From Escherichia phage CSP1C: a stretch of DNA of 55,550 nucleotides. The position numbers and the translations under genes are program-made. The notes beneath the pieces are model-generated. The model saw nothing but the letters and a program-made list of their open reading frames with translations. It searched no databases and was not told where the DNA came from. The stretch lies in sequence record PQ202980, one strand, 5' to 3'. How positions within the stretch are numbered: the stretch's first letter is position 1; every line of letters starts with the position of its first letter. Positions 1-55,550 of this stretch are shown here, piece by piece.

Positions 1-1416
1 ATGCGTTTCCGTAAGAATGTTGGCGTAGGGTACGGTAAATTCTGGAAGGGTATTATATTCGATCGTGAATATAAAAACCTTGATGACCTTGTAACCAAAT
101 CACAGCGTTGGTTTCCTGAATTTAAAGACGGTGCTAAATTCCTTAGTTCCAAGTCTGATTATAAATGGGTTTGGCCTACTGGGGAAGAATTGCTGTTCCG
201 TGTTGCTTGCAAAGAAAAGGATTATTGGTCTTATCATGGTCACGAATACCCGTTTATCGGATGGAACGAATTAACAAAGTATCCGGACGGGCGTTTGTTT
301 GAAGCAATGATGTCCTGTAACCGTTCATCCTTCCTACCCGAAGATAATCCAATCATCAATCCGGACGGTACTGTCACATATTTACCAGACATTCCTCTGG
401 AAGTATTTGCTACCAGTAACCCGTTTGGTGCGGGGCATAACTGGGTTAAGAAACGCTTCATTGACGCTGCACCGATGGGTAAGATACTCAGGAAAACTAC
501 GCGAGTGTTTAACCCGCGGACGCAGAAAGAGGAAGATGTGGTTACGACGCAATGCCATATCTTCGGATCTTACCGTGAGAACAAAAACCTGAGCCCGAAA
601 TATATTGCAGAGCTTATGTCCATCACAGACCCGAACAAACGCGCTGCATGGTTAGGCGGTAGCTGGGATATCACCTCCGGCGGTATGTTCGATGATCTGT
701 GGCGTAGCACTGTTCATAAAATACGCCCATTCCCAATCCCATCAAGCTGGAAGATTACACGTTCTTTCGACTGGGGTTCTTCAAAACCATTCTCCGTTGG
801 CTGGTGGGCTATTAGTGACGGTTCGGATGTTGTACGTGAAGATGGTACTACCTTCTCTACTGTTCGCGGTGACTTGTTCCGTATTAATGAATGGTACGGC
901 ACTAACGGTAAAACAAACGAAGGCCTACATTTGCTGGACTCAGAGATTGCAAGCGGTATACTGGAGCGGGAATTGGCCTGGGGTATACACGACCGTGTAG
1001 TTCCTGGACCTGCGGATAACTCTATTTGGGATTTGGAGAACAATAACTCTACCGCCGCAACAATGGCGAAGAAAATCCGTCTTAACGGCAAGCTGTATAA
1101 CGGTATCCATTGGAAGAGAAGTGATAAATCTGCTGGGTCGCGTAAACGCGGATGGCAGAAAATGCGTGAGTTTCTTAAAGCTGCATTGCGGGAAGATGCA
1201 AACGGTAAACCTTTGCCGGGACCACGTGAAAATCCAGCAATGTATGTTTTCGATAACTGCAATTATTTCTTTGAACTGGTTCCAAGTCTTCCGCGCGATG
1301 AAGTAGATCAGGACGACGTTGATACGGAATGTGAAGACCATATGGGCGATGAAGTACGTTATATGGTTCTGGATCAAGCTGTTTATACAGGTGTTGGTAA
1401 AACTATCGGTATTTAA
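1..1416 (+). CDS. terL: terminase large subunit, C-terminal portion (5' partial in window; N-terminus at 55434..55550)
   Basis: Long ORF in frame from position 1, immediately upstream of portal. Window ends exactly 39 codons after an ATG at 55434 whose product carries Walker A GTRGPGKT, in frame with position 1. Confidence 0.75.
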   Translation: MRFRKNVGVGYGKFWKGIIFDREYKNLDDLVTKSQRWFPEFKDGAKFLSSKSDYKWVWPTGEELLFRVACKEKDYWSYHGHEYPFIGWNELTKYPDGRLFEAMMSCNRSSFLPEDNPIINPDGTVTYLPDIPLEVFATSNPFGAGHNWVKKRFIDAAPMGKILRKTTRVFNPRTQKEEDVVTTQCHIFGSYRENKNLSPKYIAELMSITDPNKRAAWLGGSWDITSGGMFDDLWRSTVHKIRPFPIPSSWKITRSFDWGSSKPFSVGWWAISDGSDVVREDGTTFSTVRGDLFRINEWYGTNGKTNEGLHLLDSEIASGILERELAWGIHDRVVPGPADNSIWDLENNNSTAATMAKKIRLNGKLYNGIHWKRSDKSAGSRKRGWQKMREFLKAALREDANGKPLPGPRENPAMYVFDNCNYFFELVPSLPRDEVDQDDVDTECEDHMGDEVRYMVLDQAVYTGVGKTIGI

Positions 1417-1427
1417 CTGGAGGGTAT

Positions 1428-2924
1428 ATGGGTATTGATGCAACTCACCCGCTATATGACAAGTGGAAGGATGCATGGGTTAAGTGCAACGACTGCTATG
1501 AGGGTGAAGATAAAATTAAGGAAGAAGGTGTTAAATATCTACCACCTTTAGCTTCCATGATTATTGATGGGATGAATAATCCTAATGATTTGGGCTTTCA
1601 ACGTTGGCTCGCTTATCGTCTGCGTGCTAACTTCCCTGACGATTATTCAAGTGCTGTCACAAACAATTTAGGTCTGTTGCACCAGAAGCCTCCTACAATC
1701 CAGCTTCCCCCTGAAATGGAATACATGCGGGAGCTGTGTACTGCGGATGGTGAAGACATTATTGCTCTGCTACGTCGCATCAACGAAATGCAGTTAAAAA
1801 ATGGACGTTTGGGCCTGCTGCTGGACTTGCCAAAAGGTGAGGATGTAAATAACAGACCGTATATTAGCGTTTATGATGCTTTATCCATTATCAACTGGGA
1901 TGATGGTAAAGATGAATTAGGCAATATCAACTTGAACATGGTTGTTCTGGATGAAAGCGGGCCTGTACGTGTCAATCAGTTTGACTGGAAAGAAGAGAAG
2001 CGTTATCGCGTCCTGCAATTAGGCCCGATGGACACAGATGAAGTTGCAGGTGGAGCGGTCTACTCCCAGCATTTATTTATCAACAATACCAATTATGATG
2101 AAGGGCAAATGATTGCTCCTTATTATAAAGGTAATACGCTGGACGAAATACCTTTCCAGTTTGTTAATACGACAGATATTACACCAGCACCGGAAGCGCC
2201 TCCATTGTTGGGGCTAGCTAACATCTGCCTAAGCATGTACCGAAGCGACGCTGATTACCGTCAAAGTCTGCATATGCAGGGTCAGGACACGTTAGTTGTT
2301 GTTGGTGGCTTGGGTGAGAATGGAGATAAAGCCCCTCAGCGCATCGGTCCCGGAGCGGTCATTAACGTTGCTCTTGGGGGTGACGCTAAATATGTAGGCG
2401 TTAGCGGTGATGGTTTGTCCGAGCAACGCCTTGCATTGGCAGCGGATAAGCAGGAAGCTCAGATTAAAGCTGGGCAGATGGTAAACAACACCAAGAGCAC
2501 GCAGGAGTCAGGCGAAGCTATGAAAACGCGTATTGCTGCGCGTACCGCTAGCCTGATTCGAATTGCGTATACTGGTGCGGCAGGTTTGGAAAACTTGCTG
2601 AAGGTCTGCGCTAAATGGATGGGTGCTGATCCAGAGAAAGTTGTGGTTAAGCCTAATCTTGAATTTACCAAGAGCATGTTTAACGGTCAGGACTTTGTTC
2701 AAATTATTACTGCACGCAACCTTAAGGCCCCGATCAGCTTGCAGTCTATTCATGGCTGGCTTGTTGATCAGGGCTTGACCACACTAAGCTTTGAAGAAGA
2801 AATGGCAATTCTTGAAGAAGAGCTTAAGAAGTGGCCTCTGCCCGATGATGCTAAAGCTGATTTAAACGCAGAGCAGCAAGTAAACAAAGATCCTAAGGAA
2901 GACGACGCTTCCGATAAAGAATAG
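1428..2924 (+). CDS. portal protein
   Basis: 498 aa ORF directly after terL, SD GGAGGG upstream; size and position typical of portal. Confidence 0.75.
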   Translation: MGIDATHPLYDKWKDAWVKCNDCYEGEDKIKEEGVKYLPPLASMIIDGMNNPNDLGFQRWLAYRLRANFPDDYSSAVTNNLGLLHQKPPTIQLPPEMEYMRELCTADGEDIIALLRRINEMQLKNGRLGLLLDLPKGEDVNNRPYISVYDALSIINWDDGKDELGNINLNMVVLDESGPVRVNQFDWKEEKRYRVLQLGPMDTDEVAGGAVYSQHLFINNTNYDEGQMIAPYYKGNTLDEIPFQFVNTTDITPAPEAPPLLGLANICLSMYRSDADYRQSLHMQGQDTLVVVGGLGENGDKAPQRIGPGAVINVALGGDAKYVGVSGDGLSEQRLALAADKQEAQIKAGQMVNNTKSTQESGEAMKTRIAARTASLIRIAYTGAAGLENLLKVCAKWMGADPEKVVVKPNLEFTKSMFNGQDFVQIITARNLKAPISLQSIHGWLVDQGLTTLSFEEEMAILEEELKKWPLPDDAKADLNAEQQVNKDPKEDDASDKE

Positions 2925-3019
2925 TTGCAACTTCCAAATTGATTGGTTTATATTAACGAACACGGGGCTGGGACGGCTCAGCCCCAAAAACGTCACACGG
3001 GTGACAACGGAGATAAGAA

Positions 3020-3892
3020 ATGAAAAAGAGTTCTGTAGCTATTAATGTTGGTATGGCTTTAATTAATCCACGCGCTCGCGGTGAAGGTGATGTGGAACTG
3101 GAATACGAATATGCATCTGCGGAAGAGATTCCGGCAGAGTTTGCTGCTCTTTACGCAGAGCAGGGCGGTAAATACGTTCTTGCAAAAGTTAAAGGTGTAG
3201 CCCCTGCTGATAGCGTTCGTCGTCTGGAAAGTGCGTTAGCTAAAGAACGTAACGACCATCGTCAGGTGAAGCAACAGATTAGCGCACTTGGGCGTCCGGT
3301 TGAAGAAGTCCTTGCGGACCTTGATCGTATCCCTCAACTGGAAGCTGCCGCTAACGGTAAAGGTACTCCGGAAGACATCGAAAAGATGGTTAAAGCCCGT
3401 CTTGCTCCACTCGAGCGTCAATTGCAAACTGTAGCAGCTGAACGCGATTCCGTTAAACAGGAAATTGAAGGCTACCGCACTCGCGAAACTAAAGCGAAGA
3501 TTAAAGATGCAGTTATTGCCGCTGCTTCTGGTGCTAAATTGCGTCCATCCGCTATCGAAGACGCTGTAACTTATGCACAGTTGCAGATGACCGTCGACGA
3601 GAACGGCAATGTGGTTACGAAAGATGGGGCTGGTGTAACTCCTTACCTGACTCCGGCTGACTGGCTGAACGAAATCCTTCCGAAACGTCCGCACTGGGTT
3701 GAAGGATCTGCTGGTGGTGGTGCATCTGGTCCGGGCGCTGGTGGCCATCACGGTGAAGATCCATACAGCCACGACGGTTGGAACATCTCTAAGCAGATGA
3801 ACCTCTGGAAAACTAACCAATCTTTAGCTAAACGTTTAGCTGAAAAGAATGGCGTAGACCCGCTGAAGCCTGTACGTCCTGCTAAGAAATAA
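3020..3892 (+). CDS. putative scaffolding / head morphogenesis protein
   Basis: 290 aa, charged and helical with Gly-rich C-terminus, between portal and major capsid gene; SD GGAG. Confidence 0.4.
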   Translation: MKKSSVAINVGMALINPRARGEGDVELEYEYASAEEIPAEFAALYAEQGGKYVLAKVKGVAPADSVRRLESALAKERNDHRQVKQQISALGRPVEEVLADLDRIPQLEAAANGKGTPEDIEKMVKARLAPLERQLQTVAAERDSVKQEIEGYRTRETKAKIKDAVIAAASGAKLRPSAIEDAVTYAQLQMTVDENGNVVTKDGAGVTPYLTPADWLNEILPKRPHWVEGSAGGGASGPGAGGHHGEDPYSHDGWNISKQMNLWKTNQSLAKRLAEKNGVDPLKPVRPAKK

Positions 3893-4014
3893 GTTGACAT
3901 CCCGACGTCCCTGATGTTAAGTTTCAACACATCAGGGACACGGGTTCCTAAACAGCCTTCCACGGGGAAAGGCTACCAACAGTAAACAAATCAATCCTTT
4001 TCCTGGAGACAAGT

Positions 4015-5076
4015 ATGTCTAAATCTAAAATTATTCTACCATTTGGTCGTGGTGAAACTGACCTGACTCGTTTGAAGGATGTCATTGTCCCTGAGATCTT
4101 CACTGGTTATGTGCAGACGCAGACCGCTGAACTTTCTGCCCTGATCCAATCCGGTGCGGTTGTAATGGACGAGCGTTTATCTGCTAACCTTGCTGGTGCA
4201 GGTTTGACTTTTAACGAGCCGTTCTATAATGACCTGAAAGACGAAGACGAAGATATTGCGATCGATAAAGGTGCTCCGTCCAAACCGTCAAACATCACTA
4301 CCGGATCTGAAGTTCAGGTTCGTATGAGTCGCTCAAAATCCTGGGGTTCTGCGGATCTGGTATCTGCTTTGATTGGTAACGACCCAATGACCGCTATCGG
4401 TAATCGCGTGTCTGCGTGGTGGGTTCGCCGTCTGCAAGCTGCATACATTGCAACCTGGAAAGGTGTATTTGCTAATGCCAAGAAATCCCATTCGGACGAT
4501 CTGACGTTCGATATTTCCGGTTCTTCATTTGTAAACAACCAGACCAACTTTACCGCGTCTAACTTCATCAACGCAACTGCAACGATGGGTGATGCTGCTC
4601 GTGGTCTGACCATGATTATGGTACACTCTACCGTTCGTAATCGTATGCGTCAGCTGAACCTGATCGACTTCATTCCGGATGCTCGCGGTGAAACTCAGTT
4701 CGAGTATTATCAGGGTTTGCGTATTATTGAAGACGACTCCATGCCGCACGATCCGTCTACTGGTATCTTTGAAAGCTGGCTGTTCGGCCCGGGCGCGACT
4801 GCAATGGGTGCTGGTTCACCAAAAGTTCCGACCGCTGTGGTTCGTGACGAAGCTGCTAACAATGGCGCTGGTGAAGAAGTTCTTCACAACCGTGTTGAAT
4901 GGATTCTGCATCCGGTCGGTCATGCTTGGGCTGCTGCCCAAACTGCTAAAGGTGGTCCGTCTAACGCTGCTACCACTAACAACCTGGCCCATGAAGATTC
5001 CTGGCGTCGTGCGTTCCCTGAGCGCAAGCAGCTTAAAGTCGCACGCCTGATCACTCGTGAGTATCAGGGTTCCTAA
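4015..5076 (+). CDS. major capsid protein (HK97-fold type)
   Basis: 353 aa ORF with SD GGAG, followed by a strong terminator; position after portal/scaffold. Confidence 0.7.
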   Translation: MSKSKIILPFGRGETDLTRLKDVIVPEIFTGYVQTQTAELSALIQSGAVVMDERLSANLAGAGLTFNEPFYNDLKDEDEDIAIDKGAPSKPSNITTGSEVQVRMSRSKSWGSADLVSALIGNDPMTAIGNRVSAWWVRRLQAAYIATWKGVFANAKKSHSDDLTFDISGSSFVNNQTNFTASNFINATATMGDAARGLTMIMVHSTVRNRMRQLNLIDFIPDARGETQFEYYQGLRIIEDDSMPHDPSTGIFESWLFGPGATAMGAGSPKVPTAVVRDEAANNGAGEEVLHNRVEWILHPVGHAWAAAQTAKGGPSNAATTNNLAHEDSWRRAFPERKQLKVARLITREYQGS

Positions 5077-5107
5077 GGCTTCACTCAACGCCGCGCTGTA
5101 GTATTTT

Positions 5108-5133
5108 GGGGACATTTATGTCCCCTCTTTTTT
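5108..5133 (+). terminator. rho-independent terminator after major capsid gene
   Basis: GGGGACAT..ATGTCCCC stem followed by TCTTTTTT. Confidence 0.7.
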
Positions 5134-5145
5134 AGGAGAACAACC

Positions 5146-5469
5146 ATGCGTTATCAACGTTATGAACGACATGACTTGATGGAAAAATCGTTGCAGGTGG
5201 AGCCAATTTCGATTACTCTCGATCCTGCTAAGATTGACACCACAACTTCAGAAGTAAAGACGGTTACTGTTAAAATAAACTTTGTCCCAGGCGGAACTAC
5301 AAACAAAGCGTATAGCGCGTCAGTTGACGGTTCCTCTGCTACAATTAAAGACAACGGGGACGGTACAATTACCGTGACCACAACCGCAAGCAGTGGTACT
5401 TCAAACTTGACAGTAACGTCCAAGGCAAAGGATAGTGTTACTGGTACATGTGTTATTAATGTGACCTAA
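5146..5469 (+). CDS. Ig-like (Big_2-type) domain protein, possible capsid decoration protein
   Basis: 107 aa, Thr/Ser/Val-rich beta-strand pattern (TVTVKINF..GTITVTTTASSG..LTVTSKA) typical of bacterial Ig-like domains; SD AGGAGA. Confidence 0.5.
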   Translation: MRYQRYERHDLMEKSLQVEPISITLDPAKIDTTTSEVKTVTVKINFVPGGTTNKAYSASVDGSSATIKDNGDGTITVTTTASSGTSNLTVTSKAKDSVTGTCVINVT

Positions 5470-5486
5470 AAAATAAGGATTAAACA

Positions 5487-6140
5487 ATGAAGACATTAAT
5501 TGAAGCATTGTTAGAACTTGATCCGGATAACCCGAATCATTGGACTAGCGACGGTCTACCTAAAGTTGACGCTCTGCGTTTCGCTACTGCTAACCCGTCT
5601 TTAACCCGCGACGATATTACAACTGCTGCTCCGCTGTTTACCCGCGATAACCGCGTGCTGGAAGAGCCAGAGGCAGTGGAACCTGTTAAATCTGCTGATC
5701 CAGTTTTACATGAAGCTGTCAAACAGGAGAAAGCTCATGAAGAACAAAAGAAAGTCGCGGTTGCAACGATGCAAATCGAAGTTAAGATTAGCGAAGCACT
5801 GCGTGCTCTTCTGGAGCCGGAAAAAATCGGTGACACTTCCAGCCTAAGCGATGAAGAGCTAAAAGCGAAGCGTGAAAAGCTTAGCAATGTGGTTAAAGAG
5901 ATTGCCCACACTAAGCACGCGCTGGAGCTCGCTATTGCAGACGTTCAAGCGGATCTGGATAAGATTATCGTTGAGCAGGAAAGTCGTCGTCCTAAGTCCG
6001 GTCTTACTGCAACTCAGATGTATCTCGAGGCGCAGAAAAAACGTAAACCTGAAGACATGCTTTCTGACCATCGCTTCCAGAACCCTATTGACGATCCGGT
6101 TGCCCGTATGGTTGCACGTAATATGATGCGTCGAGGTTAA
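5487..6140 (+). CDS. hypothetical head-associated protein
   Basis: 217 aa ORF with SD AAGGA, located in head module. Confidence 0.45.
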   Translation: MKTLIEALLELDPDNPNHWTSDGLPKVDALRFATANPSLTRDDITTAAPLFTRDNRVLEEPEAVEPVKSADPVLHEAVKQEKAHEEQKKVAVATMQIEVKISEALRALLEPEKIGDTSSLSDEELKAKREKLSNVVKEIAHTKHALELAIADVQADLDKIIVEQESRRPKSGLTATQMYLEAQKKRKPEDMLSDHRFQNPIDDPVARMVARNMMRRG

Positions 6141-6278
6141 TCATGGAAATGAGCCATAGACAATATGTGTTGTGGCTCCTCCGACGTAATAGAAAACGGC
6201 GTCAAGAAGACGCCGTTTCTGTTCCTGAAGAAGAGCTCCCGCCACTTATCCCTACAACCATCGCAATGAGGAAGAAAG

Positions 6279-6785
6279 ATGGAGATTCCACTGATAGTTG
6301 AAGATGGTACTGGTGTACCGGACGCCAACAGTTATGTGACCATTGAACAAGTCCGCATGTATGCCGCAATGCGAGGTATTGTACTTCCAAGTGAAGATGA
6401 AGATCTAAAGACAAGGATCTTCGACGCTATGGATTTTGTGGAAGGGTACGGTCAACGGTTTAAGGGTTATAAAATGGACCCACAGCAACCGCTAAATTGG
6501 CCACGCTACGGGGTGTTTGTGGATGGGTTCGAGCTACCCCAAAGCCCCTTACCAAAGGCGCTTATAAACGCTGTTTGCCAGCTTACAGCGGACTCAGCTA
6601 CTGGTGGTCCTCTTAATGGGAAAACTACTGCATATGCAGTCAAAAGAACTAAAGTAGAAGGTCTTGAGATTGAATATGCAACTGGTAGCACAGCACAGTC
6701 AGGTCCAGCAAAAACATATGATAAAGCTATGACGTTTTTATCACCTTTGCTGGGTTATCAAATGGGTAACAGATTAATACGGTGA
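6279..6785 (+). CDS. putative head-tail adaptor / connector protein
   Basis: 168 aa ORF, SD GAGGAAG, position between head and tail genes. Confidence 0.4.
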   Translation: MEIPLIVEDGTGVPDANSYVTIEQVRMYAAMRGIVLPSEDEDLKTRIFDAMDFVEGYGQRFKGYKMDPQQPLNWPRYGVFVDGFELPQSPLPKALINAVCQLTADSATGGPLNGKTTAYAVKRTKVEGLEIEYATGSTAQSGPAKTYDKAMTFLSPLLGYQMGNRLIR

Positions 6786-6788
6786 TTT

Positions 6789-7169
6789 ATGAGCTTTCCT
6801 TATGAGCAGTTAGTTGAAGCTGCAAAGCAAATGATCAACGACGCTGGCGTGAACTGTACCCTTGTGGTCATGGAAAAAGGTGAAGGTCAAGATGAGTGGG
6901 ACGATCCTAGTGTTGAAAAACGTTACCCATTTATCGGAGCTTTTCTTTCTCCGAAGGAAAAAATGATCGGTGGGAGCCTTGTTGCTACTGGCGAATTGAA
7001 AGTCTTAACCTATCCGATGACTCCACCATTGACACGAGATAAAGCAATGACTGCACGCATTGAACGTATGTCTCCTGATGGTGAGTTGGAAGTATGGACA
7101 ATTAACGAGTTCGTTGATACAAGACCTGCTAATGTTTCTGTTCTTTATACTTTCAAGGTGACGCGATAA
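6789..7169 (+). CDS. putative head closure / connector protein
   Basis: 126 aa ORF tightly packed in the connector gene run. Confidence 0.4.
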   Translation: MSFPYEQLVEAAKQMINDAGVNCTLVVMEKGEGQDEWDDPSVEKRYPFIGAFLSPKEKMIGGSLVATGELKVLTYPMTPPLTRDKAMTARIERMSPDGELEVWTINEFVDTRPANVSVLYTFKVTR

Positions 7170-7576
7170 TGGGATTCGGGGCGGATATACGGCGTGCAAG
7201 TCAAAAGGTGCTTGTCCGGACTGGGGAGCAAGCCAAAAAGGTTGTTGTCAAGTTCACGGAGAATGTAATTCAGGATACTCCTGTTAAGACCGGACGTACA
7301 AAAGGCGGTTGGCGTTCATCCATTGGTGCACCATATGCGACGGAAACTATCCGCCTCGATCCTACTGGGGAATTAGCTAAAGCGGAAGCTAGGGTTATCG
7401 TAAGACAGTTGCCAGATGATAAAGACTGGACTTTCTACTTTAGCAACTTAACCCCGTATGCTCCGAAACTTGAATATCTTGGTTGGTCGCAGCAAGCGCC
7501 AAATGGCATGGTGCGTATTAACGTAGCGAAGCTACCAATGTTGATACGCCAAGCTATTGTAGAAGGAAAACTATAA
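7169..7576 (+). CDS. HK97 gp10-like neck / tail completion protein
   Basis: Motif DTPVKTGRTKGGW resembles the HK97 gp10 family signature; start overlaps upstream stop (TAATG). Confidence 0.5.
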   Translation: MGFGADIRRASQKVLVRTGEQAKKVVVKFTENVIQDTPVKTGRTKGGWRSSIGAPYATETIRLDPTGELAKAEARVIVRQLPDDKDWTFYFSNLTPYAPKLEYLGWSQQAPNGMVRINVAKLPMLIRQAIVEGKL

Positions 7577-8025
7577 TGCTGGGATACGATTTTATCAATG
7601 ACGCATTTAATAAGATGCTACGCGAAGCCGTTGGACCGGATATAGGTATAGCGTGGAAGAACAAGAAGTTTACACCTAAAGCGAATCAGATGTGGTTAAA
7701 GGCAATCAATGCACCTGCATCTACATACGCGGCAACGTTAGGTGACAACGGTCTGAATGAAATTCCAGGATTCTATCAAGTTACAGTGTACAGTCCGTTA
7801 AACACTGGAACGTCTAAACAGAATCAAATCTTGGATTCCATTCGGAAAAAGTTTAAACTGGGCTTGCGTATCCCGTGCCCGGATGACCACACGATACGAA
7901 TTGTCAGCTTAGACTTTTCGCAGGGTGGACAAACTTCGCTGAATGATTTTACCAGAGGCGGGGTTGAAGACAACTGGGACGTTAACTTTATTACAATCTA
8001 TTGGTCGGCTCGTGAGCCGAGGTAA
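7576..8025 (+). CDS. putative tail terminator protein
   Basis: 149 aa ORF immediately upstream of major tail protein; start overlaps previous stop. Confidence 0.4.
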   Translation: MLGYDFINDAFNKMLREAVGPDIGIAWKNKKFTPKANQMWLKAINAPASTYAATLGDNGLNEIPGFYQVTVYSPLNTGTSKQNQILDSIRKKFKLGLRIPCPDDHTIRIVSLDFSQGGQTSLNDFTRGGVEDNWDVNFITIYWSAREPR

Positions 8026-8039
8026 GAGAGGATCTAAAT

Positions 8040-8963
8040 ATGGCTACAGGTTCACGTTATTCGTGTTATTACGTCAAAGAAGATGTGAGCAACACAACTC
8101 CAGCAAGCGCGAAGTTTACCCCGTTTCGTGTAACGAGTTCCGGTCTGGATATTAACATTGCGACGCTGGAGTCTGAAGAACTGCGTGATGACGCAGAAAC
8201 CGCAGACTTCCGTCTTGGCGCTCGAAGCGTTGAAGGTACGGTAACAGGCGAAATGTCCTTCGGTACGTTTGACGACCTCATTGCGGCAGCACTGCGCGGT
8301 GAATGGCAGGACAACGTCCTTAAAGGTGGTATTGTTCGCCAGTCATTTACTTTTGTAGACTATAACGCAGATCTGCCATCAGGTAAATACACAATCTATC
8401 GCGGTTGTGAAGTTAACAGCATGACTTTCTCATTGTCTGCTGAAAACATGACCACAGTAGAGTTCGGCATTGTTGGTCGCTCGATGGAAATTGCTGAATC
8501 ACTTCCTGCTGGTGCTTCCATCAAAGCTCGTACAACTTCTTCACCGATGGACGGCTTCTCCGGTCGCTTGCTGGAAGGCGGTCAGGAAATTAGCGTTATT
8601 ACGGAAATCGGTCTTACCGTTGAAAACGATATCTCTCCGCGCTTCGTTGTTGGCTCGAAGTTCTCCATTGAACCGTCTGCTGGTCGCCGTGCTGTAACTG
8701 GTACAGCTAACGTTTACTTCCTGGATAACAAACTGCGTAAGAAGTATCTGGATGAAGTGGAAACTTCAATCAAGTTTGATCTGATTGACCCAAGCAATCC
8801 GCAACAAAAATACACTGTGGAAATCCCTCGCGTGAAATTCACAGAGGCTCCGCGTCCTATTGACGGTGAAGGCGATATCATGCTTAATATGGGCTACCGC
8901 GGATTGCTGGACCCAACAACCGCAAGTTCCATCAAAATTACCCGCGTTTTAGCGGCAGCATAA
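8040..8963 (+). CDS. major tail (tube) protein
   Basis: 307 aa ORF directly upstream of chaperone and tape measure genes. Confidence 0.6.
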   Translation: MATGSRYSCYYVKEDVSNTTPASAKFTPFRVTSSGLDINIATLESEELRDDAETADFRLGARSVEGTVTGEMSFGTFDDLIAAALRGEWQDNVLKGGIVRQSFTFVDYNADLPSGKYTIYRGCEVNSMTFSLSAENMTTVEFGIVGRSMEIAESLPAGASIKARTTSSPMDGFSGRLLEGGQEISVITEIGLTVENDISPRFVVGSKFSIEPSAGRRAVTGTANVYFLDNKLRKKYLDEVETSIKFDLIDPSNPQQKYTVEIPRVKFTEAPRPIDGEGDIMLNMGYRGLLDPTTASSIKITRVLAAA

Positions 8964-8972
8964 GGATAAGAA

Positions 8973-9380
8973 ATGACCGACACCAAAAAAGCCAAAGTTG
9001 CAGTAGCTAAAAGCTTCCGTGATTTTAAAACTGTGAGCCGGGCAAATGATCCGGCAAACACTAAGCCTATGAATGTGGTTATTCCTGGTGTAGGCGACAC
9101 TGGCGAAAAACTCTACATTCGTAGCCGTTACTGCACAGAGTATCGTGACGCAGAATTGAAAGCACAACGTCAACTGTTGGCACTTATGCAGGGTAAAGAC
9201 GGGGAAGTAACGGATGCTATGAAGGAAGACATCCTTACCCGTTCACTGTGTAATCTTGTAGCAGGTTGGACGTTTGACGAGCCTCCAACCGTTGACAACG
9301 TGTTTGAGTTCTTAACGGAGAACCCAACTGTCCGAGAAGACCTTAACGTATTTGCCGCTAAAGATAGTAATTTTTTCTAA
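8973..9380 (+). CDS. tail assembly chaperone (G-like)
   Basis: 135 aa ORF between major tail and tape measure; ends ...AAT TTT TTC TAA with slippery heptamer T_TTT_TTC. Confidence 0.6.
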   Translation: MTDTKKAKVAVAKSFRDFKTVSRANDPANTKPMNVVIPGVGDTGEKLYIRSRYCTEYRDAELKAQRQLLALMQGKDGEVTDAMKEDILTRSLCNLVAGWTFDEPPTVDNVFEFLTENPTVREDLNVFAAKDSNFF

Positions 9381-9778
9381 AAGCGCGCAGACAGTTAATT
9401 GATAAGAAGATCCTCCAATGGGAACTAAATAGTAAAGTCCCCGGCGGGGGATCTTCTTTATTATCGCAACTGCAAAAGGTTGAGGAACAGTCTGGTAAGA
9501 CGCCACCTAAGCTTAAAGAATATCGGGAAAAGGAAATACCGATTTGCTTCGAATATCTATCTACTTTATTTGATGATATCTACACTGGAGGAGATTTTAG
9601 TTATACAGAATTGCACAGCTATCAAGTGACAATGGGCTTACATCTTCAACCGTACGAATGCGAAATACTGCGGCAGCTATGGCTTGAAAAGCGCGTGTCA
9701 GAAGCTGAACAAAATGCTAAACTCATGGAAAGTCAAATGCAAAATCAAAATAAAGGTAGAAGAAAAAGGAGAAGATAA
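9371..9778 (+). CDS. tail assembly chaperone -1 frameshift extension (GT-like C-terminal part, no own start codon)
   Basis: Open -1 frame of about 135 codons with no ATG, starting at the slippery site and ending at TAA overlapping the tape-measure ATG (TAATG). Confidence 0.55.
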   Translation, partial: FFLKARRQLIDKKILQWELNSKVPGGGSSLLSQLQKVEEQSGKTPPKLKEYREKEIPICFEYLSTLFDDIYTGGDFSYTELHSYQVTMGLHLQPYECEILRQLWLEKRVSEAEQNAKLMESQMQNQNKGRRKRRR

Positions 9779-12700
9779 TGGCCGAAACCGCTTCGCTAGT
9801 AATCAGAGTTGACGCGAGAGGGATTAGTACCGCGGACTCTATGTTGCGGAACTTAGCGCGTACAGGTGACACAGCGGAGCGGTCTGCTCAACGTGTTACC
9901 TCCAGCTATAAAACATTGTCTAACACATCTAACGAACTTGCAACTGTCACAAGTCGTTTAGATGCTGCAATTGTAGGAATGATTAGCGTCGACACCATTA
10001 ACCGTGTTATTTCGCTATCGGACTCCTGGACCATCCTTACCAACAAACTTGAACTAGCTCGTATGGGTAATGAAACCGTTGCGGATTCCCAGCAACGCGT
10101 GTTTGATATTGCCCAGCGTTCGCGTACAAGCTTAGAAGCGACTGCAACTCTGTACTCCCGTCTCCAGCGTGCGATGAAGAATACTGGTATGACTGGTATG
10201 GAGCTTGGACGTATCACGGAAACAATCAACAAAGCAATGATCGTTTCTGGTGCAACATCCCATGAAGCAAGTGCTGCCCTTATTCAGTTTTCGCAAGCAA
10301 TGGCATCCGGTGTTCTGCGTGGGGATGAATTCCGTTCTGTTGCAGAACAAGCCCCGCGCTTAACTCAAATTATGTCCGATTCGTTAGGCGTTACCATTGG
10401 ACAATTGCGTGAACTGGCCTACAGCGGCAAGTTAACCGCAGATGTGGTTATCAAATCGTTGTCTGGTGCCGCGGATACAATTGATAAAGAATTCAGCCGC
10501 ACTATGCCAACGTTCAACCAGCAATGGACGGTTGCAACAAACAACTTGACTAAGTTTATGGGTGAATCCCAAAAGACTCAAGGTGCTGTTGCTGCATTGG
10601 GACAGACGTTTGTTGCTTTATCCGAAAACTTAGGAACGGTTGTAACGGTTGGTTCAGCTTTAGCCACAGTGATTACCGCCCGTATCATCACGGCAATGTT
10701 GGCCAAGACTAAAGCGTCTATAGCTGCTGCAAAAGCATCTCAGATGGAAGCTGCACAAACTGCGGCAACTACGGCGGTGATGCAAAGCTCTATTGGCGTT
10801 ACCGCACAGAAAGCGGCGGCGGATCGTGCTGCTTCGCTTGCATCTTTGCAGGTTGCACGCGGTGCGTTAGCGGTTGCTAAGGGTACGGCAGCGGAAGCAG
10901 GTGCTCGTCTTGCTCTTATTAATGCTACCCGTGCGCATTCCGCAGCAATTATGGCGGACGTACAAGCGCGGCAAGCACTCAATGCTGCGCTTAACGCAAC
11001 CGTACCAGCGGCAAGCCGGGCAGCTACAGCAATGAGCGTGCTGCGCGGGGCTATGGGGTTAATTGGTGGTCCTGTTGGTGTAGCAATGCTGGCAGCGGGT
11101 GCAATTTACTCCTATAAAGCGTCGCTGGAAGCTGGTCGTGCGGAAAACAATCAGTTTGCAGATAGTGTTGATAGTGTACGCGAAAAACTGATGCAAATGA
11201 CGGAAGCTCAGCTGGCAGCTAACGCTGTCAAAGCTAGAGCAATCCTTCCGGAACTTGAAGAGCAAATGAAGCGCGAGCAAACCGCTCTTAAATCTGCAAC
11301 GGAAACGCAGAAGTTCTATGAAGCACAATTGAAGCGTCGAGCTGCATCCGGTCGAGATACTGCTAGTGCGGAAAAGAACTTACAGATTGCTACGGATAAC
11401 GTCAAGCTAGCTGCTGAACGCGCGGAAGACGCACAACGTCGATATAACAATGTGCTTGAAATGACAAGCCCCGCTATCGAGAAGATAATCCCGTTAGCTC
11501 GTCAGCTTGCTGCTGATATGAAGGCTGTTCTTAACATCAAATCCGGTCCGCTTATTGACGAGAAAGTTCTTGATCGTTTTAAAACTCAGCTAGGTGACGT
11601 TAACCGTGAGATTGACGTTAACACTGTTAAGGGTGCTGGTAATGCTCGTCAATCTGCAATCCTTAGAGGTCTGTATCAAACACTAGGTAAAGATGCAGAC
11701 ACCTACGGAAGTCTGATTCGCAAAGTAGCTATGGGTCAGGACGTTAGCTCAGAGGCAACAAGCGAGTCCGCTAAAGAGCTTGTTAAATATGCTCAAGATT
11801 TAGCCCAAGCTCTTGGCAAAAACTACGATCTTGAAGAAGCAGAGAGAAACCGGACTAAAGCTACAAAAGACGCTATTAAGGCAGATCAACAAAACGCTAA
11901 GGTTATTGACGATTTACGAAACAAGCTTAACGAAGTAACCACAGGGGTTAAGGAAAACGCCAAAGCGAAAGCGCAAGCGGTAGCACTTAATAAGCTCAAT
12001 ACGTCTGCAACCGCCGTGGAAAAAGCGGAAGTTGTTAGACTTGCTGCTGCAATCTACGATGCAGAAGAAGCTCAAAAGAAACTGGACGAGCGTAAGAAGA
12101 ATCGTAAGTTTGCTCAGGGTCTGTTAGATGAAGGTATGACAGACTATGAAAAAATCGCGTACGAGCAAAATACAAAGATTGCAGAGCTTAATGCAAAACA
12201 GCGAGCTGATGATTTAGCTTACTATCAGCTTTACGAAGATGCTAAAACCCAAGTCCTGAAGAAAGCAAGCATGGAAAGGGAAAATCTGGATAAAGTTCTT
12301 ATGAACCGAATGATATCCTTTTCTCAGGAATCCTTAGGCATTATAATGGATGGACTGTCACAGGCTGTAAGCCAGCAGAACTTCTTTTATAAAGCTATGT
12401 TTGCAGCACAGAAAGCAATGCAAATCCCGTCAATCCTTGCCAACACGGAAACGGCAGCATCCGCGGCGCTTGCATGGGGTACACAGCAAGGCGGTGCTAC
12501 AATGGGCGCAACTATGGCGGCTATAGTGAAAACTATGGGTTATGCGTCAGCCGCTACTGTGGGTGGCTTAGCAATTGCTGGTATGGCTCACGACGGTATT
12601 GATAACGTTCCGCGTGAAGGTACATGGTTGCTGGATAAGGGTGAACGTGTACTTAATGCTCCGTCCAATGACAAGTTAAATCGCTTCCTGGATAGCCAAG

Positions 12701-12894
12701 CTTCACAACAAGGTGGCGTGAATATGTCCGGTGGTGTTAGCATTGTTCAGTATATCACGGTGCAAGGAAATGGCGATGCAGCACTCACACAAGCCATGCA
12801 AAAAGCAGCCCGTGATGGCGCTGAGCAGGGATATAATAAAGTTCTTAATGACTTTGCATCCCGAGGAACAATTCGTAGAACTGCAATGGGGTAA
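9778..12894 (+). CDS. tail tape measure protein
   Basis: 1038 aa, Ala/Gln-rich helical protein, SD AAGGAG, classical position. Confidence 0.85.
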   Translation: MAETASLVIRVDARGISTADSMLRNLARTGDTAERSAQRVTSSYKTLSNTSNELATVTSRLDAAIVGMISVDTINRVISLSDSWTILTNKLELARMGNETVADSQQRVFDIAQRSRTSLEATATLYSRLQRAMKNTGMTGMELGRITETINKAMIVSGATSHEASAALIQFSQAMASGVLRGDEFRSVAEQAPRLTQIMSDSLGVTIGQLRELAYSGKLTADVVIKSLSGAADTIDKEFSRTMPTFNQQWTVATNNLTKFMGESQKTQGAVAALGQTFVALSENLGTVVTVGSALATVITARIITAMLAKTKASIAAAKASQMEAAQTAATTAVMQSSIGVTAQKAAADRAASLASLQVARGALAVAKGTAAEAGARLALINATRAHSAAIMADVQARQALNAALNATVPAASRAATAMSVLRGAMGLIGGPVGVAMLAAGAIYSYKASLEAGRAENNQFADSVDSVREKLMQMTEAQLAANAVKARAILPELEEQMKREQTALKSATETQKFYEAQLKRRAASGRDTASAEKNLQIATDNVKLAAERAEDAQRRYNNVLEMTSPAIEKIIPLARQLAADMKAVLNIKSGPLIDEKVLDRFKTQLGDVNREIDVNTVKGAGNARQSAILRGLYQTLGKDADTYGSLIRKVAMGQDVSSEATSESAKELVKYAQDLAQALGKNYDLEEAERNRTKATKDAIKADQQNAKVIDDLRNKLNEVTTGVKENAKAKAQAVALNKLNTSATAVEKAEVVRLAAAIYDAEEAQKKLDERKKNRKFAQGLLDEGMTDYEKIAYEQNTKIAELNAKQRADDLAYYQLYEDAKTQVLKKASMERENLDKVLMNRMISFSQESLGIIMDGLSQAVSQQNFFYKAMFAAQKAMQIPSILANTETAASAALAWGTQQGGATMGATMAAIVKTMGYASAATVGGLAIAGMAHDGIDNVPREGTWLLDKGERVLNAPSNDKLNRFLDSQASQQGGVNMSGGVSIVQYITVQGNGDAALTQAMQKAARDGAEQGYNKVLNDFASRGTIRRTAMG

Positions 12895-12897
12895 TAT

Positions 12898-13482
12898 ATG
12901 CTCACTTGGCCCGAAGAAATTAGACCTTCCGAGATGGAATGGTATCTTGTTTCAAACTCTGTTGAATTTACAAGCCCCTTTAATGGGGCTTCACAAACTG
13001 TGTCCTATCCTGGGTCACGATGGGAAGCGACCTTAACATTTAGCAATTTAAATGACTGGCAATCCAGAAAGCTTGAATCAACGTTAGCTAAGCTTGACGG
13101 TAAAGCTGGTCGTATTATGCTTCAAGATTTTGGTCGTTGGGGACGAGCACCGATTGGATCACCTGTGGTTAATGGCGCAAACAATACAGGGACAACTTTA
13201 TCAACTAAAGGTTGGACACCTAACAGAAAGGTTTTATGGGAAGGGGATTACATCGCAGTAAATAATGAATTAAAATTAATAACCGAAGATGCTTGGAGCG
13301 ATTCTTCTGGTAACGTGATTTTAAATATTGCCCCAATGCTGAGGACCATTCCACCAAACGGGGCTAAAATTGAAACTCAAAAGCCACAAGGAGCTTTCCG
13401 TTTATCTGACAATACTAACGGAGTTAAGCGTCAACCAGCATTTAATAACTCATTTACTTTAAAATTCTCGGAGGCGTTCTAA
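12898..13482 (+). CDS. minor tail protein (M-like / distal tail)
   Basis: 194 aa ORF directly after tape measure. Confidence 0.5.
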   Translation: MLTWPEEIRPSEMEWYLVSNSVEFTSPFNGASQTVSYPGSRWEATLTFSNLNDWQSRKLESTLAKLDGKAGRIMLQDFGRWGRAPIGSPVVNGANNTGTTLSTKGWTPNRKVLWEGDYIAVNNELKLITEDAWSDSSGNVILNIAPMLRTIPPNGAKIETQKPQGAFRLSDNTNGVKRQPAFNNSFTLKFSEAF

Positions 13483-14066
13483 TGCTATTCAGTCCTTTCA
13501 GCGATACGCTTCTTAATGCAATGGAGCAGCCAAACGTTAGTTTGGTCCTTGCTGCGGAAATCGACTTTCCTTCTGGTGTAACGCGTGTACATACTGGGAC
13601 AGGTGTTGTTGTTATTAACGGTCAAACGTTCCTAGGCGTCGGCACACTTGGCGACGTAGGATCTGTAACGGAAGAAAACAGCACGAGTTCCAGCACAATG
13701 TCCATGGCGTTAAGCGGTCTGGACATGAGTCTTGTCGGGGAAACGTTAAACGAAGAAGTTATCGGGCGCAATGTTGTTTGTTATATTGCGGTAATGAACG
13801 ATCAAGGTAACGTTACCGCTGCCAATGTTTTATTTGAAGGTTTTATTACGGATACAGCGTTACAAGCAGGTCAACAGAATGCACTGAGTTATGTTATTTC
13901 CAACGTGTTTGAGCGTTGGTCACAAGGTTTACCGGATCGCTATACGGATGAAAGTCAACAGCGTTTATATCCGGGCGACCGTTTCTTTAGATATATTGCA
14001 CAAATGGCTGAACGTTCAATCTTTTGGGGGAGTAAAAAAGATGCGCCAGGGTTCTCCTATGAGTAA
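13482..14066 (+). CDS. minor tail protein (L-like)
   Basis: 194 aa ORF, SD GGAGG, start overlaps previous stop. Confidence 0.5.
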   Translation: MLFSPFSDTLLNAMEQPNVSLVLAAEIDFPSGVTRVHTGTGVVVINGQTFLGVGTLGDVGSVTEENSTSSSTMSMALSGLDMSLVGETLNEEVIGRNVVCYIAVMNDQGNVTAANVLFEGFITDTALQAGQQNALSYVISNVFERWSQGLPDRYTDESQQRLYPGDRFFRYIAQMAERSIFWGSKKDAPGFSYE

Positions 14067-14475
14067 GTTGCCAGGCTGGCAGACACGTTTATTAACCACA
14101 GTAAAGGAGTTGTCATCGACTCCTTTTTCTTGGGGTGAAAATGATTGCTGCACCTTCGCGGCAAAATGTGTTGATGCGCAATACGGAACAAATATCTACG
14201 AACAAGTCGCTGGAAAATATAGTACAGAGCTTGGAAGTAAAAAGTTCACTATTGAAAGAGTTGGAACCGCTTACCTTCCATTGTTATTGGATACATATCT
14301 GAGCGAACGCGTTGACAAGAACTATGCGCAAAGAGGCGATGTGGTTACATTTGAGGGAGCATTGGGCTTAACTGCTGGCATATTATGGACTGGATATGTA
14401 TGGGCTATGGGCCCGAACGGTGTGGAAACATTCCCGCTTAATAAGATCAAAATTACGGATATTTGGAGGGTCTAA
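14059..14475 (+). CDS. minor tail protein, putative NlpC/P60-like (K-like)
   Basis: Start ATG 14059 overlaps upstream stop; product begins MSKLPGWQ and contains WGENDCCTFAAKC with candidate catalytic Cys. The track's longer ORF from 13891 is rejected. Confidence 0.45.
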   Translation: MSKLPGWQTRLLTTVKELSSTPFSWGENDCCTFAAKCVDAQYGTNIYEQVAGKYSTELGSKKFTIERVGTAYLPLLLDTYLSERVDKNYAQRGDVVTFEGALGLTAGILWTGYVWAMGPNGVETFPLNKIKITDIWRV

Positions 14476-17400
14476 TGCCACCAGCAATAATTGGAGCAGC
14501 GATAGCTTTAGGTGCGTCGGCTGCTGCTGCGGCTAGTATTATTTCGGCTACTACCGCTCTCGTTATCGGTATTGCTGCAACTGCGGCAGGTGCTCTTTTA
14601 ACTAAGACACCAAATATGAACTTTGATGCTTACAAGGGGCAGCAAGAGCGTAAACAGGTTCTGCGTGCGGCTACAGCGTCACGCTCTGTTGTATATGGCA
14701 CGACCGTAGCGTCCGGACTATTAGCATTTGCGGAGGAAGAAGCTGGAGATCAAGATGAAGGTGAATGGATGCATCTTGTTGTTGTTCTTGCTAGTCATAA
14801 ATTGGAAGGTATTGAAACAATTTGGTTGGGTGATGACGGAATTGATTGGTTTGGTGAAAACGCTACTTGGGAGTTTCATAACGACCGTCAGACTGTTGAC
14901 CCATTCATGTTAAGACATTGTCCTTCCTGGAAGAATGATATGATTGGCAAGGGTATTGCATGGCTACGTTTAAGCTTAAAGTTTGATGCTGAAAAATTCC
15001 CATCTGGTTTGCCAAACGTCAAGGTGTTGAAAAAGGGACGTAGAGTCTATGACCCACGTTCCGGTCAAACTGTCTTTAGCGATAACGCTGCTCTTGTTAT
15101 TCTTGATTATTTCCGCACGTATTTGAAGCGCAAAGACGAGAATATTAACTGGGACCAATTCAAGGAAGCTGCTAACATCTGCGATGAGTTTGTTACTAAC
15201 GCAGATAACACTACGGAAAGACGCTACCGCATTAACGGTGAGTTTGAAGTGGATGAAGCACCTGCCAAAATCCTTGATGCTATGCTTGAAGCTTGCGGCG
15301 GGGAGCTTACCTATATTGGTGGTAAACACGGTCTGTTAGTTGGTGCTTATTACGGTCCAGCTACCATGACTCTGGATGAAAGCTGCATTGCTGGGGACAT
15401 TAAGATTATCCCTGAGACATCTTATAAAGAGCGCACCAATACCATTACAGGCACATTTGTTGACCCGAAGCAAACATACGCTGAAGCAGATTTCCCTCCA
15501 GTTGTGGTTAAGGAATGGGTGGAAAAAGATGGCGGCGAAATAACGCAAGACATGGATTTCCGCTTTGTTACAAGTGAATATCAAGCTCAACGTCTTGCTA
15601 ATATTATTTTACGTCGTAAGCGTGTTGGTCGAACAATTGAAGTGCCGTGTAACATGAAGGGGTATAAATTCCGCCCGGGCATGTATGTCAACGTGACAAT
15701 TTCAAATATTGGAATGAAAAATGTTGAGATGCGCGTCACTAAATGGTCATTCGATCCTAAAGGTGGGATTAATCTTGTCCTTCGTCAAGACTTCCTGGAA
15801 ATGTGGGACGACGCTATTGGTAAACCAATGGAGCGCCCGGATCTGGTAGACCTTCCGTCTGGTGCTATTGCTCAACCGCAAAACCTTCAGTATCAGGCAT
15901 TGCAGATTAGCGATGTTGTGCAGGGTGTTTTAACGTGGAGCAATATTGGACAGGTAGCGTATAACCGCGTAGCCGTGCGACAGGGAGGTACAACGGTTTG
16001 GACCGCACAAGTCCCTGGCCAAAATGTTCGCGTTACTGGGTTGCTGCGTGGCGCGTATACAGCGCATGTTCAAGCGGTAGCTTATAGCGGAGCAATATCG
16101 CCGGAAGCATATCTGGAATTCAATATTCAAGCACCACCTCCGCCAACTTCTATTGAAGTGCAACAGGGTTACTTTGCAATAACATTGATACCTAAATCCG
16201 CAGATATTGCAAACGTTAGCACGCAATATGATTTCTGGACGTCCGGTGAAACAAGATTGTCTTCCGTATCTACGGATATTGTGGAACGAGAAGCAACTCG
16301 TAAAGGTATGGGTACAACATGGACTTCAGAAGGCTTGAAGAATGACCACACTTATTACTGGTATGTTCGCACTATCAACGCTTTTGGATCGTCTGCATTT
16401 GTAGAAGTAGCTGCATTGTGCTTCACAACCGCTACAGACCTAATGCCACAGATTGATTCTGAGTTCAAGAAGACGGAGACTTATAAAGAGCTTACTGCTG
16501 AAATTACAGGTGTTAAAGACGGTGTTACCCAACTCAGCCAAACTGTAGTAGATACAGAAAAGCGTTTAAGTCAAAGTGTTAGCAACGTTCAGCAGAGTGT
16601 TATTACTTTGGACGGAGTTGTTCAGGATCAGGGTGTTACCATCAATGAGCAAGGGCAACTTATTGATGCACAGGGCCGATTGATTGATACGCAAGGTAAA
16701 ACTATTCAGCAAGTTAGCGCGACTGTACAGGAGACAAGTAAAGCAGTCGTAGATCTGGAAGGTAATGTTAACGCTCAATGGGGTGCTAAAGTACAGGTTG
16801 ACAGTAAAGGGCAAAAATACGTTGCTGGTATCCAGTTGGGTATGGAAGGTTCAGGCGGTGCTGTACAATCTTACTTCATGGTGAGCGCTAACAACTTTGC
16901 TATCTATAACCCGACAAACAGCGTAGCAGAACTGGCATTTGCTGTTAAGAACGGTCAAGTGTTCATGAAGGCTGCGTTTATTGAAAATGGTACTATTGAC
17001 AGCGCTAAAATTTCAAACCAAATTCAGTCAACCAACTACGCTAACAATAGCGCGGGTTGGATGATCAACAAGAACGGTAGCGCTCAGTTTAACAACGTGA
17101 CCATACGGGGTACGGTATACGCTAACAACGGATCTTTTACAGGAACAGTGAACGCAACAAGCGGTAAATTCACTGGTACTGTGGAAGCTACCAGTTTTGT
17201 GGGGGACGTTGCGAATATGTACACAGGATCTGACGTTAGCAGGTTAAAAGATGGCGTACTGGAAAAAACAATTACATACAACGATACATCTAACGCAGCG
17301 TACAGACGACACATCTGCGTTATGGCAAACGTTAAAGGTTTTGGTGGCTGCACAATAGCTATCGGAAGTTCAGAAAAATCCCTTTCTATGAGAGGCGACG

Positions 17401-17543
17401 AGCGCCTTGTTATGCATTCAGCGGCAATAACTACCAAGAGCGTTACAGTTAAAATTAAGGTATCCGCTCAAAATAGTAAGGGGGCTTATATAAATTCACC
17501 GACCGTCATTGTGTCGCGCGGTTCTGGTTCATTCTCAGGATAA
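14475..17543 (+). CDS. central tail fibre / host specificity protein (J-like)
   Basis: About 1020 aa ORF at the end of the tail module; ATG 14475 with SD GGAGGG (track start 14463 is TTG); hydrophobic Ala-rich N-terminus; followed by terminator. Confidence 0.7.
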   Translation: MPPAIIGAAIALGASAAAAASIISATTALVIGIAATAAGALLTKTPNMNFDAYKGQQERKQVLRAATASRSVVYGTTVASGLLAFAEEEAGDQDEGEWMHLVVVLASHKLEGIETIWLGDDGIDWFGENATWEFHNDRQTVDPFMLRHCPSWKNDMIGKGIAWLRLSLKFDAEKFPSGLPNVKVLKKGRRVYDPRSGQTVFSDNAALVILDYFRTYLKRKDENINWDQFKEAANICDEFVTNADNTTERRYRINGEFEVDEAPAKILDAMLEACGGELTYIGGKHGLLVGAYYGPATMTLDESCIAGDIKIIPETSYKERTNTITGTFVDPKQTYAEADFPPVVVKEWVEKDGGEITQDMDFRFVTSEYQAQRLANIILRRKRVGRTIEVPCNMKGYKFRPGMYVNVTISNIGMKNVEMRVTKWSFDPKGGINLVLRQDFLEMWDDAIGKPMERPDLVDLPSGAIAQPQNLQYQALQISDVVQGVLTWSNIGQVAYNRVAVRQGGTTVWTAQVPGQNVRVTGLLRGAYTAHVQAVAYSGAISPEAYLEFNIQAPPPPTSIEVQQGYFAITLIPKSADIANVSTQYDFWTSGETRLSSVSTDIVEREATRKGMGTTWTSEGLKNDHTYYWYVRTINAFGSSAFVEVAALCFTTATDLMPQIDSEFKKTETYKELTAEITGVKDGVTQLSQTVVDTEKRLSQSVSNVQQSVITLDGVVQDQGVTINEQGQLIDAQGRLIDTQGKTIQQVSATVQETSKAVVDLEGNVNAQWGAKVQVDSKGQKYVAGIQLGMEGSGGAVQSYFMVSANNFAIYNPTNSVAELAFAVKNGQVFMKAAFIENGTIDSAKISNQIQSTNYANNSAGWMINKNGSAQFNNVTIRGTVYANNGSFTGTVNATSGKFTGTVEATSFVGDVANMYTGSDVSRLKDGVLEKTITYNDTSNAAYRRHICVMANVKGFGGCTIAIGSSEKSLSMRGDERLVMHSAAITTKSVTVKIKVSAQNSKGAYINSPTVIVSRGSGSFSG

Positions 17544-17547
17544 AAAC

Positions 17548-17578
17548 AACCCCGCTTCGCGCGGGGGTTTCTTTTAGT
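17548..17578. terminator. bidirectional rho-independent terminator between tail fibre and lipoprotein genes
   Basis: CCCCGC ttcgc GCGGGG stem followed by GTTTCTTTT; convergent genes on both sides. Confidence 0.65.
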
Positions 17579-17807
17579 AGTTAGCTACACAGTTTGAAGG
17601 TGAACCAATTCGTCGGTATTCATGATCAATCTCATGGCACCATTGTCCAGTCATTGGAAGCTTTTCGGTATCATAAATTAAAGAACCGTTACCATCACGG
17701 TCTAACGGTTTTGGAATAACGCCGGAATTAGGTTTACCAGTATTCAGACCGTTACCACATGCAGCGAGGGATAAAGTTAATGCAAGCATAATTAAAGCGC
17801 GTTTCAT
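17574..17807 (-). CDS. small lipoprotein, candidate superinfection-exclusion protein
   Basis: ATG 17807 with SD AAGGAG; signal peptide MKRALIMLALTLSLAAC with lipobox LAAC; convergent with the fibre gene. Confidence 0.55.
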   Translation of the reverse strand: MKRALIMLALTLSLAACGNGLNTGKPNSGVIPKPLDRDGNGSLIYDTEKLPMTGQWCHEIDHEYRRIGSPSNCVANY

Positions 17808-17891
17808 TGGGAACTCCTTTTGTGTTGTTGTCAAGGTTCAATTCTAATATACTTGTTGTGTTGAGTAAGTCAAATAAATGTGGGAGATATT

Positions 17892-18062
17892 ATGGCAACT
17901 CGTTTACGTGGTACTTTAGTTGATGGTTTAAATAAACCAATTGTCAACGCTACAGTTGCGCTTTTAGCAAAAGGGAATAGCTTATTGGTATTGTCCGGCA
18001 GTGAAGCTATCTTTAAAACAAGTGCAACCGGAACAACCTGTAGAAGCTCGCGAACATATTAG
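17892..18062 (+). CDS. small ORF with transthyretin-like N-terminal signature (possible gene remnant)
   Basis: 56 aa starting MATRLRGTLVDGLNKPIVNATVAL; SD GGGAGA; another open frame continues to about 18165. Confidence 0.3.
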   Translation: MATRLRGTLVDGLNKPIVNATVALLAKGNSLLVLSGSEAIFKTSATGTTCRSSRTY

Positions 18063-18151
18063 TCCGTGGCCACCAATGATTGATCAGGAAGTTTTGCAGC
18101 CAAAGACCGCTCAAACGGTCCCTCAGAAACCGGAGCAGAAGGTAAAACCAA

Positions 18152-18436
18152 ATGACGAAGAATGAAGGTATTGATAAAGTTGTTGAAGGACTTTCTATTC
18201 GTGCTCATGTTATAGCAGATGAAGGTCATGATCAACTTACTATTATGAAATCCGCATTCAGCGATTTCAAGTCGCTTGGAAACTTAAGCGGGTTAATGAC
18301 TGTGGTGTCGACCGGAAAATTAACCCAGCAGCAAATCAGTCTAGCTCAGCGTATTGCTGTTAAAGTTATTGCGGTACTTGGGATGATTGAAGCTGAAAAG
18401 CCCAGTTCCAAGCAGGATAACGAAAGCGACCTTTAA
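18152..18436 (+). CDS. hypothetical protein
   Basis: 94 aa ORF with plausible SD. Confidence 0.45.
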   Translation: MTKNEGIDKVVEGLSIRAHVIADEGHDQLTIMKSAFSDFKSLGNLSGLMTVVSTGKLTQQQISLAQRIAVKVIAVLGMIEAEKPSSKQDNESDL

Positions 18437-18447
18437 GGAGGTCTACT

Positions 18448-18651
18448 ATGTGTGGTAATACTAACCGTTGCTGTTTAGGCAGTCCTGCAACACAAGCAGG
18501 TATACTTCAGGGGCAATTGGCTCAAGCAGCGTGTAATTGCAAGACGTTTCAACCAGTAGCGCCAACTCCGGTGTTTGTGAATGCTTTTGCACCGCCTGTT
18601 TTCAATACTTTTGGCGTATACCCATACGGTGCTTTCTTTCGTATATTCTAA
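18448..18651 (+). CDS. Cys-rich small protein
   Basis: 67 aa with 5 Cys and an aromatic/Pro-rich C-terminus; strong SD AAGGAGG; followed by terminator. Confidence 0.5.
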   Translation: MCGNTNRCCLGSPATQAGILQGQLAQAACNCKTFQPVAPTPVFVNAFAPPVFNTFGVYPYGAFFRIF

Positions 18652-18655
18652 GAAG

Positions 18656-18683
18656 AGAAAAGGGGCAAACGCCCCTTTCTTTA
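18656..18683. terminator. bidirectional rho-independent terminator
   Basis: AAAGGGGC aaac GCCCCTTT stem with flanking A/T runs between convergent genes. Confidence 0.65.
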
Positions 18684-18962
18684 ACGCTTATGAAAAGCTG
18701 ACAGGATTGCAAGTGTTACAGCACCCAATCCGACGACGGTAGCATAAGTGAGTTGATGTTGAACTTTAACAAAACCGTAATAGGTGCTAGGGATCTCCAC
18801 AATCCCAAACGCCATAGCAAAGCTGGTTCCAAGCAGTGCGACAGCAAGGGCGCGTAATAACGCCCTGCTCATTGCTGTGAAACCTTTCTCGTTACTGTCT
18901 CCGGTCATTATAACCACAATAATAAGAAACAGCGCAACAATTACTAGCAAGTATTCCATCAA
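18681..18962 (-). CDS. small membrane protein (2-3 predicted TM helices)
   Basis: 93 aa, hydrophobic stretches LLVIVALFLIIVVIM and AVALLGTSFAMAFGIV. Confidence 0.5.
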   Translation of the reverse strand: MMEYLLVIVALFLIIVVIMTGDSNEKGFTAMSRALLRALAVALLGTSFAMAFGIVEIPSTYYGFVKVQHQLTYATVVGLGAVTLAILSAFHKR

Positions 18963-19165
18963 CGTCTTCTCCTGTACATGTATTGATCATAAGTAGTTGC
19001 AATAATAGTGACTGGCCAGCAAGCGAGTATACATAGAAGACTTACAATCTTCTCCCAACGTTTCTTATAGGCTAGCGCATAATCATAGTTATTCCAACAA
19101 AAGAAATAAGTCATTGCTGCAATCACAGCACCAATAATGAAATAAATAACTACATATTCATTCAT
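18959..19165 (-). CDS. small membrane protein (2 predicted TM helices)
   Basis: 68 aa, hydrophobic helices, C-terminal RRRR; start overlaps downstream stop. Confidence 0.5.
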   Translation of the reverse strand: MNEYVVIYFIIGAVIAAMTYFFCWNNYDYALAYKKRWEKIVSLLCILACWPVTIIATTYDQYMYRRRR

Positions 19166-19353
19166 TTAGTAAACTCCCATTCTAAAGTATTACGATAGCT
19201 TGATGGTACATAACGCCCAGGGCGTGGATCAAAACTTTTCACTGAAAATTCCAGCGTTCCAGCGCTATATAGTTGTACTTTTTGCCCGTCCCACGGTCCA
19301 CCAATTAGCTTAAAAGTCTGTCTGTAACCTTTTGCTGCTCTAGCCATATTCAC
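19162..19353 (-). CDS. hypothetical protein
   Basis: 63 aa ORF in the same minus-strand run; overlapping start/stop. Confidence 0.4.
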   Translation of the reverse strand: MNMARAAKGYRQTFKLIGGPWDGQKVQLYSAGTLEFSVKSFDPRPGRYVPSSYRNTLEWEFTK

Positions 19354-19390
19354 TCCTTAAAATACCCGCGCGAACGCGGGTATTATTTTA

Positions 19391-19597
19391 TTACGCTTCC
19401 GGTGATTCCGGAGTTGGCTCATCTGGAACAACAATAACGTCGGCTAAAACCTTTAACGCTTCTTGTTGCTCAGCGGTCATATTATTCCAGTAATAGACGT
19501 GAATGTAAACTACTGGTTTGTCACCATGTTGCCACGGTTCGCGACTTACTACATCCACACCTAAATCGCTTGCTACGCTCTTTTCTTTACCAGCCAT
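19391..19597 (-). CDS. hypothetical protein
   Basis: 68 aa ORF; hairpin 19362-19385 downstream. Confidence 0.4.
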   Translation of the reverse strand: MAGKEKSVASDLGVDVVSREPWQHGDKPVVYIHVYYWNNMTAEQQEALKVLADVIVVPDEPTPESPEA

Positions 19598-19629
19598 GCT
19601 AATATACCCCTTTAAGGTTTTACACGCGG

Positions 19630-19923
19630 CTAGCCCCCAAAAGCACCCCTATGATCAAGGGTTCTAATGCGCTGCTCCAGCCAACGTGCGTTCTTTTCAA
19701 AATGTTTATTGGTACGCGCTGCTTTGCACGCATCAATAATACCTAACTCACATCCAAGCTGCGTTTGTCCCATCACGTAAGAATGAGTTAACATGCTGGA
19801 TACAAGGTCTTCACATTGTAACTTAATAGGATGGTCTTGGCATAGTTTCTTTGCTGCATCTTTTAAATCCACAGCTTGGACACCAGGCGCTATCAGCAAA
19901 GTTACGAGTAATAAACGTTTCAT
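19630..19923 (-). CDS. secreted/periplasmic Cys-containing protein
   Basis: N-terminal signal peptide MKRLLLVTLLIAPGVQA; 4 Cys in mature part. Confidence 0.5.
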   Translation of the reverse strand: MKRLLLVTLLIAPGVQAVDLKDAAKKLCQDHPIKLQCEDLVSSMLTHSYVMGQTQLGCELGIIDACKAARTNKHFEKNARWLEQRIRTLDHRGAFGG

Positions 19924-20207
19924 TATGCTTTCCCTTTACGACATAAGGCTTGAAGTTCCAGAAGCGCATCAATGTCTTCCTGTGGAGTTACACCAACGTG
20001 AATTGGATATTTAGCGCGACATTCGTAGCCAACTTCAACAGTGTGGTTAATGTAGCCGTAAACACATCCACCAATAACAATGAAGATAAGCGCAACAATC
20101 ATTGTAAGGTATTTACCTTGTTTGCGTTCTTCATTTTGTTTATTAAGCTGACGGTTAAGTTCCGCCGCGTCAATTTTACCTTTATTGTAATCGTCTACTA
20201 AGCTCAT
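19923..20207 (-). CDS. membrane-anchored protein (single TM)
   Basis: ATG 20207 with SD GGAG (track start 20279 rejected); TM helice LTMIVALFIVIGGCVYGYI. Confidence 0.45.
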   Translation of the reverse strand: MSLVDDYNKGKIDAAELNRQLNKQNEERKQGKYLTMIVALIFIVIGGCVYGYINHTVEVGYECRAKYPIHVGVTPQEDIDALLELQALCRKGKA

Positions 20208-20232
20208 TTTGCATCTCCTCTTGTTGTATGCA

Positions 20233-20261
20233 TATATTAAAACAGACCCGCGAAGGGTCTG
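20233..20261 (-). terminator. terminator-like hairpin after polymerase gene
   Basis: CAGACCC gcgaa GGGTCTG stem followed on the minus strand by TTTTAATAT. Confidence 0.45.
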
Positions 20262-20271
20262 CAAGTAGAAT

Positions 20272-22257
20272 TTAGGCATATCCCATGTCTTCGAGATACT
20301 TCTCTGCTTTAGCTATATAAGCATCATAATCTATGTCGTCCGGTATTTTATCCGGTAGCGTCATGATTGGGACACCTCCCGCGCTACCAGCTACACGGTT
20401 GCCCGAGTTAGCATAGATTATTTCGGGAGTTTCTTCATTGGTGCTTAAATACCAGCGTACAACCTTACCCAAAAATTCGCCATTCCATACCGCGCCGCCT
20501 TTCACCGCACGTAGGATAATGAATTTTCTAATATCGTTGCAATTGCGTATAGTACGAGAAACAGGCGTACCGTGGGCCAAACATTCACATACAGCTTCCA
20601 TAATAATTTCACCAGTACAGTTCTTTTGAAGCCCTGTTTTCGCGAACCAGCCTTTACGTTTAATTTCAACATTTCCTTCCTCATCAGGTTCTTTTACTGC
20701 AACATAGTTATTGACGTTAGCACTGTACAGCTTGTCATAGTAGTTGGATTCCATTTCAAAGCCTGTCACAGACTCCCACCACTTGATCATGTTATCAACG
20801 AAGTCCTGCATGTGGTCAGGATACTTAACCACAATACCATCCGTGTTAGCTGAAATTACTTTAACACCGTTCAGCTCAAACGCTTCAATGAGCATTAACA
20901 GCGATAGCTGTCCGGTGATAGTTACCTGTATCAATAATTGCGGCGCGTACAATACAGACCACATTGAACCCAATTTACCGAACGATCCGTTGATTACGAT
21001 CTTCAGCGTGTTGGCTGTGTTCTTGTCCCCTGAGTGCTTAGCCGCAATACGACGGTCTACAATGCTTTTATAAACACGAAGGAACGCTGGTCCCAACTGT
21101 TCGGGGTATAAGCCCTGATTAAGAATAATTGAAGGGTAATAGGACGTTACGTCAATGTCCCGCTTCTTAATACCGGGCTCTTTACCGTGACCAGCACACT
21201 CTTCGGAGCTATGCAAACCGCCAATACCCATACGGTACACACCGTCCGCAATCTTGATTTCAAGGCCTGTTAACGCTGGGGGCAAGCTAACGCCACCGTT
21301 ATCGCTAACAACAAAGCGGCAGTCCCGAACAATATCCAAAACACTATTCATCAGAGGTGTTTGAAAACGAATAAAGTCCGGTATGTTATACGCATACTTT
21401 GTTCCAGGATAAACTTGTGGACGCTGGGGACGCACACCAGTTAACGCTTGAATTTCGTGTTTAATTACGTCTTCTGCAATCTGCGCATCAGAACGTGAAC
21501 GCAGATCCACACCGTATTCTTGCGACATAATTTCACGAAGGTGCAAAGGCTCTTGCAATGCAATAAAACATTCTTCCGTCTGTACAAGGTCGTTAATACA
21601 GTACCAGCGTACAATCAACATCTGGTCCTGCGTCAACATTGTATTTGGCTTGAACGGTAAATCCTGCATACGGCGAGTATGTACACGTCCGCCATATTGT
21701 TTCAAACCACCGGACCCAGGCAGCACTTCCATAATATCAATGTGGTTAACGTTCTGCATACGCTTAAGGCGGTAACTCTTCAACACATCAGAAGGACGCC
21801 AGTCTTCAACGATTATCTTATCGGTTGCATCTTTAAGCTGAGCATTAGAGCAGCCGTTAAGCGCAAGCGTAGCAATTGGCATATCGTACCCGTTACCGTT
21901 AAAGCTTACGATAAGGAAGTTTGTCATTATCCAGTTAAGTAACAAGCAATTCAAACTACAACCGTGATACATTTCGAAGTAGACAACTTTCTTAGTCCGT
22001 ACTCCGCGAAACGCGATTAAGAAATAGTTTGGATAACATTCAATATCGTATACAAGCGGTTCGCGGTTAATCCATGCTTGAATAAGTTCGTCCTGCGTAT
22101 ACAGGTTGTATTGGAAGTTCCGCGCTTCCTCTAAGTTTGGCAGATAATCCGGACGTTCCCAAGTGCGCTCCGGCGGTAAACGCTTAACCTTTTCTTTCTT
22201 TGCTTTTGGCTCAGGCGGTAAGTCCTGCCAAAAGAAACCAATAGCATCTGTCCGCAT
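20272..22257 (-). CDS. DNA polymerase, family B
   Basis: Motifs DVTSYYPSIIL (motif A type), KIVINGSFGKLGS (motif B type), ISANTDGIVV (motif C type); ATG 22257 overlaps upstream stop. Confidence 0.8.
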   Translation of the reverse strand: MRTDAIGFFWQDLPPEPKAKKEKVKRLPPERTWERPDYLPNLEEARNFQYNLYTQDELIQAWINREPLVYDIECYPNYFLIAFRGVRTKKVVYFEMYHGCSLNCLLLNWIMTNFLIVSFNGNGYDMPIATLALNGCSNAQLKDATDKIIVEDWRPSDVLKSYRLKRMQNVNHIDIMEVLPGSGGLKQYGGRVHTRRMQDLPFKPNTMLTQDQMLIVRWYCINDLVQTEECFIALQEPLHLREIMSQEYGVDLRSRSDAQIAEDVIKHEIQALTGVRPQRPQVYPGTKYAYNIPDFIRFQTPLMNSVLDIVRDCRFVVSDNGGVSLPPALTGLEIKIADGVYRMGIGGLHSSEECAGHGKEPGIKKRDIDVTSYYPSIILNQGLYPEQLGPAFLRVYKSIVDRRIAAKHSGDKNTANTLKIVINGSFGKLGSMWSVLYAPQLLIQVTITGQLSLLMLIEAFELNGVKVISANTDGIVVKYPDHMQDFVDNMIKWWESVTGFEMESNYYDKLYSANVNNYVAVKEPDEEGNVEIKRKGWFAKTGLQKNCTGEIIMEAVCECLAHGTPVSRTIRNCNDIRKFIILRAVKGGAVWNGEFLGKVVRWYLSTNEETPEIIYANSGNRVAGSAGGVPIMTLPDKIPDDIDYDAYIAKAEKYLEDMGYA

Positions 22258-23210
22258 TAGACACGTTCTCCAATTAATACACCGCGAAGATTTTCCCCAA
22301 AGAATGCGCAAGGTTGCGGATATAAACTAAAGTCCGCAGTCTTAACCACATTTTCAAGCAATAGCAGGATATCAATATTGTACACTCCCGTTATTGTTCG
22401 GTCCTGTAATACGAAGCTTGCGCCTTCTGCATCGTCATAATGAGTACGCGCCAGACCGTTTTCAATATATACACGCGGTCGGTCTTCTGCGAACGGTTTA
22501 ATTTTATGTAAGCCTTCAAAAAGACCTGGATCAACAGGATGTGCATTGCATTGAACATTTAAAATACGACGTATATCGGGCCACTCTGCATCAATAAGCT
22601 GTGTGCGCAACCAGCGACCTTCCGGATAATGAAACGTTACGTTATTTTTACTGACCTGAATATGTGTCGGGTTAGCTTTAATACGCAGTATTTCTTTAAT
22701 TGCAACGGAAGGTATTATGCAATCGATAGGGAACTGATTACCAAACCAGTATTCCGCAATAGTGACGTTATTTGTAGCAAAAAGACTACCGTTATTAATC
22801 AGGATACCGCAAGCCCACGGACGGGAAGCATCGGACCCAACAAATGGAGCAACGGACTTTACACCATGCACGAAGCGAGCACCGTCTATTTCGTACAAAT
22901 CACCTTCAGGGAATACGTGAGGCGTTTCCTTGTCAATGCAGCGTATAGCAACACGAAACGGTCCGGACTTGATATTAAGTTTACCGTTAGCCATCATTGT
23001 TAACTGTACGGTTTCGTCACAGTTTGAAATAGCTTTAATCATAGGCCCAGCTTCGGGCTTGCAATCAATATCCAGCTCGATAGGGCTACCCAGTGCAATA
23101 ACACCGTTAAAGCCTTGAACCTGTCCGTCACGGATAAGAAAGCTAGTAAGCCCTTCTACCAGTTCCTTTTTAGCGACGGAGCCTTGAACAAATTTAAGAG
23201 CGTCTAACAT
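22257..23210 (-). CDS. DNA polymerase sliding clamp-like protein (DnaN-like)
   Basis: 317 aa; segment LIDAEWPDIRRIL resembles the beta-clamp LVDGRFPDYRRVL region; immediately upstream of and coupled to the polymerase gene. Confidence 0.55.
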   Translation of the reverse strand: MLDALKFVQGSVAKKELVEGLTSFLIRDGQVQGFNGVIALGSPIELDIDCKPEAGPMIKAISNCDETVQLTMMANGKLNIKSGPFRVAIRCIDKETPHVFPEGDLYEIDGARFVHGVKSVAPFVGSDASRPWACGILINNGSLFATNNVTIAEYWFGNQFPIDCIIPSVAIKEILRIKANPTHIQVSKNNVTFHYPEGRWLRTQLIDAEWPDIRRILNVQCNAHPVDPGLFEGLHKIKPFAEDRPRVYIENGLARTHYDDAEGASFVLQDRTITGVYNIDILLLLENVVKTADFSLYPQPCAFFGENLRGVLIGERV

Positions 23211-23437
23211 TAGCGATCCTCGATTGCTCTAATTGTGGTTAAATCTAATTCACAGGTTGGAGGGTATCCATAAAGTCCCATTTGTTTTCCTTGTGCATTA
23301 AACCATGTGCCTGACGGATCCTGCCACTGCTTAGGTGTCTTGTGGAGAAATACTACTCTGTTTTCACCGTAATAATTAATTCTTACGCCTGTGTGAGTAT
23401 ATTTACGTTTACCTTTTGGTCTTCTTAAGTTAGCCAT
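23210..23437 (-). CDS. hypothetical small basic protein
   Basis: 75 aa; ATG 23437 overlaps dpdA stop, its own stop overlaps the clamp ATG. Confidence 0.45.
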   Translation of the reverse strand: MANLRRPKGKRKYTHTGVRINYYGENRVVFLHKTPKQWQDPSGTWFNAQGKQMGLYGYPPTCELDLTTIRAIEDR

Positions 23438-24357
23438 CAAAATAACTCCATTACACGATCACGGAATGTGCCGTCATGGGTAGCGTTAATGTTTGCAGCA
23501 ATTACACCATACGCCCATAAGTTGAAGGCAGCACGTGATTCATAGATTGTTGATAAACGTTCGTAAGTGAAACCGTTTTGCTCAAGGTATTTAAGGACAG
23601 CGTCTTGTTCAATTTCAGTTAATGTTGACACATGTTTACCAAAATGATGGCGGTCCGGTGACTTATCTGATACGCGCATTGGTCCCCACGGAGGAGTAAC
23701 CACACTTCCAAACGCTGCCGCTTGAATCCAGGAGGATGAGTCGCAGCTATACCACGGGTAACGCTCCATAATGGTCGTAGACGTAATACCAAATGCATGA
23801 AGCTTAATCTTAGGGCGACCGCTACCATCGCAAATGTATTTGTCCCACATGCGGTCCAGCCAAGTCTTAAGCGTGTCCGTTGAACGCCCTACCATGCCCC
23901 CAATGGTGATATATTCGTAGTTCTTCATGTAGTATTCAAGATAGCGGAAGTCCTCACCAAAGTGAAAGCATGGTAACGGTTTGGCGCCTCGTGCTTCCAT
24001 TTCAAGCTGGTTACGGTAGGTTTGCAGTGGGTCCCCGATACCATCAAGTACCGATGCCATTACCGCACCATCTTCTACCCGCAGAATATCTTTGTTGCGC
24101 TTGATGTACTCGCAGTATTCAACAATATCAATATGAGCACCCAAAGAGTGCGCAGAGAATGCACCGGAGTCGAGAAACACTTTAGCCCCGTCCGCACGCA
24201 TTTGATCAACATACTTCTGACGCCCAACGTAGTGGTATGATTCCAAAATATGGGGCAGATTGCGCGTGATATTTTTCTCATGCTCCGACAGCTTTTCATA
24301 ACGCTGCTGTCCAGGCATATATCCGTTTGTGTAAACTGCTGCCATAAAAACGTTCAT
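23437..24357 (-). CDS. dpdA: DpdA-like tRNA-guanine transglycosylase homologue (7-deazaguanine DNA insertion)
   Basis: 306 aa; TGT-like protein sitting beside folE/queD/queC/queE. Confidence 0.65.
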   Translation of the reverse strand: MNVFMAAVYTNGYMPGQQRYEKLSEHEKNITRNLPHILESYHYVGRQKYVDQMRADGAKVFLDSGAFSAHSLGAHIDIVEYCEYIKRNKDILRVEDGAVMASVLDGIGDPLQTYRNQLEMEARGAKPLPCFHFGEDFRYLEYYMKNYEYITIGGMVGRSTDTLKTWLDRMWDKYICDGSGRPKIKLHAFGITSTTIMERYPWYSCDSSSWIQAAAFGSVVTPPWGPMRVSDKSPDRHHFGKHVSTLTEIEQDAVLKYLEQNGFTYERLSTIYESRAAFNLWAYGVIAANINATHDGTFRDRVMELF

Positions 24358-24360
24358 GAC

Positions 24361-24567
24361 TTACTCCACGTTGTTTAAAGCTACTACTTCAATGAGATAA
24401 TTTTCTTTCTTAAAGCATTGCTCGCTTAAGATTTGTTCAACTCTAACATGTAGATCCGCATGAATTTGTTTTGCGTTACTGCTTTCAGCAATACCGTCCA
24501 TACATAACAGAACTCTGAAAGTACCTTTTTCTACAGCTCGAACGTTGAAAAAGTATTGTCTTACCAT
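24361..24567 (-). CDS. hypothetical small protein
   Basis: 68 aa from ATG 24567 with SD GGAGG; between folE terminator and dpdA. Confidence 0.4.
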   Translation of the reverse strand: MVRQYFFNVRAVEKGTFRVLLCMDGIAESSNAKQIHADLHVRVEQILSEQCFKKENYLIEVVALNNVE

Positions 24568-24582
24568 ATTTCCTCCAATGAC

Positions 24583-24620
24583 TAAAAAGCCCATACCAGT
24601 ATTATGACCGATATGGGCTT
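24583..24620 (-). terminator. rho-independent terminator after folE
   Basis: 9 bp stem AAGCCCATA / TATGGGCTT followed on the minus strand by TTTTT. Confidence 0.55.
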
Positions 24621-24638
24621 GATCTGTAAAGCTATCTA

Positions 24639-25226
24639 TTATTTACAAGCTTCAAGGAACTCCCGGCGCCATTCTTTACCAATATCGCTACCATGCTCCA
24701 GTTCTGTAGCGCCCCGGAACGCTTTGGTAATAGTAGAGCTACCACATACCTGCTTAACTCCGCGCGACTCCATGCACATATGTTTGGCGTCAATATAAAC
24801 GCATACAGCTTTCGGATTTAGGTGCTCCACAATAGCATCCGCAATCTGGTTAGTAAGTCTTTCCTGTACTTGTAAGCGACGTGAAAAAGCATCCACCACG
24901 CGAGACAGCTTACTAAGACCGACAATGCGACCGTTGGGGACGTAGCCAACCACAGCACGCCCAATAATAGGGGCCATGTGATGCTCGCAATGACTGTATA
25001 CAGGAATATCGCGGACAATGACCATTTCATTCGAACCTTCCGCACCATCTTCAAAGGTTTTAAACAATCCAGCGATATTTACATCGTAACCACCGAACCA
25101 TGTAGCATAAGCTTTAGCTACACGTGACGGAGTTTCTTGTAAGCCTTGACGCAGAGTAGGTGAAGCATGGTCTTCAATATTAAACAACAGGGACATCACA
25201 GCGTTTTCAACAGCTTTAATATTCAT
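24639..25226 (-). CDS. folE: GTP cyclohydrolase I
   Basis: 195 aa with hallmark HCEHHMAP motif and overall FolE-like sequence. Confidence 0.85.
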   Translation of the reverse strand: MNIKAVENAVMSLLFNIEDHASPTLRQGLQETPSRVAKAYATWFGGYDVNIAGLFKTFEDGAEGSNEMVIVRDIPVYSHCEHHMAPIIGRAVVGYVPNGRIVGLSKLSRVVDAFSRRLQVQERLTNQIADAIVEHLNPKAVCVYIDAKHMCMESRGVKQVCGSSTITKAFRGATELEHGSDIGKEWRREFLEACK

Positions 25227-25261
25227 GGTTTGCAGTTTCCTTGTTTGTTAATGTGGTCATA

Positions 25262-25795
25262 TTACAGGCTATAGTTTACGTGACATTTCGAAGTTTCTTC
25301 GATGGTGCATTCTACAAGTTGAACACCATGTTCGTCAAGCAGTTGCGGCCCAATTACGTTAACCATATATGCAGCTAAATTTTCCGCAGTCGGGTTGAAC
25401 GGTAAAGACACCAGCGAGTTGTCAAAGTCCCTTACATCTTGACCCGTAGTTTCGTCACAAAGTTCACAATCAACCTGAAGAGCTTTAATCAAAGGATCTT
25501 CTTCCCAATGCAGGAACTTATGATCCCAATTATCTTCCAACCACTGGCAGAGTGTAGTTTTAACCACACTAAAGTCAATCACGCGCCCGACGCGGTCCAG
25601 CTTAGCGCGCTCTTTTACTTCAACGTTAACAAGACCTCCGCCCATTTCAATTGGTACTTCTTTGACTGTTTCTTTCGGTGCAACCTTAAAGTGAAACTTA
25701 TAGTTGTGACCGTGAAGGTGACGGCACTTGCTTTCATGACCAACAACACGATGCCCAGCGCAAATTTCATGTGAACGAATTACTGTATAGCTCAT
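25262..25795 (-). CDS. queD: 6-carboxy-5,6,7,8-tetrahydropterin synthase
   Basis: N-terminal CAGHRV..HGHNY motif characteristic of the PTPS/QueD family; longer than bacterial QueD. Confidence 0.8.
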   Translation of the reverse strand: MSYTVIRSHEICAGHRVVGHESKCRHLHGHNYKFHFKVAPKETVKEVPIEMGGGLVNVEVKERAKLDRVGRVIDFSVVKTTLCQWLEDNWDHKFLHWEEDPLIKALQVDCELCDETTGQDVRDFDNSLVSLPFNPTAENLAAYMVNVIGPQLLDEHGVQLVECTIEETSKCHVNYSL

Positions 25796-26382
25796 TTTAA
25801 TACCTCTTTAGACTGTTCAATTTCTAATGCACGCTGTGCGGATGCAATAATATCTTTCAAATCTTCTACCAGACTTTTATGACCACGTTCGCCCGGCTGC
25901 AACGCCTTTTTAATCAAATGTTGTAAAGCTGGGTTAGTTGTTTTCCAAGCTTCCAAGACATCATACACGTCCACGATGCATTTTACAACATTGCCGTTTT
26001 CATCTTTACCATAAATAATTTTCTGATATTTATTCATGGGAATTTTAGATGGTTCATATTTGGTAAAAACTGCACCATTAAATGTATTACTTATGCTTAT
26101 TCCAGAAGAAGGTTGATGGTACACTCCGGAGCGAGTGTTTTCGCTGGCTTGTTTGACGTAATCATCCGCAACGATATATCGCCAGGCTATAATATCTTGA
26201 ACTTTATAAGGGCTATATTCATCCATAGCTGAACGCCCTTCTATAGCCCAATCCCATCCATGTAATAAATTCTTAACGTGTGTGCCGTTGCGCAAACGAA
26301 CTTCAAACTTCTCATTACGAAGAAAAATAGGCATTCCTTTACCGTCGTGTTGGTGCCAAATTTTATTAAGATTATCTTTCAT
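25792..26382 (-). CDS. hypothetical protein embedded in 7-deazaguanine cluster
   Basis: About 196 aa; ATG 26382 couples to upstream stop, own stop overlaps queD ATG; no recognisable catalytic motif. Confidence 0.5.
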   Translation of the reverse strand: MKDNLNKIWHQHDGKGMPIFLRNEKFEVRLRNGTHVKNLLHGWDWAIEGRSAMDEYSPYKVQDIIAWRYIVADDYVKQASENTRSGVYHQPSSGISISNTFNGAVFTKYEPSKIPMNKYQKIIYGKDENGNVVKCIVDVYDVLEAWKTTNPALQHLIKKALQPGERGHKSLVEDLKDIIASAQRALEIEQSKEVLK

Positions 26383-26383
26383 T

Positions 26384-26863
26384 TTACGCTCTCGCTGTAC
26401 GTGAATGAACTTCGTAAACAACCCAAAGGATGGCAGATGCTGTGAACTTGCTTAAGCTCATTGCTACCATTGATCCCGGATTAACAATACCTATAATACT
26501 TAAGAACACAATGGAGTCAATCGGTACAGCTACCAAAGAGCTAATAAATACACGTTGATGAAACGGCTTCTTAGTAATCGTGTATACCGCATAGTCCGCA
26601 AACTCACTGAGGGCAAAAGACGCAACTGATGCAACTACAACAGCAGGATCCCCAAATACCCAGCTAAGGATACAACCGACAATCATTGCAGGGATAACAC
26701 CTTTACCTGCGTTACGCTGTGCATAGTCGCGCAACACAAAGATAATACCTACAAAGAAAGCCATCATTGGGACTACGCCAAGCGGCGTGTTAAGCATTGG
26801 AAGGTAGGAAAAGCCCAGGTTTACGAATGTAATTGCAGCCAGATAAGCAACGATAAATTTCAT
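26384..26863 (-). CDS. putative queuosine-precursor transporter (YhhQ/DUF165-like) membrane protein
   Basis: 159 aa polytopic membrane protein from ATG 26863 (SD GGAGAA); location inside the preQ0 gene cluster. Confidence 0.5.
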   Translation of the reverse strand: MKFIVAYLAAITFVNLGFSYLPMLNTPLGVVPMMAFFVGIIFVLRDYAQRNAGKGVIPAMIVGCILSWVFGDPAVVVASVASFALSEFADYAVYTITKKPFHQRVFISSLVAVPIDSIVFLSIIGIVNPGSMVAMSLSKFTASAILWVVYEVHSRTARA

Positions 26864-26983
26864 ACTTTTGTTCTCCAGTTTTAACAGCGTTATTCGCTGG
26901 TTGTTGGGTTTAAAAGCTTTAGTAGTATAGTTGGGTTCCCGCACCCTAAACAATGCGCTAGCGGTGCGGTTTTCGCGGTAAGA

Positions 26984-27691
26984 TCAAGCTTTGCTAATAA
27001 ATTCGCTGTACCCTTTAGCACGCAGTTTGCACGCAGGGCATTCACCGCAACCATAGCCCCAGTCATGCAGAGTGCGACGGACGCCGTTATAACACGTATG
27101 GGACTGCTCAATTACTGTGGTTAAGAAGCCAACCTTATCCGCCAGCTCAAACGTTTCTGCTTTATTTAAACGCATAAGCGGGGTAACAAAATGAATATCT
27201 GTTTCATATCCAACGTTTAACGTAGCTTCAAGAAGATCAACAAACTGCTGGCGACAATCCGGATAACCGCTATAGTCTGTTTCACAAACGCCTGTAACCA
27301 CATATCGGGCTCCAACTTTCTGCGCGTAGGCGTGCGCGGTAGTCAGGAAAAGAGCATTACGGTTTGGCACAAAGCTAGCCGGAAGGTTTTTGTGCTGTTC
27401 GTGATGTTCGTTAACATCACCTTCGTTCCCGATTAAAGCGCTATTACCAATCTGTTTCAAAGCAGGTAATTCAAAGACAACAAATGGGACATCGTGCTCT
27501 TTACAGATCTGTTCAGCGCAAGCCAATTCCACAGTGTGACGTTGACCGTATGCAAAACCAATAGCGTAAACCTTATCATAGTTATTAAGTGCAAGACCTA
27601 AACAGGTCACGCTGTCCTGGCCGCCAGACAGGACGACAACGGCGGAGTTATGATTTTTTACAGGGAATACCAGTTTATCTAATTTATTCAT
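26984..27691 (-). CDS. queC: 7-cyano-7-deazaguanine synthase
   Basis: PP-loop VVVLSGGQDS and C-terminal Zn-binding Cys cluster CYNG..CGECPAC; ATG 27691. Confidence 0.85.
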   Translation of the reverse strand: MNKLDKLVFPVKNHNSAVVVLSGGQDSVTCLGLALNNYDKVYAIGFAYGQRHTVELACAEQICKEHDVPFVVFELPALKQIGNSALIGNEGDVNEHHEQHKNLPASFVPNRNALFLTTAHAYAQKVGARYVVTGVCETDYSGYPDCRQQFVDLLEATLNVGYETDIHFVTPLMRLNKAETFELADKVGFLTTVIEQSHTCYNGVRRTLHDWGYGCGECPACKLRAKGYSEFISKA

Positions 27692-27692
27692 T

Positions 27693-27881
27693 TTAGAAAC
27701 CTTTAAGGCTAATATTAAGATTAACGACCACTTGTTCAACTACATCATCAGATGTCATCTGACGCTTATGAATTTCAAGCTCCGAATGTATGTTCTTGGA
27801 TGCAGCACGACAGATAGCGTCATTCAGCTCGTCTTGTAAACGTTGCATCTTCTGCATAAGAATCACAGTCTCTTCATTCAT
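27693..27881 (-). CDS. hypothetical small protein (paralogue of 27874..28086)
   Basis: 62 aa, SD AAGGTG; shares ELN.AI..A....EL.I pattern with neighbouring gene. Confidence 0.4.
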   Translation of the reverse strand: MNEETVILMQKMQRLQDELNDAICRAASKNIHSELEIHKRQMTSDDVVEQVVVNLNISLKGF

Positions 27882-28086
27882 CTTCTACACCTTTAATATC
27901 ACAAGGATTGATTGTTACAGTTGACATCACAATTGGATGATTGCGTGCCCCGATTGTACTAACGTGATTAATATCTAATTCTACATGCACTCCCTGCATG
28001 GTAGCGTGAGCAATTGCAGAATTAAGTTTTTCTACCAGCTCAGTGATCATTTCCTGATGCTGTTTCGCTTCTTCCAAAGTGATCAT
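27874..28086 (-). CDS. hypothetical small protein (paralogue of 27693..27881)
   Basis: 70 aa, SD GAAGGTG; alternative ATG at 28050. Confidence 0.4.
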   Translation of the reverse strand: MITLEEAKQHQEMITELVEKLNSAIAHATMQGVHVELDINHVSTIGARNHPIVMSTVTINPCDIKGVEDE

Positions 28087-28342
28087 TTCTTTTCACCTTC
28101 ACTAATGTTTGTTTATAATCCATACCTTCAAGGTCAACTTCTGCCATTTCACAAAAGTTATCATCTTCCCAGTATGATGTCCATTTAGTTTGACTGTCCA
28201 TCAACGTTGGCTCATACTCGAATCCGTAAACTGTACCGTCTTGATCCGTAGCCAGCCACCGTACCCATTCAGGGACATCAAGCTTATTGCCAAAGTATTC
28301 AACTTCTTTAGTATGAACAACCTGACTTAATACACGCATCAT
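28040..28342 (-). CDS. hypothetical protein, member of 3-copy paralogous family
   Basis: 100 aa; VPEWVRWLATDQDGTVYGFEYEPT and EVDLEGMDYKQTL shared with ORFs at 49334 and 50172. Confidence 0.45.
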   Translation of the reverse strand: MMRVLSQVVHTKEVEYFGNKLDVPEWVRWLATDQDGTVYGFEYEPTLMDSQTKWTSYWEDDNFCEMAEVDLEGMDYKQTLVKVKRNDHFGRSETASGNDH

Positions 28343-29046
28343 TCCACCCCGATATATTTGTGAACCTGAAGCTGCAACGTGTACCCGTGTTTCATACAGC
28401 TTTTGACAACCGCTTGGATGTTACTGTGGTTAAGGTCTTCATCCTGCTCGTCCATTGGCTGTAAATATATCTTACCCTTGAACCCCTTCGGAGGTCTAGC
28501 GATAAATGGTGTAGCTTGATGATCTAATGCTTGAAGAGGCAAACCATCTTCCACGTTTACACAGCACGCTTTAAGTACATATTTAAATGCATTAGCGCGG
28601 TACAGCACAGAAGGATGAATCTTTGAGGTCTTGGGGCTACATACAATGACAGGTAGCTGGGAAAAGTCCTTCGGTAAAGGCATAGACCCATTAGTTTCAA
28701 TCTGTACCAAATACCCGCGCGATAACAGTTGTTCGACAAAAGGGTTAATTTGCTGACGGAACGGTTCACCACCAGTGATAACCACAAGTGAGGTGCTATT
28801 GCCTGATTCCAGCTTACGGCTTTCGATTAAACGCATGATATCAACAATGTGGTAAAGAGAACGACCTACAGTATAATCAGTATCACAGCCCGGACATTGC
28901 AGGTTACACCCAGCAAGTCGCACAAATACAGCAGGCTGGCCGCAGAATGGACCTTCACCCTGAATGGTAGAGAATACCGAATGCACGTCTAAATACATAT
29001 CGTTTTCTTTAGAACGAGACTCGGGAGCTTGTTGATTAATATTCAT
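28339..29046 (-). CDS. queE: 7-carboxy-7-deazaguanine synthase (radical SAM)
   Basis: Cys motif CNLQCPGCDTDY and VVITGGEP typical of QueE. Confidence 0.85.
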   Translation of the reverse strand: MNINQQAPESRSKENDMYLDVHSVFSTIQGEGPFCGQPAVFVRLAGCNLQCPGCDTDYTVGRSLYHIVDIMRLIESRKLESGNSTSLVVITGGEPFRQQINPFVEQLLSRGYLVQIETNGSMPLPKDFSQLPVIVCSPKTSKIHPSVLYRANAFKYVLKACCVNVEDGLPLQALDHQATPFIARPPKGFKGKIYLQPMDEQDEDLNHSNIQAVVKSCMKHGYTLQLQVHKYIGVE

Positions 29047-29061
29047 CTTAAATCCTCTAGT

Positions 29062-29090
29062 GAAAAAGAAAGCGCCTCATTGGGCGCTTT
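29062..29090 (-). terminator. rho-independent terminator
   Basis: AAAGCGCC tcattg GGCGCTTT stem followed on the minus strand by TTTCTTTTTC. Confidence 0.6.
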
Positions 29091-29115
29091 CATTATAACG
29101 TGATATGTTTTGATA

Positions 29116-29919
29116 TTACAAGCCGTTCAGGGCTTCCGGTACTGGTACAGGTACGCGACCAGTCACACCATTAAATTTCTTCCAGCGTGCATACTGGGTT
29201 TTAACGGTATCTTCGTTCAAACCATGGCGACCAGCCAGGTTCAGAACATAAGAGATCGGAGCAGGCTGACCCAGCGTAGCGCTAATCTGGTCCATCAGAG
29301 CCCAGGCACGACCGCAGGAAGTTTCCGGTTGTGGACGACGAACACCGTTCTGTTCCGGCATACGATTAGCTTCTTTTTCTTTCTCGCGGAGCTCTTTAGC
29401 GCGTGCTTTTTCCGCTTCTTTTTCTGCCTGTTTTGCAGCACGGATCTTGTCTTTGAAGCCTTTAATAGTAGCTTCCAGACCATCCACCAGACCCTGGGCA
29501 GAAGTTACAGCACCGGACAGGTCTTCACCTTTAGACTTCTTAACGACAGCTTTCAGCTCTTTCAGAGCTTCTTTAATGGTCTTCAGGTTTGCAGATCCCT
29601 GAGTTTCTGCTTCCGTGATTTGTTCAACAGTGCTTTCGTCGGTGACGGTAGCTAAAGAGTTTTTCAGGATTTCAGCAGCGTTAGCAATCGCATTAAATTT
29701 GTTTTCCGCTTCAGTGCGGATTTCAGCTTGTTTCTTTTCAGCGGCAGCTTTTTTCTCTGCTTCTTTTTTCTCTTTTGCTACGCGTGCAGCTTCAGCGGCA
29801 GCGGCTTTCTTAGCTTCTGTATCATTCACAGTAGCTTCTTTCTTTGCAGGTTTAGCAGATTTTGCAGCGGCAGCAGCGGCAGCAGCGGCAGCGGCTTTTT
29901 TATCTTCAATGTTGCTCAT
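29116..29919 (-). CDS. Ala/Lys-rich low-complexity protein with conserved C-terminal domain (histone-like / DNA-binding candidate)
   Basis: ATG 29919 (track start 29928 is GTG); polyAla run plus KKAAAEK repeats; C-terminal TVKTQYARWKKFNG domain shared with ORF 45820..46434. Confidence 0.5.
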   Translation of the reverse strand: MSNIEDKKAAAAAAAAAAAKSAKPAKKEATVNDTEAKKAAAAEAARVAKEKKEAEKKAAAEKKQAEIRTEAENKFNAIANAAEILKNSLATVTDESTVEQITEAETQGSANLKTIKEALKELKAVVKKSKGEDLSGAVTSAQGLVDGLEATIKGFKDKIRAAKQAEKEAEKARAKELREKEKEANRMPEQNGVRRPQPETSCGRAWALMDQISATLGQPAPISYVLNLAGRHGLNEDTVKTQYARWKKFNGVTGRVPVPVPEALNGL

Positions 29920-30046
29920 TCTCTTCACTCCGAATTGTTATGGGTTCGTTTGTTACCAACGGGGTTAAATGTACCAAAGGATTTTGTGACACGCAACCCC
30001 TTATCCGAACATTTTTAAAAATATTTTTGATCAAGCTTAGAACTTA

Positions 30047-30541
30047 TTAGCTCTTTGCCCCTCTGCCCGGCGTCCATGCAGCTTGCAATGCGGGTCGCTC
30101 ACAAATGACCCTGGCACCGGAAATAATACCACCCTCCCGTTCAGCATCGTATTTGACACGGGCAGGTTTCCAAAGTCCTTCATCCATTGACGGAACGTAT
30201 TGCCCAATTTGAGGTGAGCAAAAGCCTTGGATATCGTATTCCACACAGAATTCGGCTTGTGCGCTGATTTGGGCGTGATCCAGGATTGTTTCTGGAAGTT
30301 GCGTAAAGTAATCAAACAAAATGCGCTCAACGATTTCCCGTTCATAAGGTGCAGCTCCTAAGTTTTCTGTCAAGTTAATATAAAGCATTTGAAGATCAAC
30401 ATCTTCAAGATTGTGTAAATCGTCTACTGGTGTTACCAGTGTTGACTCAGGGCAACAAATAATTCCAAGTTGGTGTAGTGTCAGCCAATTGGGATGCTTT
30501 GCCAAGAGTTCAAATTTATCTGTGTCAATTAGGACGTACAT
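30047..30541 (-). CDS. hypothetical protein
   Basis: 164 aa ORF downstream of helicase. Confidence 0.45.
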   Translation of the reverse strand: MYVLIDTDKFELLAKHPNWLTLHQLGIICCPESTLVTPVDDLHNLEDVDLQMLYINLTENLGAAPYEREIVERILFDYFTQLPETILDHAQISAQAEFCVEYDIQGFCSPQIGQYVPSMDEGLWKPARVKYDAEREGGIISGARVICERPALQAAWTPGRGAKS

Positions 30542-30600
30542 TGCAATCCCCTATAAATAAGTAATGCCCCAATAGTAGGGGCATTAGATGTTGAAGTCAA

Positions 30601-32577
30601 TTAGAACGGAACGTAATCCGGATCATCTACTTGTACAGGGTTAACCACATTGTTCACCGTTATGCCTTGCGTATTCTGTGAAACAATATCATCCCAGCTC
30701 ACATCATCATTATAGCTTGGACCTTCTGTTGTTCCATCCTGCCCGTATACTTTAACTTGAATAGCTTCGTCGTCCTGTGGAGCTTCAAACTTACCGAAAC
30801 ACGTACCATCATAATCGTAGTTCAATATCTCAGGCCATTTCTTATTGGTATGAACTTTGATGTATTTCGGTGTTTTAAGCATTGCAGCAACATCAAGAGC
30901 TTCTTCAATAGTTTGTGGTAAAGGAAGATGCGTCCTTTTCTTCCACCATGCAACCGCTTTACGACCTGCCCAGTCACCATGAAGTAGAGCTACCCATTCG
31001 CTGAATATTTTACTACCGCAATAATAAGTCACCTTCATTGTTGGAGGTTTGGAGCTGTCATTGCGTTTAGTGTGCTTCGCATAAGTAACATGCGTAACTT
31101 TAAAGTCTTCAACTACAGGAATGTCCTGCTTAATCAATGCTTCGGTACTTGCTGCCTTTTTAAGTTTGGTTTGGAACTTAAACTCATGACCGCAAAATCC
31201 TTCTTTAACATAATCCGTTCCACGTAGTCTGAATCCCTTCAAATATAATTGTTGAACTTGTTCCTGTGTAACGCTGTCCATAGGAATTGGTGCAAAGCCA
31301 CCGCAATAGCGAGCAGATGCATGATTATACGACCCGCACACATCGCATTCTTTAACCGGAGCAGTACCAGCACCTTTTTCGCCCGGGCGCTTGGGTTTAA
31401 CAGGGTCGTTAATAGGTCCCAAACGGCGCGTATTACCGCTGAAATCCAGTACAAGGCAGTTCTGCTTAGGACTTGCTGCAATAGCTTGCAAGCGACCTTC
31501 CTGCGTGGAAAGATCAAAGCCCTCCGCATATACCGGACGCGTACCGCGACCCAACATCTGAACCCATAGCACCGCCGAGGCAGTTGGGCGAAGCATGATA
31601 ATCAGATCAAGCATTGGATGGTCGAAACCTGTGGTTAAGACGTTGTTGTTTGTCAGCGCTCGAAACTCTCCACGCTTGAACTTTTCAATAATTTCATCAC
31701 GCTCTTTTGCATCAAGCTTTGAGTGAATACATCCGCAACTAATACCCATATCGTTCAGCATATCACACGCATCTTTAGCGTGTTCAATACCAGAACAAAA
31801 TATAAGCCAGCTTTGACGGTCTTCACCACATTCAATGGCTTCCTCAAGTGCGCGGAGTGTTGCGTCGTCGCGGTTTACCGCACTTTGTAGCTCACTCTGG
31901 ATAAACTCACCGCCGCGTTTCCCTACACCATTGAGGTCTAGTTCCATCTTTGTACGCTTTGGCACAACCGGAAGCAAATAGCCTTGCTCCAGGAACCAGT
32001 TAAAGGCTTCAGGGGTAGTTGCATCAAACGTTACTTTATCAAATAAAGCATCATCGTCTTTGTTTTCCTTAACAATTGAACCGTAACCCAGTCGGTAAGG
32101 TGTAGCAGTAAGACCGATAATTTTTAAATACGGGTTAACTTCACGCAATGCTGCAAAGAACTTCTTATACATTGTTGCATCACGCGGACTAATAAGGTGC
32201 GCTTCATCCACAAAGATTAGATCAACCTTGCCGAACTTTTTAGGATGCTTAGCAACAGATGCAATCCCCGCAAATGTGATAAGATTATAGACTTCTTTAC
32301 GCTTCAAACCTGCGCTGTAAATACCTGCTGGCGCTTCAGGCCAGACTTTCATTAATTTATCATAGTTTTGTGCAATTAACTCTTTGACGTGAGTTAACAT
32401 CATTACGCGCTGGTTTGGATACCATTTATAAAGCAGATCGAGGAACCCCGCGATAACGAGCGATTTTCCTGTCCCTGTTGGTAACAGGATCAAAGGGTTC
32501 CCCGCGTTACCCTTTTCAGCATCAAAATAGCGGAATACGCTATAAACTGCTTCCTGTTGATAATCGCGGAGCTGCAT
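30601..32577 (-). CDS. SF2 DEAH-type DNA helicase
   Basis: Walker A PTGTGKSL and DEAH box FVDEAHL; ATG 32577 (track start is TTG); C-terminal Cys-rich region. Confidence 0.8.
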   Translation of the reverse strand: MQLRDYQQEAVYSVFRYFDAEKGNAGNPLILLPTGTGKSLVIAGFLDLLYKWYPNQRVMMLTHVKELIAQNYDKLMKVWPEAPAGIYSAGLKRKEVYNLITFAGIASVAKHPKKFGKVDLIFVDEAHLISPRDATMYKKFFAALREVNPYLKIIGLTATPYRLGYGSIVKENKDDDALFDKVTFDATTPEAFNWFLEQGYLLPVVPKRTKMELDLNGVGKRGGEFIQSELQSAVNRDDATLRALEEAIECGEDRQSWLIFCSGIEHAKDACDMLNDMGISCGCIHSKLDAKERDEIIEKFKRGEFRALTNNNVLTTGFDHPMLDLIIMLRPTASAVLWVQMLGRGTRPVYAEGFDLSTQEGRLQAIAASPKQNCLVLDFSGNTRRLGPINDPVKPKRPGEKGAGTAPVKECDVCGSYNHASARYCGGFAPIPMDSVTQEQVQQLYLKGFRLRGTDYVKEGFCGHEFKFQTKLKKAASTEALIKQDIPVVEDFKVTHVTYAKHTKRNDSSKPPTMKVTYYCGSKIFSEWVALLHGDWAGRKAVAWWKKRTHLPLPQTIEEALDVAAMLKTPKYIKVHTNKKWPEILNYDYDGTCFGKFEAPQDDEAIQVKVYGQDGTTEGPSYNDDVSWDDIVSQNTQGITVNNVVNPVQVDDPDYVPF

Positions 32578-32579
32578 AA

Positions 32580-33488
32580 TCAATCTTTCCCGTAATAGTT
32601 AGCCACTTGATAGTTTTGACAACCAACTTTTTGACCCTGCGTATCTACTGCAACGGAATGGAAATTGCAATACCATGTTCCATCATCTTTTGGCTCAAGA
32701 AATTGACATGTGCGACAGTTTACTTCCGGCATAGTTTTACGCCAGCACAATGAGGCGTGATCGCACCATTTGCATTCGAAGAAGGTAGAGTCTTTGAATG
32801 CACGGTCAGGAATATCCGTAGCAATAGCAATCTGCACACCACGATCAATATACATGTCCGCAGTGACCGGATCAAATGGAATAATTTCTGCGTAAACTTC
32901 ATCATCGTTCTTGTTTACAGCAAGATATAACGCTGCGCCAAGTCCTAGCTTTCGCATGTACACGTTCATCTGTACATAGTGCTCAGGTTTAGCTTCTTTG
33001 ACACCTTTAGCTTTCAGTTTCTTGAAAGACTTATCGTTGTGGGTCTTCATTTCAGTAAGCACAGGCATCCCAGGCTGAACGTCCGGACAACCTATAACCA
33101 CACCATCGCAGGAACCGCCAAAGTGTCCGCCAGCTTCGCTAATACGGAACTGGTGTCCGTTTTCATCCTGCTGGTAGACCTGCATACCTGCCGCAAGAAG
33201 CATAGCAATGAAACGCGCTTCTTCCAGATGTCCGCGGTTAAATAGGCGGAGCTGGCGTCCATCGAACTCTTTACGAGTAGCCCAGCGATACCCGTAGAAC
33301 AGCTTGCGAGCACATTGTTGTCCAATAAGGGAAGCACCTAAGTGACTGCGGTTGCCGCTTTCGGGGCGATATGCGTCTTCAATTGTGGGAATGACTACGC
33401 CAAGATATTTACGGTAAGTCCCACCCTGATCTTTTTGCACACCGTCATTGATTGCTTGAAGTGTTTTTTCTGCAATATAAATAGCCAT
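32580..33488 (-). CDS. PD-(D/E)xK nuclease with C-terminal Cys cluster (Cas4/RecB-like exonuclease)
   Basis: DGVV...LTEMKTH D/E-K arrangement plus four C-terminal Cys (CKWCDHASLC, CRTC). Confidence 0.55.
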   Translation of the reverse strand: MAIYIAEKTLQAINDGVQKDQGGTYRKYLGVVIPTIEDAYRPESGNRSHLGASLIGQQCARKLFYGYRWATRKEFDGRQLRLFNRGHLEEARFIAMLLAAGMQVYQQDENGHQFRISEAGGHFGGSCDGVVIGCPDVQPGMPVLTEMKTHNDKSFKKLKAKGVKEAKPEHYVQMNVYMRKLGLGAALYLAVNKNDDEVYAEIIPFDPVTADMYIDRGVQIAIATDIPDRAFKDSTFFECKWCDHASLCWRKTMPEVNCRTCQFLEPKDDGTWYCNFHSVAVDTQGQKVGCQNYQVANYYGKD

Positions 33489-33499
33489 TGGAGTACCTT

Positions 33500-33527
33500 A
33501 GAAAAATAAGCCGTCTTTCGACGGCTT
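33500..33527 (-). terminator. rho-independent terminator
   Basis: AAGCCGT ctttcg ACGGCTT stem followed on the minus strand by TTATTTTTC. Confidence 0.55.
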
Positions 33528-33552
33528 AGGGACACTACAGAGGGAGGTTAAC

Positions 33553-34422
33553 TTACTGCTGCCACGGCGGGACTGCTGCTTGTGCCGGATGCGGTTCAGC
33601 TTGCTGCTGTGGCTGCGCTTGCTGCTGCGGTGCTGCTGCCTGACCCGGCTGTGCTACCTGCTGCGCCCATGGCTGCTGAGCTGCTTCCGGCGCTACTGGC
33701 TGTTGTACCGGAGCTTGCTGAACTGGCTGCTGCGGCGCTGCGTTTTGAGCAGGATTATCCCACGGCTGCGGTGCGGCATTCTGCCACGGTTGAGCTGCTG
33801 CGCCCTGCTGCGGTGCTGGTTGCTGAACAGGCTGCTGTTGCTGTACCGGAGCTTGCTGCTGTACAGGTGCTTGCTGTTGCTGAGCAAACGGGTTAGCTGC
33901 TGGCTGCTGCGGCGCTGCGCCCGGGAAAGTTGGCTGCTGTGCTGGCGCACCTGCACCGAACGGGTTAGCTACTGCTGGAGCGCCCATTGATGGAGCCTCT
34001 GCTGCTTTTTCTGCATACTTAACCGGATCGTTGATGTTAGCGTAACCGTTCGGCTCGTTGCTGTCTTCATAACCTTCCTGAGAACGAACTTTCAGACGCA
34101 GGTTCAGCGGAATGTTATGCAGTTGAGCAGGAGTATCCCAGCGAATTACACCTACTGCGTGGGAAAGTGCGCCCAGTTGCTCATAAGCGATACGCACAGT
34201 ATCTTCATTGTCGTTGATGACGTTGTAGCGAGCGAAGATTTTACGACCTTTAGCAAAACCGTCAATGATGCTAAACGTTACCTGGATCGCCATACCGCCA
34301 TTTTTGGTCGGTTTAAATTCAGATGCTTCAATTACTGCTTTATACCAACCTTTCGGCAATGCGCCGTAAGAAGGTGCTTGATAGCTGCTCGCGTCAAAGT
34401 GGAAATTAGTTGGCATAGTCAT
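33553..34422 (-). CDS. SSB-like (DUF669-type) protein with Q/P/A-rich C-terminal tail
   Basis: Globular N-terminal ~150 aa, then ~140 aa low-complexity tail with repeated PW motifs; adjacent and coupled to Sak4-like ATPase. Confidence 0.5.
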   Translation of the reverse strand: MTMPTNFHFDASSYQAPSYGALPKGWYKAVIEASEFKPTKNGGMAIQVTFSIIDGFAKGRKIFARYNVINDNEDTVRIAYEQLGALSHAVGVIRWDTPAQLHNIPLNLRLKVRSQEGYEDSNEPNGYANINDPVKYAEKAAEAPSMGAPAVANPFGAGAPAQQPTFPGAAPQQPAANPFAQQQQAPVQQQAPVQQQQPVQQPAPQQGAAAQPWQNAAPQPWDNPAQNAAPQQPVQQAPVQQPVAPEAAQQPWAQQVAQPGQAAAPQQQAQPQQQAEPHPAQAAVPPWQQ

Positions 34423-35150
34423 TAGTTGATACCTTTCATTTTGTTGATAACAGAACCTAAGTGTGGGACTTCAACCGCATCTAAACGTCCCGAACGATCC
34501 TTAGCGATTGTATTAAAGTCCGGTTGAGTTTGCAAGTAACGATATGAGTTACCTTGCTGATCCTTATTTACATTCAGACGAAACACTTCGTCGAAGAAGT
34601 AAGGGAGCATTTGCCCCAATTTGGACCCAGGCATAGATGGAGCATACGCGGTAACACCGGAGACTTCATCTTTGTCTTTGCCCATTTTAGCAGACATATA
34701 AACATGTTTGCCAGGAATATCGCGAAATTTACGGATCAGATCTTGCATCTTTTCAAGCAAAGTACCATAAGCTTGACGAGGATCTTTTGTTCCTTTTTTC
34801 GCATTGTTTAAACATTGTTCAGCAATTTCGCTCAAGCTGTCAAGCGCAATAGAATCGAAATACTGCTGGTTAGCTGGAGTTATACACCACTGATAAGCAG
34901 CTTCAACGTCCTCCAGACATTTAACTTCAATAACTGGGATATCATAAACGATCGGCAATCCCATGTTACCATAAACGCGATTAAGGTTTTCCGCTGCAAT
35001 AGATAACAGACCGGACTCTGCGCTGATCAAAATTGGTTTAGGTAGTGTGGCTACAAGGCTGGTTTTACCCATACCCGCTTCACCGTAAACCAGAATTTTA
35101 ACGCCTGTGTCTTGCACTACTTGTGAAGACATTTTAATTTCAATGGCCAT
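34422..35150 (-). CDS. Sak4-like RecA-fold ATPase (single-strand annealing / recombination)
   Basis: Walker A GEAGMGKTS near N-terminus, ~240 aa, typical pairing with a DUF669/SSB-like gene. Confidence 0.65.
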   Translation of the reverse strand: MAIEIKMSSQVVQDTGVKILVYGEAGMGKTSLVATLPKPILISAESGLLSIAAENLNRVYGNMGLPIVYDIPVIEVKCLEDVEAAYQWCITPANQQYFDSIALDSLSEIAEQCLNNAKKGTKDPRQAYGTLLEKMQDLIRKFRDIPGKHVYMSAKMGKDKDEVSGVTAYAPSMPGSKLGQMLPYFFDEVFRLNVNKDQQGNSYRYLQTQPDFNTIAKDRSGRLDAVEVPHLGSVINKMKGIN

Positions 35151-35215
35151 TTAACGCCTCTCTTTTAAGTTCGTGCTCATTGTAACGTAATATACTTTGA
35201 ACCCTCAATTACTTT

Positions 35216-36130
35216 TTAATCTAATGCCTGATCACTTTCATCGCGGAAATGCATAAAGTTAGCAAAACGCGGTTTATCTTTAACGCCATGAGGAAAGTGT
35301 TTATATGAAATAGTCCGACCTTTAATCTTGTCAGGGTTATTCCAATAATAAATCTTATCCTCTTGCGTTAGTTTACCAGGACTAACGTTGATTGTATTGC
35401 CAGTCTTAACGTCTTTACAAACAAGCGTCCCAATCATACCGTTAGGAACTTTATTTTCCTGATGTGAAGATCGTGTAGTCCTTCCCAGCTCGTTAACGGT
35501 AGCTTCATTAAGATTAGTTTCACCCTCAATAATATCGAGGACAATAGCGTCTTCCTGAATAAAGCGTTTAATACGAAGATATCCACCTTCGCGAACTGTA
35601 CCTCGCCCATGCTTATAAGGCTTTTCAGGATCGCGGATAATAATACCTTCATAACCCATATCAAGCCAGATGTTTTCCCAGTAGAGCAACTCTTGCAAAG
35701 ACTTAACCACATACATTGGCACAACTTGCAGATCGAGCAGTTCACCTTTCGCGTGCTGTGTGGTTATAAAATCTTTCATCATGTTGTAGCGTGCTTCATA
35801 GCCCATCTCTGCAACACTTTCAGCACACAGATCAAAAATGTGCCATTTCAGGAACGGTTCGCCTTCAATTGTGTTTACCGCACTGGTTGTTTTACGGCAC
35901 AGGTCGGGATCTGTTTCAACTCCGGCCGCAAGCTCACCGTCATAGCCCATGTACTGTGGACCACTGAAAATCGCGCTTGTATGGCGGTTTTTAAACAGCT
36001 TTAAGCTGCGCCCTACTATCTGCCCGTCCGGATTTAAACCGCGCACACCGTCGATTTTAGGCAGTATGCAGCACGGAAACTTAATCTTTTCTTCAACCGC
36101 GTCAGTTGCTAAATGTGGTTTAAAAGACAT
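35216..36130 (-). CDS. ATP-dependent DNA ligase
   Basis: Adenylation motif KIDGVRG near N-terminus; ~300 aa. Confidence 0.75.
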   Translation of the reverse strand: MSFKPHLATDAVEEKIKFPCCILPKIDGVRGLNPDGQIVGRSLKLFKNRHTSAIFSGPQYMGYDGELAAGVETDPDLCRKTTSAVNTIEGEPFLKWHIFDLCAESVAEMGYEARYNMMKDFITTQHAKGELLDLQVVPMYVVKSLQELLYWENIWLDMGYEGIIIRDPEKPYKHGRGTVREGGYLRIKRFIQEDAIVLDIIEGETNLNEATVNELGRTTRSSHQENKVPNGMIGTLVCKDVKTGNTINVSPGKLTQEDKIYYWNNPDKIKGRTISYKHFPHGVKDKPRFANFMHFRDESDQALD

Positions 36131-36131
36131 A

Positions 36132-36755
36132 CTACAACCTCATCCAAGTTTGATAGTCAGCTTCTGTATAATGCTGTTCACGCTCACGTTTAGTAAGCAT
36201 ATCAGCTTTCTCCTTCATACGGGTATTACGACGTAAATGCCCGCTACCCTTTTTAGGTCTGTTTTCCTTTTTCTTTGCTTCGGAAATAAGCTCTTTGCAT
36301 TCCTGCAAACGGATCTTGCTTCTTTCCAATCGCATAGCAGAACGCGCACGTTCATCACAAAATCTTTGAGCTTTGCTACGCTGGTCCTGATTACTTGTAT
36401 GACCTTTAACGTGGCGAAACTCAATAGTAAGGTTATATTTACGAAGTTGATCGTTCAACCATTTGAAAGCTGTACCTTCCTGTTCGCTTTTCCAGCTTGC
36501 CTCTTTATACACTTTAATAGCTGTTGAACAATCTGTTTGCACAATTAAATGATCACCCAATTGAATTAAATTAGCTTTCAATCCTTCCCAAATAACATTA
36601 CAGATTGCCATTGTTTCAGCTGCATTGTTATCCGGAGCACCGCGTAATGGGCCACCATTAGCATTATTTCCACGGTTACAGACTACCCATCCACCATATC
36701 CTGCGGCTTTTGTATTTGGGCAAAAACTTGCATCAGAAATAATTGTTACTCTCAT
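36132..36755 (-). CDS. ribonuclease H
   Basis: ISDASF...GYGGW...ETMAI...TDC...HVKGH pattern of RNase H catalytic residues. Confidence 0.65.
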   Translation of the reverse strand: MRVTIISDASFCPNTKAAGYGGWVVCNRGNNANGGPLRGAPDNNAAETMAICNVIWEGLKANLIQLGDHLIVQTDCSTAIKVYKEASWKSEQEGTAFKWLNDQLRKYNLTIEFRHVKGHTSNQDQRSKAQRFCDERARSAMRLERSKIRLQECKELISEAKKKENRPKKGSGHLRRNTRMKEKADMLTKREREQHYTEADYQTWMRL

Positions 36756-36799
36756 TGTTTTTCCTTAATAAACAGGGGGTCGAAAGACCCCCTTGTAAG

Positions 36800-37030
36800 T
36801 TATGCAGGAATAGATTCTTCCGGTTCTTCAGGGATCACGATTTCAATCTCTTCTTCATTTTGGAAGGTTAGACGGAAACCATCTCCTGGGCGCCCGAAAG
36901 CAAAGGTAAGGGCTATCGTATTATCCTGCTCGTAATGACAGATACTTTCTACTTTCATTTCGTTACCGTAAAAGTCACGGTAAATCATTCCAGGAAGCGC
37001 ATCGGTCGCTTTGATCTTTCTTACAGCCAT
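36800..37030 (-). CDS. hypothetical acidic small protein
   Basis: 76 aa ORF followed by terminator-like hairpin (36766-36793). Confidence 0.4.
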   Translation of the reverse strand: MAVRKIKATDALPGMIYRDFYGNEMKVESICHYEQDNTIALTFAFGRPGDGFRLTFQNEEEIEIVIPEEPEESIPA

Positions 37031-37041
37031 TATTCCCCCGT

Positions 37042-37833
37042 TTACAGTTTGTCTTTGAACTCTTCGATATATTGCTCGATCGGATACTGCTTGCGCTTGA
37101 AACGATCAAACAAGATTTTAGCAGATTCTACGTCTTCGTCGCTCTCTTTACTTGCGCCCGGTGCCATAAAATCACGCCATGTAAAACCGTTCAGATTATG
37201 CATCTTAGCGATGTGTTTATTGTAACGACTTTCCCAGTCCACACGCGGACCTTCCATCTTGCGTAAACCGCGCCCAAGCACCTGTACATATAAATCTTTC
37301 TGACGTTGTACAGCTTCGCCATTATAAGGTCCGGTTTTAAACTCAACAACACTACCGTTAAGATCTGCACCATCCGCAAAGTTGTGTAGCATAGTTTCAA
37401 TAACGTCATTCAATGTTGGAACCGTCACTTTGCCCTGGGCAATACCTGCCAAATAACCGACATTTTCTTCACCGTACAACTCGATCAGTTCTTTCTTGGT
37501 CGCTTCTGCTTCTTTGTTTGCGGACAAAGCCAACATCTGTTGTTCGAACATGTGTTCCTGTTCCAGGAAGTGAGCATAGCGCTCTTCGTCCACTTTGCAC
37601 ACAATCCATTTATATTCAACATCCTTGCTGAAGTCCGGATACTGATCCACTTCTACTACTTCCGTAGTAAAGAACTTGCCGTTATATTGAATAACAACAG
37701 TATCGCCCGGTTGTAGTTCGTCGCTTTCCAGGGCACGGTAGGTATAAAGACGACCACCTGCTTCAAACTTAACTTTGACAGTTACAACACCTTTTAACAG
37801 GGTATGATAAGCTTTCTGAAATTCTTTACGCAT
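37042..37833 (-). CDS. hypothetical protein
   Basis: 263 aa ORF in replication module. Confidence 0.45.
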   Translation of the reverse strand: MRKEFQKAYHTLLKGVVTVKVKFEAGGRLYTYRALESDELQPGDTVVIQYNGKFFTTEVVEVDQYPDFSKDVEYKWIVCKVDEERYAHFLEQEHMFEQQMLALSANKEAEATKKELIELYGEENVGYLAGIAQGKVTVPTLNDVIETMLHNFADGADLNGSVVEFKTGPYNGEAVQRQKDLYVQVLGRGLRKMEGPRVDWESRYNKHIAKMHNLNGFTWRDFMAPGASKESDEDVESAKILFDRFKRKQYPIEQYIEEFKDKL

Positions 37834-37874
37834 TTTAGTTTCCTCTTGGGCGGATTGACCGCCCGTTAATGTGG

Positions 37875-38285
37875 TTAAGCTTTATTTGGAACGATTTCCA
37901 GTGACGCAGATCCAACTTTAGATTCAACGCACTGGTTGAAGACTGCGGCTTGCTCCGCTGTAAGTTTACGCCAAGCCGCAACTTTCAATACAGGTTTATT
38001 TTCCACAAGCTGATCAACGTTAACACCAACTTTAATCAGATCGCCCAGGATTCCGTTAAGGCTTGGAAGATCAATCTTACGATCAATCTTGTGGGTCATT
38101 TTCATAACCCCGCCAGTAATTTCAACTTTATTAGTCCCCTCAGACGGCGCTGGGAAATAGGACTTAATAATCTTATCACGGAGTGCTCGCTCGCGAGCTT
38201 GCAGCTTCTGCAATTCCGCTTTAGTTTTATACCACTCAATTACATCTGCTTCTGTTGCTTGTACTGCTTTATCTGCGTCGAACAT
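37875..38285 (-). CDS. hypothetical protein
   Basis: 136 aa from ATG 38285 with SD GAGGA. Confidence 0.45.
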   Translation of the reverse strand: MFDADKAVQATEADVIEWYKTKAELQKLQARERALRDKIIKSYFPAPSEGTNKVEITGGVMKMTHKIDRKIDLPSLNGILGDLIKVGVNVDQLVENKPVLKVAAWRKLTAEQAAVFNQCVESKVGSASLEIVPNKA

Positions 38286-38348
38286 TTTTCTGTCCTCTGT
38301 TGTGTTTCGATGTATGTATAATAGCACATCCATGTGCTTAGGCAAGAC

Positions 38349-38939
38349 TTATTTTTTATCTAAATGACGTGAAGTCATGATCGGATGCGTAGCAGCTTCT
38401 TCCTCTGCTGTAACCACATTGGCAGATGTACCAGTTGACCCGAAACCATTAGCACCGCGCTCAGTGATCTTGAGCTCGTCTACTTCTACCAGTTGCACGC
38501 AAGGCACCTTAATAAGCATAGCTTGCGCGACACGACTACCGTGCTCAACAATGAAGCCTTCTTCATTATCAATGGTAAGCTTAATCTTAACTTCCCCAGT
38601 GTAATCGCTGTCAATAACGCCCACGCAGTTAGCTAGTCGCACGTCATTTTTAAATCCGTGCCCGCTGCGGGAATAGATCATAAGCGCGTAGCCTTCAGGG
38701 ATATCAAATGCTAATCCTGTGCGAATAACTTCACTTTCTCTGAAGTACACCTGATTATACCCATCCGCACGTAGATCCGCGTGCAGGTCAAAGCAAGCTG
38801 CCCCGGCAGTAGCGAACGCTGGTAGAATTGCGGTGTCTGTTAAGCGCTTCACACCGACCGGAATTGTGCTTAATGATGTGGCAAATTTTTCAACATCAAT
38901 TGCAAAAGAATTTTTTGTGATATTTAATACGTCAGTCAT
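38349..38939 (-). CDS. dut: dUTP diphosphatase
   Basis: Motifs GVIDSDYTGEV and RGANGFGSTG typical of trimeric dUTPases. Confidence 0.8.
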   Translation of the reverse strand: MTDVLNITKNSFAIDVEKFATSLSTIPVGVKRLTDTAILPAFATAGAACFDLHADLRADGYNQVYFRESEVIRTGLAFDIPEGYALMIYSRSGHGFKNDVRLANCVGVIDSDYTGEVKIKLTIDNEEGFIVEHGSRVAQAMLIKVPCVQLVEVDELKITERGANGFGSTGTSANVVTAEEEAATHPIMTSRHLDKK

Positions 38940-38948
38940 AATTTCACC

Positions 38949-39416
38949 TTATTGAATTGAACCGCGATCAATTAACCATTGTTTCGCGTGAGCTTTAAAA
39001 ATAATGCGATAGTCATCAAGACTAATCTCCGCGCGGATGGAATCTTTAACTTCGTACCACTGCCACTCACCATTGCTAAAGACAACTGGATTGAGTGGTA
39101 GAACAACCTTCCATCCTTTACGTTCTATTTTATACATCAGAACTGGATATCTGCCAATCTCTTTAGCGGATTGAACAGTCTGCTTCCACCATGTGTTCAC
39201 CTGTGGCGTAGCATGGTTTTTTACTTCAACCGCATGGTGGCATGTATTGCTAATATCGCAACCACCGACCGCACTTTGATTCTGGTTACGCTGAGCAATA
39301 GGTTTCTCCGGTAACTGCATCCCCAGCTCTGCGTAGATTTCGGCATAAATTGCATTAAAGAAATCGCATACTTCCCGCTCACCGCGTTGACCTTTAGCGC
39401 GAATATTTACTGCCAT
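38949..39416 (-). CDS. putative PD-(D/E)xK Holliday-junction resolvase-like nuclease
   Basis: ATG 39416 with SD GGAG; N-terminal AKGQRGERE followed by D...EVK arrangement. Confidence 0.45.
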   Translation of the reverse strand: MAVNIRAKGQRGEREVCDFFNAIYAEIYAELGMQLPEKPIAQRNQNQSAVGGCDISNTCHHAVEVKNHATPQVNTWWKQTVQSAKEIGRYPVLMYKIERKGWKVVLPLNPVVFSNGEWQWYEVKDSIRAEISLDDYRIIFKAHAKQWLIDRGSIQ

Positions 39417-39489
39417 GTTTGTCTCCATAACTTTAATGTAAAACACTTCATAAAGAATTTTATATTGAAGTTCTGTTGATCTCAAGGAA

Positions 39490-39520
39490 CAAAAAAGCCC
39501 AGGCATAAGGATTCCTGGGC
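39490..39520 (-). terminator. rho-independent terminator
   Basis: GCCCAGG cataaggatt CCTGGGC stem followed on the minus strand by TTTTTT. Confidence 0.65.
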
Positions 39521-39833
39521 TCTCTTGATTGTCGGATAGCTTACTTTGACTGCCGTCTTCGTCTATCCTGGCCTACTTGTACAGCCTCGCCAAAGGCTGG
39601 TGACGGTTTGGTACATCTGGCGCCGTCGAGTTAAACATCGTTCACGTCGTTCAGTAAGTTGCGGGTTTATCCTGTCCGCTCCAGGAAGCCCAGCGAAAGT
39701 AGTTGCTGTAAGGAGGTACAGCTACCGCTTTCAAGGGCTTGAGTTAAGCATCGTTCACTAAGTTAATGTTGTTAAATTGTTAAACCTCGTTAACTGTGGT
39801 TATCTTAAAGGATGCAGTCTTGAATGGCAAGCT

Positions 39834-40148
39834 TCAATTTTGCGCGGTTCCCTTTGCCGCTTTTGGTGCTAAAGTACCATCATTTAACATCAACTCAAAA
39901 CCTGTTACTTGATCGGTTGGAACAATAGGGTAATTCATGATAGCCATGTGGATACGACACCCTCCATCACATTCGTCAATGTATTCACTACCCCAATAGT
40001 ATAAATGACCATCTCTTCGAATATCCATTGCTGTAGGGAAATCTACAAGAATTCTTTTGATTTCTTTTCGTCCTTCTTTATGCAGATTAGTTTCAATACG
40101 GATAAGCTCCGCATAAATTGCTTCACAGATAGTATTTACAATACTCAT
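39834..40148 (-). CDS. hypothetical protein
   Basis: 104 aa ORF; start overlaps upstream gene stop. Confidence 0.45.
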   Translation of the reverse strand: MSIVNTICEAIYAELIRIETNLHKEGRKEIKRILVDFPTAMDIRRDGHLYYWGSEYIDECDGGCRIHMAIMNYPIVPTDQVTGFELMLNDGTLAPKAAKGTAQN

Positions 40149-40552
40149 TTTTCATTCCTTACAATTTCATTAGCTTCGTTCCACATAATTTCCCCGTACT
40201 TGTCAATGCAAGATCGAGCAAAATACCCATCACCATAGCAGAAATTCATCATGCTGCGATACTTACCCTTACCCTGAATGCGACGAGCATCGTCCAGACA
40301 CTTAGCGGACGGCATTCTTTTACCCGAGGCAGCTTTTTGGACCTTTTCTTCCGTGGCAGCTTTTTGGTCTTTTATTTTACCGTTCATAAAGCGATAGCCG
40401 TTTTTTCTAGCAACGGAACGGGCTTCATCTTCAGTAATCATAAATACTGTATGATACCCTGGCTCCAGAATTTCCGTCTCGGTTACGCAACCATAACCGA
40501 CTTTCATATGAAGATGACCAATATTCATTTCAAAGTAATGTAAGTATTTCAT
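40145..40552 (-). CDS. hypothetical protein
   Basis: 135 aa from ATG 40552 with SD GAGGTG. Confidence 0.45.
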   Translation of the reverse strand: MKYLHYFEMNIGHLHMKVGYGCVTETEILEPGYHTVFMITEDEARSVARKNGYRFMNGKIKDQKAATEEKVQKAASGKRMPSAKCLDDARRIQGKGKYRSMMNFCYGDGYFARSCIDKYGEIMWNEANEIVRNEK

Positions 40553-40793
40553 TTTACACCTCATAATATATACATAAACCAGAAATAACCAGCTACGAAA
40601 ATGATTCCAGCGAATAATTTTAAGATCTCGAACATTGTTCCCTCCGTTAACTTTATGCTGTAAGTATAGCAGGACTTGAGATGTATGCAACAACTTTAGA
40701 CTTGAAATGCATCTATAAAATAGCACGATTTGCCTTTACATCTGATCAGTCTAACTGTACTATTAACTCATAAGCAAAACGGAGGATTACAAA

Positions 40794-41018
40794 ATGGTCA
40801 TGCTGAATAAAGTATATAGCACAATGGGCGCGGATTATAAAGTTGTACGTCACCCGCGTACTGGCAAATTTGAAGCATATATCCGTCCAATGGGTGAAGG
40901 TTGGATGTATTACGGTACTTATGACGACGCTGAGCAAGCTTATGAAGAAGCGGAAAGTGCAGCGGAAGCATCCGAAATTATGGCAAGGTACGACGTCGAT
41001 GATTACTATCTCAACTAA
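40794..41018 (+). CDS. AP2-like DNA-binding domain protein
   Basis: YKVVRHPRTGKFEAYIRPMGEGWMYYGTYDDAEQA matches the AP2 pattern; SD GGAGG; lone + strand gene inside minus block. Confidence 0.5.
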   Translation: MVMLNKVYSTMGADYKVVRHPRTGKFEAYIRPMGEGWMYYGTYDDAEQAYEEAESAAEASEIMARYDVDDYYLN

Positions 41019-41050
41019 CAATAAAGGGCCGAAAGGCCCTTTATTTATTT
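41018..41050. terminator. bidirectional rho-independent terminator
   Basis: AAGGGCC gaaa GGCCCTT stem with flanking T-tracts on both strands; convergent genes. Confidence 0.7.
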
Positions 41051-43381
41051 GCTTAAGTCTTTGAAAACACTCTCAATTGACTCGTCTATATACCATCCCA
41101 ACCCCCTGAAATTACGCTTCAATGCATCCTCACGCGTAACCGGAACAAGCGCGCCCATGTCTACAAGTTGTTTGATAGTGAGGTCTGTTGCAGTACCTGC
41201 TCCCATCCTGTGATTCTTGAATGCTGCTAACCCGTAGGTTCTGCGTGTGATAGTTGCCTTCGGAATAATACCGTCAACTCGCAGCTCCTTACGATCACAT
41301 GCAATTTTACCGCCAAGATAATCTTTGCAGACCTGACAGATAGCCTTCACACGCGTTTCATCATCACCGCCAATAGTACCTTTTTCCCATGCATTGATCA
41401 TGATGTCCTGTCCATGCGTAACAAAATCTACCGCCCATTGCATGTGATTGGGCTGAACGACAGGATTGATCCAGTTTTCCCCAACTGCTAACAGGGATGC
41501 AAGACGCAGAGCTTTAAGGTGCGCACGGTTCCACGGCTGACGGATAGCTTCGTCTTTAGTTGCGTTAATGTGTTCATCACACAGCAAGTTAAACTCCCGT
41601 TCAATCCTTTCCGCTTCAGGGCTTAACTGGACGGTAACGGTCTGGAACTTCGCCATTGTCACTAACGTGTGGTTAACAAGATGGCACACCATGTCCTTTA
41701 ATTGCTGTGGCATTGTGATTTCAGGATTTTCGTTTGCAGGAACACGATCCCCTTCATATTGCACAATGTGGAAACGGGACAAGAAACCGTCTTCCATCAT
41801 TTCACGTGTTAACGCTTCAAAGAATGTGTCCGGTGTTGTTTCGCCCAGTATGCTGAACGCCACCCCTTCCATTGTCTTGGTATTATTAGCCTTATCAGAA
41901 TACCCAATACCGCCAACAACATCCATCGCACCAGATTTTTGATACACATCTGTAATAGTTTGCTTCAGGGTATAGTTTGCAGTGCCAGGTTGAGCCGTTG
42001 CCATACCTTTAATGGTTTTACCAAACTCACCGTTAATATTCACAAACGAAGTATGATCCGCAAAACTTTTACGCAAGGCAGGACCGGAAGCATAGTTAGT
42101 CATGTCTACAAATTCATGCACTTGCGGTAATTGCTCGCCTACTTGCTTGCAGATATAGCTGGGCCCGGCGTGAAGCATTTCTTTGCCCACACCTGATCGG
42201 GCAATGAGCACAAAGTAACCGTTCAGCCCTGTGTTGGTGATAGTATTCCACACCTTGCCGCATACGCCTGACAAGAATGCTAACGATGCAGTGATTGCAA
42301 TTTCTTTCACCGGACGCTGCGATGCTTTGTAGATATACTTCGCAAGCTCACCAGCAAGTCCCGGCGGCCATTCAATAGCTGTTGCATCAATGGACGTGCT
42401 TTCTGCAACTACTATTTCACCGGACGGGCTGACTGTGGTTACAGGCATTTCCGTTACCTGCTGCATTGCACTGTGTGCGGCTTGCATACGAGCAGCGTAA
42501 TCCCGCGCCAGCGCCGCTACGTTTTCCTGGGCAATGCGCTCACGCTCCATGCGACCGCGGCACATACGCAAACAACGGTCAATATGAACATTGTTCTTAT
42601 TAGCCTTCTCACGTTTACCCAGTGCACTGTAACGGAACAGACGACGACATTGCTCATTACTTTCTGTGTAGAATGCATACATAGAGATAAGAGCAAGGTC
42701 TGCTTCAGACTGGGACGGGAATCCCATTTCAACCCATTCACCATTGAATAGGCGTGCATACTTATCGCCGTTGTCTGCTTCAAGCGCACGCTGGTGAATG
42801 GTTGCATCGTCTTCTACCGGATCTTTTTCTACCAGTTCAATTTCATATGTCTTGCGCTGAAGATCAATTTCATTCACAAGCATAGTAAGGTAATGATCAC
42901 GTTCGGCAACTGGTTTATTGTAGACAGGATTGCCCGTGCAGATAATAAAACGCTCCTGACTATAAACCTCGACACCATCACGTCGGCGACCTTTACCGAT
43001 CTTCCCTCTTAACCACAGGTGGACGCCCAAGCCTGAGCGACTTACTTCGGTGTAAGTATCGAACGCGGTCATGATCTGTTCGAAGCGGCGCAACTGTTCC
43101 GGCGTCGTGTGCTTCTTGGGATCAGGTTCATTGGTAGCGTTCTTCACATCCAGGTCGATGCAGGTGAACGGGTCTTGCGCAGTAAGCACGAAGCCAATAT
43201 AAGGTTTATTGAAATGAGCGGCGCAACCTTTGGCAGCTTCAAACGTCATAAGCATATCCGGATCGGTAACGTCCGCCGCCATCAAACGTCCAATATCGTT
43301 GTCCCATACAAGCGGCTTTTTATCCGCATCGGCGACCGCCCATTGGGGGAAAGCTTTAATTTCAGCGGGAAACAGTTCCAT
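41045..43381 (-). CDS. DNA primase (primase-polymerase-type N-terminal domain) with C-terminal P-loop NTPase domain
   Basis: 778 aa; size and position in replication module; putative P-loop around ARSGVGKE. Domain assignment by eye only. Confidence 0.55.
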   Translation of the reverse strand: MELFPAEIKAFPQWAVADADKKPLVWDNDIGRLMAADVTDPDMLMTFEAAKGCAAHFNKPYIGFVLTAQDPFTCIDLDVKNATNEPDPKKHTTPEQLRRFEQIMTAFDTYTEVSRSGLGVHLWLRGKIGKGRRRDGVEVYSQERFIICTGNPVYNKPVAERDHYLTMLVNEIDLQRKTYEIELVEKDPVEDDATIHQRALEADNGDKYARLFNGEWVEMGFPSQSEADLALISMYAFYTESNEQCRRLFRYSALGKREKANKNNVHIDRCLRMCRGRMERERIAQENVAALARDYAARMQAAHSAMQQVTEMPVTTVSPSGEIVVAESTSIDATAIEWPPGLAGELAKYIYKASQRPVKEIAITASLAFLSGVCGKVWNTITNTGLNGYFVLIARSGVGKEMLHAGPSYICKQVGEQLPQVHEFVDMTNYASGPALRKSFADHTSFVNINGEFGKTIKGMATAQPGTANYTLKQTITDVYQKSGAMDVVGGIGYSDKANNTKTMEGVAFSILGETTPDTFFEALTREMMEDGFLSRFHIVQYEGDRVPANENPEITMPQQLKDMVCHLVNHTLVTMAKFQTVTVQLSPEAERIEREFNLLCDEHINATKDEAIRQPWNRAHLKALRLASLLAVGENWINPVVQPNHMQWAVDFVTHGQDIMINAWEKGTIGGDDETRVKAICQVCKDYLGGKIACDRKELRVDGIIPKATITRRTYGLAAFKNHRMGAGTATDLTIKQLVDMGALVPVTREDALKRNFRGLGWYIDESIESVFKDLSK

Positions 43382-43387
43382 ATTTAA

Positions 43388-43591
43388 TTAAGACCTCCGA
43401 CGCTTATCGCCTTGCATCTTTTCCAGGACGGGTTCTGCTAATGAACGTTTATAGATGTACACGCTACCGATTTTAATAGCGCCGGGAATGCATTCGCGCA
43501 TTCTGGAGAGCTTAAATTTTGAAATACCGAACCGGTTTTCAATTTCGGTAGTTGTTATATAGTTGTGATTAAATTCTTCGACGTGGGTCAT
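43388..43591 (-). CDS. HTH DNA-binding protein (excisionase/AlpA-like HTH_17)
   Basis: ITTTEIENRFGISKFKLSRM...IKIGSVYIYKRSL matches the Xis/AlpA-type helix-turn-helix pattern; SD AAGGAGG. Confidence 0.55.
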   Translation of the reverse strand: MTHVEEFNHNYITTTEIENRFGISKFKLSRMRECIPGAIKIGSVYIYKRSLAEPVLEKMQGDKRRRS

Positions 43592-43652
43592 AGCTCCTCC
43601 TTTGTCCGCACACTATACACAGATAAGAGGAGCCATTGCAATGCGTTTTGCG

Positions 43653-44399
43653 TTACAGGATATGGGGGCAATAATATTTATCCATAACAAACTGAAAAAC
43701 TTCTTCAGGTGTGCGGTCATTACGAAGTTCAATCATATGATTGTCCAGCCATTGCAAACTCTCCTCAGCCTTATCTCTATTATTAAAGTGCAATAGCGCT
43801 GAAGGTGTATCGCCATGAGGTATAACTTCAAGTCTAAATACACCTGTTTCCAGATGAGTTATGTTGCAAGTCGGCCAAACGCCACGGTTTTCCCATATAG
43901 AAGGCGCATCCTCAAACCTGCATGAGCTATACCATTTATTGCGAAGAGATGTGATCTCCTTACTTGTTAACGGGGCACCCTTAACCCTTTCATGCTCCTC
44001 CAGCCAGGCTTTAAATTTTGGGTTAGGTTTGCGCCCGGGCTTCCCACCTTTCGCCTTTGCGCTTTCTTTAAACGCTTGCTCATACGGGTCTGATCCCTTG
44101 CCCATGTGGTAATTGAATTTGCCCGTATAGCTGCGAAGCTCTTTGGCATCCAGCTCACGCCCCAACTTATCGCTCACCCATGTAAGGAAAGCCTCCCGCT
44201 CTGCATCCAGCTTACCAGCTTTCGGTCTTACAGATTTTTTAACTGGCTGCTCCACATCCTCGTTGAAGTAATCTTCTACCATAGCAAGCGCCTGTGATTT
44301 GGTTGGTGCGCCACGCAACCGTGAGCACGCTTGCACAACCCAAGCCGCGAAGCACATATCTTTAACCACAGTGTTGGAGGTAATAATTTCTTCACTCAT
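43653..44399 (-). CDS. hypothetical protein
   Basis: About 248 aa from ATG 44399 with SD AGGTGGA. Confidence 0.45.
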   Translation of the reverse strand: MSEEIITSNTVVKDMCFAAWVVQACSRLRGAPTKSQALAMVEDYFNEDVEQPVKKSVRPKAGKLDAEREAFLTWVSDKLGRELDAKELRSYTGKFNYHMGKGSDPYEQAFKESAKAKGGKPGRKPNPKFKAWLEEHERVKGAPLTSKEITSLRNKWYSSCRFEDAPSIWENRGVWPTCNITHLETGVFRLEVIPHGDTPSALLHFNNRDKAEESLQWLDNHMIELRNDRTPEEVFQFVMDKYYCPHIL

Positions 44400-44441
44400 A
44401 ATCCACCTATACGCGTAGAAAGAAAGGTAATCATATAACAA

Positions 44442-45105
44442 AGTTTTTGTAATCGCAAAACCTTCGCAAAACTTTGTCTTTCCTGCATTATATTAAACGA
44501 TAGTGCTAGTGGCCAGCATAGTGGCATCACCTCTTATAGTGCGCCGTTACTGGCTTCGCTATAGTGTGCCACTATACGCTCACTATACACTAATAACTAA
44601 TTTTATTTTGTTTAGTGGTAATAAAGTTTTGGGTTTTTGGGGGGGACCCCTATATATCCCGGGAAAAACAAAGAAATAGTAGTAGTAGTGAAAAACATAG
44701 TGAAATGCCACTATCCTCACTATCACTACCAATTTAATGTAATTCATGGGGGTGTCTATGTACCAAAAACCTAAAACTTTCAGTCAACAGGCTAAAAACG
44801 GATAGAAACTAAAAGTTAATAAGTAATAACATAAATATATATAAAATAAGGATTTATTAGTAATGTATATAGTACCTATTGATATTATTTGAATGTTTTT
44901 GGGTCATTGTTAAAAAGTCCCAAAACTCGCAAAACCTGAACGGATGCAGATCAAAAATGAGAAATCAAGTGCTTTTGAGGGAAATTTATTGAACTATTGT
45001 GATCGGAAGGTATATCAAGCTATAATGCGCTTAATCGCGGGATATTGGAGGAGGACTTTATTGCGCGGTTAACCGGACCAGTAGGAGGGCTGGCCCGGAA
45101 GTAGT
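44442..45105. promoter_or_regulatory. AT-rich repeat-dense non-coding region (candidate operator cluster / origin)
   Basis: About 660 bp without credible ORF; at least 6 CACTATA/TATAGTG heptamers, 3 copies of TCGCAAAAC, (AGT)4, a G7 run and a TATAAT-like box. Confidence 0.5.
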
Positions 45106-45432
45106 TTAGAGTTGTACAGGTGTGAAGTGGGCTAGCGTATCGTCGGACATAATACCCGACAGTTTTTCGCTTATCCAGTCGGACCAAATGCTATCCGGTT
45201 CCTGGCGGTGCACAAACCAGATTTCGGATGTGCCTTCTTTGCGCATCGGTTGCACTTCTGCAAGGAACTTGTCCTGCATAAGGCGGGTGAAGCAGACGCT
45301 GGTCATTGGAACCGGCTTTTCGTCTTTATTGTAATAAGGGAATAATATTTTATTTCCGAAGTCGGCAACTTCATAAACCGTTCCTTTACGAAGGCCTCTG
45401 ATGTCAGTGTAAGAGCGAATGAACTTTTTCAT
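45106..45432 (-). CDS. hypothetical protein
   Basis: 108 aa ORF. Confidence 0.45.
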   Translation of the reverse strand: MKKFIRSYTDIRGLRKGTVYEVADFGNKILFPYYNKDEKPVPMTSVCFTRLMQDKFLAEVQPMRKEGTSEIWFVHRQEPDSIWSDWISEKLSGIMSDDTLAHFTPVQL

Positions 45433-45434
45433 AT

Positions 45435-45611
45435 TTATTTCCTTACGAACACAGAGCCGACGAATAATGTTGACTGAGTGGCAGCTTGCTCGATTAATTC
45501 GCCAACAAGCTGGGACTGGTTTAGAGGTTTGAGGCCTTCTTTGGCGCGTGCTTCATTTACACGACGTTGAAGGTCTTTTAAGTATTGAGTTGCGAAGCTA
45601 TCTAATTGCAT
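45435..45611 (-). CDS. hypothetical small protein (58 aa, below ORF-track cutoff)
   Basis: ATG 45611 with SD AAGGA; tightly packed with neighbours. Confidence 0.35.
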   Translation of the reverse strand: MQLDSFATQYLKDLQRRVNEARAKEGLKPLNQSQLVGELIEQAATQSTLFVGSVFVRK

Positions 45612-45659
45612 CTTCTTATCCTTAGGGCTCCTGCAGAAGCCCGTCAGTGTGGTTATAGA

Positions 45660-45809
45660 TTATAGCGCTGCAAACATAAGCAGACGAATATTAACTGAAG
45701 TTTGGCTATTAAAGTCTTGACATTCTTTGATAATCTCTTCTTCACTTTTACCACTAAGTTTAGAATATTCTGTGATTGCTTGTTTTAATACAGAATCAAA
45801 ATTGTTCAT
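45660..45809 (-). CDS. hypothetical small protein (49 aa, below ORF-track cutoff)
   Basis: ATG 45809 with strong SD AAGGAGG at optimal spacing. Confidence 0.4.
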   Translation of the reverse strand: MNNFDSVLKQAITEYSKLSGKSEEEIIKECQDFNSQTSVNIRLLMFAAL

Positions 45810-45819
45810 TTTATCCTCC

Positions 45820-46434
45820 TTATGCGTCCAGGCCGTTATATTTGCGCCAGGCGTAGAACTGAATGGCTACCGTCGTCCCGTTGTAAGAAGGCATTGCAGC
45901 TTTCATCTCTTTCAGTTCCGGCGTGCGGCCCAGTTCCTTCAGAAGCTTGTCACCCATTGCCCACACTTCGGCAGTTTTTCCTTTCAGAGGCTTGCGAGCG
46001 CCATTTTTGAAATCACAGCGAGCAGCTTTTACATCTTGTTTTGGCGCGGCAGCTTTTGGCTCTTCAATTTTAATTTCAGAAACCGGCTTGGCAGCTTTTT
46101 CGTGTTTCATATCTTTCTCTTCCTCCTGCTCCAAAGCTTCGAGGCAGCTTTTGACGATTTCCGGATTTACCATCGGGCGCAGTACCGAGACGCTAGCAGC
46201 TGGCGCGGCGGTCGGTGCTGGGACTTTCTGCTCGGGCTTTTGAGCTTTTTCGTGATCGCGCAGCACCTGAAGGACTTCCTTTTCGACGATGTAAAAACCG
46301 ATATCGTCCTGATGGATTAACTGTTCGTGTGCGTCGCGTGCAACCTGACCCCAGCGAGTTTTAAGGGCGCGGCGTGCATTGGTCTTCATGGTGTAACGCA
46401 TTTTGTCCTGTTCGCGGTGAGTTACTTTAGACAT
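45820..46434 (-). CDS. hypothetical protein with Lys/Ala-rich linker and conserved C-terminal domain (paralogue of 29116..29919 C-terminus)
   Basis: ATG 46434 with SD AAAGGAG; C-terminal TVAIQFYAWRKYNG matches TVKTQYARWKKFNG. Confidence 0.5.
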   Translation of the reverse strand: MSKVTHREQDKMRYTMKTNARRALKTRWGQVARDAHEQLIHQDDIGFYIVEKEVLQVLRDHEKAQKPEQKVPAPTAAPAASVSVLRPMVNPEIVKSCLEALEQEEEKDMKHEKAAKPVSEIKIEEPKAAAPKQDVKAARCDFKNGARKPLKGKTAEVWAMGDKLLKELGRTPELKEMKAAMPSYNGTTVAIQFYAWRKYNGLDA

Positions 46435-46507
46435 GGTATAGCTCCTTTCGTTAAAGTTAGTTTGCTTATTATTGCCTACCGTGATAGTAGGCAAGGTATA
46501 AGAAAAC

Positions 46508-46756
46508 TTATTGCACGATTGCTACGAAATCGGCGGTTGCGATATCCATGCTTGCGAAAGCAACGATGCTATAGTCGGTGTCGTTTTCGGCGTTAAACGC
46601 TTTGAGGAACTGCTGTACCGCTGCTTTATGGTTAAGCGTTACGTCGATAGCATAGTCCCAGCTATAGACTTTGCGCTTGCCAAAACCTTTAACTGCAATG
46701 CGCGCGCCTTTGGTGTTAGTTGGTGCCAAAAATTTGGTGATGATAGAAGTAGCCAT
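46508..46756 (-). CDS. hypothetical protein
   Basis: 82 aa ORF preceded by a palindromic promoter-like element. Confidence 0.45.
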   Translation of the reverse strand: MATSIITKFLAPTNTKGARIAVKGFGKRKVYSWDYAIDVTLNHKAAVQQFLKAFNAENDTDYSIVAFASMDIATADFVAIVQ

Positions 46757-46829
46757 GATGTATATCCTCGTTTTGTTTAAGTTGACTTATTATTGCCCAG
46801 TCAGATCAACTAGGCAAGATATAAATCAC

Positions 46830-46979
46830 TTAATTTGTAATTTTATCTACACAGTAGTCAGCATCAAATTCCGCCGGACTAATGCCCAATTTGTCAATTG
46901 CAGCCGCTTCAGCTTCAACGAAATTGTTGGCTTCAATGAACGCGACGATAACACCGTATTTATTAATAACTTCGTACAT
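46830..46979 (-). CDS. hypothetical small protein (49 aa)
   Basis: ATG 46979; product MYEVINKYGVIVAFIEANNFVEAEAAAIDK resembles the adjacent small ORF. Confidence 0.35.
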   Translation of the reverse strand: MYEVINKYGVIVAFIEANNFVEAEAAAIDKLGISPAEFDADYCVDKITN

Positions 46980-46982
46980 GGT

Positions 46983-47138
46983 CTAGCCCTTAATTTGTAC
47001 CAAATCGTATTCCTTGTAAATTTCGCTAATGTACATATCGAACTGGCCCATTAAGAAGATTTCGGCCTCCTCCCAGCTTGGAGCAGATACATAACCAGCT
47101 ATTTTACCGGACGCGAGTTCCACTAATTTAAATTCCAT
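46983..47138 (-). CDS. hypothetical small protein (51 aa)
   Basis: ATG 47138 with SD AAGGGT; product MEFKLVELASGKIAGYVSAPSWEEAEIFLMG. Confidence 0.4.
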   Translation of the reverse strand: MEFKLVELASGKIAGYVSAPSWEEAEIFLMGQFDMYISEIYKEYDLVQIKG

Positions 47139-47350
47139 GATGCAACCCTTAATGTGGTTAAGCAGTATTGCTTTGTTGAAGTAATAATAGCCTTGCATCG
47201 TGATATTGAATAGGCCAAAAGTGCTATTTTGATATTGTTTTGCATCTAGTGAAAATTATGCTTGCCCTGCATGTTTAGCACAAACGGCCTAATTAACATC
47301 ACATCATCTGGAGTATTCGCGCGGGCGCACACATGCTTATAAGGTGGTGC

Positions 47351-47466
47351 CGGATCGACCAGGTGGGAGCGGTGCACAGGATCGACCAGGGGCATCCGGC
47401 GCCCTGCGTGCGCGGAGCCTACCAGGTGGAAGCAGCTCCTGCGTGTGCCGGAAATACCAGGGGCGC
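47351..47466. repeat. GC-rich degenerate direct repeats containing ACCAGG(T)GG (4 copies)
   Basis: ACCAGG cores at 47358, 47385, 47421 and 47456, each in a related 15-20 nt context, inside an otherwise AT-rich intergenic region. Confidence 0.55.
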
Positions 47467-47516
47467 GCGAGCCCATGCACTTTACAAAATATTTTTATAA
47501 AAAGTGCAAAAAGGTG

Positions 47517-47560
47517 TAGACACATGATCGGTCTAGCACTACTATATACACATACCGCAA
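47517..47560 (+). promoter_or_regulatory. promoter/operator-like element TAGACACATGATCGGTCTAG
   Basis: Palindromic AGAC-N-GTCT element with GATC core about 60 nt upstream of the ATG at 47597; near-identical copy at 48357. Confidence 0.45.
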
Positions 47561-47596
47561 GGGTACTACAAATTAACTAATTCACGGGGGTACAAA

Positions 47597-47860
47597 ATGG
47601 TCCGCATCCTGGAACGTTATAAAAACGAAGCTACTGGCGCTATTGCATTCAAACGTATGTTAGTAAAACAAATCGACGGTTTATACCGTGTTGTTAAAGA
47701 AGTCGATTACGGCAACGGCGCAGGGGTGAGCACCACTATCGTCCCGGGCATTAAAGCGTATAAAACTTTAAAAGGTGCCGAGAAAGCCTTAGCCGCCTGG
47801 AAACCTGCTCGTTATCAAATGTCTCGTGTCGAAGGGCTTATGCAGGAAGGTAAAATCTAA
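47597..47860 (+). CDS. hypothetical protein
   Basis: 87 aa, first gene of the + strand block. Confidence 0.5.
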   Translation: MVRILERYKNEATGAIAFKRMLVKQIDGLYRVVKEVDYGNGAGVSTTIVPGIKAYKTLKGAEKALAAWKPARYQMSRVEGLMQEGKI

Positions 47861-47925
47861 GTTTGTTTATACAATGGGCATTAATACAGTGCCCATTAAG
47901 CTAACTAATCATATCGAGGTGTATT

Positions 47926-48210
47926 ATGTCCATCGTTACTATGTCGTTCTTCGACCATTGCAATAACGAAAAACAAATTATTGTTAACCTGCAAAAAGGG
48001 CTGGTTATCGCACGCAATGCTAACCGCCAATGCATCGCGCTAACCGATTTTGCTTTCCGCCTTAACGTGGACAACACCACCGCCAAAAATATCGTTCACG
48101 ATACAGCGATGGAAGCCGCTCATGCTGCGAAGGATAAAGGTATCCGCGCAGCACGCGAAATCATGCACAAAGCGCTCGGCATCACGTTCTTCGTTGGCAT
48201 TAAGGGGTAA
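47926..48210 (+). CDS. hypothetical protein
   Basis: 94 aa ORF. Confidence 0.45.
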   Translation: MSIVTMSFFDHCNNEKQIIVNLQKGLVIARNANRQCIALTDFAFRLNVDNTTAKNIVHDTAMEAAHAAKDKGIRAAREIMHKALGITFFVGIKG

Positions 48211-48215
48211 CTACT

Positions 48216-48359
48216 ATGGCACGCAAATACTCGCTTACACGCGCACAGCACGCGTTATTATTGCAGGTTATGCGCATGAAGTACGAAAAGACTACATGGG
48301 CGCAAGCCATGCAGACAGGGCGCGAGTTCTACGCGCAATTAATAGCACAAAATGCCTAG
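48216..48359 (+). CDS. hypothetical small protein (47 aa)
   Basis: ATG 48216 six nt after the upstream stop; product MARKYSLTRAQHALLLQVMRMKYEK. Confidence 0.35.
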   Translation: MARKYSLTRAQHALLLQVMRMKYEKTTWAQAMQTGREFYAQLIAQNA

Positions 48360-48400
48360 ACAACATGATCGGTCTGGTGGATACTACACACATCAACCAA
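48357..48400 (+). promoter_or_regulatory. second copy of TAGACA-CATGATCGGTCT promoter/operator-like element
   Basis: TAGACAACATGATCGGTCTGG about 60 nt upstream of the ATG at 48418. Confidence 0.45.
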
Positions 48401-48417
48401 ACAACGGGGTAAACAAA

Positions 48418-48657
48418 ATGCGTAGTTTCAAATGTGTAAGCGTAAACGATAATGCTAAGGCTAGTGCTAAGGGTCTGTTCACAGTAGGTAAAGTGTATGA
48501 CTTCAACATGGAAAGTTATATACACATAACCCTCACGGGCGTAATGTTCGGCGACGTTGGTGCTGTACGCTGCGATTTAAACAAGTACACGGAAAAGGAA
48601 TATGCTCTTATCAGCCGCTACACGGGCGAGCCGTTAGCTGTGTTCCATGCAGCTTAA
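48418..48657 (+). CDS. hypothetical protein
   Basis: 79 aa from ATG 48418; the track's upstream extension is rejected. Confidence 0.45.
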   Translation: MRSFKCVSVNDNAKASAKGLFTVGKVYDFNMESYIHITLTGVMFGDVGAVRCDLNKYTEKEYALISRYTGEPLAVFHAA

Positions 48658-48729
48658 GCTATAACGCACACAGCGCCACGCTAGCGAGCTAATGTACATA
48701 GGCAATGGTAATGCATTAGCTCGGGCGAA

Positions 48730-48920
48730 ACAGGCGCACAGCGTCGCGCACAGCTCGCACAGCGCACACCGACCCACGCAGGCCCAGCCGCGCGACCCGA
48801 CCCATCCTTTTCCAGGTACTTGGAGCGCCGGGGCGTGCCCTGTCCATCCTGATAGTAAGTGCTTGTCTAAATCTCACCCATCACATAGCCTATCCACCTA
48901 CATCCATGACCCCACCTACC
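48730..48920. repeat. GC-rich short tandem repeats (CGCACAGC x3; CCACCTAC x2)
   Basis: gcgcacagcgtcgcgcacagctcgcacagcgcacacc and ccacctacatccatgaccccacctacc within a 430 bp gene-free interval. Confidence 0.5.
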
Positions 48921-49091
48921 TTCTTTTTGAATATATTGCGCTCATCCTTTCTAAATATATGGATTTTGGTAGTAAATTCTGAGTCGTCAACGTATAATTC
49001 GTCTTGTAGCTGCTCCATAGCTACCATCTTTAAGCGGATGCAACCAATTTCTATCAATTCTTACCAGTTTTACAGCATCAAGGAGGTATTT

Positions 49092-49343
49092 ATGTGCGAC
49101 TCCAGTGCAAGCACCACGACAAACTCCTCCAGCAATGTGGTTACAGAGGTAAATGCAATGCGATTAGGTCCATATCGCGGCTATTATGGTCGTGCTGCAT
49201 GGAATGACGCTACTCAACGTTTTGAAGGCTGGATTATCTGCCCGGAACGTGTTAAATTTCACTCCGTAAAAGAGAAAAATATCGTTCTTAATTTTCAAAA
49301 ATGTGTCACTAAATATGTAGAGGAGCAAGAAGAATGCGTGTAG
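49092..49343 (+). CDS. hypothetical protein
   Basis: 83 aa from ATG 49092 with strong SD AAGGAGG. Confidence 0.45.
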   Translation: MCDSSASTTTNSSSNVVTEVNAMRLGPYRGYYGRAAWNDATQRFEGWIICPERVKFHSVKEKNIVLNFQKCVTKYVEEQEECV

Positions 49344-49585
49344 GGGAGGGTGAAAAGGTTGTTAACTATTTCGGGACTCAGGTTATAGTACCTGCCTGGG
49401 TTAATTGGCTCGCGGTTGATAAATGTGAAGAGCTCTATGCTTACGAAAACGAGCCTTATATAGACGAATGCGACGATTACGACAAATGGTATGAGGATAC
49501 GGGTAAATCCATCTTTATTGGCGAGTTTCCTTTCGAAGAAGGTTGTTGGGTAAATTCTTTAGTTAATGTTAGTTCGGAGGCTTAA
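49334..49585 (+). CDS. hypothetical protein, member of 3-copy paralogous family
   Basis: VPAWVNWLAVDKCEELYAYENEPY matches ORFs 50172 and 28040. Confidence 0.45.
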   Translation: MRVGEGEKVVNYFGTQVIVPAWVNWLAVDKCEELYAYENEPYIDECDDYDKWYEDTGKSIFIGEFPFEEGCWVNSLVNVSSEA

Positions 49586-49876
49586 ATGCGTGTAGAAGAG
49601 ATTGTTGAAGGTAAAGAGTATCGTTTACTGACCGATATTGGTGGTGTTGGGTATACTCCTGATGATGCAGCTTGTTTTAACGTCCTTCCGCAAGGCGCTA
49701 TCGTAACAGTTAACAAGGTTGTTACCGATTTATACAGCGTTCATGACGGCAGATGGCCACATGCAGTTATTGTTACCTTCGGTAAAGATGGATATGTGGA
49801 TCTTGACGGCGAAGATGACGCTTACGAAGTTGCTTATACCGGTCTTGTAAGCCCCAATTTCCTGGAGGAAGTGTAA
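49586..49876 (+). CDS. hypothetical protein
   Basis: 96 aa ORF. Confidence 0.45.
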   Translation: MRVEEIVEGKEYRLLTDIGGVGYTPDDAACFNVLPQGAIVTVNKVVTDLYSVHDGRWPHAVIVTFGKDGYVDLDGEDDAYEVAYTGLVSPNFLEEV

Positions 49877-49926
49877 TTATCAATCTATAATGGGCTCTAC
49901 GGAGCCCTTAATTATCTGGAGGAGAT

Positions 49927-50169
49927 GTGTTTCCGCGGAATGGTTTAAAGTGGACTGCAAGGGATCTTGCTTTGCTAAAGGTTAACGCTGGAAAGATATC
50001 GGCGGAAGAAATAGCTTACTACCTTAGAAGAGACGTTGAATCTGTACATATCAAAGCAAGTAGGCTAAAGTTGTCCTTAGTAACAAACAGATGCAAGCGC
50101 GGGCACGAACGGGTGTACCGCAAAGGGCGCTGGCGCTGCAATGAATGCCGTAAACTTAAAGGATACTGA
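49927..50169 (+). CDS. putative small DNA-binding protein (HTH-like plus C-terminal Cys/His zinc-ribbon-like motif)
   Basis: 80 aa; C-terminal CKRGHERVYRKGRWRCNEC. Confidence 0.35.
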   Translation: MFPRNGLKWTARDLALLKVNAGKISAEEIAYYLRRDVESVHIKASRLKLSLVTNRCKRGHERVYRKGRWRCNECRKLKGY

Positions 50170-50171
50170 CT

Positions 50172-50468
50172 ATGTTATATTTAGGAATGGACGAAACTGG
50201 ACACGCAATTCCTTCTGTTAACAAAGAAACGCAAGTATTTACAGACTATTACGGGTCTGCTATCCCTGTAGAGCCCTGGGCTAACTTTATCGCTGTAGAT
50301 GCAGACGGTAAAGTACATTGTTATGATGCAAAACCTTCTTGCTATGAATCTGGTAAGCAATGGATGCTTGGCGTATACGGTTTGCATGTGCGCTACTGCG
50401 GTGAAGTTGACCTTGAAGGTGTGGACTGGCGCGATACGCTAAGGGAGATTAAACATGTCCGCGGCTGA
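50172..50468 (+). CDS. hypothetical protein, member of 3-copy paralogous family
   Basis: VEPWANFIAVDADGKVHCYDAKPS and EVDLEGVDWRDTL shared with ORFs 49334 and 28040. Confidence 0.45.
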   Translation: MLYLGMDETGHAIPSVNKETQVFTDYYGSAIPVEPWANFIAVDADGKVHCYDAKPSCYESGKQWMLGVYGLHVRYCGEVDLEGVDWRDTLREIKHVRG

Positions 50469-50544
50469 AGTTACGACATTTATAATAGCTTTTGTAATTG
50501 CTTTATTTCTTCTAGCTAAGTTAGATTTATTTATGGGGTGACTT

Positions 50545-50736
50545 ATGCAAAGACTGTCAGATGATCGTGTTGCTAAGCTTGCGGAATATGACTGTGCAAG
50601 CAATGACGAAGTTATGTCGTTGGCACAAGAAGTAAAGGAACTTCGAGCTGTAGCAAAGGACTTCCTGCGTCGTAATAAATATGGTCCTTTGTTCTATCGT
50701 GATTTGTATAACCGTTTTAAGGAGATTGTGAAATGA
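50545..50736 (+). CDS. hypothetical protein
   Basis: 63 aa ORF. Confidence 0.4.
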   Translation: MQRLSDDRVAKLAEYDCASNDEVMSLAQEVKELRAVAKDFLRRNKYGPLFYRDLYNRFKEIVK

Positions 50737-51002
50737 TTACCGCTCAAGAAGCTCGTGAATTAAGTGATAAGCTGGATATTAGCGAAGATATTGAATTTAT
50801 CAGTGATAGCATTCGCGTAGCTGCTACAAAGGGATACAATAAAGTATCACTTGTAACTAAATACGGGGCTGTTGGCAATCCTGACACTCAAGACCCAACC
50901 ATTATGAAGATTGCTAAATGGTTAGCTGATTCTGGTTTTACTGTCCTATACTATCCTTCAATGGACCAACGGGATAACGAGCGTACTGAGGTGGCCTGGT
51001 GA
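50733..51002 (+). CDS. hypothetical protein
   Basis: 89 aa ORF overlapping upstream stop. Confidence 0.4.
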   Translation: MITAQEARELSDKLDISEDIEFISDSIRVAATKGYNKVSLVTKYGAVGNPDTQDPTIMKIAKWLADSGFTVLYYPSMDQRDNERTEVAW

Positions 51003-51069
51003 TTGAAGAAAATATCAAATATTGGAAAGGTTTTATTGACGAAATGCTGAAACCATTGGAGAAGAAATA

Positions 51070-51462
51070 ATGCTATTAGTCGTCACCGGAGGGCGTAATT
51101 TTAAACATGTAGAGTATATTTATGCTCAACTTGATAAGTTGCATACGCAAAGAAGGATAACCACACTTCGCCACGGTGACGCTTCCGGTGTTGACCGGAT
51201 TTGCGCACATTGGGCAGAGCGCAACGGTATTAAGACAGAAGCGTTCCCTGCGCCGTGGGGCAATCTTTCCTTACCAAATACCAAGATACGGTATAACGCC
51301 AGAGGTGCTTATAATGCACAAGCGGGCGCTTACCGTAATCAATTAATGCTGGATACTGATCCTAGACCAGATCACGCTATTGTGTTTCCGGGCGGAGCTG
51401 GTACTATGGATATGTACAGACGGATTAAAGCATCCGGTATCCCTTACACATTAGCGGAGTAA
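51070..51462 (+). CDS. SLOG/DUF2493-like Rossmann-fold protein (predicted nucleotide-binding)
   Basis: Gly-rich motifs VVTGGRNF, HGDASGVDRI and FPGGAGTMDM in LOG/DprA-like order; SD GGAGAAG. Confidence 0.45.
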   Translation: MLLVVTGGRNFKHVEYIYAQLDKLHTQRRITTLRHGDASGVDRICAHWAERNGIKTEAFPAPWGNLSLPNTKIRYNARGAYNAQAGAYRNQLMLDTDPRPDHAIVFPGGAGTMDMYRRIKASGIPYTLAE

Positions 51463-51465
51463 ATA

Positions 51466-51936
51466 ATGGCTGACGTTAAAACTATTGTTGATGCAATGGA
51501 CGAATCCAAAGACTGCCAACTGAAGAAGTCGTTTGAAGTAAAACAGGTTACAGAGACTCAGTTAATAGCAAGATTCGCACGTCATTGCGGCTTGGGGCGC
51601 GGGAAAGACTGGAACGGGCTTATTGTTATGCCTACATCACAGATCCTTGTCTATGTCCGTAATGTTGTAGAAGATGTTCTGCGTCTTCAGGTTGAAATCG
51701 GTGATGTAGAAATTAACATGACCGCGAGCTCTACCATTGTGGTTAAATGGCAGACGGGCGAGACACTTCGTTTAGAAGCGTGCCATTGCGCTAAGAGCTT
51801 GCATCACCTACGCGGTTGTCACTACCAGTTTGTTGGCTTTGTGCATCTACAAGGGTTAAGCGGGCGTACGGCGATGGTAGCGCGTTTGCTGCTGCGTCCT
51901 TATAATAACGAGCCGGAAGTCATATACGAGGCATAA
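51466..51936 (+). CDS. hypothetical protein with Cys/His cluster
   Basis: 156 aa; ACHCAKSLHHLRGCH suggests metal binding. Confidence 0.4.
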   Translation: MADVKTIVDAMDESKDCQLKKSFEVKQVTETQLIARFARHCGLGRGKDWNGLIVMPTSQILVYVRNVVEDVLRLQVEIGDVEINMTASSTIVVKWQTGETLRLEACHCAKSLHHLRGCHYQFVGFVHLQGLSGRTAMVARLLLRPYNNEPEVIYEA

Positions 51937-51937
51937 G

Positions 51938-52360
51938 ATGATTAAACATGTCAAACAGCCAACTTTAAATACATGCGTTTCTGCGTGTTTGGCAATGATC
52001 CTTAATAGACCTGTAGAAGAAGTAATTGCGGAATTTCATGATCGATATTACAACAACTGGGAAATAACAATTTCCGAATATTTAGTACAAAACAATGTTG
52101 ACCACATCTGTTCTGTGGGCGGTGGGCGTGAGACTATATACATGGGTGGTTTGTTTTTGTGCACTGTCCCAAGTCTCAATGTTCCTGGAGCACTGCATCA
52201 GGTTGTGATCGATACAACTAATCACAAGTTTATTGTACATGACCCAATTAAAGGTTGGGAAGGTAAAAAGTTCTACGTTGGCCCGGATCAAGATCCTGAA
52301 CAGCCAGGAGCATTTATCATTCATACTTGGGTTAAAGACGTTGAGATTGTGCTTAATTAA
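51938..52360 (+). CDS. papain-fold cysteine peptidase, C39-like
   Basis: N-terminal KQPTLNTCVSACLAMIL matches the C39 Q-x5-C..ACLAMI signature; downstream HQVVID and IVHDP give candidate His/Asp. Confidence 0.5.
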   Translation: MIKHVKQPTLNTCVSACLAMILNRPVEEVIAEFHDRYYNNWEITISEYLVQNNVDHICSVGGGRETIYMGGLFLCTVPSLNVPGALHQVVIDTTNHKFIVHDPIKGWEGKKFYVGPDQDPEQPGAFIIHTWVKDVEIVLN

Positions 52361-52422
52361 AAACCTTGCTATCAGATAACCCTTCATTGTATTGTGTACC
52401 CATCGAATAAGAGGGGTACACA

Positions 52423-52608
52423 ATGACCAAACTATACGCCGGATTGTTTTTATTTGCGACGTTAATGTTCGCTGGGCTTTATACCTATACAGTAGTCGAA
52501 CAACCTTCCACGGTTATCCGAATCTTTGCAAGTACAGGGCTTTGTATCTGTCTTATTCTATTTGTTTTATGCATTGTTATTATCCAAGACCAAAGGAAAA
52601 TTAAATGA
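52423..52608 (+). CDS. small membrane protein (2 TM)
   Basis: 61 aa with two hydrophobic helices; stop overlaps next ATG (ATGA). Confidence 0.45.
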   Translation: MTKLYAGLFLFATLMFAGLYTYTVVEQPSTVIRIFASTGLCICLILFVLCIVIIQDQRKIK

Positions 52609-53069
52609 CCACAATTGCGTTTGATGGAAAAGTATTAGCTGCGGACCGTGGAGTTATGCGCGGGGAAGTTGTGACTGCATATAAGAAAGTTCACAGCGTA
52701 AATGGGCATCGTGGACGGTTTTTACTGGGTCTGTGCGGCCTTACAGCATTCACCGATCAAGTGCTGCGTTATTTTAATAGCGCTGAACCTGTTAAGTTCC
52801 CAGATATTAAAGTTTACAGCAAAGATGATGATTACGGGCAAACTTGCGGTCTTGCGGTTACTCCGGAAGGTACTTGCCATTTTATTTACAATGATGGTAC
52901 GTTGAGCGAGCCTATGCTGGACGGCTGGGGGTCGGATGGTAGCGGTTGTGTGTTTGCTGCGGGAGCTCTGGCTGCTGGTGCAAGCGCACGCGAAGCTATC
53001 GAGCTAGCAATCAAGCATACCACATGTGCATTTCTTGGCGTTGATACAATATCGTTTGAGGGTTTTTAA
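52605..53069 (+). CDS. Ntn-hydrolase, proteasome beta / HslV-like peptidase
   Basis: N-terminus MTTIAFDGKVLAADRG (Thr directly after Met) and later GSDGSG motif fit the proteasome/HslV fold. Confidence 0.5.
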   Translation: MTTIAFDGKVLAADRGVMRGEVVTAYKKVHSVNGHRGRFLLGLCGLTAFTDQVLRYFNSAEPVKFPDIKVYSKDDDYGQTCGLAVTPEGTCHFIYNDGTLSEPMLDGWGSDGSGCVFAAGALAAGASAREAIELAIKHTTCAFLGVDTISFEGF

Positions 53070-53330
53070 ATGACTACATTCAGTCACCTGATCCCACCTG
53101 CTTATCACAGCAAGGTAGTTGACCACGGGACGCATGTTGTAATTGGTGGCGAAATCTTTATCACAGATAACGAGGAAATCGCCATTGCAATTATTGACAG
53201 CACTCAGCATGACTTTATGGTTATCCTGCAACACGAACCCGATAACTTCACTTTTTACTCCAGCTACGGGGTCGATAAAGGTGGAAAAAGCCTTGTTAGC
53301 TGGTACATTAGCGAGTGGTTTGACGGGTAA
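53070..53330 (+). CDS. hypothetical protein
   Basis: 86 aa; ATG directly after upstream stop, SD GAGGG. Confidence 0.45.
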   Translation: MTTFSHLIPPAYHSKVVDHGTHVVIGGEIFITDNEEIAIAIIDSTQHDFMVILQHEPDNFTFYSSYGVDKGGKSLVSWYISEWFDG

Positions 53331-53412
53331 TCTCCTTAGATCAATTCTCCTTGCGCCGTATCAAGTTTCTCTGTTACCCTTGAGTGGTTCATGTCAAGCG
53401 GAGGAACTCGAT

Positions 53413-53850
53413 ATGGCACTTCAACCTCGTGGTATTCGTAATAACAATCCAGGCAATATTCGCTGGGGTGACAATTGGCAGGGCTTAGTTCCTGCTGATA
53501 AGCGGACCGATAAATCTTTTGCTCAATTCACGCAACCGATTTACGGCATCCGCGCTCTGGCGAAAGTCCTGACCAACTACACCAAACGTGAAGGCTTACC
53601 CAATGTGGGTAAGAAAAACATCGACACTGTACGTGAAATTATCTCTCGCTGGGCTCCGCCTAACGAAAACGATACGGAAGCGTATATTCGTTCTGTTGCC
53701 AAAGCAATTGGTGTTGAACCTAACGATCCAATCAATGTCTTCGACAAGACGATAATGTCAGGTTTGGTAAAAGCAATCATTCGTCATGAAAATGGCATGA
53801 TGCCTTACACGGACGACGTAATCAACCGCGCTATTGCAATGGTAATTTAA
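53413..53850 (+). CDS. putative endolysin / cell-wall hydrolase (family unassigned)
   Basis: 145 aa from ATG 53413 (SD GGAGGA) with N-terminal RNNNPGNIRWGDNWQG motif; assignment is positional (immediately upstream of holin and spanins). Confidence 0.4.
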   Translation: MALQPRGIRNNNPGNIRWGDNWQGLVPADKRTDKSFAQFTQPIYGIRALAKVLTNYTKREGLPNVGKKNIDTVREIISRWAPPNENDTEAYIRSVAKAIGVEPNDPINVFDKTIMSGLVKAIIRHENGMMPYTDDVINRAIAMVI

Positions 53851-53855
53851 CTGAT

Positions 53856-53877
53856 GGGGCGTCAGCCCCTTTTTATT
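53856..53877 (+). terminator. terminator/attenuator-like hairpin between endolysin-like gene and holin
   Basis: GGGGC gtca GCCCC followed by TTTTTATT. Confidence 0.5.
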
Positions 53878-53886
53878 GGAGGGAAC

Positions 53887-54231
53887 ATGTTCAACTCATC
53901 AAACGAACATTGGGCAGTTCTAGCGGGGTTTGCTCTGATTTCCCTCATTGGGGGAGCTCTCGGTTACGTCATGCGTACGATTGACGCTGGTAAGAAGGTA
54001 CGGATAAGCATTGCATGTCTTGAAGGTTTATCCGCCGCGTTCTTTGGCGTTATAATGTACGCGATCTACAGGGAGTTTAATATCAGCCTTTGGTTCGCTT
54101 TTGGCCTTGCTGGCCTATTCGCTTGGGCGGGTTCACGTGCTACGCTAAAAGCTCTAAAGTCGCTTCTAGCATCGCGGACAGGGATCAAACTCGACTCAGA
54201 GGACTGCAAACATGAAAATGATTCTAAATAA
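53887..54231 (+). CDS. holin (3 predicted TM helices)
   Basis: 114 aa from ATG 53887 with SD GGAGGG; three hydrophobic helices and charged C-terminus. Confidence 0.6.
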   Translation: MFNSSNEHWAVLAGFALISLIGGALGYVMRTIDAGKKVRISIACLEGLSAAFFGVIMYAIYREFNISLWFAFGLAGLFAWAGSRATLKALKSLLASRTGIKLDSEDCKHENDSK

Positions 54232-54688
54232 CTTCTTCAGTTTTATAAAAGCTAAACCGCGTCTATTTATCGAGTACCTGATGATTGGCGCGGTGGTGTT
54301 TCTATGCGGAGTGGCCGCTTACCTGTGGTCACAAAACGAGCTTAACAAATCAAATTTAAGCTTGGCTGAAGAACGTTTAACCGTTGTGGAGAAGGACAAT
54401 GCTAAGCTGAGCGAAGCTGTTGTATTTCTTGCTGCACAAAGGGAGAAAGATACGGACTCTTTCAAGAAACTAACTTCTGCAATTCAGGACGAACAACATA
54501 ACCACAAGTTGCTTCAGGACAAGTTGCAGACACTGGAGAAAAGCAATGCCGACGTCAAAGCTTATCTTAACGAGCGTATTCCTGATGATTTGCGCAGGTT
54601 GCTCGACGCAGACTCAACCTCCCCCAGCTCCACAGATAGTGAAGGTAAGACTACCCGCGCATCTACTGGTGGAATGTCGGGAAGTTGA
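54212..54688 (+). CDS. i-spanin (Rz-like)
   Basis: N-terminal TM helix then coiled-coil-rich periplasmic domain; overlaps the o-spanin gene. Confidence 0.6.
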   Translation: MKMILNNFFSFIKAKPRLFIEYLMIGAVVFLCGVAAYLWSQNELNKSNLSLAEERLTVVEKDNAKLSEAVVFLAAQREKDTDSFKKLTSAIQDEQHNHKLLQDKLQTLEKSNADVKAYLNERIPDDLRRLLDADSTSPSSTDSEGKTTRASTGGMSGS

Positions 54689-54851
54689 GAAAATTCCTTT
54701 GGTTTACACAAGAGATATTATCCGACGTTTACAGGATACAGAAACTGCTCTGACTGAATGTAAGCTAAGGGTTAAGGAAATCATACGCTATGAAGCTGAA
54801 AATGTTTCGCTTGATTTTGTAGGATCAAGCAATTATATTCAGCCTAAATAG
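54546..54851 (+). CDS. o-spanin (Rz1-like outer-membrane lipoprotein), partly embedded in the i-spanin gene
   Basis: Signal peptide ending LMICAGC followed by Pro-rich QTQPPPAPQ; starts in the +1 frame inside the i-spanin gene. Confidence 0.55.
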   Translation: MPTSKLILTSVFLMICAGCSTQTQPPPAPQIVKVRLPAHLLVECREVEKIPLVYTRDIIRRLQDTETALTECKLRVKEIIRYEAENVSLDFVGSSNYIQPK

Positions 54852-54871
54852 CAATAAGAAGGGGAGCTTCC

Positions 54872-55429
54872 ATGAACGGGGCAAGTCAAGAGCAATATGA
54901 TCGTGACTGGACGAACTATATCCAGTATGCAAATAGCTTGTCCGCTGACGAGATGGCAATACGTGACAAAGTTGTTGCTGAGTATATGTTCGACTACAAT
55001 TGGACTAACGCTTGCATGAGATGCGGGTTCAATGCTATGTTTGCACAGGAGCTTGGCCAACGCTTTGCCACGGACTGTTACGTTCGATGGAAGCTCAAGG
55101 AGATTGAAAGATCCCGTGTTCAACGTACTTCTGAGCAAGCTAACATTGAAGCAGACCTAGAGCGTCAGCATATCATTGAAGCATTAAAACGTGAAGCTCA
55201 TTATACAGGACCGGGATCTTCTCAAGCTGCTAGAGTAGCCGCATTGGGCAAGCTTGCACAAATTTATGATTTGGATGCTCCCAAGAAGGCTAAAATTGAT
55301 GTTACTAACAGAGGCGGCGTAATGATAGTCCCTGCTGTAGCAAATATTGACGAATGGGAAAAAACTGCATCCGAGTCTCAACAACGACTAGTTAAAGAGA
55401 CTGAAGATGGAGCTAAACCGACAACCTGA
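54872..55429 (+). CDS. terS: terminase small subunit
   Basis: 185 aa ORF with SD AAGGGGAG directly upstream of the terL N-terminus; assignment positional. Confidence 0.5.
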   Translation: MNGASQEQYDRDWTNYIQYANSLSADEMAIRDKVVAEYMFDYNWTNACMRCGFNAMFAQELGQRFATDCYVRWKLKEIERSRVQRTSEQANIEADLERQHIIEALKREAHYTGPGSSQAARVAALGKLAQIYDLDAPKKAKIDVTNRGGVMIVPAVANIDEWEKTASESQQRLVKETEDGAKPTT

Positions 55430-55433
55430 TAAC

Positions 55434-55550
55434 ATGCCGCGAGTAGTCTGGAAGCCACATCCAGGTTCACAGACGCTCGCTTTATCCTGCCCTGCTGATA
55501 CCATTTTATACCACGGTACTCGCGGTCCTGGAAAGACGGACTGCCAGCTT
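55434..55550 (+). CDS. terL: terminase large subunit, N-terminal 39 codons (3' partial; continues at position 1)
   Basis: ATG 55434; product MPRVVWKPHPGSQTLALSCPADTILYHGTRGPGKTDCQL with Walker A; reading frame ends exactly at window end. Confidence 0.6.
   Translation, partial: MPRVVWKPHPGSQTLALSCPADTILYHGTRGPGKTDCQL

Follow-up and report, generated by a model that had tools for sequence, protein, structure and literature searches.

A dispensable GC-rich repeat array with a conserved ACCAGG core between divergent early genes of phage CSP1C and its relatives

Introduction

What is the function of a short, GC-rich island of direct repeats lying in the 398-nt gap between two divergent gene blocks (first minus-strand gene up to 47,198, first plus-strand gene from 47,597) of CSP1C, a phage of E. 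coli and Cronobacter? CSP1C belongs with the Queuovirinae, which are common coliphages that have been studied for their 7-deazaguanine DNA; to our knowledge next to nothing has been established about how their early genes are regulated, where their replication starts or how their genomes end. Here we describe the island as a conserved yet dispensable motif array in an apparent master early control region, inside an inferred terminal repeat. Natural variants with 0, 1, 3 and 4 units make the function of the array directly testable, and CSP1 is genetically tractable by Cas9 editing (PMC13577005).

CSP1C is a clear-plaque mutant of CSP1 with a 55,550-bp genome, described in a paper dated 2025, and differs from CSP1 by a 4,672-bp deletion and five point mutations (PMC13577005). 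CSP1 itself is a Cronobacter phage (KY982929.1) of Seuratvirus, subfamily Queuovirinae, and megablast assigns the region to it. The window has exactly the published CSP1C length and carries one of the published point mutations, at 47,411, and is therefore the complete CSP1C genome.

Results and Discussion

A single family of four same-strand repeats

The array (47,347-47,469) is composed of four degenerate 25-nt copies of one repeat family, all on the same strand, with a consensus of approximately GYGYSCGRANNKACCAGGKR and a spacing of 27, 36 and 35 nt (Table 1). All four repeat strings quoted in the first-pass annotation were found where it had placed them, and its description of a GC-rich island was also borne out: the most GC-rich 136-nt stretch of the genome starts at 47343 and contains 70.6% G+C, against 44.8% genome-wide. 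The copies are 68-76% identical to the reference copy, a degree of degeneracy that keeps Tandem Repeats Finder from calling the array. The motif ACCAGGKG has four matches on the two strands of the 55,550-bp genome, all within the island, which also holds four of the six plus-strand occurrences of ACCAGG. A 22-nt weight matrix derived from the units scores the four of them at 25-31 bits, with the next-best site in the genome at 11 bits. By a Poisson estimate, the chance of at least four ACCAGG words within about 104 nt anywhere in the genome is approximately 3e-6, and when the island was shuffled with preservation of dinucleotides, some 6-mer reached at least four copies in 32 of 5000 shuffles.

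Table 1. Coordinates of the repeat array and surrounding features in CSP1C.
Feature	Position	Strand	Basis or remark
GC-rich island with repeat array	47340-47475	+	69% G+C
Repeat unit 1, GTGCCGGATCGACCAGGTGGGAGCG	47347-47371	+	repeat search; least conserved unit
Repeat unit 2, GCACAGGATCGACCAGGGGCATCCG	47374-47398	+	repeat search and alignment
Repeat unit 3, GCGCGGAGCCTACCAGGTGGAAGCA	47410-47434	+	holds the CSP1C-specific T-to-C change at 47411
Repeat unit 4, GTGCCGGAAATACCAGGGGCGCGCG	47445-47469	+	repeat search and relatives
AT-rich tract	47481-47514	+	directly after the island, upstream of the rightward promoter-like site; invariant in all relatives
Rightward sigma-70-like site, TAGACA-17-TACTAT	47517-47545	+	promoter scan; conserved; upstream of gene 47597-47860
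Two overlapping leftward promoter-like candidates	47226-47283	-	read by eye; putative
Inferred direct terminal repeat enclosing the island	44714-48841		homology to ECP2304; about 4.1 kb

Four open reading frames of 55-78 aa overlap the island. The first-pass annotation had counted three and dismissed them as artefacts; the count was one short, and the dismissal holds in that the frames are not conserved. Relatives carry 1-nt and 27-nt indels in the stretch or lack it entirely, and a protein-coding gene was rejected on the basis of these broken frames. Hypothetical protein genes are drawn over the island in the GenBank records of KS_A8, Dru_SM1 and CAjan, with spans at 357-506 and 521-691 (L002), 357-506, 519-611 and 635-733 (L003) and 482-691 (L004); the hypothetical genes annotated here in several records are probably spurious calls in GC-rich non-coding DNA. 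Elsewhere in CSP1C, a 1-kb stretch at about 33001-34000, within the minus-strand replication/modification module, has 55.5% G+C and contains 136-nt windows of up to 69% G+C at about 33558.

Promoter-like sites and a predicted terminal repeat

Promoter-like sites, found by a sequence scan and by eye and treated here as candidates, bracket the island, and the array copies lie upstream of them in one shared orientation. On the right, the array ends 47 nt before the -35 element of the sigma-70-like site, in agreement with the earlier remark that it sits just upstream of the first plus-strand promoter element, and the AT-rich tract preceding that site may be UP-element-like. On the left, the two candidates are TTGTGC-17-CATAAT (47283 to 47255) and TTCACT-16-CAAAAT (47253 to 47226), positioned in a block that is conserved across all Seuratviruses; the array begins 64 nt beyond the nearer -35 candidate. 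Neither leftward candidate was called in the promoter scan of the region.

Additional repeated words are found around these sites. A 27-nt imperfect inverted repeat (47200-47226/47276-47302) brackets the leftward promoter-like block, and the word TAGCAC is present at 47276 and at 47534, between the rightward -35 and -10 elements, with its reverse complement at about 47221. TAGCAC(T) also occurs in the intergenic region of phage 9g, and these repeated sequences could serve some other regulator as an operator. The AT-rich tract lies within an 8-bp inverted repeat free of mismatches, TGCACTTT...AAAGTGCA (47476-47483/47501-47508), which is found only in phages with the CSP1-type island. Its left arm is the right edge of the island, and its right arm needs a linked 1-nt deletion (AAAAAG-TGC, versus AAAAAGATGC in other phages).

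The record of the Seuratvirus ECP2304 contains an exact 3,695-bp duplication at both ends, which maps to approximately 44,714-48,841 of CSP1C and so places the island about 2.6 kb inside a direct terminal repeat. For CSP1 and CSP1C this repeat is mapped by homology from ECP2304; their published sequences are described as circular and contain a single copy of it. On the ECP2304 map, the control region would be present in both terminal copies, with the rightward promoter of the left copy predicted to read into the plus-strand arm and the leftward promoter of the right copy predicted to read into the minus-strand replication genes. Read in this way, the gap between the divergent genes would act as a master early control region.

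Two further features lie near the mapped boundaries of the repeat. A second GC-rich spot with 69% G+C and short tandem repeats of the GCGCACAGC type (48734-48768) is found about 75-100 nt before the right boundary. Many CACTAT/ATAGTG-type words (for example tatagtgtgccactatacgctcactataca and gccactatcctcactatcactacc) and a G7/C4 tract occur at 44500-44735, in a 636-nt non-coding gap that also contains the left boundary; this stretch may be a terminase or end-processing region.

Copy number and core conservation among Seuratviruses

The comparison set comprised 26 Seuratvirus records that match the region or its flanks, in which the number of units is 0, 1, 3 or 4. Three or four units are present in nine records (CSP1, KS_A8, Dru_SM1, CAjan in two records, Greed, SLUR25, SLUR63 and GottfriedDienst), and one unit or a degenerate remnant in four (ECP2304, SeppeHuegi, KS_W4 and SA126VB), while in the remaining 13 the island is missing and both flanks are kept. 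At least 12 close and viable Seuratviruses are free of the island. All five island-less phages that were read, including the divergent Hafnia phage yong3, show one identical junction, CATATAAAGCTG joined to CCAAAATATT, which looks like a single deletion of a SLUR25-type island that was later spread by recombination. In Greed, which has three units, the first is composed of the left half of unit 1 and the right half of unit 2, and judged from such sequences the changes in copy number look like repeat-mediated recombination. Unit 1 is degenerate in SLUR25, and the stretch GCCGGAAATACCAGG of unit 4 is unchanged in every array-bearing Seuratvirus read.

Within the arrays, conservation is concentrated in the hexamer. 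Across five lineages, units 2-4 show no change in any of their 18 ACCAGG columns, compared with 41 invariant columns among the remaining 77 of the island (Fisher p = 6e-5), and the spacers have diverged by up to about 30%. The ACCAGG core is under purifying selection, with the proviso that some of its conservation could stem from a recent horizontal transfer of the array among phages infecting the same cell. The island itself is dispensable and varies in copy number. Conservation in related phages, one of the checks proposed in the first-pass annotation, is found for the core and fails for the island as a whole, which is missing in half of the records.

A syntenic array in Nonagvirus

An array is also found in a second genus at the syntenic site. 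In Nonagvirus phages (9g, SE1, HdK1, JenK1, JenP2 and others) the array has three units, GYGYCGRAMATACCAGGTARC, spaced 26-27 nt apart; it shares its orientation and its divergent intergenic region with the CSP1C array, but the flanks no longer align. A 19-nt stretch is identical to CSP1C unit 4, in which GTGTGCCGGAAATACCAGG is an exact match to unit 1 of the Nonagvirus array, and the two arrays share the core plus a 5' arm, GTGYCGRAMATACCAGG, as well as a location inside the terminal repeat. The Nonagvirus array differs in having three units at tighter spacing, a lower G+C content and no flanking inverted repeats. Of 18 Nonagvirus records, 16 gave almost full-length matches at 94-100% identity; JenP1 is without the array.

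Beyond Seuratvirus and Nonagvirus nothing comparable was found in IMG/VR, in metagenomes, in one genome per bacterial species or in 5,426 E. coli genomes, and apparent hits elsewhere were contigs derived from related phages or unrelated coding repeats. Loose two- and three-unit scans of IMG/VR and bacterial genomes returned mostly chance or coding-repeat matches, and the weight-matrix filter left Nonagvirus-type arrays only; the metagenome scan gave one Nonagvirus contig, one Seuratvirus contig and one unrelated 21-nt coding repeat. In the more distant phages STP-SP5 and Vid5, the surroundings of the homologous early operon contain no array of this kind. A host-derived repeat was rejected, there being zero matches in the 5,426 E. 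coli genomes, and so was a REP/MITE-like mobile element, since the array occupies a single phage locus and is absent from the same genomes. We found no description of the array in the papers searched and read on CSP1, the BASEL collection, Nonagvirus or Queuovirinae. It is a new, lineage-restricted example of a familiar class, repeat arrays in phage regulatory regions.

A Nonagvirus-type array was also observed on a short contig (NZ_MPDK01000056.1, L454; 3,487 bp) of a Sulfoacidibacillus thermotolerans assembly. Its length is close to that of a Nonagvirus terminal repeat, and the contig most likely stems from coliphage DNA contaminating the assembly.

The array as a set of predicted protein-binding sites

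Given the many close relatives without the island, it is most likely, as judged from sequence comparison, a site where protein docks and that the phage can do without, rather than an origin of replication. The selected core, the conserved 5' arm, the constant orientation, the position between divergent early promoter-like sites, conserved in two genera, and the copy-number recombination together point to recognition by a protein that reads a non-palindromic site in double-stranded DNA. As expected for a binding array, each unit has a conserved core, the spacers vary freely and the core is common to two genera, so that of the two resemblances suggested in the first-pass annotation, an array of factor-binding sites is the one that fits best, with binding itself a prediction. 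A point against this reading is the spacing, which neither in CSP1C (27/36/35 nt) nor in Nonagvirus (27/26 nt) amounts to whole turns of the helix.

We tentatively propose that the island acts in cis as an accessory set of sites at which protein binds and thereby tunes the early control region, the most probable of the explanations weighed, though with less than even odds. The units would all be recognised by one sequence-specific DNA-binding protein, which could be encoded among the early genes of the phage or belong to the host, each unit of about 20 bp constituting a non-palindromic site around the ACCAGG core. Placed ahead of the two divergent early promoters, within the master early control region and the terminal repeat, the occupied array would tune early transcription or local DNA architecture and would not be needed for growth, while unequal crossing-over and deletion would alter the number of units between 0 and 4. 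This proposal presumes that the flanking promoter-like sites are real early promoters and that the effect of the array is on transcription. The existence of at least 12 close relatives without an array implies that any such effect is modulatory, subtle or conditional.

The E. coli rrnB P1 promoter, which has three Fis sites upstream of its UP element, offers a partial parallel. In both cases protein sites (predicted ones in CSP1C) are arranged in a row at an irregular spacing of about 30-40 bp, followed by an AT-rich UP-like tract and a strong sigma-70 promoter, likewise a predicted one in CSP1C. However, the CSP1C units are GC-rich with no match to the Fis consensus, and the array is positioned between two divergent promoters and is dispensed with by relatives.

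The first alternative is that the island is functionless at present, either the decaying remains of some ancestral element or a stretch of GC-rich DNA that was inserted and hitch-hiked, kept in some lineages by chance and spread by recombination. Its absence from 13 of 26 flank-matching records, its reduction to one unit or a remnant in four more and the degenerate unit 1 of SLUR25 would all be expected under neutrality, and the CSP1C substitution inside the island has no phenotype attributed to it (PMC13577005). Neutral decay nevertheless appears unlikely: the hexamer cores are invariant beside diverged spacers, the motif is kept in a second genus, where it is nearly universal, despite flanks that cannot be aligned, and the G+C content of the island remains 25 percentage points above that of the genome, which drift should erode.

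Neighbouring genes and a possible replication origin

If the array were instead a replication origin, the repeats would be iterons for a phage initiator and the AT-rich tract an unwinding element. Iterons are found at plasmid and phage origins, including lambda ori, P4 ori/crr and SaPI ori, and the CSP1C array resembles them as short direct repeats of one orientation and variable copy number beside an AT-rich stretch. The locus is also positioned at the switch in gene orientation, near the minimum of cumulative GC skew, with a primase/helicase gene about 4 kb away. In contrast to iterons, the array lacks a regular spacing of about two helical turns and is out of helical phase in both genera. 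Moreover, the primase/helicase exists as two alleles with an identity of about 77%, each of which is found in phages with an array and in phages without one, and on this independence the gene was rejected as a partner of the array. No initiator-like gene was found among the neighbours of the island, and none of the genes tested co-varies with the array. The first-pass annotation had itself named absence from close relatives as grounds against its reading, and by that standard the iteron half of its suggestion, as a required origin, does not survive the viable Seuratviruses without an island. An essential iteron origin is disfavoured, and we consider an origin of this type very unlikely.

A partner for the predicted protein-binding array was likewise sought among the early genes. 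None of ten neighbouring early proteins reaches the Pfam or NCBIfam threshold, and the two early proteins searched against the PDB returned no relatives. A 204-aa early protein (45,820-46,434, minus strand) gives a sub-threshold match at its C-terminus to the HNH_repeat helix-turn-helix (E = 0.048); it is conserved across Queuovirinae and was rejected as a co-varying partner because it occurs with or without the array. In Pantoea phage Vid5 the tblastn match to this protein (L333 2432-3001) is on the strand opposite the annotated genes, and the annotation of that block may be on the wrong strand.

The first rightward gene (47597-47860) encodes an 87-aa protein (phrog_27467) and is missing from many Seuratviruses. 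Gene and island co-occur in seven of eight Seuratvirus records, the exception being Dru_SM1, where the gene is missing. The protein is 86-90% identical to that of a gene in unrelated 68-72-kb Wifcevirus myoviruses, and the gene therefore appears to be a horizontally exchanged early gene. It was rejected as a partner, the association being one of linkage only: Dru_SM1 and Nonagvirus are without the gene, and Wifcevirus has it.

Possible functions at the DNA ends

The location of the island inside the inferred terminal repeat raises a further possibility, that it serves the repeat itself as a pause or stop signal for DNA entry, in the pairing of the terminal copies or in duplication of the repeat during packaging. 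Nonagvirus HdK1 has a 3,367-bp terminal duplication that includes its array, which ends about 220 nt from the inner boundary and is thus sub-terminal at the right end of virion DNA. In ECP2304, however, about 1 kb separates the single-unit island from the inner boundary, its distance to the left end being 2.6 kb, and for the mapped CSP1C island the inner boundary is about 1.4 kb away; these distances differ, so position relative to the ends is not conserved. In addition, yong3 keeps the same terminal repeat without the island. We judge a terminal-repeat function to be improbable, to about the same degree as an origin.

The terminal repeat of phage T5 contains a repeat-rich non-coding region that has been proposed as an injection stop signal. 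The Seuratvirus island is similar as a set of non-coding repeats within a long terminal repeat whose genes are the first to be expressed, but it is located in the middle of the repeat and its size is only a small fraction of that of the T5 region. For Queuovirinae we know of no demonstration of two-step DNA transfer and of no description of a DNA-end function for such an array. A cis element bound by an early phage protein and acting on the DNA ends, through a T5-like two-step entry pause or through pairing of copies leading to concatemers, is slightly less probable again.

A transcribed element and other rejected classes

The array could also be transcribed, as a small RNA or a 5' leader in which repeated loops bind an RNA-binding protein. 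The scan detected a weak plus-strand promoter-like site upstream of the island (47229-47256), and a predicted plus-strand promoter is annotated just upstream of the array in the 9g record. In each of units 2-4, ACCAGG can fall in the loop of a hairpin, and compensatory changes are seen at two pairs of the unit-3 stem, both from a single lineage. Against these observations, the folding energy is ordinary (z = -1.3 for the plus strand and -0.1 for the minus strand), the covariation term is only -0.79 kcal/mol, no terminator follows, and the hairpins are not conserved in Nonagvirus although the motif is. Rfam gave no match, even at a permissive threshold, and no tRNA was found in the region. A structured non-coding RNA was rejected on these grounds, and a transcribed element is the least probable of the explanations that we weighed.

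In CRISPR arrays, repeats of 23-47 nt are nearly identical and alternate with unique spacers about as long as themselves; a CRISPR array or solitary repeat was rejected, the copies being 68-76% identical and the 25-nt units only 2-11 nt apart. The motifs of Chi, sigma-54, RutR, FadR/GntR-type operators, Fis, IHF and the CsrA GGA were rejected as well, with at most half-site likeness that is unconserved in Nonagvirus.

Differences between CSP1C and CSP1

Relative to KY982929.1, CSP1C has C for T at 47,411, inside unit 3 of the island, where all relatives have T; after allowing for indels, this change corresponds to the published 'T to C at 52,083' (PMC13577005). Three differences, all non-coding, were observed over the 10 kb compared, the other two being an extra A at about 44457 and a G-to-A change at 44646 within a G-run. 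Four of the five published CSP1C point mutations are intergenic, and the three differences observed fall in or beside the inferred terminal repeat, a clustering that could reflect differences between repeat copies or local hypermutability.

Follow-up and report, generated by a model that had tools for sequence, protein, structure and literature searches.

A repeated element of Cronobacter phage CSP1 as the probable core of two paralogous sigma-70-type promoters

Near-identical 19-20-mers stand upstream of two rightward genes of a Seuratvirus phage, and an earlier note read them as a palindromic promoter/operator site shared by early genes. We asked what the repeated element is: a promoter, an operator, or something else. 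Comparison of the locus with its relatives makes it likely that each 19-20-mer consists of the -35 hexamer and the adjoining two thirds of the spacer in one of two paralogous host-type (sigma-70) promoters, designated here c1 and c2.

The DNA analysed (55,550 nt, hereafter the window) matched Cronobacter phage CSP1, which is also an E. coli phage, at 100% and is apparently its deletion mutant CSP1C. CSP1 is a siphovirus with a 60-kb genome and belongs to Seuratvirus (Queuovirinae), as kin of CAjan, Seurat and Greed. It carries a 7-deazaguanine gene cluster (FolE, QueD, QueE and QueC, plus a DpdA-like transglycosylase). No RNA polymerase gene was found among the annotations of the whole CSP1 genome. 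c1 lies in a 400-bp divergent intergenic control region between leftward CSP1_052 and rightward CSP1_051, and c2 lies between CSP1_049 and CSP1_048.

Copies of the element and their inverted repeat

The sequences and coordinates of the two copies agreed with the earlier description. Copy 1 is TAGACACATGATCGGTCT (47517-47534) and copy 2 is TAGACAACATGATCGGTCT (48357-48375), which has one additional A behind TAGACA. A + strand ORF does follow each copy. Counted from the first base of the copy, its ATG is 80 nt away for copy 1 (ATG 47597; 62 nt from the end of the copy) and 61 nt away for copy 2 (ATG 48418). The genome-wide motif scan proposed in the earlier note was performed. The 13-mer ACATGATCGGTCT, common to both copies (47522-47534 and 48363-48375), was found exactly twice in the window on both strands; the expectation from 100 dinucleotide shuffles was 0.00. 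A search with the 18-mer at up to three mismatches revealed no additional copy in the 55,550-nt window. The 12-mer at two mismatches gave six extra matches, which look like chance because 2.8 were expected. In IMG/VR, the 18-mer detected only three Seuratvirus contigs; a scan with 14-mer AAAAGGTGTAGACA was rejected as non-specific (120+ unrelated contigs).

The inverted repeat, described as AGAC...GTCT around a GATC core, is real but minimal in both copies. The arms are 5 bp in copy 1 (TAGAC/GTCTA, 9 nt between) and 4 bp in copy 2 (AGAC/GTCT, 10 nt between). The repeat was therefore present as described, but the GATC is off-centre in both copies and the spacing of the arms is unequal. Homology between the copies means that they do not count as two separate pieces of evidence for a dyad.

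Promoter anatomy and conservation of c1 and c2

Consensus scanning placed each copy at the upstream end of a putative promoter. The features, all on the + strand, are as follows.

47486-47516, +: A/T-rich, UP-element-like tract upstream of c1, with A-tracts at about -53 to -49 and -44 to -40 from the predicted start
47517-47522, +: c1 -35 hexamer TAGACA, the first six bases of the element
47523-47539, +: c1 17-nt spacer CATGATCGGTCTAGCAC, holding the reported 12-mer and GATC
47540-47545, +: c1 -10 hexamer TACTAT, from the consensus scan
47552-47596, +: c1 predicted start A47552 (preceded by C) and 45-nt leader to ATG 47597
47597-47860, +: CSP1_051, first gene behind c1 (87 aa, PHROG 27467)
48343-48356, +: TAGCAC-N5-GCC box TAGCACAAAATGCC, adjoining the c2 -35 at -49 to -36 and overlapping the last codons of CSP1_049
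48357-48362, +: c2 -35 hexamer TAGACA, whose TAG doubles as stop codon of CSP1_049 (48216-48359)
48363-48379, +: c2 17-nt spacer ACATGATCGGTCTGGTG, holding the reported 12-mer
48380-48385, +: c2 -10 hexamer GATACT, from the consensus scan
48392-48417, +: c2 predicted start A48392, with the conserved C-1/A+1, and 26-nt leader to ATG 48418
48418-48657, +: CSP1_048, gene behind c2 (79 aa)

In both promoters the -35 hexamer matches TTGACA at 5/6 positions, the -10 hexamer matches the consensus at 4/6 including A2 and T6, and the spacer is 17 nt. Hexamer pairs matching at 9/12 were not enriched in the region (27 vs. 20.5 ± 5.8 in shuffles); the case for promoters therefore rests on comparative evidence. 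One further + strand candidate, TAGACA-18-TAAAGT at 46428, was discarded; it is conserved only because, on the opposite strand, it forms the start codon and RBS of leftward CSP1_055.

The comparison covered 18 related genomes or contigs, using 6-kb slices of 16 records; Seuratvirus has ~35 genomes in all. These relatives are close (about 90-97% identity), so part of the invariance is simply shared ancestry. Kept throughout the 18 were both hexamers, their separation by 17 nt and, seven nt past the -10, a C-1/A+1.

At c1, TAGACA was invariant in all 10 distinct CSP1-type sequences and likewise in the Seurat-type allele, and TACTAT was invariant in every CSP1- and Seurat-type variant. The spacer varied in 6 of its 17 columns among CSP1-type orthologues, with ATGATC and TCTA invariant and its length constantly 17. 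The diverged allele of Seurat, VogelGryff and WildeMaa differs upstream, downstream and in the spacer, yet retains TAGACA-17-TACTAT; its spacer TAGATCAAGTCATGTCG is held at 17 nt by compensating indels. The surroundings of c1 are indel-rich, non-coding DNA. The A/T-rich tract was almost invariant among 14 relatives, and by its position and composition it may act as a UP element. From -60 to -40, c1 reads TTTTTATAAAAAGTGCAAAAA; c2 has AATAGCACAAAATGCC instead.

At c2, the relatives retain TAG(A/G)CA-17-(G/C)ATAMT around spacers that are almost wholly different. Nine of 10 distinct variants have TAGACA, and STP-SP5 has TAGGCA. In the -10, A2 is present in 9/10 (the exception being GGTACT in one metagenome contig) and T6 in 10/10, with CATAAT in diverged relatives. 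The spacer is replaced by TACGATAAGTCTTAGGT in yong3, CACGATACATCTAATGC in STP-SP5 and CACGATGCGTCTAGTGC in an IMG/VR contig, and its length is constantly 17. A long alternative ORF from ATG 48352 would extend across c2; because it is interrupted by stops in six relatives (Greed, slur01, Seurat, VogelGryff, yong3 and one IMG/VR contig), the c2 element is non-coding. c2 is missing from CAjan-type genomes and is therefore dispensable.

The reported 12-mer thus lies within the most variable stretch of the promoter. GTCT is changed to ATCT in 7 of 14 CSP1-type c1 genomes (AATCT in six, GATCT in SA80RD), and it is kept by three of four c2 spacer variants. Of 12 c1 spacer variants, only three preserve the AGAC/GTCT arms. 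Within one genome, that of SeppeHuegi, the two spacers vary independently (c1 TATGATCAATCT, c2 CATGATCGGTCT). Because the inner palindrome is not conserved, c1 and c2 are regarded as an ordinary feature. These findings agree, in anatomy and in comparative data, with the earlier claim of a shared promoter upstream of two + strand genes; they give no support to its palindromic operator, whose arms are poorly kept and unequally spaced.

In the mechanism we propose, the hexamers would be read directly by the RNA polymerase holoenzyme of E. coli/Cronobacter. c1 (TAGACA-17-TACTAT with the UP-like tract) would start a rightward transcription unit at about A47552, and c2 (TAGACA-17-GATACT behind the TAGCAC-N5-GCC box) would serve the following cassette, with transcription beginning again at about A48392. 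The identical 13-mer would reflect common descent of the promoter cores rather than a protein-binding dyad, and small-gene cassettes that can be exchanged would have their 5′ boundaries at the promoters. Initiation by RNA polymerase at c1 and c2, and the exact start sites, we infer from the sequence. Early timing of this transcription is plausible.

The promoter family and the spacer motif

In a profile HMM built from 17 variants, columns of high information were confined to the TAGCAC..GCC box, the -35 ends, the -10 hexamer and C-1/A+1; the spacer had almost no information. C-1/A+1 was exactly 7 nt past the -10 in all 17 variants. Matches in the window were PL, P62, c2, c1 and P68, each before a gene and in the correct orientation; the putative family thus has at least five members in the genome, c1 and c2 included. 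Other members and family-like sequences are as follows.

47177-47226, -: PL, leftward family promoter, top HMM match (E 2.7e-13), conserved in all relatives; box TAGCACTTTTGGCC at 47226-47213, -35 TATTCA at 47212-47207, 17-nt spacer, -10 TATTAT at 47189-47184, predicted +1 A47177
40721-40770, +: P62, family promoter (E 5e-12) before the lone + strand gene 40794-41018; box TAGCACGATTTGCC, -35 TTTACA at 40735-40740, spacer TCTGATCAGTCTAACTG, -10 TACTAT at 40758-40763, predicted +1 A40770
47276-47295, +: decayed or partial family copy with box TAGCACAAACGGCC and then TAATTA, matched by the HMM in its upstream half only (E 0.025); GTATTC at 17 nt, no usable -10; conserved in relatives
38311-38345, -: weaker family-like leftward promoter, TTGCCT-16 nt-TATTAT with predicted +1 A38311, upstream of ATG 38285 (E 0.0018)

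The TAGCAC-N5-GCC box is carried by most family members at -49 to -36 and is better conserved. Four exact copies were found in the window (0.33 expected), every one at a promoter position. A sigma-54 reading of the box (TGGCAC-N5-TTGC) was rejected; GG is absent, the G-to-GC distance is 2 nt too short, and the box is upstream of a sigma-70-like -35/-10 pair. As regards further conserved copies, whose absence the earlier note would have counted against its site, a related spacer (TGATCAGTCTA) is present in a third promoter at 40735-40763; the motif that recurs with conservation is a different one, TAGCAC-N5-GCC, located upstream of the -35. The string TGATCrGTCTA is common to c1 and P62, and plain sigma-70 recognition gives no account of this recurring part of the spacer.

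It is conceivable, at rather long odds, that the Seuratvirus promoters form a small regulon of a phage AP2-fold DNA-binding protein (74 aa, 40794-41018), bound at the box or at the spacer motif and timing expression from immediate-early to later. The candidate is the product of a core gene with P62 upstream. One site may be the box at -49 to -36: its 16-mer TAGCACnnnnTGCCTA, present at PL, c2, P62 and Seurat-type PR1, is centred at -41.5, which is the class II activator position. The other may be the TGATCrGTCT spacer motif of rightward c1, c2 and P62. The immediate-early promoter may then be c1, which lacks the box and has the UP-like tract.

A related possibility is an operator inside the promoter, in which a phage protein, for which the AP2-like product of 40794-41018 is the candidate, binds the spacer motif (C/T)ATGATCrrTCT(A) of c1, c2 and P62 and switches them jointly. 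The region between -35 and -10 is the binding place of many repressors, and the short inverted repeat found there resembles palindromic operators such as lambda OR/OL and LexA boxes. The identity of the 13-mer in c1 and c2, the restriction of TGATCNGTCTA to c1 and P62 (0.10 expected), the rightward direction of all three promoters, and the invariance of ATGATC and TCTA in CSP1-type c1 orthologues favour such binding. However, the motif is not conserved: c1 has TATGATCAATCT or CATGATCGATCT in many genomes, and c2 has TACGATAAGTCT, CACGATACATCT or CACGATGCGTCT in others. The spacers of c1 and c2 are unlike within single genomes, as in SeppeHuegi, and the register of the motif relative to the hexamers moves by 1-2 nt between copies. 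Unlike the palindromic operators, the dyad has arms of only 4-5 bp at unequal spacing, kept in just 3/12 c1 spacer variants, and no HTH, Cro or CI-like regulator was detected in 30 neighbouring small proteins (Pfam and PHROG scans). We consider an operator of this kind unlikely.

Sensitivity to Dam methylation or base modification would be a different use of the spacer: its GATC, or 7-deazaguanine at guanines in GA context, would set promoter strength in incoming vs. replicated DNA. GATC is 3-5 nt past the -35 in c1, c2 and P62; of 12 c1 spacer variants, nine retain it, the diverged Seurat-type allele among them. CSP1 has the 7-deazaguanine gene cluster; in CAjan, preQ0 replaces G in GA and GGC contexts (PMC7544227), and Hutinet et al. 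remarked that sigma and transcription factors could be hindered by such bases (PMC6884629). Against this, GATC is not rare in the genome (186 sites vs. 152 expected), and is lost in three of four c2 spacer variants (GATA, GATA, GATG); neither PL nor P68 has it. GA is part of every TTGACA-like -35, so an argument from modification does not single out the element. A regulatory role of this type is very unlikely.

Cassette junctions and comparison with other phages

Homology to the relatives breaks at 47578 (10 genomes), inside the c1 leader; at 47548 (one genome, SA80RD); and at 48420 (six genomes), where a different gene follows in those relatives. SA80RD is a chimera with its crossover at TACTATATA. 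Since the breakpoints pile up just 3′ of the promoters, the promoters evidently head exchangeable gene cassettes. The same clustering, and the SA80RD crossover, could be expected of recombination linkers that have no promoter activity and persist only as sites of homologous cassette exchange. A pure linker, however, needs no invariant hexamers at a fixed 17-nt spacing around a free spacer, nor a conserved C-1/A+1, nor a consistent orientation before genes, and we regard this alternative as highly improbable. The linker and promoter roles are compatible, and the former is already part of the promoter explanation preferred here.

A structured element, in which the AGAC...GTCT hairpin acts in DNA or RNA as a terminator, processing site or single-strand promoter, is effectively refuted: both copies have the 4-5 bp inverted repeat, but folding is weak (-1.7 to -3.5 kcal/mol, z -0.1 to -2.0), loops of 9-10 nt have no T-run behind them, the arms are not conserved, and neither the elements nor their flanks gave a significant hairpin. 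An N4-type hairpin promoter or intrinsic terminator was rejected on the same folding and loops, with no terminator call and no RNA polymerase gene annotated. An Rfam search of 46900-48700 and the long WildeMaa leader at a relaxed threshold gave only a chance scaRNA match, far under the gathering score. Folding of the GC-rich repeat region 47310-47490 as RNA was not compelling (z -1.4 on the + strand, +0.1 on the - strand).

Sigma-70 promoters serve as early promoters of coliphages, including lambda PL/PR, T7 A1-A3 and T5 N25. Like these, the putative promoters c1 and c2 have a -35 that departs from TTGACA at a single position, 17 nt of spacer, A2 and T6 in the -10, and a purine start behind a pyrimidine ~7 nt on; c1 also has the A/T-rich upstream tract, and both are predicted to stand in front of gene clusters that the host RNA polymerase transcribes. 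They differ in that their -10 hexamers match at only 4/6 and their starts are predicted. Unlike the classical UP element, which is purely A/T, the corresponding position in most family members holds the GC-containing TAGCAC-N5-GCC box.

T4-like phages have extended-consensus early promoters and promoter-early stem-loop (PeSL) cassette boundaries. As in the PeSL system, a paralogous promoter family is conserved well past the hexamers, is repeated in a hyperplastic small-ORF region, and coincides with mosaic junctions between genomes. Unlike PeSL, there is no convincing stem-loop here, the sequences are unrelated, and CSP1 is a siphovirus with a 60-kb genome.

For phage 9g of the sister genus Nonagvirus, Kulikov et al. 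(2014) described divergent promoters Pl and Pr predicted by BPROM (PMC4276943). Its genome layout is the same, which favours the promoter reading: predicted opposed promoters in a long non-coding region separate a replication/modification arm from a small-gene/lysis/structural arm, and ATACCAGG repeats are present within that region in both genera. However, 9g has no match to the Seuratvirus family profile or to the TAGCAC box, and its promoter sequences are other. Transcription start data for any Seuratvirus were not found in the searchable literature, and promoter mapping for this region is absent from the papers on CSP1 lysis, 9g, CAjan modification and phiC120.

As originally reported, c1 and c2 are of little weight; they give concrete predicted promoter and start positions in Seuratvirus phages, which are in use in the BASEL collection and in work on 7-deazaguanine DNA modification. 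Modestly useful by-products are a family of five to six putative promoters with an unusual conserved TAGCAC-N5-GCC box and a candidate AP2-type regulator. The G of the -35 and both guanines of GATC are in GA contexts, where replacement by preQ0 is expected in Seuratvirus phages. The promoter cores would mark the edges of exchangeable early-gene cassettes, and c1 and c2 may be a convenient natural setting in which to ask whether 7-deazaguanine in the -35 site is tolerated by sigma-70.

Sequence and setting of the repeated element

The element described in the earlier note occurs as two near-identical copies, and its sequence and coordinates were correct:

47517-47534, + strand: copy 1 (c1), TAGACACATGATCGGTCT
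48357-48375, + strand: copy 2 (c2), TAGACAACATGATCGGTCT

The 13-mer ACATGATCGGTCT common to c1 and c2 was found only at these two sites on both strands (0.00 expected from shuffles). Both copies contain TAGACA, which has a single mismatch to TTGACA. TACTAT (47540-47545) in c1 and GATACT (48380-48385) in c2 lie exactly 17 nt downstream of it, and A2 and T6 are present in both −10 hexamers. An A preceded by C, the usual start-site context, follows seven nt past each −10 (A47552 and A48392). The c1 leader runs 45 nt to the ATG (47597) of CSP1_051, with Shine-Dalgarno GGGGG; the c2 leader runs 26 nt to the ATG (48418) of CSP1_048, with a Shine-Dalgarno of the same type. Both products are small proteins without assigned function. 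Upstream of c1, an A/T-rich tract has runs of A centred at about −42 and −51 and appears UP-element-like. The c2 −35 opens with TAG, which doubles as the stop codon of CSP1_049.

Hexamers that match this well do not argue for promoters on their own: 27 such sites were found in 11.5 kb, vs 20.5 ± 5.8 in shuffles. TAGACA-18-TAAAGT at 46428-46457 (+ strand) is conserved, yet it was rejected as a further copy and is a false positive for motif scans: read on the other strand, it is the start codon and ribosome-binding site of leftward CSP1_055 (ATGTCTAAAG...). A long ORF from ATG 48352 would make c2 coding, but in relatives (Greed, slur01, Seurat, VogelGryff, yong3 and one IMG/VR contig) it runs into a stop after 10-42 codons; c2 is therefore non-coding.

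Region 46500-49500 is 100% identical to the reverse strand of Cronobacter phage CSP1 (KY982929). Identity to Escherichia phages CAjan, Greed, KS_A8 and some 30 more is 90-97%, and all of these belong to Seuratvirus (subfamily Queuovirinae). CSP1C is a clear-plaque mutant with a 4,672-bp deletion from the 60,222-nt CSP1 (PMC13577005). Subtracting 4,672 from 60,222 gives the 55,550 nt of the window, and a 1-nt offset from KY982929 coordinates between 41,000 and 46,500 fits point indels that have been reported. This probably makes the window the complete CSP1C genome, so window scans count as genome-wide.

In the CSP1 annotation, two divergent arms join at a 400-bp non-coding region (47199-47596). 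The leftward arm carries small genes, primase/helicase, replication genes, a 7-deazaguanine cluster and DNA polymerase; the rightward arm carries about 18 small genes, followed by lysis, terminase and structural genes. The annotation contains no RNA polymerase gene. Further left, a 636-bp A/T-rich intergenic region (44470-45105) ahead of CSP1_059 and the primase-helicase operon has dense TATAGTG/CACTATA repeats in both orientations and an 18-nt, 94% inverted repeat. It resembles an iteron-type replication origin and includes two leftward promoter candidates:

44515-44487, − strand: TGGCCA-17-TATAAT
44758-44731, − strand: TAGACA-16-TAAATT

Conserved hexamers and variable spacers

Homologous 6-kb slices from 16 GenBank relatives and three IMG/VR contigs were compared. 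All 12 hexamer positions of c1 and its 17-nt spacer length were kept in ten distinct CSP1-type sequences, while 6 of the 17 spacer positions varied. The variants were CATGATCGGTCTAGCAC / TATGATCAGTCTAGCAC / TATGATCAATCTAACCC and TATGATCAATCTAACCA / CATGATCGATCTAGCGC / TATGATCGGTCTAGCAT. A diverged c1 allele in Seurat, VogelGryff and WildeMaa has unrelated flanks on both sides and spacer TAGATCAAGTCATGTCG; it too is TAGACA-17-TACTAT, compensating indels keeping the 17 nt. In yong3, STP-SP5 and one metagenome contig, the c2 spacers are almost entirely different and the −10 is CATAAT, with the pattern TAG(A/G)CA-17-hexamer retained. Against a promoter, one contig has GGTACT as c2 −10, and c2 is wholly absent from CAjan-type genomes.

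Hexamers and spacing that stay constant while the spacer varies are characteristic of a sigma-70 promoter; an operator in the spacer would show the reverse. The earlier note had proposed a shared palindromic promoter/operator, and its promoter half is supported by these 17-nt-spaced hexamers. Its palindromic-operator half was not supported: just 3 of the 12 spacer variants of c1 keep the GTCT arm, and the c1 and c2 spacers may differ inside one genome (SeppeHuegi c1 TATGATCAATCT, c2 CATGATCGGTCT). The inverted repeat is present in both copies but weak, with arms of 5 bp around 9 nt in c1 and 4 bp around 10 nt in c2.

A probable promoter family with an upstream box

A repeat search found a degenerate third relative at 47276, which led to a box, TAGCAC-N5-GCC, unnoticed in the earlier note. 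It adjoins the −35 on the upstream side (−49 to −36). Exactly four boxes occur in the window vs 0.33 expected, a count reached in no shuffle, and all four are at promoter-like positions. A family profile was built from 17 distinct variants across all genomes. Its information is high at AAATAGCAC..GCCTA, the −35 CA, the −10 and C-1/A+1, and almost nil in the spacer.

Family members in the window, with box coordinates where a box is present and E-value of the profile match
47226-47213, − strand: leftward promoter PL; box, TATTCA-17-TATTAT; predicted +1 A47177; 3e-13
40721-40734, + strand: rightward promoter P62; box, TTTACA-17-TACTAT; predicted +1 A40770; 5e-12
48343-48356, + strand: c2; box, TAGACA-17-GATACT; 2e-10
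c1, from the −35 onward: A/T-rich tract in place of the box in CSP1-type genomes; 1e-4
38345-38311, − strand: further leftward promoter; 2e-3
47276-47289, + strand: decayed copy; box, TAATTA, without usable −10; 0.025

Between paralogous promoters, the box varies less than the −35 does. Read as TAGCACnnnnTGCCTA, it forms an imperfect dyad centred at −41.5, and the copies at 47213-47226 and 47276-47289 are an inverted pair 49 bp apart. The annotated CSP1_052 start (ATG 47198, − strand) falls inside the PL spacer, upstream of A47177; the likelier start is the in-frame ATG 47138, with an AAGGG Shine-Dalgarno, giving the 50-aa version annotated in WildeMaa and phiG7. Sister-genus phage 9g shares the divergent Pl/Pr arrangement (PMC4276943) but has neither a match to the profile nor the box.

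Relaxed searches for further copies added none that were credible; the spacer core TGATCAGTCTA is common to P62 and c1, and TGATCNGTCTA occurs in the window only at these two promoters (0.10 expected). Thus, the three rightward promoters have a spacer sequence in common, of which the reported 12-mer is one version. A regulator-bound operator inside these spacers could explain why (C/T)ATGATCrrTCT recurs partially in c1, c2 and P62, but the pattern of spacer conservation makes it quite unlikely. A candidate binder exists: P62 precedes a lone + strand core gene (40794-41018), whose 74-aa product is at least 95.9% identical in 33 records. It matched multi-AP2-domain proteins by phmmer (E 1.3e-9); the direct Pfam AP2 match and PDB matches to WRI1 and ERF1 were weak. 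Its AlphaFold model has three strands and a helix (pLDDT 82.5), and Foldseek returned nothing informative. We regard it as a putative AP2-fold protein and a speculative candidate for binding these motifs.

A dependence of c1/c2 activity on Dam methylation or base modification is a further, very unlikely reading. GATC is kept in 9 of 12 c1 spacer variants but in only one of four c2 variants, and is not rare in this genome. In CAjan, preQ0 replaces G in GA and GGC contexts (PMC7544227), and CSP1 has the same FolE/QueD/QueE/QueC/DpdA cluster. The −35 G of TAGACA, both GATC guanines and the bottom-strand AGACC G are all in GA context (c1: 47519 and 47526, top strand; 47529 and 47533, bottom strand; equivalents in c2). 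If CSP1 modifies DNA like CAjan, virion DNA is expected to carry the modification at the −35 G and at both guanines of GATC, and c1 and c2 would thus be transcribed from 7-deazaguanine-modified DNA on entry. The same would apply to every TTGACA-like −35, and this element is no special case; Hutinet et al. raised, in general form, the issue of whether sigma factors tolerate such DNA (PMC6884629). Pure recombination linker, hairpin (−1.7 to −3.5 kcal/mol as single-stranded DNA, z −0.1 to −2.0), sigma-54 and coding readings were rejected or already folded into the promoter explanation.

Probable promoters at cassette edges

BLAST of 46800-49400 against relatives placed homology ends at 47578, within the c1 leader (10 genomes), at 47548, just past the c1 −10 (SA80RD), and at 48420, the c2-driven ATG (6 genomes). 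The genes beyond these breakpoints differ from genome to genome; the promoters thus mark the 5′ borders of small-gene cassettes that can be exchanged. T4-like early regions are likewise described with promoters at cassette edges; unlike there, no stem-loop adjoins c1 or c2.

In SA80RD, c1 (L011 2986-3060) is chimeric: its upstream half and spacer are of CSP1 type, its downstream half is of WildeMaa type, and the crossover lies at TACTATATA. WildeMaa (L138 2577-2880) and SA80RD have a ~270-nt purine- and GC-rich leader between promoter and first ATG, which had no Rfam match. Between the decayed box and c1, four GC-rich direct repeats with ACCAGG(T/G)GG (47347-47469, + strand; spacing 27, 36 and 35 nt) vary in copy number among relatives and are missing entirely from yong3, phiG7, slur01, KS_A3, SA80RD and one contig. 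The CAjan ORF annotated across this block is probably spurious. The equivalent divergent region of phage 9g (L142 21250-21330) has three ATACCAGGT repeats near the reported physical genome end.

In the best-supported reading, host E-sigma70 would initiate at both copies, with c1 opening transcription of the rightward arm and c2 boosting it internally for the cassette that follows; the 13-mer they share would have been left by duplication of a promoter core. A literature search found no transcript mapping for any Seuratvirus, and we infer initiation, start sites and early timing. c1 and c2 belong to a very well-known kind of feature; of modest specialist interest are the TAGCAC-N5-GCC promoter family, the AP2-like core protein and promoters as mosaic junctions.

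Follow-up and report, generated by a model that had tools for sequence, protein, structure and literature searches.

What function resides in a spacer of 430 bases (48661-49091) between two small early genes of phage CSP1C, a Seuratvirus, is the question raised by this locus. Positions refer to the window, the whole stretch of 55,550 nucleotides that was analysed. The first-pass annotation had described the interval as gene-free and had offered a non-coding RNA, a recombination site or an origin as candidates. Its gene-free status was borne out: both neighbouring genes are encoded on the + strand, the upstream gene ending at 48657 and the downstream gene starting at 49092. The downstream gene CSP1_046 (49092..49343; 83 aa; phrog_24875) is preceded by the ribosome-binding site AAGGAGG (49080-49086). 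The upstream gene CSP1_048 (48418..48657; 79 aa) forms an optional cassette together with a promoter-like sequence, TAGACA-17-GATACT (48357-48385), and this cassette is missing from CAjan, GottfriedDienst and the contig L043, in which the element lies directly 3' of the TAA codon of a 46-47-aa gene. The element is single-copy, and a search of the CSP1C genome found no second copy. The literature searches found nothing on the interval, on seuratvirus transcription, transcriptomes or 3' ends, or on the genome termini.

The coding capacity was examined by six-frame comparison across the lineages, and no open reading frame was conserved on either strand. Indels within the interval (1, 31, 1, 1, 1, 1, 2/3 and 1 nt in length) break the frames, and its variable sites are distributed 16:18:18 by phase, without codon periodicity. 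The substitutions in CSP1_046, used as an internal control, carry a coding signature (7:2:14 by codon position, with zero indels). Frames and stops in the interval vary by lineage (STP-SP5 has a stop, the Greed-type phages and yong3 have shifts), and Pfam and PHROG scans of five open reading frames from the interval matched no family. The + strand frame at 48692..48982, already suspected of being spurious, has no Shine-Dalgarno sequence and is not conserved. In-frame conservation, third-position bias, indels in multiples of three and a ribosome-binding site were all absent. The GenBank annotation of the interval differs inconsistently among relatives, and several of the reading frames entered there, for instance CSP1_047, CAjan AJT60560, KurtStettler bas22_0078 and Seurat gp70, are probably spurious.

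The interval is conserved in about 35 seuratviruses, and versions of ~70% identity are present in Salmonella, Hafnia and metagenomic relatives, the relatives compared representing only four independent lineages. Being non-coding and yet conserved, the interval is therefore probably functional. Its conservation takes the form of discrete blocks of primary sequence, with variable spacers between them and without covariation. Block A (ATAACGCACACAGCGCC; 48661..48677, + strand) bounds the element on the left; this limit is conserved and mosaic junctions recur at it, and GCACACAG within the block is unchanged in every lineage. Block C (GACCCGACCCATCCTTTTCCAGGTACTT; 48794..48821, + strand), nearly invariant in all lineages, holds CGACCC repeats and the near-palindrome CCAGGTACTTGG; CGACCC, a repeat that had been noticed before, was located three times (48770, 48793 and 48798). 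The best conserved is Block D (TGTCCATCCTGATAGTA; 48841..48857, + strand), which occurs once in the genome with two mismatches allowed. The segment 48894..48920 (+ strand) contains two CCACCTAC units (48894 and 48912), likewise noted before and the sole two copies in 55.5 kb, together with Block F (CCCCACCTACC; 48910-48920), the right end of the universally kept core. Beyond it lies an AT-richer right part (48922..49091, + strand; 64% AT against 55% in the genome) that carries TTGAATAT (48927-48934), GGATTTTGGTAGTAAATTCTGAGTCGTCA (48961-48989), CATCTTTAAGCGGATG (49025-49040) and the downstream ribosome-binding site. In most E. coli-group phages this part has an identity of 96-98% (88.8% in OddieOddie), and it is replaceable in relatives.

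The edges of the element coincide with exchanges between genomes. In Seurat, CAjan, the SLUR phages and KS_A3/S4, homology starts exactly at the left edge, 48661, regardless of which gene is upstream. On the right, 48922-49133 is replaced by an HNH homing-endonuclease cassette in WildeMaa, SA80RD and Dru_SM1, all of which break directly 3' of Block F and keep 48661-48921, and the BLAST matches of phiG7 and Skure follow the same pattern. In GottfriedDienst and Dru_SM1, 48719-48836 is swapped for 256 unrelated nt, and the GottfriedDienst variant keeps a diverged copy of Block C (nhmmer hit from profile position 138). The proposal of a recombination site holds loosely, in the sense of mosaic junctions and cassette swaps at the element; no site-specific recombination function was indicated.

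Outside this group, two pattern scans of IMG/VR, one scan of GTDB genomes and one of metagenomes recovered seuratviruses only. Among these were one new divergent contig (L038) and one of about 84% identity (L043), and the GTDB-genome matches were dismissed as chance. A host origin was rejected, no match being found in 5,426 E. coli genomes. The Providencia phages PSTCR7 and PSTCR4 possess, at a comparable position, a gene-free region of 640 nt that is A/C-rich and G-poor. Its pairwise local alignment to the element scored 47 against 25.8 +/- 3.3 for shuffles, and an nhmmer profile of the element failed to detect it; homology is regarded as unproven.

Among the features noted at the outset, the strong strand asymmetry proved to be real and is the most informative. 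In 78-nt windows the C/G of the right arm has a mean of 0.91 and a standard deviation of 0.40, and the peak of 5.17 at 48873, ~10 standard deviations above this mean, is the genome maximum. Within 48840-48925, G makes up 9%. The 78-nt window at 48836 contains 21 YC dimers, against 6.2 +/- 3.0, and of all 100-nt windows in the 8-kb right arm, the four with the least predicted structure begin at 48840-48870 (MFE -2 to -6, against -21.3 +/- 5.8). The sense RNA of the rut-like core (48800..48950, + strand) is C-rich, G-poor, rich in YC dimers and predicted to be unstructured. The left third (48661-48800), with 30% G and the ability to fold (MFE about -30), is not rut-like, and the GC content at 48700-48850 reaches 68-73%, against 44.8% for the genome. 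A peak of C/G and YC density lies at the homologous place in STP-SP5, yong3, L038, CAjan, GottfriedDienst and WildeMaa; the least-structured windows lie there in STP-SP5, yong3, CAjan and GottfriedDienst, and not in L038 or WildeMaa. The C/G of the element is 1.6-1.9 in every lineage, including the variant with the replaced middle, against 0.57-0.75 for adjacent genes. The rut-like property is conserved independently of sequence, and the interval is, altogether, a conserved non-coding segment with conserved rut-like composition.

This composition is not accompanied by a conserved fold. The analysis of RNA structure and covariance that had been proposed as a check was carried out, and it did not bear out a folded non-coding RNA. 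An E-value scan of 46500-50000 against Rfam gave nothing in the interval, ARAGORN found neither tRNA nor tmRNA, the folding z-score of the whole element was -0.19 (+ strand) and -0.26 (- strand), and the covariation terms of RNAalifold were positive, +1.33 (+) and +0.61 (-). A structured RNA of the riboswitch or sRNA type was rejected on these grounds, with neither a covariance-model match nor stable or covarying helices. The exception, and the sole stable fold in the interval, is a hairpin at 48685..48723 (+ strand). The inverted repeat, first quoted as 7 bp, extends to 10 bp (CGAGCTAATG, 48685-48694, and CATTAGCTCG, 48714-48723) around a 19-nt loop, is prolonged by GCGCC (48673-48677) and GGCGC (48733-48737), and is followed by GGGCGAAACAGG, without a T-run. 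An intrinsic (Rho-independent) terminator was rejected: the scan called none in 48661-49091, the loop is 19 nt long and no U-tract follows. The depositors of SA80RD annotated the hairpin as 'terminator', an annotation that rests on the hairpin alone.

E. coli Rho loads on RNA that is C-rich, G-poor, YC-rich and unstructured. With a probability of roughly 0.4, we propose that the interval separates two cistrons of a rightward early operon without being translated, and that its RNA serves as a Rho-dependent terminator or attenuator of transcription. Transcription would begin near 47517 and 48357, where the promoter-like sites lie, and translating ribosomes would drop off at the upstream stop codon (48657). 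Beyond the hairpin and the GC-rich repeat segment (48685-48790), the transcript would present Rho with a loading stretch of ~150 nt (48800-48950) that is unstructured, poor in G and rich in C and YC dimers. Termination would occur in the AT-richer zone at 48950-49090, ahead of the next gene, and a short set of immediate-early genes would thereby be set apart from the small genes that fill the next ~6 kb. Expression beyond this point would then depend on a phage antiterminator, on loss of Rho activity or on a weak internal promoter. A search of the + strand from the element to the downstream genes gave no convincing promoter, and an efficient terminator would therefore need an antitermination mechanism.

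Of the properties of a rut site, a C-rich, G-poor, YC-rich stretch is seen in the sequence and little secondary structure is predicted for it, and the RNA would be transcribed without being translated. The interval is flanked by genes of the same strand, with promoter-like sites upstream (TAGACA-17-TACTAT at 47517 and TAGACA-17-GATACT at 48357) that have the 13-mer ACATGATCGGTCT in common. Promoter-pattern counts are at chance level, and rightward transcription is therefore deduced from gene orientation; we infer, in addition, Rho action and a function of the invariant blocks. The same base bias, read as G-rich on the other strand, also fits a leftward transcript. As a control, the pR operon of lambda was scanned in the same manner, and the top C/G window covered the annotated rutA/nutR/rutB, the next peak being the start of ninB; C/G alone singled out tR1, and YC density and folding energy failed to do so.

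The closest known counterpart is indeed the cro-cII spacer of lambda (rutA, the nutR boxB hairpin, rutB and tR1), which is likewise untranslated, follows the first small gene or genes of a rightward early operon, presents a hairpin and then C-rich, G-poor RNA, and reaches the highest C/G found on the sense strand anywhere in its operon (5.17 in CSP1C against 3.0 in lambda). The likeness extends to the leftward arm of CSP1C, in which a mirror-image, conserved gene-free region of 637 nt (44469-45105) follows the first small genes and holds the top sense C/G peaks of that arm. The two systems differ in several respects. The CSP1C interval is 430 nt long against about 118 nt in lambda; no motif common to 48661-49091 and the leftward non-coding region was found; no N-like protein was identified; and CSP1C is virulent, its Rho dependence being only predicted. 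A lambda-type nut site was rejected by inspection, as the interval contains neither the boxA consensus (CGCTCTTTA) nor a boxB-type short stem with a GNRA-like pentaloop, the hairpin having a 10-bp stem and a loop of 13-19 nt. In STP-SP5, yong3 and L038, CGCGCTGTAA is boxA-like at 8/10 positions, and it is missing from the E. coli-group phages.

By comparison with known rut sites, which are degenerate, the sequence blocks of CSP1C are far better conserved, stretches of 15-28 nt being nearly invariant across genera, and this near-invariance is left unexplained by the Rho model alone. The invariant blocks may bind a regulator. It is doubtful, on our estimate, that ATAACGCACACAG, GACCCGACCCATCCTTTTCCAGGTACTT, TGTCCATCCTGATAGTA and CCCCACCTACC together make up an undescribed, Seuratvirus-specific cis-acting module beyond incidental parts of a rut site. 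Such a module would be either an RNA or single-strand element on which a phage protein toggles Rho loading, an N-independent antitermination switch in a virulent siphophage, or the place at which an origin dependent on a transcript or an R-loop is primed.

The blocks could instead be read in duplex DNA, as operators of phage or host proteins for the downstream genes, the DNA serving also as a linker for homologous recombination between exchangeable cassettes. Candidate operators would be the near-palindrome CCAGGTACTTGG, TGTCCATCCTGATAGTA, CCCCACCTACC and TGAGTCGTCA. Discrete conserved blocks with variable spacers and no covariation would be expected of such a region, CCAGGTACTTGG and TGAC-NN-GTCA are palindrome-like with symmetric changes in yong3 and SA80RD, and the edges of the element coincide with the mosaic junctions described above. 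The blocks are, however, single-copy and therefore do not form an operator array, the neighbouring genes include no identifiable DNA-binding regulator, and the strand bias, which persists where the sequence is replaced, is unexplained by duplex binding. We regard this explanation as unlikely. Resemblances to a DnaA box, an IHF site, ops/RfaH, a Chi-like octamer, a T7 primase site and a G-quadruplex were dropped because none of them is conserved across lineages.

A leftward transcript is improbable on balance. A promoter-like sequence on the - strand, TTGACG-16-CAAAAT (48990..48963), would drive a G-rich non-coding RNA of ~300 nt ending near the hairpin, and this RNA could oppose rightward transcription by an antisense effect or by interference, like lambda oop, or form a stable R-loop that primes replication. 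The site is the best sigma-70-like match within the interval, its -35 TGAC and 16-nt spacing are kept in STP-SP5, yong3 and L038, and it lies in Block H, among the most conserved segments, within the highly identical right part. A G-rich non-template strand favours R-loops, as would be the case here, and the cumulative GC-skew has its minimum at about 49.1 kb. Against this, promoter-pattern matches occur at chance frequency, and the -10 is poor in two of the lineages, the key T6 or A2 of the hexamer being absent in L038 and STP-SP5. The promoter region has been lost to the endonuclease cassette in WildeMaa, SA80RD and Dru_SM1 (with phiG7 and Skure of the same match pattern), and yet all of these phages keep 48661-48921. 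No terminator lies downstream on the - strand, and neither fold nor covariation supports a - strand RNA. In the hairpin, C to T substitutions at 48685 (Greed and SA80RD) and at 48722 (Seurat) leave G-U pairs that survive in + strand RNA only, which gives a small hint of the + strand as the functional strand. Compared with ColE1 RNA II, T4 oriF/oriG and lambda oop, the locus shares a promoter-like site and a G-rich RNA over a C-rich template; it differs in that the promoter is gone in core-keeping relatives, and it shows no sign of a terminator, a transcript or an RNase H-type processing site.

Quite improbable is a replication origin, in which the octamer repeats CGCACAGC, GACCCNACC and CCACCTAC would be iterons for the 778-aa primase (its helicase domain being assumed) and, on the model of P4 ori or lambda ori, the strands would separate at the hairpin and the AT-richer right part. 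The three tandem CGCACAGC units reported earlier do exist (48735, 48747 and 48756); they are not strictly head-to-tail, with start spacings of 12 and 9 nt, and TRF detected a weak array at 48734-48768. Three of the five exact copies in the genome lie inside the interval, with one-mismatch copies at 48667 and 48763. With one mismatch, 45 copies were found genome-wide against 43.5 expected, without enrichment, and the signal is one of local clustering with unremarkable overall abundance. Related GCACAGC repeats are found again, at spacings of 11-13 nt, in the divergent lineages STP-SP5, yong3 and L038. Short direct repeats clustered in, and essentially unique to, one single-copy locus, in a phage with primase, helicase and polymerase genes of its own, are reminiscent of iteron origins such as P4 ori/crr, with its octamers and alpha primase-helicase, and lambda ori, and the GC-skew minimum lies nearby.

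Unlike iterons, however, the CSP1C repeats are one-stranded and irregularly spaced. The GC-rich array (48734..48770, + strand; three exact units and the variant CGCACACC) is variable and is swapped for unrelated sequence in GottfriedDienst and Dru_SM1, so that three or more repeats kept across relatives were not found; judged by these exchanges, the eye-catching repeats are the dispensable part of the element. The locus, among small accessory genes of an operon, is neither beside nor within an initiator gene, the primase gene and the nearest replication gene being at least 5 kb away, and the replaceable right part, just 64% AT, offers no evident strongly AT-rich unwinding element. The strand-compositional bias over 250 nt is unexpected for duplex-DNA binding sites, and GC skew in the CSP1C genome follows gene orientation. 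The origin reading is less likely also because a better cluster, nine ATAGTG hexamers in both orientations, lies where the replication-gene block begins (44500-44720).

Very improbable is an element for mRNA processing or stability, in which the irregular hairpin of ~20 bp (48673-48737) would either be cleaved in the manner of an RNase III site or stabilise a 3' end, the remainder being a spacer. By analogy with the T7 early region, where hairpins of this kind are intercistronic, it would split the upstream from the downstream messages. The hairpin stands directly 3' of the stop codon of CSP1_048, is paired over roughly two helical turns in total, and exceeds shuffles significantly in three lineages with a different stem sequence in each (z = -3.6 in CSP1, -3.0 in STP-SP5 and -3.4 in GottfriedDienst). 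Its structure is not kept in all lineages, being weak in yong3 (z = -0.3) and L038 (-1.45), and one change in KurtStettler breaks the stem. The hairpin covers <20% of the conserved element, and this reading would not account for the base bias or the conserved blocks found 100-250 nt beyond it.

Finally, a small protein encoded by the + strand frame (48692..48982; 96 aa) or by a - strand frame (48890..49018; 42 aa; CSP1_047) is largely refuted: open frames do exist, one or the other is annotated in some GenBank records and a C-terminal PTYLLFEY...GSKF stretch is readable in three lineages, but C-rich, T/A-poor sequence is expected to hold long open frames anyway, nucleotide changes in the - strand frame mostly alter the amino acid, and the indels, phase distribution, lineage-specific frames, missing Shine-Dalgarno sequence and missing family matches described above all stand against it.

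Seuratviruses (Queuovirinae) have been studied for the 7-deazaguanine modification of their DNA, in work on defence systems (the BASEL phage collection) and for phage therapy. As a hotspot of recombination and of homing endonucleases, the element is relevant to the engineering of these phages. The approach of ranking sense-strand C/G, YC density and folding energy for each transcription unit may be reusable on other phage genomes, with the caveat that lambda tR1 was singled out by the C/G measure alone. If the interval is a Rho-dependent stop, it would mark the boundary between immediate-early and later genes of CSP1C, and would imply a mechanism of antitermination or Rho evasion in a virulent siphophage.

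The genome is organised in three blocks. Structural genes (1-18.5 kb) are oriented rightward, and genes for replication and metabolism (19-47.2 kb), among them those for primase, helicase, polymerase, ligase, SSB, and exonuclease, are oriented leftward; the third block (47.6-55.5 kb), again rightward, comprises small genes of unknown function. The interval 48661-49091 is located 1.1 kb inside this third block and is flanked by the + strand genes CSP1_048 (48418-48657) and CSP1_046 (49092-49343). CSP1C is a clear-plaque deletion mutant of CSP1, in which 4,672 bp were deleted and the lysis-suppression genes CSP1_020-023 lost (PMC13577005). Identity to Cronobacter/Escherichia phage CSP1 (KY982929) was 100% over 48300-49400 and 99.6-100% over the four stretches compared (48300-49400, 48661-49091, 47280-47520, and 44469-45105). 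A total of 34 phage records matched 48300-49400, those checked being classed as Seuratvirus. The interval is present in about 35 phage records, and versions of about 70% identity were found in Salmonella phage STP-SP5, Hafnia phage yong3, and the metagenomic contig L038. No homologue was detected in E. coli genomes, and further scans of IMG/VR and GTDB gave no additional one.

The GenBank annotation of the homologous interval is inconsistent between phages: there is none in RCIP0359 and slur01, a minus-strand 42-aa ORF in CSP1, Greed, and OddieOddie, and plus-strand ORFs of 92, 171, 58, and 126 aa in CAjan, KurtStettler, SeppeHuegi, and Seurat, respectively. The conflicting coding sequences, CSP1_047 (48890-49018, minus strand), AJT60560.1 (2532-2810 of the CAjan locus L003), bas22_0078 (682-1197 of the KurtStettler locus L008), and gp70 (2803-3183 of the Seurat locus L002), exclude one another and probably represent artefacts of annotation. 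When nine distinct versions from the E. coli group were aligned together with the neighbouring gene, the interval showed indels of 1, 31, 1, 1, 1, 1, 2/3, and 1 nt, and the gene showed none. Variable sites were distributed by codon phase as 16:18:18 for the + ORF, 5:5:4 for the minus ORF, and 7:2:14 for CSP1_046. The open frames are shifted between lineages, the minus ORF is interrupted by a stop in STP-SP5, no interval ORF matched Pfam or PHROGs, and the ATG at 48692 has no upstream Shine-Dalgarno sequence. The interval is thus non-coding, as claimed by the first-pass annotation.

The sequence features listed there are likewise all present: an inverted repeat, here 10 bp long (CGAGCTAATG, 48685-48694; CATTAGCTCG, 48714-48723), the octamer CGCACAGC at 48735, 48747, and 48756 (three of the five exact copies that the genome contains), CGACCC at 48770, 48793, and 48798, and CCACCTAC at 48894 and 48912, its sole two copies genome-wide. 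The GC content reaches 68-73% (genome mean, 44.8%), and the + strand C/G ratio in 78-nt windows has its genome-wide maximum, 5.17, at 48873. In the alignments (A2-A4), near-invariant blocks are interrupted by variable spacers, in the order ATAACGCACACAG (48661), GCACAGC repeats, GACCCGACCCATCCTTTTCCAGGTACTT (48794), TGTCCATCCTGATAGTA (48841), AAATCT, CCCCACCTACC (48910), TGAATAT, GGATTTTGGTAGnAAATTCTGAnnnGTCA (48961), and CATCTTTAAGCGGATG (49025). Overall, the interval is a genuine cis element, conserved and non-coding, that is restricted to seuratviruses.

The boundaries and the middle of the element vary. The upstream gene and its promoter-like sequence form an optional cassette (48357-48657); in CAjan, GottfriedDienst, and the metagenomic contig L043 the element starts at the stop codon of a preceding 46-47-aa gene, and at least four different left neighbours meet the junction at 48661. 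In GottfriedDienst and Dru_SM1, 48719-48836, carrying the GC-rich CGCACAGC array, is swapped for 256 unrelated nt, and a diverged GACCC...AGGTACT block is retained. WildeMaa, SA80RD, and Dru_SM1 keep roughly 48661-48900/48920, and the remainder to about 49133, including ~40 nt at the start of the downstream gene, is replaced by an HNH homing-endonuclease cassette (1725-1835, 1440-1530, and 1385-1495 of their loci L015, L011, and L016, equivalent to 48922-49133). This cassette has its own extended -10, TGcTAAAAT (TGCTAAAAT), and is joined directly 3' of CCCCACCTACC, where 13 consecutive C residues are found in WildeMaa; phiG7 and Skure gave the same match pattern in BLAST tables. From these three natural variants the dispensable parts can be read off; the universal core is therefore 48661-48718 plus 48794-48921, and the GC-rich repeats that first drew attention are the least essential part of the element. 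A 31-nt insertion (AACTCGTCAACTATGTTGTTGCCGACATAC...) after 48874 was observed in slur01, SeppeHuegi, and two metagenomic contigs (loci L009, L010, L035, and L043), accompanied by an alternative 12-nt allele 3' of CTGATAGTA, TCCTTGTTTGAA in place of AGTGCTTGTCTA; STP-SP5 and yong3 carry closely similar TCCTTG... versions of the TCCTTGTTTGAA allele.

The E. coli Rho factor loads at rut sites, whose signature is untranslated, C-rich, G-poor, YC-rich, and unstructured RNA of at least 80 nt. On the sense strand of the rightward operon, 48800-48950 shows the top C/G of the right arm (about 10 sd over the arm mean) and the top YC-dimer density (21 per 78 nt vs 6.2 +/- 3.0), and, of all 100-nt windows in the 8-kb arm, includes the four with the least structure (MFE -2 to -6 kcal/mol vs -21.3 +/- 5.8). 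The C/G and YC peaks recur at the homologous position in STP-SP5, yong3, L038, CAjan, GottfriedDienst, and WildeMaa, and in four of these six (not in L038 and WildeMaa) the least-structured windows fall there as well. The C/G of the whole element is 1.6-1.9 in every lineage vs 0.57-0.75 in adjacent genes, and the bias persists even with the middle exchanged for unrelated DNA. Apart from the blocks, it is thus a property of the strand that is conserved; the rut-like properties are present and themselves conserved. When the same measures were applied as a control to the lambda pR operon, the top C/G window spanned the annotated rutA/nutR/rutB and the next peak was the ninB start, which we take to be the tR2 region (not annotated in the record); tR1 was not singled out by YC or folding measures.

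We tentatively propose, with a probability of about 0.4, that the interval is an untranslated spacer acting as a Rho-dependent terminator or attenuator that splits the rightward early operon. The interval would then be transcribed rightward and acted on by Rho, and some antitermination or re-initiation mechanism would have to exist for this operon. A weakness of this reading is that pattern scanning downstream of the interval gave no good + strand promoter, the matches being at chance level. The first intrinsic-terminator-like site downstream is a hairpin at 49892-49917, GGGCTCTACGGAGCCC followed by TTAATTATCT, directly 3' of the gene 49586-49876. Also counting against the Rho reading, the near-invariant blocks are not accounted for by a rut site alone. 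Operator sites in duplex DNA would agree with the arrangement in blocks and with CCAGGTACTTGG, which is palindrome-like, but leave the conserved strand bias unexplained. A leftward G-rich transcript, serving as antisense RNA or R-loop primer, could start from the promoter-like TTGACG-16-CAAAAT (48990..48963), but this site is missing in the endonuclease variants and degraded in two lineages.

A structured ncRNA, as suggested at first, is not favoured. Rfam and ARAGORN found nothing in the interval, the 271-nt core folded no better than shuffles on either strand (z -0.19 and -0.26), and RNAalifold of 12-14 related sequences gave positive, penalising covariation terms on both strands. The sole stable part is the hairpin region (z -3.6, -3.0, and -3.4 in three lineages with differing stem sequences), which is weak in yong3 and L038; it could be an RNase III-type processing hairpin, but this would account for the left 15% of the element only. 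The suggestion of an origin is likewise not favoured: one of the iteron type is weakened because some relatives carry other sequence in place of the octamer array and because a cluster of ATAGTG hexamers heads the replication module, at 44500-44720.

Within this cluster are 9 of the 24 ATAGTG hexamers of the genome, in both orientations, at the head of the block containing the primase gene. It lies in a conserved, mostly unannotated 637-nt gap of the leftward arm (44469-45105; sense, minus), flanked by CSP1_058 and CSP1_059, 3' of the first small genes. This second long gene-free region is a candidate for an origin or an operator array. Its first ~340 nt are conserved in most matched seuratviruses (the STP-SP5 match being limited to query 154-342), and the repeat half is variable. 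No motif is common to the gap and the interval. Since this comparable gap carries the top sense C/G peaks of its arm, the two-arm layout of CSP1C resembles pL-N-tL1/pR-cro-tR1 of lambda.

Another GC-rich island (up to 71% GC) was noted at 47300-47480, where the leftward and rightward blocks diverge from a shared intergenic region. It contains the inverted pair GCCGGAT/ATCCGGC and a direct repeat of ~25 nt in four copies at a spacing of 27-36 nt (GATCGACCAGGTGG / ATACCAGGGGC). Present in CSP1, KS_A8, Dru_SM1, CAjan, and Greed, and absent from RCIP0359, slur01, Skure, KurtStettler, phiG7, and yong3, where the flanks alone match, it therefore looks like an optional insertion of ~135 nt. The promoter-like TAGACA(A)CATGATCGGTCT...TACTAT/GATACT is found twice, at 47517-47545 and 48357-48385, with an identical 13-mer in common; the latter copy travels with the optional CSP1_048, missing from CAjan, GottfriedDienst, and L043, and STP-SP5 also has two copies. 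At a comparable place, Providencia Craquatrovirus phages have a 640-nt gene-free, A/C-rich, G-poor region (718-1360 of the PSTCR7 locus L049; 601-1245 of the PSTCR4 locus L050), which opens with a canonical intrinsic terminator and contains repeats (TAACAGTC, four copies; ATAGTGTAACAATAACAA, two copies) and several strong promoter-like sites (TGGTATAAT, TTGACA-17-TACATT, and TGCTATTAT). Pairwise, the region aligned suggestively with the CSP1 blocks A and D-G, but an nhmmer profile did not detect it.

No published work on regulation in seuratviruses was found. The element is most likely of an ordinary kind, a Rho-dependent transcriptional boundary; it would gain in interest should its invariant blocks turn out to form a module dedicated to antitermination or priming.

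Follow-up and report, generated by a model that had tools for sequence, protein, structure and literature searches.

In phage CAjan, about 32% of G is replaced by the 7-deazaguanine dPreQ0, as shown experimentally (PMC6884629). Phage contigs also encode nucleotide-pool enzymes, either dCMP deaminase or enzymes of the MazG/MazZ type, to which three to six copies of a small domain are fused. The DNA studied here contains the same domain three times, in proteins that, unlike those enzymes, stand alone without an enzyme domain. A point in common is that one of the three lies within an operon of the GTP-to-preQ0 pathway.

The three proteins can be compared as well with the DNA mimics Ocr, ArdA, and Arn and with AcrIC9, which are likewise small, strongly negative, and encoded among accessory mosaic phage genes. 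All three are small and acidic like the DNA mimics, but no homology to Ocr, ArdA, or Arn was found, either in Pfam searches with the three proteins and 95 family members or in sequence and fold comparisons with the PDB. AcrIC9 came up at E 0.25 over 35 residues with one profile (A2), gave no match at E≤10 with a broader 95-sequence profile (A3), and was rejected as a relative. Its fold is alpha/beta, with three antiparallel strands surrounded by three helices (PMC10478522), in contrast to the all-beta fold predicted here. Nor did Pfam at E≤1 give a match to nucleotide 'sponge' anti-defense proteins, whether Tad2/DUF2829 or another such family. WW domains and choline-/cell-wall-binding repeats are short aromatic beta-hairpin modules, and the domain resembles them in its Trp/Tyr-rich beta-hairpins, its 'D.DG' or 'nG' turn, and its use as a repeated binding module.

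Three related genes in the CSP1 genome

The window, meaning the whole 55,550-nt stretch of DNA that was analyzed (record PQ202980), is 100% identical to KY982929.1 (Cronobacter phage CSP1, Seuratvirus), in which CSP1_045, CSP1_043, and CSP1_080 are each annotated as 'hypothetical protein'. An earlier note on this DNA had singled out these ORFs as a paralogous family, and all three are present among the ORF calls. CSP1_045 (49334..49585, + strand, 83 aa) and CSP1_043 (50172..50468, + strand, 98 aa) are part of a series of small + strand ORFs that lies upstream of the lysis cassette and that the note took for an early region; promoter and terminator scans around 49–50 kb gave counts at chance level. 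CSP1_080 (28040..28342, − strand, 100 aa) lies inside the deazaguanine cluster, as the note had said; it sits between queE and queC and shares their strand. The stop codon of queE and the first ATG of the gene overlap in the sequence ATGA, the GenBank start is the second ATG (28339), and a Shine-Dalgarno-like GGGGTGG is found upstream of the start. The only pair of signals that stood out in our scans was a terminator-like hairpin and a promoter-like site upstream of queE. At its other end, the last ~15 codons of CSP1_080 overlap CSP1_081 (start 28086) by 47 nt.

BLASTP aligned CSP1_043 with CSP1_080 at E 5e-14 (33% over 72 aa), CSP1_045 with CSP1_080 at E 4e-11 (44% over 45 aa), and CSP1_045 with CSP1_043 at E 1e-6, so that the three ORFs are significantly related, as had been claimed. 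When each copy was compared by phmmer with the window's 932 stop-to-stop ORFs, only the other two were found (E 1e-4 to 3e-11), the next-best ORF having an E-value of ~1. The window holds exactly three family members, and the ~4.7 kb of genome outside it contains only terminase, portal, and capsid genes. The core motif proposed in the earlier note was nearly right: VP(A/E)W is found in CSP1_045 and CSP1_080, but CSP1_043 reads VEPW. The second motif, EVDLEG(V/M)D(W/Y)..TL, was correctly given as belonging to two copies, being common to CSP1_043 and CSP1_080 only. CSP1_043 has the full domain, including an N-terminal hairpin and the C-terminal GEVDLEGVDW..TL motif. CSP1_045 is the most divergent copy: it has VDKCEE in place of the D.DG turn, lacking the turn glycine that is ~94% conserved in other members, and it has no VDLEG motif. 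The predicted pI and net charge are 4.05 and −13.5 for CSP1_045, 4.53 and −10.2 for CSP1_080, and 5.0 and −6.2 for CSP1_043.

The idea of a paralogue family particular to this genome did not survive a wider comparison, since each copy has dozens of nearer relatives in unrelated phages, and the other two copies of the genome rank only 38th to 159th among its matches. We reject a recent in-genome duplication because of these ranks. Judged by their sequences, the three ORFs are best regarded as anciently diverged members of one family.

A large phage family of small acidic domains

All three proteins match the profile of PHROG 1972, a cluster of unknown function, along almost their entire length: CSP1_045 at E 3.7e-16 (residues 8–80), CSP1_043 at E 7.5e-28 (residues 4–97), and CSP1_080 at E 6.6e-24 (residues 1–87). 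The PHROG entry is a sequence cluster only, with no function, fold, or domain definition. Five satellite clusters, PHROGs 11307, 23941, 21375, 19703, and 26007, are also matched and also labeled 'unknown function'; their proteins are longer and have the domain at the N- or C-terminal end. The search of phage databases that the earlier note had proposed extended the group much further. An exhaustive profile search found at least 1,661 clusters (50% identity) at E≤1e-3, 237 of them at E≤1e-10, and tblastn matched 220 phage records, all annotated 'hypothetical'. The family occurs mainly in phages of Gram-negative bacteria. A typical member is a stand-alone protein of ~80 aa, and many others consist of 2–9 tandem copies: among the best 150 of the 1,661 clusters, 59 exceed 125 aa and nearly all of these contain 2–9 domains. 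Several family genes per genome are also found in XT73, Ab2712, MP1, and contig L006. A third homologue search, with the 95-sequence alignment A3, added no new architectures.

The domain core of ~60 aa reads P.W..(W/Y)(L/I)A.D.DG...Y...P, followed by W and then by (D)W..(T/S)L, and the phage stand-alone proteins have an extra N-terminal beta-hairpin (K.V.YFG..l.V). Near-invariant positions are occupied by G, A, D, G, P, W, W, and L; by type, these residues look structural, of the kind found in turns and cores, and none is typically catalytic. Over 95 stand-alone members, the median pI is 4.66 and the median charge −6. Structure prediction, which the note had also suggested, gave a confident all-beta domain of seven strands for CSP1_043 (AF2 pLDDT 90.8, pTM 0.82), and two independent AF2 models (pLDDT 77.8 and 90.8) agree in strand order, each with seven strands and one short helix. 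In the CSP1_080 model, pLDDT is ~90 at residues 11–80 and below 50 at residues 87–98, which are predicted to be disordered. Foldseek against BFVD returned 37 matches at E<1e-3, with TM up to 0.74 and none with a described function; 36 are uncharacterized or unnamed, and one is named only 'DUF4314 domain-containing'.

Resources of described families gave no counterpart. Pfam had no match at E≤1 for the three proteins or the 95 members of alignment A3 and, from 20 long family proteins, recovered fusion-partner domains only; NCBIfam had no match at E≤1 for the three proteins; and the PDB gave no significant sequence-profile or fold match for the family. PHROG 1972 is mentioned in no paper that we found, the papers on Seuratvirus, CAjan, and phiHS1 say nothing of these ORFs in the parts searched, and we came across no account of the tandem arrays, enzyme fusions, or bacterial subfamily of this domain. 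The members of the family are small, acidic domains, rich in Trp and all-beta in prediction, that have no entry in Pfam, NCBIfam, or the PDB. The family ranks among the larger components of phage 'dark matter', now with a clean domain definition, a predicted fold that has no solved relative, enzyme fusions, and a cellular subfamily.

Fixed and exchangeable copies in Seuratvirus

The three genes differ in how they are kept. CSP1_043 is the core copy, fixed across Seuratvirus and under purifying selection: of 34 related phage records, about 31 contain an orthologue at ≥78% identity, the gene is ~95% identical to Seurat in DNA, and its dN/dS is 0.06–0.29 (0.06–0.13 among close relatives). CSP1_045 and CSP1_080 are exchangeable or optional cassettes that occupy allelic slots. 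CSP1_045 is present at ≥83% identity in only six records, other Seuratviruses having a ~47%-identical allele in its place, and its DNA identity to Seurat drops to 50–65% exactly within the gene, between flanks above 90%. CSP1_080 is present at ≥90% identity in seven records, with ~55% alleles elsewhere, and its DNA identity to Seurat is 40–65% at 28322–28099, between flanks of ~95%. The slots lie in a mosaic region where phiG7 holds a homing endonuclease.

These data separate two parts of what the earlier note had concluded. A selected function is real, because these are homologous protein-coding genes under purifying selection, with dN/dS of 0.2–0.66 for CSP1_045 in addition to the values for CSP1_043. 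The maintenance of three copies, from which the note had argued, is not what we observed: family copy number within Seuratvirus ranges from one to three, and a whole-genome profile search of Bas21 found the CSP1_043 orthologue alone, with no family member in the CSP1_045 slot. Across the genus, the CSP1_045 and CSP1_080 slots are either empty or occupied, between flanks that are ~95% identical, by alleles that differ by ~50% in DNA.

Candidate roles of the domain

That the ORFs are chance similarities or non-functional remnants might be suspected from their shortness, from the 47-nt overlap of CSP1_080 with its neighbor, and from the label 'hypothetical' in every record. This reading is already refuted, and we give it practically no weight, in view of E-values down to 5e-14 between copies and of 1e-16 to 1e-28 against PHROG 1972, the purifying selection, the confident fold prediction, and thousands of homologues. 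The position of CSP1_080 invites a more specific explanation, that it is an accessory subunit of the dPreQ0 DNA-modification pathway. It shares the strand of queE and queC, its start overlaps the queE stop codon, and the hairpin and promoter-like site upstream of queE suggest co-expression; of the three copies, only CSP1_080 combines location in the cluster with likely co-expression. However, CAjan, which makes dPreQ0 (PMC6884629), lacks a family gene at this place: in both CAjan and Bas21 queE is followed directly by the next gene, leaving the slot empty. The family copies of Nonagvirus are found near the primase, outside the deazaguanine cluster, so the family gene and the cluster do not constantly occur together. 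Most family phages have no deazaguanine genes in the matched regions, where examined, and the slot carries ~55%-identical alleles in otherwise near-identical clusters. CSP1_080 also shows no homology to the pathway enzymes FolE, QueD, QueE, QueC, or DpdA or to a described accessory protein (Pfam and NCBIfam at E≤1; its PHROG matches are of unknown function). An essential role in the dPreQ0 pathway is largely refuted because CAjan and Bas21 both lack the gene, and we consider even an accessory subunit very improbable. The placement on which the earlier note had laid functional weight carries little: CSP1_080 is probably co-translated with QueE but is no component of the pathway. For this phage, a tempting wrong inference is removed: the small gene of the cluster is an optional, swappable cassette that the modification does not require, rather than a missing pathway component.

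The enzymes fused to the domain point elsewhere. Within the best 150 of the 1,661 clusters, fusion partners could be identified in four: dCMP deaminase in P0039 and P0102 (E 1e-23), a MazG-like pyrophosphatase at the C-terminus of P0033 (phrog_1992, E 4e-31), and in P0047 the N-terminal dATP/dGTP diphosphohydrolase domain PF18909 (E 4.5e-16). Some ten additional segments of long family proteins had no match, and a PHROG scan of ten segments gave nothing useful. Neighbors of family genes include queE/queC, dUTPase, NMN adenylyltransferase, PnuC, primase/helicase, and DHFR/RdgC, but most stand-alone members sit in arrays of anonymous small ORFs. The link to nucleotide metabolism consists of these four fused clusters plus anecdotal neighbors, and nucleotide-metabolism genes are abundant in phage early and middle regions anyway. 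We think it likely that the domain is, in general, a non-catalytic binding module. Our best explanation overall, held tentatively and at somewhat less than even chances, is that this uncharacterized all-beta family serves as a non-catalytic binding or adaptor module of nucleotide/DNA metabolism. On the partner class we are a little more doubtful: it might be a protein, or with less likelihood a nucleotide-derived ligand, of nucleotide/DNA metabolism. Such a module would hold its partner and act stoichiometrically, different copies would offer different surfaces, and it would tether or modulate enzymes of nucleotide/DNA metabolism without being an enzyme itself.

The adaptor reading is weakened because sharp allelic replacement and presence/absence variation fit host-interaction or anti-defense genes better, and the chief rival is of that kind: small acidic decoys, possibly DNA-mimic-like, that would inhibit host DNA-binding or immune proteins, with divergent copies aimed at different targets. 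The strong acidity (pI 4.05–5.0, family median 4.66), the arrays of small accessory ORFs, the cassette-like replacement with sharp boundaries in two of three slots, presence/absence polymorphism among ~95%-identical genomes, and the mosaic region with its homing endonuclease in phiG7 all suit such decoys, as does the lifestyle of the hosts of these genes, every phage genus among the sampled matches being strictly lytic to our knowledge. Pure decoys would nevertheless not be expected to be fused to dCMP deaminase and MazG, the family resembles no known anti-defense protein, the fixed CSP1_043 evolves conservatively (dN/dS 0.06–0.13 among close relatives), and a conserved chromosomal subfamily occurs in housekeeping-like contexts in sulfur-oxidizing bacteria. 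We regard this rival as rather unlikely, and as improbable a further one in which the Trp-rich domain would be a sensor or sponge for a dNTP, a preQ0 precursor, or an immune signaling nucleotide, its tandem arrays raising capacity. In favor of this reading, every fusion partner that could be recognized has a nucleotide substrate, translation of one copy is coupled to that of QueE, copy number is high in cis and in trans, and conserved Trp and Tyr are unusually abundant (the bacterial proteins of ~65 aa have 5 Trp and 2 Tyr of this kind). But the conserved aromatics may do no more than pack the core of so small a beta domain, which is moreover acidic, with no conserved basic residues to hold phosphates, and matches neither DUF2829/Tad2 nor any other Pfam family at E≤1.

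The binding or adaptor module that we prefer could be approached experimentally. A single binding-partner result on the fixed CSP1_043 would be the first functional handle on all members, and identifying the ligand would provide an annotation for more than 1,600 protein clusters. BASEL Seuratviruses are available for such work, and CAjan has already been edited with CRISPR-Cas9 (PMC6884629). More speculatively, and with considerable doubt, the domain may represent an undescribed superfamily, either a multivalent phage adaptor that docks or regulates nucleotide-pool enzymes or a new group of acidic anti-defense binders, with a vertically inherited cellular counterpart in sulfur-oxidizing proteobacteria.

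The homologous chromosomal subfamily of these proteobacteria was found with a hand-made degenerate DNA pattern; alignment A4, used as a query against bacterial genomes, returned no relative, and neither Pfam (four members searched) nor NCBIfam gave a family match for the bacterial proteins. These are ~65 aa long with a pI of 4.77, and their five Trp and two Tyr are invariant or near-invariant. No neighbor gene is constant; judged by eye only, the neighbors include GreB-like, glutaredoxin-like, PBP4-like, TrkH-like, and UbiD-like genes.

Three small genes of a widespread phage family

The three small ORFs described in the earlier note as a paralogous family are all present, at 49334..49585 (+, CSP1_045, 83 aa), 50172..50468 (+, CSP1_043, 98 aa) and 28040..28342 (-, CSP1_080, 99/100 aa), each annotated as 'hypothetical protein' in KY982929.1 (Cronobacter phage CSP1), which is 100% identical to the window by megablast. 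Their similarity is genuine, with pairwise BLASTP E-values of 5e-14 (043/080), 4e-11 (045/080) and 1e-6 (045/043), and the window holds exactly three members: phmmer searches with each protein against the 932 stop-to-stop ORFs recovered the other two alone, the next E-value being about 1. Neither a chance resemblance nor a dead ORF can be the explanation. The motifs quoted in the note were nearly correct, except that 043 reads VEPW rather than VP.W, and 045 has neither the D.DG glycine nor VDLEG.

CSP1 is a CAjan/Seurat-like siphovirus (Queuovirinae) carrying a folE-queD-queE-queC-dpdA 7-deazaguanine cluster. Relative to its record, the window is reverse-complemented and circularly permuted, and the ~4.7 kb of the record outside the window contain the large terminase, portal and capsid genes only. 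Window position 1 falls at roughly record position 19629, the window running across the record's ends; two BLAST placements differ in offset by one base, a possible sign of a 1-bp indel or junction difference.

All three proteins match PHROG 1972 (function unknown; E 4e-16 to 7.5e-28) and are ordinary members of this already catalogued family. They also match several satellite PHROGs, made up of longer proteins that include this domain. Neither Pfam nor NCBIfam matched them, nor any of 95 family members scanned singly. When 1.84 billion representatives were searched exhaustively by profile, 1,661 clusters passed E ≤ 1e-3, 237 of them at E ≤ 1e-10, and by tblastn 220 phage records carry the family, among them Seuratvirus, Nonagvirus, 48-kb Klebsiella siphophages, rV5-like phages, Kuravirus, T4-like and jumbo phages, always annotated as hypothetical. 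AlphaFold2 models of 080 (26-sequence input, pLDDT 77.8 for the whole model, ~90 for its core) and 043 (95-sequence input, pLDDT 90.8, pTM 0.82) concordantly predict seven beta-strands and then a short helix. Searched against a viral model library, this predicted fold has 37 phage proteins as matches at E < 1e-3; no function has been described for any of them. A link to the anti-CRISPR AcrIC9 was dropped: the weak profile match (E 0.25) was lost with a broader profile, and AcrIC9 has an alpha/beta fold. The interest lies with the family: it is large and prone to repeats, lacks a defined fold or function, is now and then joined to nucleotide enzymes, and extends into bacteria with one branch.

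One fixed gene and two cassettes in Seuratvirus

CSP1_043 is fixed within Seuratvirus, with orthologues of at least 78% identity in ~31 of 34 records, ~95% DNA identity to Seurat and dN/dS of 0.06-0.29. CSP1_045 and CSP1_080 act as cassettes: against Seurat, DNA identity drops to 40-65% precisely within each gene between flanks of ~95%, and the CSP1-type alleles occur in only 6 and 7 records, respectively, the alleles elsewhere being ~47% (045) and ~55% (080) identical. The earlier note had taken the maintenance of three copies as a sign of a selected function, a reading borne out in part: these are selected, functional genes, but the trio itself is not maintained, as the whole genome of Bas21 (GottfriedDienst) contains just one family member. 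Nonagvirus JenK1 has two, upstream of primase/helicase. Each CSP1 copy has dozens of foreign clusters closer to it than its genome mates, which rules out recent duplication; the copies are either ancient paralogues or independent acquisitions.

The 080 copy does sit inside the deazaguanine cluster, between queE and queC, its first ATG overlapping the queE stop codon (ATGA) and its final ~15 codons overlapping the next gene by 47 nt. None of the three genes, however placed, is tied to the deazaguanine pathway. In Bas21, queE directly abuts the next gene, and the queE-queC interval of CAjan contains no family gene; dPreQ0 nevertheless takes the place of ~32% of G in CAjan, depending on dpdA (PMC6884629), and the 080 copy is therefore dispensable for this modification.

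The queE-queC gap of CSP1 contains two other small ORFs, CSP1_081 (27874-28086, -, 70 aa) and CSP1_082 (27693-27881, -, 62 aa), which resemble each other weakly (BLASTP E 6e-5 over 26 aa) and might form another pair of small paralogues. Orthologues of 081 in Seurat and CAjan, like phrog_26258, bear the label 'radical SAM domain-containing protein', which looks implausible at a length of 70 aa; CSP1_081 itself is a 'hypothetical protein'.

Domain repeats, fusions, a bacterial branch and possible function

The near-invariant positions of the family (G, A, D, G, P, W, W, L) are of turn or core type, not catalytic. Stand-alone members are acidic (median pI 4.66, median charge -6; 5.0, 4.5 and 4.05 for the pI of the CSP1 copies). 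Among the best 150 of the 1,661 clusters, 59 exceed 125 aa, nearly all through 2-9 tandem domain copies, and other phages also carry multiple family genes per genome. Multiplication being common family-wide, the CSP1 trio is one local example of it. In the same 150 clusters the recognisable fusion partners are nucleotide-pool enzymes only: dCMP deaminase (P0039, P0102), a MazG-like pyrophosphatase (P0033) and a dATP/dGTP diphosphohydrolase N-terminal domain (P0047), all four on contigs of phage-like gene content; ~10 further appended segments had no match. On a 166-kb metagenomic contig with phage-like gene content (L006 8001-11012), a 1,003-aa protein is built from nine tandem domains and a C-terminal extension of unknown function shared with P0037. 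On another phage-like contig, a 679-aa protein (L004 4164-6203) joins six domain copies to dCMP deaminase, and its gene adjoins SPL/radical-SAM, metallophosphatase and NinG genes.

Scanning representative bacterial genomes with a degenerate DNA pattern of the core motif gave 120 loci (L017-L136), ~85 of which encode true family members by profile. At 75 loci the product is one conserved ~65-aa protein (consensus lP.WV.WLAQDADG.WWGYE.EP...GWYENEVGR...L...dW..tL), chromosomally encoded in sulfur-oxidising Beta- and Gammaproteobacteria (Thiobacillus, Thiohalobacter, Ectothiorhodospiraceae, Thiotrichaceae and related MAGs); examples are found in Thiohalobacter thiocyanaticus (L057 1367-1642), Thiobacillus denitrificans RG (L052 7703-7999) and at L088 4536-4733. 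Its homology to the phage core is not a product of the search pattern: median scores fall from 33 to 12.8 bits when everything but the motif is shuffled, and hhalign matches the phage and bacterial alignments with 97.6% probability (E 3.9e-12, 63 columns). Neighbouring genes vary and look housekeeping rather than prophage; by eye we take them to include GreB-like, glutaredoxin-like, PBP4-like, TrkH-like and UbiD-like genes. For this subfamily, too, Pfam and NCBIfam offer no model, and its annotation never goes beyond 'hypothetical'.

The domain is thus small, acidic, predicted to be all-beta, multiplied, under purifying selection and without conserved catalytic-type residues, and we infer that it probably serves as a non-catalytic binding or adaptor module. 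Its partner might be a component of nucleotide or DNA metabolism, a reading we favour tentatively because the identifiable fusion partners are all nucleotide-pool enzymes and several members adjoin such genes (queE/queC; dUTPase; NMN adenylyltransferase and PnuC; primase/helicase; DHFR/RdgC). The main rival, that these are acidic anti-defence or host-takeover binders, would account for the cassette-like allelic turnover and the accessory-region placement, but sits poorly with a conserved cellular subfamily and with the enzyme fusions, and we consider it possible though doubtful. That the domain binds a nucleotide ligand is unlikely, and a subunit of the deazaguanine pathway is highly improbable given that CAjan makes dPreQ0 (PMC6884629) with no family gene between queE and queC.

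Junctions and mosaic surroundings

Between 045 and 043 lies an ORF unannotated in KY982929.1 (49927-50169, +, 80 aa, GTG start, Cys-rich tail) that matches an HTH-like stretch of phrog_323 ('transcriptional regulator, D5-like'; E 2.4e-6) and also phrog_11013. A terminator-like hairpin (49892-49907) stands just upstream, and Seurat lacks the entire ~240-bp segment holding the ORF, which makes the segment an indel separating the 045 and 043 copies. There are exactly three occurrences of the 9-mer ATGCGTGTA (Met-Arg-Val) in the window, all at gene starts: at the second ATG of CSP1_080 (28331-28339, -), at the start of CSP1_045 (49334-49342, +) and at that of CSP1_044, an unrelated gene (49586-49594, +). 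With 0.41 occurrences expected by chance and three reached in 1 of 100 shuffles, these repeats may be microhomology at cassette junctions, or coincidence.

In phage phiG7, an annotated homing endonuclease gene (L137 232-705) adjoins a 045-type gene, just upstream of the 045 slot, and the 043 orthologue (L137 1727-2026) is mosaic, its N-terminal half nearly identical to CSP1 and its C-terminal half strongly diverged, which suggests intragenic recombination in this region. Further sharp islands of CSP1/Seurat divergence amid ~95%-identical DNA lie, by position, inside the 'FtrA-domain' gene CSP1_078 (~29343-29702), in the CSP1_084/085 area (~26060-26359), and among small ORFs upstream of the 045 and 043 copies (~47500-48210 and ~48390-48690).
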